Shown here piece by piece: positions 1 through 5,247 of a DNA stretch of 5,247 nucleotides; the first letter of the stretch is position 1, and each line of letters starts with the position of its first letter. A program made the position numbers and the translations under genes. The notes beneath the pieces are model-generated. The model worked only from the letters and a program-made list of their open reading frames with translations, had not been told where the DNA came from and ran no database searches. Source of the stretch: Xenococcaceae cyanobacterium MO_167.B52 (lineage in GTDB: Bacteria > Cyanobacteriota > Cyanobacteriia > Cyanobacteriales > Xenococcaceae). The stretch is taken from contig JASJDB010000440.1 of the NCBI GenBank assembly GCA_030065315.1, positions 1 to 5,247 on the forward strand, given 5' to 3'.

Positions 1-1347
1 AGGCTGACTAACGATCCTTTTTCTCCTCCAGAACTAGAAGTAAGAGCGAAAACAGCAGAATTTGAGTACATATCACCTTTAGTCAGTAAATTAACCACCA
101 CCAAATCTCGTCTAGTTTTTGAGGATCGCTTATCTCTACCATTAATCAGAAACTCTTTAGTATTTGATGGTCGTCCCCGTCGCCCAGGAATATTTAACAT
201 TGGTTTTGATGGAGAGGACAGGGGTGGTTTATATCTAGAAAGAACTTGGGGTCTAATTGGGCGAGAAAACATTACTTGGACGATTACTCCTCAATACTTT
301 CTTCAAAGAGCCATAAGTCCTACTACCTTTGATTTTAGTGCAGAAGATGAGGGAGGAATATTTGACTCTTCTGTCTTTGGTTTAAAAAGTGATTTTAATA
401 CTATATTTTCATCACGAACAGATTTAAGAGCTAAAATTAGCATTACTAGCTTTGATGTTAATGAATTAGAAGATAATATCCGCGCCAAACTAACAGCTAC
501 TCAGTTAATTGGTAACATCAATAGTCCTCATCAAGCTAGTTTAGAATACAATTTCCGCGAACGCTTATTTAATGGTTCTTTAGGATTTCAGACCCTATAT
601 AGTAGTATTGGCACTGTGATCACTTCTCCTGATATTAGATTAGGAAAAACAGGAATCGGTCTCAAATATCAAGGCTCAATTCAAAACATTAATTCGGAAA
701 CAGATGATCCCGAATTATTAAGCAGCGATCGCAACAATGACCGCATCAATTTAACTCGTTTTCAAGCAGCAATGTTTTTAGGTAAAAGCTTTCCGATCTG
801 GCAAGGTAAACCTCTTCCTCCGACCCAAGATCAAGGCTTACGCTATACTCCTAGACCTGTAGTGCCTTACCTCCAATTCAATACTGGTGTTTCGGGGGTT
901 ACTAGTTTTTATAGTAATGGAGATACGCAAAATTCCTTACGTGGAACTGTAGGAATTCAAGCACAATTGGGTCATTTTGGTCGTTCTTTTTTCGATTACA
1001 CAGGATTTAATGCGACTTATTCCATAGGAACAAATTTCGATGAATCTCCCTTTCTCTTTGATCGAGATGTTGATCGACAAACTCTAGCTTTAGGAATTAC
1101 CCAACAATTATATGGTCCAATTAGATTAGGGGCGCAAACTTCTTTCAATCTTGACGATGGAGATGATATTAGCACTGATTATGTGTTGCAGTATAGTCGC
1201 CGTACCTATAATGTTTCTTTACGCTATAATCCTGTCCTAAAAATTGGCTCTTTTAGTTTTCAGGTTAATGATTTTAATTGGCGTGGAGATCCTCAACCTT
1301 TTGAAAGTAATGATATTAGACCAGTTATTCAAGGAGTAGGTCGTTAA
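1..1347 (+). CDS. C-terminal ~448 codons of a large outer-membrane beta-barrel-like protein; best guess is the cyanobacterial LptD-like / DUF3769 family; 5' end lies outside the window
   Basis: Hand translation of frame 1 from nt 1 gives RLTNDPFSPPELEVRAKTAEFEYISPLVSKLTTTKSRLVFEDRLSLPLIRNSLVFDGRPRRPGIFNIGFDGEDRGGLYLERTWGLIGRENITWTITPQYFLQRAIS... with no stop until TAA 1345-1347. GTG 616 in the ORF track is therefore only the first start-like codon of an ORF that enters from the left edge. The composition is Gly/Asn/Ser/Thr/aromatic-rich, with short alternating hydrophobic-polar strands (YNVSLRYNP, IGSFSFQVNDFNW, LALGITQQLYGPIRLGAQTSFNL), as is typical of beta-barrel OMPs. The family name is recalled from cyanobacterial DUF3769/LptD-like proteins and is not search-verified. 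Confidence 0.7.
   Translation, partial: RLTNDPFSPPELEVRAKTAEFEYISPLVSKLTTTKSRLVFEDRLSLPLIRNSLVFDGRPRRPGIFNIGFDGEDRGGLYLERTWGLIGRENITWTITPQYFLQRAISPTTFDFSAEDEGGIFDSSVFGLKSDFNTIFSSRTDLRAKISITSFDVNELEDNIRAKLTATQLIGNINSPHQASLEYNFRERLFNGSLGFQTLYSSIGTVITSPDIRLGKTGIGLKYQGSIQNINSETDDPELLSSDRNNDRINLTRFQAAMFLGKSFPIWQGKPLPPTQDQGLRYTPRPVVPYLQFNTGVSGVTSFYSNGDTQNSLRGTVGIQAQLGHFGRSFFDYTGFNATYSIGTNFDESPFLFDRDVDRQTLALGITQQLYGPIRLGAQTSFNLDDGDDISTDYVLQYSRRTYNVSLRYNPVLKIGSFSFQVNDFNWRGDPQPFESNDIRPVIQGVGR
725..732. repeat. HIP1 octamer (GCGATCGC), the highly iterated palindrome of cyanobacteria; single perfect copy
   Basis: Exact GCGATCGC read at 725-732 inside the first CDS (codons ..AGC GAT CGC..). A GC-only palindromic 8-mer is unexpected by chance in about 5 kb of AT-rich DNA. 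It is used here only as a taxonomic hint. Confidence 0.6.
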
Positions 1348-1369
1348 ACCTCATTCAAGTTTTATAAAT
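1341..1369 (+). promoter_or_regulatory. Possible sigma70-type promoter for the NLR-like locus (-35 TCGTTA 1341-1346, 17-nt spacer, -10 TATAAA 1364-1369)
   Basis: This is the only -10-like hexamer with a correctly spaced partial -35 (3/6 match) that I could find in the 146-nt gap 1348-1493. AT-rich spacers produce many such matches, so specificity is low. Confidence 0.2.
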
Positions 1370-1493
1370 ATTCTGCACAAGGACGACACAGAGAAACAAA
1401 AGAAATAATACTTGTTTGATGGAAATTTTAAAAGCAATTACGCTATTATTTTGGGTGATTCTCCAAAATACAAGTTGAATTATTTGAGCTTAA

Positions 1494-1901
1494 ATGAGTA
1501 TAGAATTATTAGCTGCGGGAAAGCTTTTAGACATGGCTTTAGGTGGCATTGTCGGCAATGCTGCTACTGAAACTGCAAAACTATTGTGGCGAACAATCAA
1601 AAATCGCTTGTTGCAAAATCAGCCTGTGATTGAAGCAGAGATAGTTGAACTGGAACAAAATCCCACTCAGGAAAAGTTAAAGCCGTTAGAGCCTTTTCTT
1701 CAAGTGGAAATGCACAAAGATAAGCTTTTTGCCCAAGAGATTAGTAACTTAGCTAAAGAAATAGCTAAGGCTAATAGTGGAGATACTATTACTACAGGAG
1801 AAATTAAAGCCGAAGGTAATGCTGTTGCTGCTGCCAAGATAGATGCACCTAATTCCAGAATTGGCGGTTCGGATACTAATATTAATCTCCCAAAGAATTA
1901 A
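1494..1901 (+). CDS. 135-codon ORF encoding an unassigned alpha-helical module with a G/N-rich C-terminal tail; probably the N-terminal (effector-like) domain of the downstream STAND NTPase, not an independent gene
   Basis: ATG 1494 directly follows an in-frame TAA (1491-1493). The ORF stays open for 135 codons in AT-rich DNA and ends ..CTC CCA AAG AAT TAA (1899-1901). Its last 16 nt overlap the open upstream part of the NB-ARC frame. It begins MSIELLAAGKLLDMALGGIVGNAATETAKLLW (small-residue/Gly-rich amphipathic helix), continues with a charged helical segment, and ends NSGDTITTGEIKAEGNAVAAAKIDAPNSRIGGSDTNINLPKN. Confidence 0.6.
   Translation: MSIELLAAGKLLDMALGGIVGNAATETAKLLWRTIKNRLLQNQPVIEAEIVELEQNPTQEKLKPLEPFLQVEMHKDKLFAQEISNLAKEIAKANSGDTITTGEIKAEGNAVAAAKIDAPNSRIGGSDTNINLPKN
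1889..1895 (+). promoter_or_regulatory. C_CCA_AAG heptamer, a candidate -1 ribosomal frameshift site (or the site of a 1-nt homopolymer indel) joining the 135-codon ORF to the NB-ARC frame
   Basis: In the 0 frame the codons are CTC CCA AAG, so the heptamer fits X_XXY_YYZ in the correct phase (CCA->CCC, AAG->AAA). It lies inside the only 13-nt interval (1886-1898) where both frames are open. The 0-frame stop is two codons downstream. No clear stimulatory SD-like element or strong hairpin was found. Confidence 0.35.
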
Positions 1902-4663
1902 GCCCAGATGAAATAGTAGAAACTACTCTCAAACTAGAACGAGCTACATCTCAAGTTAATGCTTCTACTAATCTCAACACTATTCCACCAAATCTCGATA
2001 ACTGGGTAGAGAGAAAAGAAGAAATAGAGATTATCAAAGCCTGGCTGAATAATCCGCAAGTTAGTACTGTGGGGATTGCTCAAGCTAATACTTTGGGCGT
2101 TCAAGGCTTGGGTGGTGTAGGAAAATCTACTATAGCTGCTTATTTTTATCACTCTCTTGAGTTCGCAGCTAAATTTTGGGCAGATGTCAGCCTTAAACCT
2201 GATTTTACTGTCTTTGCTCAAAAGGTAATTCTGGCTTTGGGTGGCAACGTTACTCTACCTATTGATATTACGGATTTAATTAATAACTTACTTTATCTGC
2301 TTAGTCAGCGACGCTGTTTGTTGGTGGTGGATAATTTGGAAACTCTGCTGGATGGAGAGAGAAATTGGCAAAGCGAATATTATCACCAATTTTTTAGTCG
2401 TTGGCACCAGCAGGGAACAAATAGTACTATCTTGATAACTACTCAAGATAAACCTCAGTTATTCCAAGGTTTACAACATTGGTATGCTTTGGGAGGGATG
2501 AAGATTGAGGAAGGAATTACTTTATTAAACAAGGAAGGAATACAAGGAACAGAAGCAGAATTAAAAGCTTTTGTAGAATATATAGATGGGCATCCTTTGA
2601 CTATTAAATTAGTAGCAGGCTTTTTAAGAGAGGATTGTAATAGTCAGTTAAGTAAAGCCAGAGAAGAGTTTAAATTAGAAGAGTTTGAACTGGCTTATAA
2701 AGAAGCATCAGGATTTTACCGTAATCAACCAAAAGCACAAAATGCACTTCTTTCTTGGATTATTCAACAGCATTTGGATAGGTTAAGTGATGAACAAAAA
2801 CGATTTATAACTAATTTAAGTGTGTATCGGCTGCCTTTTAATCGCGAAGCAGCTAGTTATATGTGGATTGAGAAAGAAGTAAAACCGATAGTAATTCAGA
2901 AAAAGCTTCAAGAATTATGTAATCGCTCTTTATTAATTAAAACTCAAGATAATAAGTTTCAGTTTGAATCTTTAGTACAGAAATATGTTTTACAGCAAGC
3001 AAATGATTTAACATATGCCCATCAACAAGCTATTGAATATTATCAAGCAAACTTAAAACTAGAGAACCATTGGCGAAATTTAGCTGATATTACTGAATAT
3101 CTAGAGATTGTTAATCATTACCATAAATTAAAACTATATTCTCAAGCTAATAATATTCTCAAAATATGCTTAAGATTTATGAATTTGCAAGGATACCATC
3201 TGAGTATAGTTGAAAATTATGAAAAGTTAGTTCAAGGATGGCAAACTAAATTGCAATCACAAGAGTTATCTGATTATGCATGGGCATTAAATACATTGGG
3301 AATTCATACTCACTACTTAGGAAATAGTAATCAGAGTATAAAGTCTCTCAATTTGTCTCTAGAAATTTTTATGAAAATCAAAGATGGAATTGGATTAGTC
3401 TCATCTCTAAGTGGTTTGGGAGATGTTTATGACTCTTTAGGTAATTATCATCAAGCAATCAACAGATATCAAAAAGCCTTAGACATTTCACATCAAATAA
3501 TTAATGTTTATGAAGAAGGTGAATTTTTAGAATCTGTATCACTAAATGGTTTGGGGAATGCTTACTTTTCTTTAGGAGACTATGGAAAAGCCATAAATTT
3601 GTATCAAAAAGCTTTGGATATTTCACAAAAACTAAATTATTTAAATTTACAACCTGAATTTTTAAATAGTTTGGGGAATGCTTACTATTCTATAGGAGAA
3701 TACAAAAGGTCTCTAGAATTTCATAAAAAGGCTTTAACTCTATCGGAAATAAGTGGAGATCGCAATCAAAAGAGCTTATTTTTAAATAATTTGGGAAATA
3801 CCTATAATGCTATAGGAGAATACCAAAAAGCAATTAATTATCTTCAGGAATCTTTAAGTATTGTTCGAGAAACTGGTAATCGTAATGGAGAAGCCTTATC
3901 TTTGATGAATCTCGGTAATACATACACTTCTTTGGGAGAATATCAAAGAGCAATTAGTTATTTTGAACAATCTTTGGAAATTCAACAACATATAGAGGAC
4001 AGTAACGGAGAATCTAGTTCTTTAAATAATTTGGGCAATGTATACACTTCTTTGGGAGAATATCAAAAAGCAATTAATTGTCTTCAGGAGTCTTTAAATA
4101 TTGCCCGCCAAATCGGTAATCGTAAATTAGAAAGCTTATCTTTGAACAATATGGGTAATGCTTATTACCTACTAGAAGAACATCAGCAAGCAATGAACTT
4201 TTATCAAAAGTCTTTAGATATTGCAGAGCAAATAGGTCTCCTATATGAAAAAGCTAATTCATTAGCTAATATAGGAATTATTTATATTTCTCTAAAAGAG
4301 TATACAAAGGGAATCAATTATCTTCAAGAAGCTTTAAAAATTCAACAAAAAATAGGAAATTGTATCGGTGAAGCTAAATCTTTTGCTAATATTGGTACTG
4401 CATATCACTATCTAGAAAAATATAAACTAGCAATCAAATTCTACAAAAAAGCATTGACTATTTTTCAAAAAATAGGTGATCGCAGAGGAGAAGCTAATAC
4501 TTGGTTTAATTTAGGTGATACTCAAAAATACTTGCACCAAAACTCAGAAGCAAAATTAGCTTATGAAAATTCTAGAAAACTATATCAAGCAATGGGATTA
4601 GATAAAGATGTAGAGGACTGCAATAAGGCAATTCAAGATTTAGAAAATGACAATATAGATTAG
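1895..4663 (+). CDS. NLR-like STAND NTPase with an NB-ARC (AP-ATPase) nucleotide-binding module and a C-terminal array of 11 TPR units; it lacks its own canonical start (open frame from 1886; the ORF-track GTG 2069 is not credible)
   Basis: Pre-P-loop helix NLDNWVERKEEIEIIKAWL (about 1994-2050). Walker A GLGGVGKST (2105-2131). Walker B LLVVDN (2318-2335). RNBS-B-like ILITTQD (2429-2449). GLPL-like GHPLTIKLVAGFL (2588-2626). Winged-helix-like LSVYRLPFNREAA. MHD-position FES (2963-2971). These are followed by repeated LNxLGNxYxSLGEYQKAIxxxQxSLxIxxxIGxRxGEAxS units up to about 4620. Stop TAG 4661-4663. I checked every frame-2 codon from 1886 to 2068: none is ATG, GTG or TTG. Confidence 0.9.
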   Translation, partial: ELSPDEIVETTLKLERATSQVNASTNLNTIPPNLDNWVERKEEIEIIKAWLNNPQVSTVGIAQANTLGVQGLGGVGKSTIAAYFYHSLEFAAKFWADVSLKPDFTVFAQKVILALGGNVTLPIDITDLINNLLYLLSQRRCLLVVDNLETLLDGERNWQSEYYHQFFSRWHQQGTNSTILITTQDKPQLFQGLQHWYALGGMKIEEGITLLNKEGIQGTEAELKAFVEYIDGHPLTIKLVAGFLREDCNSQLSKAREEFKLEEFELAYKEASGFYRNQPKAQNALLSWIIQQHLDRLSDEQKRFITNLSVYRLPFNREAASYMWIEKEVKPIVIQKKLQELCNRSLLIKTQDNKFQFESLVQKYVLQQANDLTYAHQQAIEYYQANLKLENHWRNLADITEYLEIVNHYHKLKLYSQANNILKICLRFMNLQGYHLSIVENYEKLVQGWQTKLQSQELSDYAWALNTLGIHTHYLGNSNQSIKSLNLSLEIFMKIKDGIGLVSSLSGLGDVYDSLGNYHQAINRYQKALDISHQIINVYEEGEFLESVSLNGLGNAYFSLGDYGKAINLYQKALDISQKLNYLNLQPEFLNSLGNAYYSIGEYKRSLEFHKKALTLSEISGDRNQKSLFLNNLGNTYNAIGEYQKAINYLQESLSIVRETGNRNGEALSLMNLGNTYTSLGEYQRAISYFEQSLEIQQHIEDSNGESSSLNNLGNVYTSLGEYQKAINCLQESLNIARQIGNRKLESLSLNNMGNAYYLLEEHQQAMNFYQKSLDIAEQIGLLYEKANSLANIGIIYISLKEYTKGINYLQEALKIQQKIGNCIGEAKSFANIGTAYHYLEKYKLAIKFYKKALTIFQKIGDRRGEANTWFNLGDTQKYLHQNSEAKLAYENSRKLYQAMGLDKDVEDCNKAIQDLENDNID
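1991..2998 (+). other. NB-ARC-type nucleotide-binding domain region (NBD, helical domain and winged helix) of the STAND protein
   Basis: The order and spacing of P-loop, Walker B, RNBS-B-like, GLPL-like and MHD-position motifs match the APAF-1 / plant R-protein / bacterial AP-ATPase layout. Domain borders are approximate and set by eye. Confidence 0.8.
3286..4620 (+). repeat. Tandem array of 11 TPR-encoding units (ten of 120 bp / 40 aa and one of 135 bp), TPR_12/kinesin-light-chain-like
   Basis: Unit starts are at about 3286, 3406, 3541, 3661, 3781, 3901, 4021, 4141, 4261, 4381 and 4501. The conserved Gly of the LG(N) motif recurs every 40 residues (aa 411, 451, 496, 536, 576, 616, 656, 696, 736, 776, 816 of the track protein). 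Units 3781-3900 and 4021-4140 share 96/120 nt by hand count. Confidence 0.9.
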
Positions 4664-4664
4664 T

Positions 4665-4910
4665 TTAATCAAATGCTGTTTTGATATTTTGCTTACTTTT
4701 ATATTGTTTAATGCCTTGTTTTAATTCGGTCATCAATTCGCGATCTGAAATTATTTCAATAGTTTCAATTAAAGATTCAAACTGTTCTAAGCTAAAAGTA
4801 ATCATGACAGGTTTACCATCTTTTGTAATAATTGCAGGTTCATCGGTTAATTGATTTGATAGTTCGGCTAACTGTTGTTGTGCTTCGGCAATAGTCAAAT
4901 ACTTAGGCAT
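4665..4910 (-). CDS. Phd/YefM-family type II antitoxin-like protein (81 aa); no cognate toxin gene in the window
   Basis: MPKYLTIAEAQQQLAELSNQLTDEPAIITKDGKPVMITFSLEQFESLIETIEIISDRELMTELKQGI shows the characteristic Phd/YefM N-terminal pattern (hydrophobic-T/S-I-x-E-A-x...L..L, then a K-x-G-K-P-V strand and the L-E-x-x-E-x-L-x-E-T-L/I-E-I-L/I-S-D-x-E-L-M segment). ATG 4910-4908, stop TAA (complement of 4665-4667). Confidence 0.8.
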   Translation of the reverse strand: MPKYLTIAEAQQQLAELSNQLTDEPAIITKDGKPVMITFSLEQFESLIETIEIISDRELMTELKQGIKQYKSKQNIKTAFD

Positions 4911-4977
4911 ATTTATAAAACAATAAGTAATATTAGTTTATCATTGAAAACTAGGAGCGAAAAAGAACTTGAAATTA

Positions 4978-5247
4978 TCAACTTACTGCATATTCTGTAT
5001 ATTTCCGTAAACGCTGAGGATGAAAAGCTAAAACAATATCAGATTTAGGGATACCTGCTGGTTCTAAATCAGTTGCAATACCATCTTCTGTACCGTCTCT
5101 TTGTATCCAGATTTTGCCATCAATAATATCTAAATGAATTAAACAACCATGTACCCTGGTATCGCCTTCCCAACCTTGAGTAATTAAGATAAACCGATTT
5201 TCGTCATTACTAACAATCAATTCTGAAGCAATATCTCCATATTTATA
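4978..5247 (-). CDS. xisI: XisI-family protein (fdxN-element excision controlling factor XisI-like); N-terminus lies beyond the right window edge
   Basis: NRFILITQGWEGDTRVHGCLIHLDIIDGKIWIQRDGTEDGIATDLEPAGIPKSDIVLAFHPQRLRKYTEYAVS carries the XisI hallmark RVHGC..H.DI.DGKIWIQ.DGTE.GIA..L...GIPK..IVL.FH. Reading the same minus frame above the track TTG (5220-5218) gives YKYGDIASE with no stop up to nt 5247, so the ORF continues outside the window. Stop TGA (complement of 4978-4980). Confidence 0.85.
   Translation of the reverse strand, partial: YKYGDIASELIVSNDENRFILITQGWEGDTRVHGCLIHLDIIDGKIWIQRDGTEDGIATDLEPAGIPKSDIVLAFHPQRLRKYTEYAVS

Follow-up and report, generated by a model that had tools for sequence, protein, structure and literature searches.

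The window analysed here is the whole stretch of 5,247 nucleotides from the Xenococcaceae cyanobacterium MO_167.B52 (contig JASJDB010000440.1). On its forward strand, a small open reading frame, ORF1, starts at the ATG at position 1494 and extends to position 1901, its zero-frame product being a free small protein of 135 aa. The last codons of ORF1 are AAT (1884), CTC (1887), CCA (1890), AAG (1893), and AAT (1896), followed by the stop codon TAA (1899–1901). The −1 frame (frame 2), on the same strand, is open for 925 codons, from position 1886 to a TAG at 4661–4663, the last −1-frame stop before this long ORF being the TAA at 1883–1885. This stop restricts the region in which the two frames can be joined to their overlap, 1886–1898, and that overlap contains the slippery heptamer C_CCA_AAG (1889–1895), in X_XXY_YYZ phase and with the zero-frame stop one codon past it. 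This is the proposed site of a −1 shift. A slip at the heptamer would yield a ~118-kDa product of 134 + 922 = 1056 aa with the junction ..NINLPK/ELSPDEIV.. and the predicted trans-frame peptide NINLPKELSPDEIVETTLK. An earlier note, made from the sequence of the window alone, had described the end of ORF1, the opening of frame 2, the absence of start codons, and the in-phase C_CCA_AAG, and every one of these coordinates was confirmed on the sequence. The incomplete DUF3769 gene located upstream was considered as another frameshift case and rejected, since it is merely cut off by the beginning of the contig.

According to Pfam, the segment of the proposed 1056-aa fusion that is read in the −1 frame (1895–4663, forward strand) encodes an NB-ARC NTPase and a TPR sensor. 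The NB-ARC domain (PF00931) was recognized with E=1.5e-8 (34.7 bits for a cut-off of 23.5), TPR_12 with E=8e-81, and multiple TPR families were found over residues ~440–905. A Walker A/P-loop motif, GLGGVGKST, can be read at 2105–2131. The coding linker that leads to these domains (1895–2068; ELSPDEIV...NLDNWVERKEEIEIIKAWLNNPQVST) is start-less, with no ATG, GTG, or TTG in the −1 frame across 1886–2068. The first canonical start in this frame, and the one to be expected from gene callers, is the GTG at 2069–2071, upstream of which no SD-like sequence was found. This GTG is probably not the true N-terminus of the sensor. Across loci, the 58 codons of the linker are conserved as peptide, the multi-locus alignment past the junction varies most in the third codon positions of the −1 frame, and about 20 nt 3′ of the slip site are unusually invariant. 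In relatives, the first canonical start lies 33–254 nt beyond the ORF1 stop; it falls downstream of the Walker A motif in one of them (L037), and in two others (L042 and L043) it is preceded by 41–42 residues of the Pfam nSTAND1 domain. Judging from these sequences, the sensor gene apparently has no usable start codon of its own.

ORF1 for its part behaves as a small protein family. A homology search returned 98 homologues, each of 89–166 aa, and a profile search among 1.84 billion representative proteins gave 120 cluster representatives, nearly all of 120–160 aa. AlphaFold2, run on the alignment, predicted a five-helix bundle over residues 1–94 (1494–1775), with helices at 8–19, 26–42, 44–55, 60–75, and 77–94, and a pLDDT of about 90 for residues 31–90. 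The C-terminal tail (residues 96–134; 1779–1895) is predicted to be disordered (pLDDT below 50). It nevertheless carries a conserved motif in the family alignment, GD.I..(10)..V..GK.(7).FGG, which could be aligned with the BASS-type motif of two-gene relatives, that is, with both the Bell tail and the NLR N-terminus of locus L040. The N-terminus of ORF1 reads MSIELLAAGKLLDMALGGIVG, with an acidic residue, E4, close to the start, and distant relatives begin with MEP.., MPEP.., or MIDP... As modelled, ORF1 shares the features by which the Bell fold is defined, namely an alpha-helical bundle of ~100 aa with a hydrophobic helix 1 and an N-terminal acidic residue. ORF1 matched nothing in Pfam, PADLOC, or NCBIfam, none of which contains a Bell HMM, and neither a Foldseek comparison of the AlphaFold2 model with the PDB nor a profile search against PDB sequences gave anything significant. 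The Bell assignment is therefore putative. Weak, sub-threshold matches to HetE-N were seen in 3 of the 56 ORF1 relatives scanned.

Gene architecture pointed in the same direction as the predicted fold. In the window and in relatives, ORF1 lies immediately upstream of, and collinear with, a gene of NLR architecture, and the ORF1 family also includes classical two-gene Bell/BASS-NLR pairs (L040, P0119, P0290, and P0316). In L040, the ORF1 tail motif recurs at the N-terminus of the adjacent NLR, which has its own ATG. No copy of the tail motif was present in the −1 ORF of the window past the junction (ELSPDEIVETTLK...). Since its NLR N-terminus does not repeat the tail motif, the window represents a variant rather than a classical Bell/BASS pair. 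On the basis of fold prediction and gene architecture, we regard ORF1 as a Bell-like effector. The kinship of the 135-aa module with Bell/BASS-type effector genes paired with NLRs had gone unrecognized in the earlier note.

We then considered how far the heptamer could be explained by chance. The base composition predicts a V_VVA_AAG heptamer with a frequency of 3.8e-4 per in-phase position, that is, about 1.5e-3 across the roughly 4 positions able to join the frames, and the background of in-phase heptamers in these genes (6 in 16,651 codons) equals the chance frequency. A second in-phase heptamer, G_GGA_AAG, occurs within ORF1 itself at 1517–1523, so a lone heptamer in one sequence is not decisive. 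What makes the case decisive is the comparative data across loci. As background, −1 slippage in E. coli is most efficient on three heptamers, CCCAAAG, GGGAAAG, and AAAAAAG (PMC4066793; PMC5009743).

Some 30 distinct loci of Pleurocapsales and Crocosphaera, in MAGs as well as in isolates, kept the two-frame layout: an ORF of ~135 aa ends 0–6 codons from an in-phase heptamer and is followed, in the −1 frame, by a start-less STAND NTPase gene. An in-phase V_VVA_AAG heptamer was found in 28 loci, namely 27 loci with a start-less junction and one locus, L027, with a single frame; it was CCCAAAG, GGGAAAG, or AAAAAAG, in phase every time, and one further locus had GGGAAAC. The codon before the heptamer was one of 11 different codons, and its third base was X in all cases, co-varying with the heptamer in a way that preserves slipperiness, the background third-base frequencies in these genes being 15% for G, 14% for C, and 35% for A. 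Likewise, the A-site Lys codon was AAG in 26/26 cases vs 30% AAG usage in the same genes. ORF1 identity among loci sharing the frame relationship ranged from 30% to 100%, the zero-frame stop was located 0, 1, or 5–6 codons past the heptamer, and the intact downstream ORFs were 600–1000 aa long. The small ORF was coupled in the same manner to three sensor classes, NB-ARC-TPR, nSTAND1-pentapeptide, and nSTAND1-WD40. An independent, near-identical contig (L015) showed the same CCCAAAG as the window. The layout is also carried by the culturable isolate Crocosphaera chwakensis CCY0110, with its own junction ..NLGKGIGENDVQR.., and the same frame relationship is present in a Sanger-era isolate genome (L039; AAXW01000058). 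The comparison of related loci, which the earlier note had put forward as a check, thus returned a conserved layout with a conserved in-phase slippery heptamer, and strongly supported its proposal that a slip joins a free N-terminal module to an NB-ARC/TPR sensor.

Some loci departed from this pattern. Three (L019, L023, and L047) have G_GGG_GAG, a sequence outside the canonical slippery set; even so, the −1 ORF of L047 is intact over 740 aa. In Hyella (L012), only the A_AAG tetramer is found (GGTAAAG). Several loci (L011, L013, and L001) are decaying. In L027, ORF1 and the NB-ARC domain lie in one frame; the heptamer is kept, the NLR is truncated, and the linker has diverged and is 2 nt shorter, with no extra C or A. 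Because L027 encodes ORF1 and NB-ARC in one frame, the fused polypeptide does exist in nature. The profile search among 1.84 billion representative proteins gave no full-length in-frame fusion, and none of 98 + 240 + 120 matches proved to be a continuous-ORF homologue carrying an additional base. Besides, in a sub-family comprising L045 and L046, the junction, ..HNHNSV-UGA-CUR, apparently shows an in-frame UGA in place of the frameshift, which might be read through; as both contigs end soon past the junction, this is only a lead.

We searched for elements that might stimulate slippage. The downstream fold in the window was not significant (z=-0.41), and single-sequence folding of the 90 nt past the heptamer in 25 loci gave mostly non-significant results. 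A GCCCAGA/TCTGGGC hairpin 6 nt past the site was confined to one sub-clade. RNAalifold, applied to 16 loci, proposed an invariant long-range 6-bp pairing, which we rejected as evidence on account of zero covariation. An upstream SD-like GGAGG was rejected as well, as it codes for a conserved Gly-Gly, is 16–22 nt off, and reads GGCGG in the window. Hence no conserved stimulatory RNA element, upstream or downstream, emerged across the loci compared, in line with the earlier note, which had seen no convincing stimulator in the window.

Taken as a whole, the sequences make it likely that a conserved programmed −1 frameshift site joins the two frames of one expression unit. A possibility was that ORF1 and the NLR are two independent genes, the latter using GTG 2069 or a non-canonical start (ATA 1913, ATT, or CTG), perhaps by termination-reinitiation after TAA 1899, and the heptamer merely reflecting a conserved G/P/K-K peptide end. 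As a matter of fact, every database gene call treats ORF1 and the NLR as separate, the Pfam NB-ARC match in the window (−1 ORF residues 68–268) begins past GTG 2069 (residue 62), L038 has a TTG 33 nt past the stop, and in classical pairs an overlap of a few bases between the Bell gene and the NLR gene is common (bioRxiv 10.1101/2020.01.06.895854). However, no near-cognate start is conserved across loci, GTG 2069 has no SD-like sequence before it, and the first canonical start of three relatives lies past the Walker A motif (L037) or inside nSTAND1 (L042 and L043). Moreover, the 58 start-less codons are conserved as protein with the codon signature of the −1 frame, and a constraint on the peptide leaves unexplained both the silent third base equal to X and the invariant AAG. 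We therefore hold two independent genes to be unlikely. Still less can be said for a pseudogene or artefact, in which a former single ORF of 1056 aa would have lost 1 nt by deletion, or would only seem to be broken because a homopolymer was misread or misassembled. The loss of 1 nt would indeed produce an identical frame relationship, the contig of the window is short and comes from a MAG, and related loci L011, L013, and L001 are clearly decaying; the earlier note had even given an indel or a sequencing error no lower a likelihood than frameshifting. That estimate is effectively refuted by the recurrence of the frame relationship in about 30 loci, from independent assemblies and including the Sanger-era isolate genome L039, with three different heptamers, several NTPase classes, and intact downstream ORFs of 600–1000 aa. 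In addition, the search for a continuous homologue with one extra base was negative, as mentioned above, and the two-frame state is the conserved one, the sole continuous locus, L027, having a rebuilt linker. Such an error appears extremely improbable.

The frame could also be changed at the nucleic acid level, by RNA-polymerase slippage or by slipped-strand phase variation at the C/A runs. Both would likewise yield fused and unfused products, and the AAAAAAG sites hold six consecutive A. Yet bacterial RNA polymerase slips productively only on A or T runs of about 9 (PMC5009743), and the runs here are no longer than CCC+AAA in the window and GGG+AAA in most loci. The strict codon phase, and a G rather than an A at the end (AAG, not AAA), are of consequence for slippage of the ribosome and not for that of the polymerase. 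With runs too short and codon phase conserved, transcriptional slippage and phase variation were rejected as very improbable. Finally, the shift might be real and the fusion incidental, the site acting as a regulatory or attenuating device, for instance one that makes NLR synthesis respond to ribosome load or tRNA-Lys status, or the free ORF1 protein being an inhibitor of the fusion and not an amplifying effector. If no stimulator is present, efficiency could vary with physiological state; slippage on A_AAG is tRNA-Lys-dependent (PMC5009743), and toxin-antitoxin genes flank the locus. On the other hand, the ORF1 family includes classical effector-type Bell/BASS proteins, and no regulatory sensor is identifiable in the sequence, which leaves this explanation with a small probability.

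Under programmed frameshifting, the majority of ribosomes would read ORF1, stop at TAA 1899, and release the free 135-aa Bell-like protein, predicted to consist of the five-helix bundle with its hydrophobic helix 1 and the disordered tail bearing the BASS-like motif. A minority would move one base backwards at C_CCA_AAG, with tRNA-Pro in the P site re-pairing with CCC instead of CCA, and tRNA-Lys in the A site with AAA instead of AAG. With GAA as the next codon, these ribosomes would proceed through 922 codons to give a 1056-aa module-NB-ARC-TPR fusion. We infer that the slip takes place, and because no conserved stimulator was seen, its frequency is probably a low percentage. It follows from such a low-percentage slip that the sensor would be scarce and the small protein abundant. 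By analogy with Bell/BASS-NLR pairs and HET-S/NWD2, we speculate that the TPR domain senses a trigger, the NTPase oligomerizes, and the N-terminal modules cluster. The clustered modules might recruit or template free ORF1 protein via the common tail motif, and the recruited protein might then attack the membrane and cause cell death. In this speculative scheme, frameshifting would stand in for the second motif copy borne by the NLR in two-gene systems. Extended to the clade, the proposal is that, in these cyanobacterial NLR-like systems, a one-message design replaced the two-gene design with its shared amyloid motif, with recoding efficiency setting the sensor:effector ratio and the sensor-borne module nucleating free copies; we put it forward tentatively, at somewhat less than even confidence. 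The one-message reading would take in both the −1 frameshift and, in one sub-family, possible UGA readthrough, the sensor being a rare C-terminal extension of the effector.

The lambda tail chaperones gpG and gpGT are produced at a conserved G_GGA_AAG slip site near the end of gene G, and their shift needs no stimulatory structure. As in the window, the short upstream ORF ends just past a V_VVA_AAG-type heptamer. As is proposed for the window, a low-level −1 shift produces an N-terminally coincident fusion next to a fixed excess of the short product (30:1, a figure for lambda), and one interaction module is common to both products (PMC5009743). The lambda proteins serve viral structural assembly, whereas the window carries a chromosomal, non-mobile pair with a STAND/NLR-type sensor and a 922-aa NTPase partner. 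Bell/BASS-NLR amyloid-signalling gene pairs (Dyrka et al., bioRxiv 10.1101/2020.01.06.895854) and Bab/Agp of E. coli (bioRxiv 10.1101/2024.11.07.622273) share with the window a helical module of ~100 aa with a hydrophobic helix 1 and a short C-terminal motif. In Bell/BASS pairs, as in the window, the module lies directly upstream of, and collinear with, an NB-ARC/TPR or NACHT/WD protein, and the hosts are multicellular or aggregate-forming cyanobacteria. They differ in that the NLR of the window lacks both a start codon and a motif copy of its own, and would acquire both only as a continuation of ORF1; its sensor would thus itself carry the Bell-like domain. The papers on Bell/BASS-NLR and Bab/Agp do not mention frameshifting (0 occurrences of “frameshift”). 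E. coli dnaX and IS3/IS911 also use an X_XXA_AAG heptamer and tRNA-Lys, giving N-terminally coincident products from one mRNA (PMC4066793; PMC5009743). In contrast to the window family, in which no conserved stimulator was found, they shift with high efficiency and have defined stimulators (an upstream SD-like element and a downstream hairpin, pseudoknot, or three-way junction); in dnaX, moreover, it is the shift that gives the shorter product. All-in-one NLRs with a pore-forming helical domain at the N-terminus, such as the plant CC-NLR ZAR1, fungal HeLo/HeLL-NLRs, and Avs2 with its “MEPIS” N-terminus, show the same order as the predicted fusion, i.e., membrane-targeting helical bundle, NTPase, repeat sensor. 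They are single ORFs, whereas in the window recoding would give the fusion as a small fraction only, with the free module in excess. As for the apparent UGA of L045/L046, gammaretroviruses use an in-frame UGA for Gag/Gag-Pol (PMC5009743), the biology being otherwise different.

We found no prior report in the literature linking frameshifting to NLR, NB-ARC, STAND, or Bell proteins or to cyanobacteria, nor any of recoding in an NLR or STAND receptor. To our knowledge, only a handful of conserved −1 shifts exist in bacterial chromosomal genes that belong neither to phages nor to IS elements (dnaX, csoS2, copA, and a few more). If true, the present case would be the first NLR or STAND receptor to depend on recoding, and among the very few conserved −1 frameshifts of non-mobile bacterial genes. 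It would also mean that the annotated N-termini of many cyanobacterial NLR-like genes are wrong, being cut short. For the organism, it would imply that a stoichiometry of scarce sensor and abundant death effector can be fixed without separate promoters, and for the family it would provide a natural experiment on Bell/BASS-type signalling, in which the motif is either shared by frameshift or duplicated on two genes.

On re-reading, everything that the earlier note had described in the window (ORFs, heptamer, frames and starts) was present. The window is one complete contig, 5247 nt long, of a Xenococcaceae MAG. On the forward strand, ORF1 (QNJ18_24470) runs from ATG 1494 to TAA 1899-1901 and encodes 135 aa. 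Its final codons are CTC CCA AAG AAT TAA, so that a C_CCA_AAG heptamer lies in X_XXY_YYZ phase at 1889-1895. The −1 frame (frame 2, same strand) has a stop, TAA, at 1883-1885 and no further one until TAG 4661-4663. It carries an NB-ARC domain (34.7 bits; Pfam cut-off 23.5), with Walker A GLGGVGKST at 2105-2131, and abundant TPR repeats, and its earliest ATG/GTG/TTG is GTG 2069. A −1 slip would yield a product of 134 + 922 = 1056 aa with the junction ..NINLPK/ELSPDEIV... A second in-phase heptamer, G_GGA_AAG, was noticed inside ORF1 at 1517-1523 (GCG GGA AAG, codons 8-10), from which a slip would reach a stop at TGA 1568-1570 after 17 codons. As only the window and two related loci, L004 and L015, carry it, it was counted as not conserved; it is probably a chance occurrence, and could drain some ribosomes.

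Upstream, base 1 already lies within the open frame of a DUF3769 gene (1-1347, forward strand; Pfam E=8.7e-99, profile positions 225-444). This gene was considered as a second frame disruption and rejected, being simply cut by the contig start. Downstream, on the reverse strand, come a Phd/YefM-type antitoxin gene (4665-4910), its end 1 nt away from the stop of the NLR, and then an XisI-family gene (4978-5220). The flanks of related loci L038, L039 and L041 hold HicA/HicB and HEPN/MNT toxin-antitoxin genes, and that of the Crocosphaera locus a Pkinase-WD40 gene. This gene context resembles a defence island.

A collection of 5.8 billion proteins held 98 ORF1 homologues, every one of 89-166 aa. 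A profile searched exhaustively against 1.84 billion cluster representatives added 120 more distant relatives, nearly all of 120-160 aa, and none of these 120 was a fusion of ~1000 aa. We fetched the DNA of 47 loci and read every junction. The alignment of related loci proposed in the earlier note bore out the two-frame layout and the slippery heptamer, both kept in about 30 distinct loci. There, the small ORF stops 0, 1 or 5-6 codons past the in-phase heptamer, and a −1-frame ORF of 600-1185 aa opens just a few codons 5' of it, with no canonical start in that frame for 33-254 nt past the ORF1 stop. Among them are L015, an independent metagenome contig with an ORF1 identical to that of the window, several residue differences in the NLR and CCCAAAG kept, and L039 (AAXW01000058), from the isolate Crocosphaera chwakensis CCY0110. 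This recurrence excludes a sequencing error or private indel, which had been considered at least as likely as frameshifting.

The heptamer was CCCAAAG in the window, L015 and L016, GGGAAAG in 14 loci, AAAAAAG in 11 and GGGAAAC in one further locus, L044. The encoded dipeptide thus varies radically (P-K, G-K, K-K) while the nucleotide pattern stays. In all cases, the third (silent) base of the codon before the heptamer is X, across 11 different codons (GTG/TTG/CTG/GAG before GGA, CTC/TTC before CCA, and CCA, GCA, GTA, GAA or GGA before AAA); in the same genes, the background at the third position is 15% G, 14% C and 35% A. At the A site, lysine is encoded by AAG in 26/26 loci, a codon whose share of all lysine codons in these genes is only 30%. 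Elsewhere in the ORF1 and NLR ORFs, in-phase V_VVA_AAG occurs in 6/16,651 codons, the composition expectation (3.8e-4). In these respects the heptamer behaves as a selected slippery site would. In E. coli measurements, the top three −1 heptamers for efficiency were C_CCA_AAG, G_GGA_AAG and A_AAA_AAG (Sharma et al. 2014, PMC4066793; see also PMC5009743), at about 0.3% alone, at most about 3.7% in the most favourable 3' context and up to 54% with a pseudoknot (PMC4066793).

Past the heptamer, the −1 frame encodes a conserved linker peptide, S-Q-V-x-T-S-T-N-L-x-T-x-P-P-N-L-D-N-W-V-E-R-x-E-E-I ... G-x-Q-G-L-G-G-x-G-K-S, and variability in a gapless 17-locus alignment was highest at the third codon position of this frame (0.92 bits vs 0.55 and 0.47). 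No near-cognate start was conserved across loci, and no SD-like sequence lies 5' of GTG 2069 in the window. In L037, the first ATG is residue 97 of the −1 ORF, past Walker A, the NB-ARC domain spanning residues 68-237; in L042 and L043, the first canonical start comes only after 41-42 residues of the Pfam nSTAND1 domain. In these three loci, that start is not compatible with a functional NTPase. The −1 frame is coding from the heptamer on and would need the start of ORF1. Three sensor types, NB-ARC-TPR, nSTAND1-pentapeptide repeats (L042) and nSTAND1-WD40 (L043), carry the same coupling, which speaks for selection on the coupling itself. L042 (1938-4859) and L043 (3881-7438) share the small ORF and an A_AAA_AAG junction 5' of their NTPases, and a beta-strand-like segment directly past the junction (..GNAILAGDGNIVIIQTS..) might be an NLR-side motif.

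Some observations did not fit. As in the earlier note, which had found no convincing stimulator, no stimulatory RNA 3' of the heptamer was supported: a GCCCAGA(N24)TCTGGGC hairpin 6 nt past the site is confined to one sub-clade, and the window lacks the TCTGGGC partner. The ~20 nt past the heptamer (TAAGCCCAGAnGAAAT; window 1896-1915, equivalents in 16 loci) show hardly any variation at any codon position; the codons beyond, by contrast, vary freely at position 3. A signal at the RNA level and a recombination joint are possible explanations of the stretch. G_GGG_GAG, not a canonical slippery heptamer, stands in L019 (711-717), L023 (4396-4402) and L047 (junction about 3890-3905), with the tail LGED and two A-to-G changes together relative to their relatives' G_GGA_AAG; the 740-aa −1 ORF of L047 is nevertheless intact. 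In Hyella (L012), the A_AAG tetramer alone remains. L027 (JAAUYH010132212.1, 1023-2384; a metagenome contig) is the only one-frame relative, with ORF1 and the NB-ARC domain in a single ORF (..YEGKGEAQKDTQDSRSTGQANSQ..NLDNWVERKEE..); GGGAAAG is retained there, the linker has been rebuilt and is shorter by 2 nt, and the NLR ends prematurely (..PFNREAARYM*), followed by unrelated sequence. The ORF1 family shows frequent decay. L011/L032 and L013 have stop codons within the NLR. L001 (5381-6592) and L018 (4381-5592) represent a deletion derivative without heptamer, ORF1 ending ..HLLPY; the P-loop region is missing, as the downstream frame picks up mid-NLR (..IQGTEAELKAFVKYVDGHPL..). A different tail (..GEDQGYFMLDGKIIVLN) and no NLR are seen in L003, L022 and L024. 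In a sub-family with the tail ..HNHNSV (L045:3861-4404, L046:3881-3926), the ORF1 stop is TGA followed by CTG/CTA ACT, and the L045 reading frame continues unchanged past TGA into the NLR linker and P-loop (LTDAQLERVLENAQK...GIQGLGGVGKS). The coupling may here rely on readthrough of the stop codon instead; both contigs end shortly past the junction.

The anatomy, conservation, co-variation, coding signature and missing start are direct observations, and programmed −1 frameshifting is quite probably the best explanation of the window layout. Independent initiation or reinitiation of the NLR is unlikely: no start is conserved across the loci, the first start falls past or inside the NTPase core in some loci, and the silent-site co-variation would be left unaccounted for. 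Productive bacterial transcriptional slippage uses runs of about 9 (PMC5009743), but runs here are 3 nt and the codon phase of the heptamer is strict, so polymerase slippage or phase variation is very improbable. A sequencing error or pseudogene, ruled out by conservation, has next to no chance. That the same frameshift serves a regulatory or inhibitory role seems quite improbable.

Searches of Pfam, PADLOC, NCBIfam and PDB gave no match for ORF1. In an AlphaFold2 model built from the family alignment, residues 8-94 are predicted to form five helices (pLDDT about 90 over 31-90) and residues 96-135 a disordered tail. The Bell effector/NLR architecture defined by Dyrka et al. in multicellular cyanobacteria comprises a helical bundle of about 100 aa with a hydrophobic helix 1 and a C-terminal amyloid motif common to the adjacent NLR (bioRxiv 10.1101/2020.01.06.895854); function was demonstrated for E. 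coli Bab/Agp (bioRxiv 10.1101/2024.11.07.622273). The more distant members of the ORF1 family fall into two classes by C-terminus, ..(G/K/P)-K-x tails (80/97 close homologues and 74/101 members of a second sub-family) vs ..VGKIEADNVSF-type tails. In L040, of the latter class, ORF1 ends ..DQSTVKQVGKIEADNVSF, and an NLR with its own ATG 740 nt downstream repeats this tail motif at its N-terminus, MTQDINSDSQDNIRMDGTSREQSNVNQIGKLQANNVFIG; the locus reads as a textbook Bell/BASS pair with the architecture of Dyrka et al. In the window, a motif that can be aligned with it, GD.I...V..GK.....FGG, is still present in the ORF1 tail; the NLR has neither a copy of it nor a start codon. Past the junction, the window NLR begins at the linker that in L040 comes after the NLR-side motif, the cross-junction alignment being weak. 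Read most simply, frameshifting would give the NLR the module and motif encoded twice in two-gene systems.

Frameshifting at V_VVA_AAG and Bell/NLR systems are both already known; what appears new is their proposed combination. Full-text literature on frameshifting with NLR, NB-ARC, STAND, nSTAND1, Bell, antiphage or cyanobacteria yielded no report, and such frameshifting is not mentioned in the GeneTack survey (PMC3711429), the Atkins review (PMC5009743), the Enterobacteriaceae heptamer survey (PMC4066793) or a 2025 bacterial frameshifting survey, nor frameshifting in the Bell/BASS paper (bioRxiv 10.1101/2020.01.06.895854).

In the mechanism we propose, a minority of ribosomes would slip −1 on C_CCA_AAG, moving tRNA-Pro from CCA to CCC and tRNA-Lys from AAG to AAA, so that a Bell-like-NB-ARC-TPR fusion would be made in small amounts and free ORF1 protein in large ones. 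Because no stimulator is conserved, we expect few ribosomes to slip, between a fraction of a percent and a few percent; the 30:1 ratio of lambda gpG:gpGT (PMC5009743) follows the same logic. Speculatively, sensing by the TPR repeats would make the NTPase oligomerise and the N-terminal modules cluster; these might then recruit or convert free ORF1 protein via the common tail, and the end point could be membrane damage and cell death.

Follow-up and report, generated by a model that had tools for sequence, protein, structure and literature searches.

The window analyzed here, a 5,247-nucleotide stretch of DNA from Xenococcaceae cyanobacterium MO_167.B52, likely harbors a case of programmed recoding, in which a free Bell-like effector is made alongside a rarer fusion of that effector with an NLR-type sensor. 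One mRNA probably gives both products, since a slippery site, replaced in some relatives by a leaky UGA, joins the two reading frames. If true, this reading would represent a new variant of amyloid-type NLR signaling.

Organization of the locus

The locus occupies nucleotides 1494-4663, and all features described below lie on the + strand. In a preliminary description it was taken to be one tripartite gene. Its 3170 nucleotides are not a multiple of three, however, it is not a single ORF, and two frames are directly visible. ORF-A (1494..1901) encodes 135 amino acids in frame 0 and ends at a TAA (1899..1901). The NB-ARC/TPR frame lies at -1 relative to ORF-A and is open from 1886 to 4663. The overlap between the two frames is 13 nt (1886-1898) and holds the heptamer C_CCA_AAG (1889..1895), which has the form X_XXY_YYZ in the ORF-A frame, is followed one codon later by the ORF-A stop, and is the proposed -1 frameshift site. 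Because a TAA at 1883..1885 closes the -1 frame directly 5' of the heptamer, a shift into the sensor frame is confined to nt 1886-1898. The earliest ATG, GTG, or TTG in the sensor frame is at 2069, with none between 1886 and 2069. As read from the sequence, the 1056-aa tripartite protein would be made only by a -1 ribosome shift within nt 1886-1898, and the predicted fusion reads ...NINLPK, then ELSPDEIVE..., across the junction. The separately terminated module, joined to its sensor via a conserved -1 heptamer, is the main feature that the preliminary description missed.

Conservation of the slippery junction

The heptamer is found at the end of ORF-A in 30 distinct related cyanobacterial loci, one of them in Pleurocapsa sp. 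FMAR1, whose genome is complete. It takes the form G_GGA_AAG in 14 loci, A_AAA_AAG in 13, C_CCA_AAG in two, and G_GGA_AAC in one. A -1 ORF comes after each heptamer; most of these ORFs span 600-1336 codons or run off the contig, and five of the 30 are truncated. The conservation of the heptamer and its covariation can both be read off directly: the types are intermixed across the ORF-A tree, coordinated base swaps occur within near-identical flanks (TTGGGAAAG versus CCAAAAAAG), a second coordinated swap separates another pair of close relatives (CTCCCAAAG versus GTGGGAAAG), and base 3 of the preceding codon always agrees with X. The 0-frame stop in most -1 loci is TAA or TAG, 0-1 codon past the heptamer, and lies up to about seven codons past it in L005, L008/L033, and L020; TGA is never the 0-frame stop in the -1 loci. 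This one type of junction joins ORF-A to three sensors, namely NB-ARC-TPR, nSTAND1-WD40, and nSTAND1-FGE-sulfatase.

The break between the frames had previously been treated as damage to be repaired. It would then reflect a pseudogene or an assembly error, with a 1-nt deletion in a once-intact 1056-aa gene, and some members (L001, L011, L014, L019) do show clear decay. This scarcely credible explanation has to face 30 distinct loci, drawn from many independent assemblies, one of them a complete genome, in which the break always falls at one and the same codon and the slippery motif is perfect. The break is kept down to around 30% ORF-A identity, the downstream ORFs are long and intact, and GGGAAAG and CCCAAAG contain no error-prone homopolymer runs. 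The comparative data effectively refute the pseudogene or assembly-error reading. Individual copies do seem to be degenerating: L024 and L028 carry G_GGG_GAG as a mutated heptamer, L007, L011, L014, L019, and L055 have truncated sensors, and L012 has only an A_AAG tetramer at the junction.

The runs of 6-7 A in the A_AAA_AAG variants would also suit transcriptional slippage, in which RNA polymerase rather than the ribosome generates the fusion. We regard this as very improbable, as 16 loci carry GGGAAAG or CCCAAAG, with runs of only three bases, and these forms share their position with the A-rich form and are interchangeable with it. Moreover, the X_XXY_YYZ register is kept, which matters to tRNA re-pairing but is irrelevant to polymerase slippage.

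Of the -1 motifs measured in E. coli, C_CCA_AAG, G_GGA_AAG, and A_AAA_AAG rank as the top three in efficiency, although without a stimulator they promoted only around 0.3% frameshifting (PMC4066793). No downstream hairpin or pseudoknot is conserved among the loci, with RNAalifold returning 0 base pairs, and single-sequence folds downstream of the heptamer have non-significant z-scores. The GGNGG stretches upstream vary in sequence and lie 15-24 nt from the heptamer.

The sensor frame

In an alignment of 24 loci, codon-position entropy over the 55 columns that follow the heptamer is 0.89/0.58/1.23, such that variability is greatest at position 3, followed by 1 and then 2. This signature indicates that the -1 frame is coding from directly after the heptamer, and coding that lacks a start is apparent in the sequence itself. 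The frame includes a protein-conserved junction or linker, ELSPDEIVETTLKLERATSQVNASTNLNTIPP (1895..1990), that has no start codon. The NB-ARC NTPase with its helical and winged-helix part follows (1991..2998) and encompasses a predicted pre-P-loop helix, NLDNWVERKEEIE (1991-2029), and three motifs seen in the sequence: Walker A GLGGVGKST (2105-2131), Walker B LLVVDN (2318-2335), and the GLPL-like GHPL motif GHPLTIKLVAGFL (2588-2626). The next stretch of around 90 residues (2999..3271), formerly unassigned, is confidently predicted by AlphaFold to form four helices (373-385, 396-411, 415-432, and 435-451 in sensor numbering; pLDDT 81-96 in 10-residue blocks) through which the helical solenoid runs on into the TPR repeats. 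Eleven TPR units, a short C-terminal tail, and the stop codon complete the frame (3281..4663). The units, of 40 aa each, cover fused residues ~597-1036 (nt ~3281-4600) and presumably form the ligand-sensing array; identity to relatives is 33-42% in this TPR part and 50-85% in the NB-ARC. Pfam detects NB-ARC (34.5 bits, cut-off 23.5) and TPR_12 (265 bits), and the best PDB match to the AlphaFold sensor model is the STAND-TPR protein 6mfv (E 1.2e-15). The initial call of an NLR-like STAND protein, with its two Walker motifs, GLPL-like motif, and 11-unit TPR array, is therefore upheld.

Gene callers annotate these loci as two independent genes. On such a reading the heptamer would be incidental, with translation of the sensor beginning either at GTG 2069 or, close to the ORF-A stop, at a non-canonical or re-initiation start. 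Short-overlap Bell/NLR pairs are common, and the scarcity of start codons in the sensor frame is not statistically significant for any locus taken alone. Protein conservation and the coding signature nevertheless begin right at the heptamer, neither a canonical nor a near-cognate start is conserved near the ORF-A stop, and a Shine-Dalgarno sequence is absent, in contrast to genuine two-gene loci. The GTG (2069..2071) separates the predicted pre-P-loop helix from strand beta-1. A protein begun here would lack that helix and have a truncated nucleotide-binding domain, and the codon is probably not the genuine start. The peptide ELSPDEIVETTLK would be encoded in the sensor frame of the window upstream of such an internal start. 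Elsewhere the earliest possible start is near the P-loop, and in L049, L060, L016, and L018 it is after it, while public annotations place the starts of homologues at scattered, non-conserved internal codons. As heptamer covariation also has no account under two independent genes, we consider this arrangement distinctly improbable.

The N-terminal module and its relatives

AlphaFold predicts five helices in residues 1-94 of ORF-A (3-20, 26-42, 44-55, 59-75, and 77-94). The first of these, IELLAAGKLLDMALGGIVG, is Gly-rich and hydrophobic, with a Kyte-Doolittle hydropathy of 1.42 for residues 3-21. The tail (residues 96-135; nt 1779-1898) is disordered, with a pLDDT of ~33, and is rich in G, N, A, I, and T. 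No family was matched in Pfam, NCBIfam, or PADLOC, in keeping with the earlier portrayal of a helical module with a hydrophobic Gly-rich first helix, and comparison with solved HeLo, MLKL, CC, and Bab domains gave no significant structure or sequence match. Among 5.8 billion protein clusters, all 97 close homologues are stand-alone proteins of 117-166 aa and none is an in-frame fusion; a profile search of 1.84 billion representatives likewise found no ~1000-aa fusion. In its architecture and in the gene pairs of its homologues ORF-A resembles Bell proteins, and it is in this sense that we call it "Bell-like". The proposal that it is an effector or signaling module that goes with STAND NTPases is supported, in that homologues lie directly 5' of ORFs for all three sensor types and some relatives are classical effector/NLR pairs sharing a terminal motif.

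Two further architectures are plainly legible in the homologous loci. At five distinct, more distant loci (L016, L017, L018, L044, and L046) the sensor lies in frame behind a single TGA, with C as the next base in four and A in one. In two-gene loci the NLR has its own ATG, its own Shine-Dalgarno sequence, and its own copy of the ORF-A tail motif (z = 9.6 and 11.8), all of which are absent from the recoded sensors (z <= 1.6 for the motif). The recoded ORF-A tails of L010, L016, and L052 resemble NLR-side motifs (z = 3.3-6.8), and the tail in the window is below significance in this comparison (z <= 1.9). A single natural in-frame ORF-A-sensor fusion, L032 (P0282), indicates that the fused form is a workable design.

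The frameshift could be real and have as its sole role the very low-level production of a potentially toxic all-in-one effector-NLR, the 135-aa product being an inert by-product of termination. All-in-one NLRs with N-terminal effector domains are indeed common (Dyrka et al.; P0295, P0297, P0302, P0314), L032 is a natural example, and the lack of a detected stimulator suggests a low shift efficiency. We nonetheless find this unlikely. Homologues of ORF-A also occur alone, or as separate genes beside NLRs that have their own tail-motif copy, which argues that the free protein has a function of its own, and plain down-regulation needs neither a conserved stop 0-1 codon on nor three interchangeable architectures.

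Genomic setting and proposed mechanism

The neighbors of the locus in the window are Phd/YefM and XisI, as first described, and DUF3769. The suggested defense-island setting holds only in part, with toxin-antitoxin and mobile genes flanking some loci but glmS or transporter genes flanking others. PADLOC, proposed as a check on defense, returned generic TPR matches only and no known defense system. A defense role is putative.

In the recoding model that we favor, ORF-A and the NB-ARC/TPR ORF would constitute a single recoded gene. The majority of ribosomes would translate ORF-A, terminate at its TAA, and release the 135-aa protein. In this protein a predicted bundle of five helices, the first of them hydrophobic, is followed by a disordered tail that bears a motif, an arrangement akin to that of Bell-type cell-death effectors with a C-terminal amyloid signaling motif. 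A minority would slip by -1 on C_CCA_AAG to produce the 1056-aa fusion, and the sensor would therefore bear the same effector and tail as the free protein. Ligand binding to the TPR array and NB-ARC oligomerization would cluster the tethered effector copies, which would seed the abundant free copies to assemble and become active. Membrane damage, together with either cell death or growth arrest, would be expected in the infected or non-self-challenged cell. Frameshifting and its efficiency, the templating or amyloid step, membrane targeting, and the defense role are elements that we infer.

Comparison with known systems

The PH0952-type STAND-TPR protein (PDB 6mfv) aligns with the sensor over 725 columns of NTPase and TPR, but it is archaeal, shares 17% sequence identity, and is silent on effector or recoding. 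Programmed UGA readthrough yields C-terminally extended proteins, such as the Q-beta A1 protein. The five TGA loci have the corresponding layout, with one in-frame TGA between ORF-A and sensor and, in four of them, the leakiest context, a C after the TGA; the likeness concerns relatives rather than the window, and readthrough in these relatives is putative.

Bacterial -1 frameshifting, as in IS3/IS911 OrfA/OrfAB, dnaX tau/gamma, and csoS2, uses A_AAA_AAG, G_GGA_AAG, and C_CCA_AAG, with a 0-frame stop close behind the site and both a short and a long product, whose ratio would be set by shift efficiency. In IS3/IS911 the shift lengthens a short upstream product into a fusion, as proposed for the window. 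The window differs in that neither a hairpin or pseudoknot to stimulate the shift nor a well-placed Shine-Dalgarno-like element was seen, and in being a cellular NLR-type conflict locus rather than a mobile element, replication gene, or carboxysome gene.

The predicted frameshift product shares its effector-NOD-repeat order with all-in-one NLRs whose N-terminal helical domain targets membranes, including fungal HeLo-NLRs, plant CC-NLR resistosomes, and Avs2/bNACHT proteins with an N-terminal 'MEPIS' helix. In contrast to these, it is not encoded in one frame, a free effector would be co-produced, and ORF-A has no significant fold match to HeLo, MLKL, or CC structures.

A close parallel is with the Bell-domain/BASS amyloid-signaling gene pairs that adjoin NLRs in multicellular bacteria (Dyrka et al. 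2020, bioRxiv 10.1101/2020.01.06.895854) and with Bab/Agp, a pair whose function has been demonstrated in E. coli (10.1101/2024.11.07.622273); neither paper mentions frameshifting or readthrough. Here too, in cyanobacteria, an NB-ARC/TPR or other STAND gene is directly preceded by a collinear gene for a small helical protein of ~120-140 aa, whose N-terminal helix is hydrophobic and whose C-terminal motif is unstructured. The Bell/BASS architecture is exact in the ORF-A homologues of Calothrix (L041) and L057, where the motif is repeated at the NLR N-terminus. The NLR of the window, by contrast, follows a slippery heptamer in the -1 frame and has neither a start codon nor a motif of its own; the motif would reach the sensor only via the trans-frame fusion, which would also bring with it the entire helical domain.

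Overlapping reading frames and the proposed shift site

The preliminary description treated nt 1494-4663 as a single tripartite protein. The 1056-aa product survives as one that would arise upon a -1 slip, but the region, whose 3170 nt are not a multiple of 3, is not one ORF. It is composed of two forward-strand frames. ORF-A extends from 1494 to 1901, encodes 135 aa, and ends at a TAA stop codon. The sensor ORF, which specifies the NB-ARC and TPR regions, occupies the -1 frame at 1886-4663 on the same strand; a TAA at 1883-1885 closes this frame upstream, and it contains no ATG, GTG, or TTG before a GTG at 2069. Both frames are open over 13 nt (1886-1898, forward strand), where ORF-A reads ct-C CCA AAG-aat-TAA. 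This overlap harbors the heptamer C_CCA_AAG at 1889-1895, a canonical X_XXY_YYZ slippery sequence in the ORF-A frame, and the ORF-A stop lies one codon past it. In silico, a -1 slip on the heptamer takes translation from ...NINLPK into ELSPDEIVE..., so that the -1-frame peptide ELSPDEIVETTLK follows ...NINLPK upstream of any start codon. Of the readings considered, programmed -1 ribosomal frameshifting at 1889-1895 has the best support; it would yield the 135-aa effector-like protein on its own and, at lower frequency, a fusion of this effector with NB-ARC-TPR.

Conservation of the proposed shift site

Related DNA was retrieved as 18 genome and 22 metagenome loci (here given L-numbers), together with further loci for the more distant members. 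A heptamer is found in frame at the end of ORF-A in 30 distinct loci, as G_GGA_AAG (14 loci), A_AAA_AAG (13), C_CCA_AAG (2), or G_GGA_AAC (1), and one of these loci is carried by the complete genome of Pleurocapsa sp. FMAR1 (OY762512.1, near 2.64 Mb). In most, a TAA or TAG stop is located 0-1 codon past the site, extending to about 7 codons in a few. The -1 ORF across the heptamer is mostly 600 to >1300 codons long or runs off the contig end, and five are truncated. In many loci, including the window, the -1 frame is closed by a stop shortly before the heptamer, and the shift is therefore possible only on the heptamer.

Among close relatives, several coordinated substitutions turn one perfect heptamer into another. 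Within identical flanks, L011 reads ...AAT TTG GGA AAG GAT TAA and L014 reads ...AAT CCA AAA AAG GAT TAA; similarly, CTC CCA AAG in the window corresponds to GTG GGA AAG in L021. The third base of the preceding codon is always the X of the heptamer, with GTG, TTG, or CTG before GGA, with GCA, GTA, GAA, GGA, CCA, or CAA before AAA, and with CTC or TTC before CCA. The heptamer types are interspersed on a rough tree of ORF-A. Both the shift site and the frame arrangement are conserved, with covariation that preserves slipperiness, which is the pattern expected of programmed frameshifting. A pseudogene or a sequencing error as the cause of the frame break is excluded by the breadth of this conservation.

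The fusion could also be made by transcriptional slippage of RNA polymerase, but this is unlikely because GGGAAAG and CCCAAAG contain only three-base runs. For ribosomal frameshifting, Sharma et al. measured all 64 heptamers in E. coli, and the three most efficient were C_CCA_AAG, G_GGA_AAG, and A_AAA_AAG, with efficiencies of up to 54% in the presence of a pseudoknot, as against about 0.3% when there was no stimulator (PMC4066793).

Coding downstream of the heptamer

The -1-frame peptide directly past the heptamer is conserved. It reads [E/G]-L-S-P-[E/D]-E-I..., followed by ...TSTNLxTxPPNLDNWVERKEEIE... and then by the P-loop. Over 55 aligned codon columns from 24 loci, nucleotide entropy at the three codon positions is 0.89/0.58/1.23; this is the pattern expected of coding sequence and points to coding selection on the -1 frame that begins at the heptamer. 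The stretch past the heptamer has no conserved start codon, whether canonical or near-cognate. The first ATG, GTG, or TTG occurs near the P-loop, 29-156 codons past the heptamer, and lies beyond the P-loop in two -1 loci (L049 and L060) and in two loci where the sensor follows a TGA (L016 and L018). Taken locus by locus, the depletion of start codons before the P-loop is not significant (P = 0.01-0.57), and their scarcity is therefore not primary evidence.

The sensor might alternatively be translated by independent initiation at a start codon of its own. Public gene calls among the homologous proteins (P0251-P0300) do open the sensors at internal codons (MGIQGLGGVGKST..., MPNLDNWVERKE..., and MGGLGSPYPKFWADVS...), but these annotated starts are scattered; they are GTG or TTG, are sometimes beyond the P-loop, and belong to entries named 'tetratricopeptide repeat protein'. 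Since the -1 frame carries a coding signature from the heptamer with no conserved start, independent initiation is disfavored. In the window, GTG 2069 corresponds to sensor residue 59, which in the structural model falls between a helix (residues 41-52) and strand beta-1 (65-71), both located before the P-loop, and a start there would therefore cut into the nucleotide-binding domain. With frameshifting as the preferred reading, the sensors are systematically mis-annotated because of recoding, and public records misname them as N-terminally truncated 'tetratricopeptide repeat proteins' beside orphan 'hypothetical proteins'.

Nucleotides 1896-1915 of the window (nnnTAAGCCCAGA) are near-invariant across 14 relatives in alignment A6, with CCA as the Pro codon throughout. 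This conservation may exceed the coding need of L-S-P-E in the -1 frame and could reflect a frameshift or termination context signal.

Search for stimulatory and other signals

Single-sequence folds of the 70 nt past the heptamer give non-significant z-scores of -2.9 to +1.2, and RNAalifold returns 0 consensus base pairs for the region past the heptamer. A GCCCAGA...UCUGGGC stem is present in six relatives only, with no counterpart in the window. Upstream GGNGG stretches, which correspond to Gly-Gly codons, were assessed as candidate Shine-Dalgarno-like stimulators; this role was rejected, since the stretches vary in sequence and are 15-24 nt away from the heptamer. Of the stimulator-type features, just the nearby 0-frame stop is conserved. 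That no stimulatory RNA structure was found is the chief weakness of the frameshifting reading; frameshift efficiency may therefore be low, though a low efficiency would still suit a rare nucleating sensor. A scan of Rfam gave only a chance match to U6 (E = 0.096), and a promoter and terminator scan gave 24 sites against 18.5 expected, with no terminators.

The NB-ARC and TPR sensor

The preliminary assignment of the sensor to the NB-ARC NTPases is borne out by Pfam PF00931, which matches fused residues 199-399 with 34.5 bits against a cut-off of 23.5. The motifs follow the canonical order, with GLGGVGKST at nt 2105, LLVVDN at nt 2318, and the GLPL-like motif (GHPL, GxP) GHPLTIKLVAGFL at nt 2588, and the Walker A, Walker B, and GHPL positions are invariant or nearly so among 44 homologs. 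The TPR array also stands, its eleven 40-aa units scoring 265 bits with TPR_12 and 220 bits with TPR_1 of Pfam. NCBIfam gives only generic TPR matches on the sensor, and a PADLOC scan for known anti-phage STAND systems (Avs and others) returns just the generic TPR models PDLC01169 and PDLC01171.

Modeling of the -1 ORF with AlphaFold, from the alignment of 44 homologs, gives a confident structure (pLDDT 88, pTM 0.75), and the PDB entry that matches this model best is the STAND-TPR protein 6mfv (E 1.2e-15 over 725 columns). The NTPase fold is followed in the model by helical and winged-helix domains and then by the repeat sensor, which is the predicted arrangement of a STAND protein. The 90 residues at nt 2999-3271 that had been left unassigned form four confident helices that continue the solenoid in the model. 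Across the related loci, divergence is much more rapid in the TPR arrays than in the NB-ARC domains.

The ORF-A module

ORF-A begins with MSIELLAAGKLLDMALGGIVG... and is predicted by AlphaFold, from a 28-sequence alignment, to fold into five helices (residues 3-20, 26-42, 44-55, 59-75, and 77-94; pLDDT 66-89), followed by a tail (96-135) that is predicted to be disordered (pLDDT ~33). Hydrophobicity is highest in the first helix, and there is an acidic residue near the start; the tail is rich in G, N, A, I, and T. ORF-A matches no profile in Pfam, NCBIfam, or PADLOC, none of which contains a model of the Bell domain, for which the reference is ONI86675.1. A Foldseek search of the PDB with the ORF-A model has a best E of 2.4 and does not recover HeLo, MLKL, CC, or Bab. 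When the ORF-A profile is compared with PDB sequences, the only match is of ORF-A positions 17-53 to the designed protein Ika8 (6g6o; E 1.4e-5), and it is probably compositional.

A search queried with residues 1-200 of the fusion finds 97 homologs, all of them stand-alone proteins of 117-166 aa that cover the ORF-A part only; those with names all belong to the Pleurocapsales (Xenococcaceae, Pleurocapsa, Waterburya, and Hyella), with several per genome. A profile search of 1.84 billion representatives gives almost only proteins of 95-165 aa and no fusion of ~1000 aa. A few longer homologs (P0155, P0207, and P0178) have an ORF-A-like module fused in frame ahead of GUN4, CHAT, or TPR.

Other arrangements of effector and sensor

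More distant ORF-A homologs, at about 30-40% identity, have other arrangements. In five distinct loci the sensor is found in the frame of ORF-A itself behind a single TGA, at 5328-5330 in L016 (a Potamolinea MAG), 5418-5420 in L017, 5406-5408 in L018, 4409-4411 in L044, and 4418-4420 in L046. The stop is TGA in all five in-frame loci and in 0 of the -1 loci. The next base is C in four and A in one, and TGA CTK AYT is found in 4/5. The conserved pre-P-loop sequence comes after the TGA, and in L016 and L018 there is no start codon before the P-loop. These TGAs are candidate programmed readthrough sites.

Two distinct loci have a two-gene arrangement, in which the NLR begins at a start of its own and carries a separate copy of the C-terminal motif of ORF-A. 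In L041 (Calothrix membranacea FACHB-236), ORF-A ends with ...YGRDQINIEKIEGNPKIGGS and the NLR starts with MGKRGRRGYGNQGRDQINIERVNGD..., while in L057 a Shine-Dalgarno sequence and ATG precede an NLR with ...SQDNIEIKATTYNESEMTVVGKVE..., which matches ...SKDNIQVTATSHDQSTQNVVGKAN... at the end of ORF-A. Smith-Waterman comparison of the effector tail with the NLR motif gives z = 9.6 for L041 and 11.8 for L057. The same comparison finds no repeat of the tail motif on the NLR in the recoded loci, with z = 1.6 for the window and z <= 0.1 for the others. As the NLR of the window carries no copy, the motif would reach it only via the trans-frame fusion. The ORF-A tails of three recoded loci (L010, L016, and L052) resemble the NLR-side motifs with z = 3.3-6.8; the tail of the window has no significant similarity to these motifs and aligns with other ORF-A tails inside the family.

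The heptamer junction also joins ORF-A to sensors of the nSTAND1-WD40 (L052-54) and nSTAND1-FGE-sulfatase (L060/61) types. At an A_AAA_AAG junction, the first type spans 1148-4864 in L052 and the second ~1722-4271 in L060. Sensors of the FGE-sulfatase type on STAND proteins may be DGR hypermutation targets such as PMC10907252 describes. Two further relatives, P0295 and P0297, are in-frame all-in-one proteins with a different hydrophobic Gly-rich N-domain (MLEIGALLFGTALFGSNMAGMIAGGILGN...).

Genomic setting and decaying copies

Upstream of ORF-A, the window carries a DUF3769 gene (PF12600, profile positions 225-444) at 1-1347 on the forward strand, open from nt 1 and running off the 5' end; DUF3769 is upstream of ORF-A in none of the related loci. 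A Phd/YefM antitoxin gene on the reverse strand (4665-4910) converges on the sensor stop with a 1-nt gap and has no adjacent toxin ORF, and it is followed by a XisI gene (4978-5247, reverse strand) that runs off the 3' end. L007 likewise has the Phd-XisI pair on its downstream side (79% and 92% aa identity), and XisI is downstream of L006. Elsewhere the neighbors are toxin-antitoxin genes, TnpB, a resolvase, or another NACHT gene, but some loci adjoin glmS or transporter genes. The presence of several copies per genome indicates a diversifying accessory family rather than a core gene kept in synteny.

In a multi-copy accessory family, decaying copies are to be expected. The heptamer is G_GGG_GAG in L024 and L028, and L012, from Hyella, has an A_AAG tetramer only. 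In L001/L022, a deletion joins ORF-A to the middle of the ARC region; here ORF-A ends (5405/4405) at ...HLLPY-TAA with no heptamer, and the -1 ORF has 403 codons from mid-ARC (LLNKLAIQGTEAELKAFVKYVDGHPLTINLVAGFL). L032 (P0282; JAAUYH010132212.1, 1023-2384) is a natural in-frame ORF-A-NB-ARC fusion, GAG GGA AAG GGT GAA GCC CAG..., that keeps G_GGA_AAG and is cut short by a TAG within the ARC region, some 100 nt from the end of the contig. Shortened sensors are found in L007, L011, L014, L019, and L055, and L003/27/29 and L034 are ORF-A genes with no sensor. Over nt 1-1442, L019 (JAAUYB010194295.1) aligns with window 1498-2951; its ORF-A protein is 100% identical, the downstream DNA is 90.9% identical with 11 gaps, and its -1 ORF stops after 374 codons. 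L019 is either a diverged or decaying paralog or an assembly problem.

Proposed mechanism and significance

By analogy with HET-S/NWD2 and Bab/Agp, ligand-driven oligomerization of the sensor would cluster the tethered modules, the clustered modules might template free copies of ORF-A, and the templated copies could then attack the membrane. As the two-gene NLR carries its own motif and the recoded NLR has neither motif nor start codon, there is a reason why recoding would be selected, the fusion being the only source of both. We give an even chance to a family-wide recoding switch in NLR-type immunity, in which -1 frameshifting, UGA readthrough, and two genes with a duplicated amyloid motif are interchangeable, each placing the assembly motif of the effector on the sensor, and in which recoding efficiency fixes the sensor-to-effector ratio in the recoded forms. 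This suggests that selection acts both on that ratio and on the identity of the assembly motif. If true, the family would represent a natural experiment in which sensor-effector motif identity is the selected property.

A whole cyanobacterial family of NLR-like conflict loci appears to depend on frameshifting, with UGA readthrough as an alternative in relatives. To our knowledge, only a handful of cases of programmed frameshifting are known in non-mobile bacterial genes, such as dnaX, csoS2, and copA.

Comparison with known systems

Bell/BASS-NLR pairs and all-in-one NLRs are already known, as is -1 frameshifting on these heptamers. Key papers and full-text literature searches yielded no account of recoding in loci of the Bell, NLR, or STAND type, and the present case would, if true, provide the first description of programmed recoding in a bacterial NLR or cell-death system. 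Surveys of Bell/NLR amyloid pairs that require the motif on the NLR will have missed the recoded loci. The family directly links the two-gene and all-in-one NLR architectures.

The arrangement of L041 and L057 is that of the Bell/BASS-NLR pair of Dyrka et al. (10.1101/2020.01.06.895854). Repetition of the motif on the adjacent NLR, a feature of these pairs, is seen in both loci but not in the window. In the manner of the short helical proteins of Bell/BASS pairs, ORF-A falls within ~120-140 aa and lies just upstream of, and collinear with, an NLR ORF that overlaps its end. Bell or 'Babybell' domains have four helices that cup a hydrophobic helix 1 and, behind these, an amyloid motif that is unstructured (10.1101/2020.01.06.895854; 10.1101/2024.11.07.622273), and the predicted structure of ORF-A matches this description, the likeness being one of architecture.
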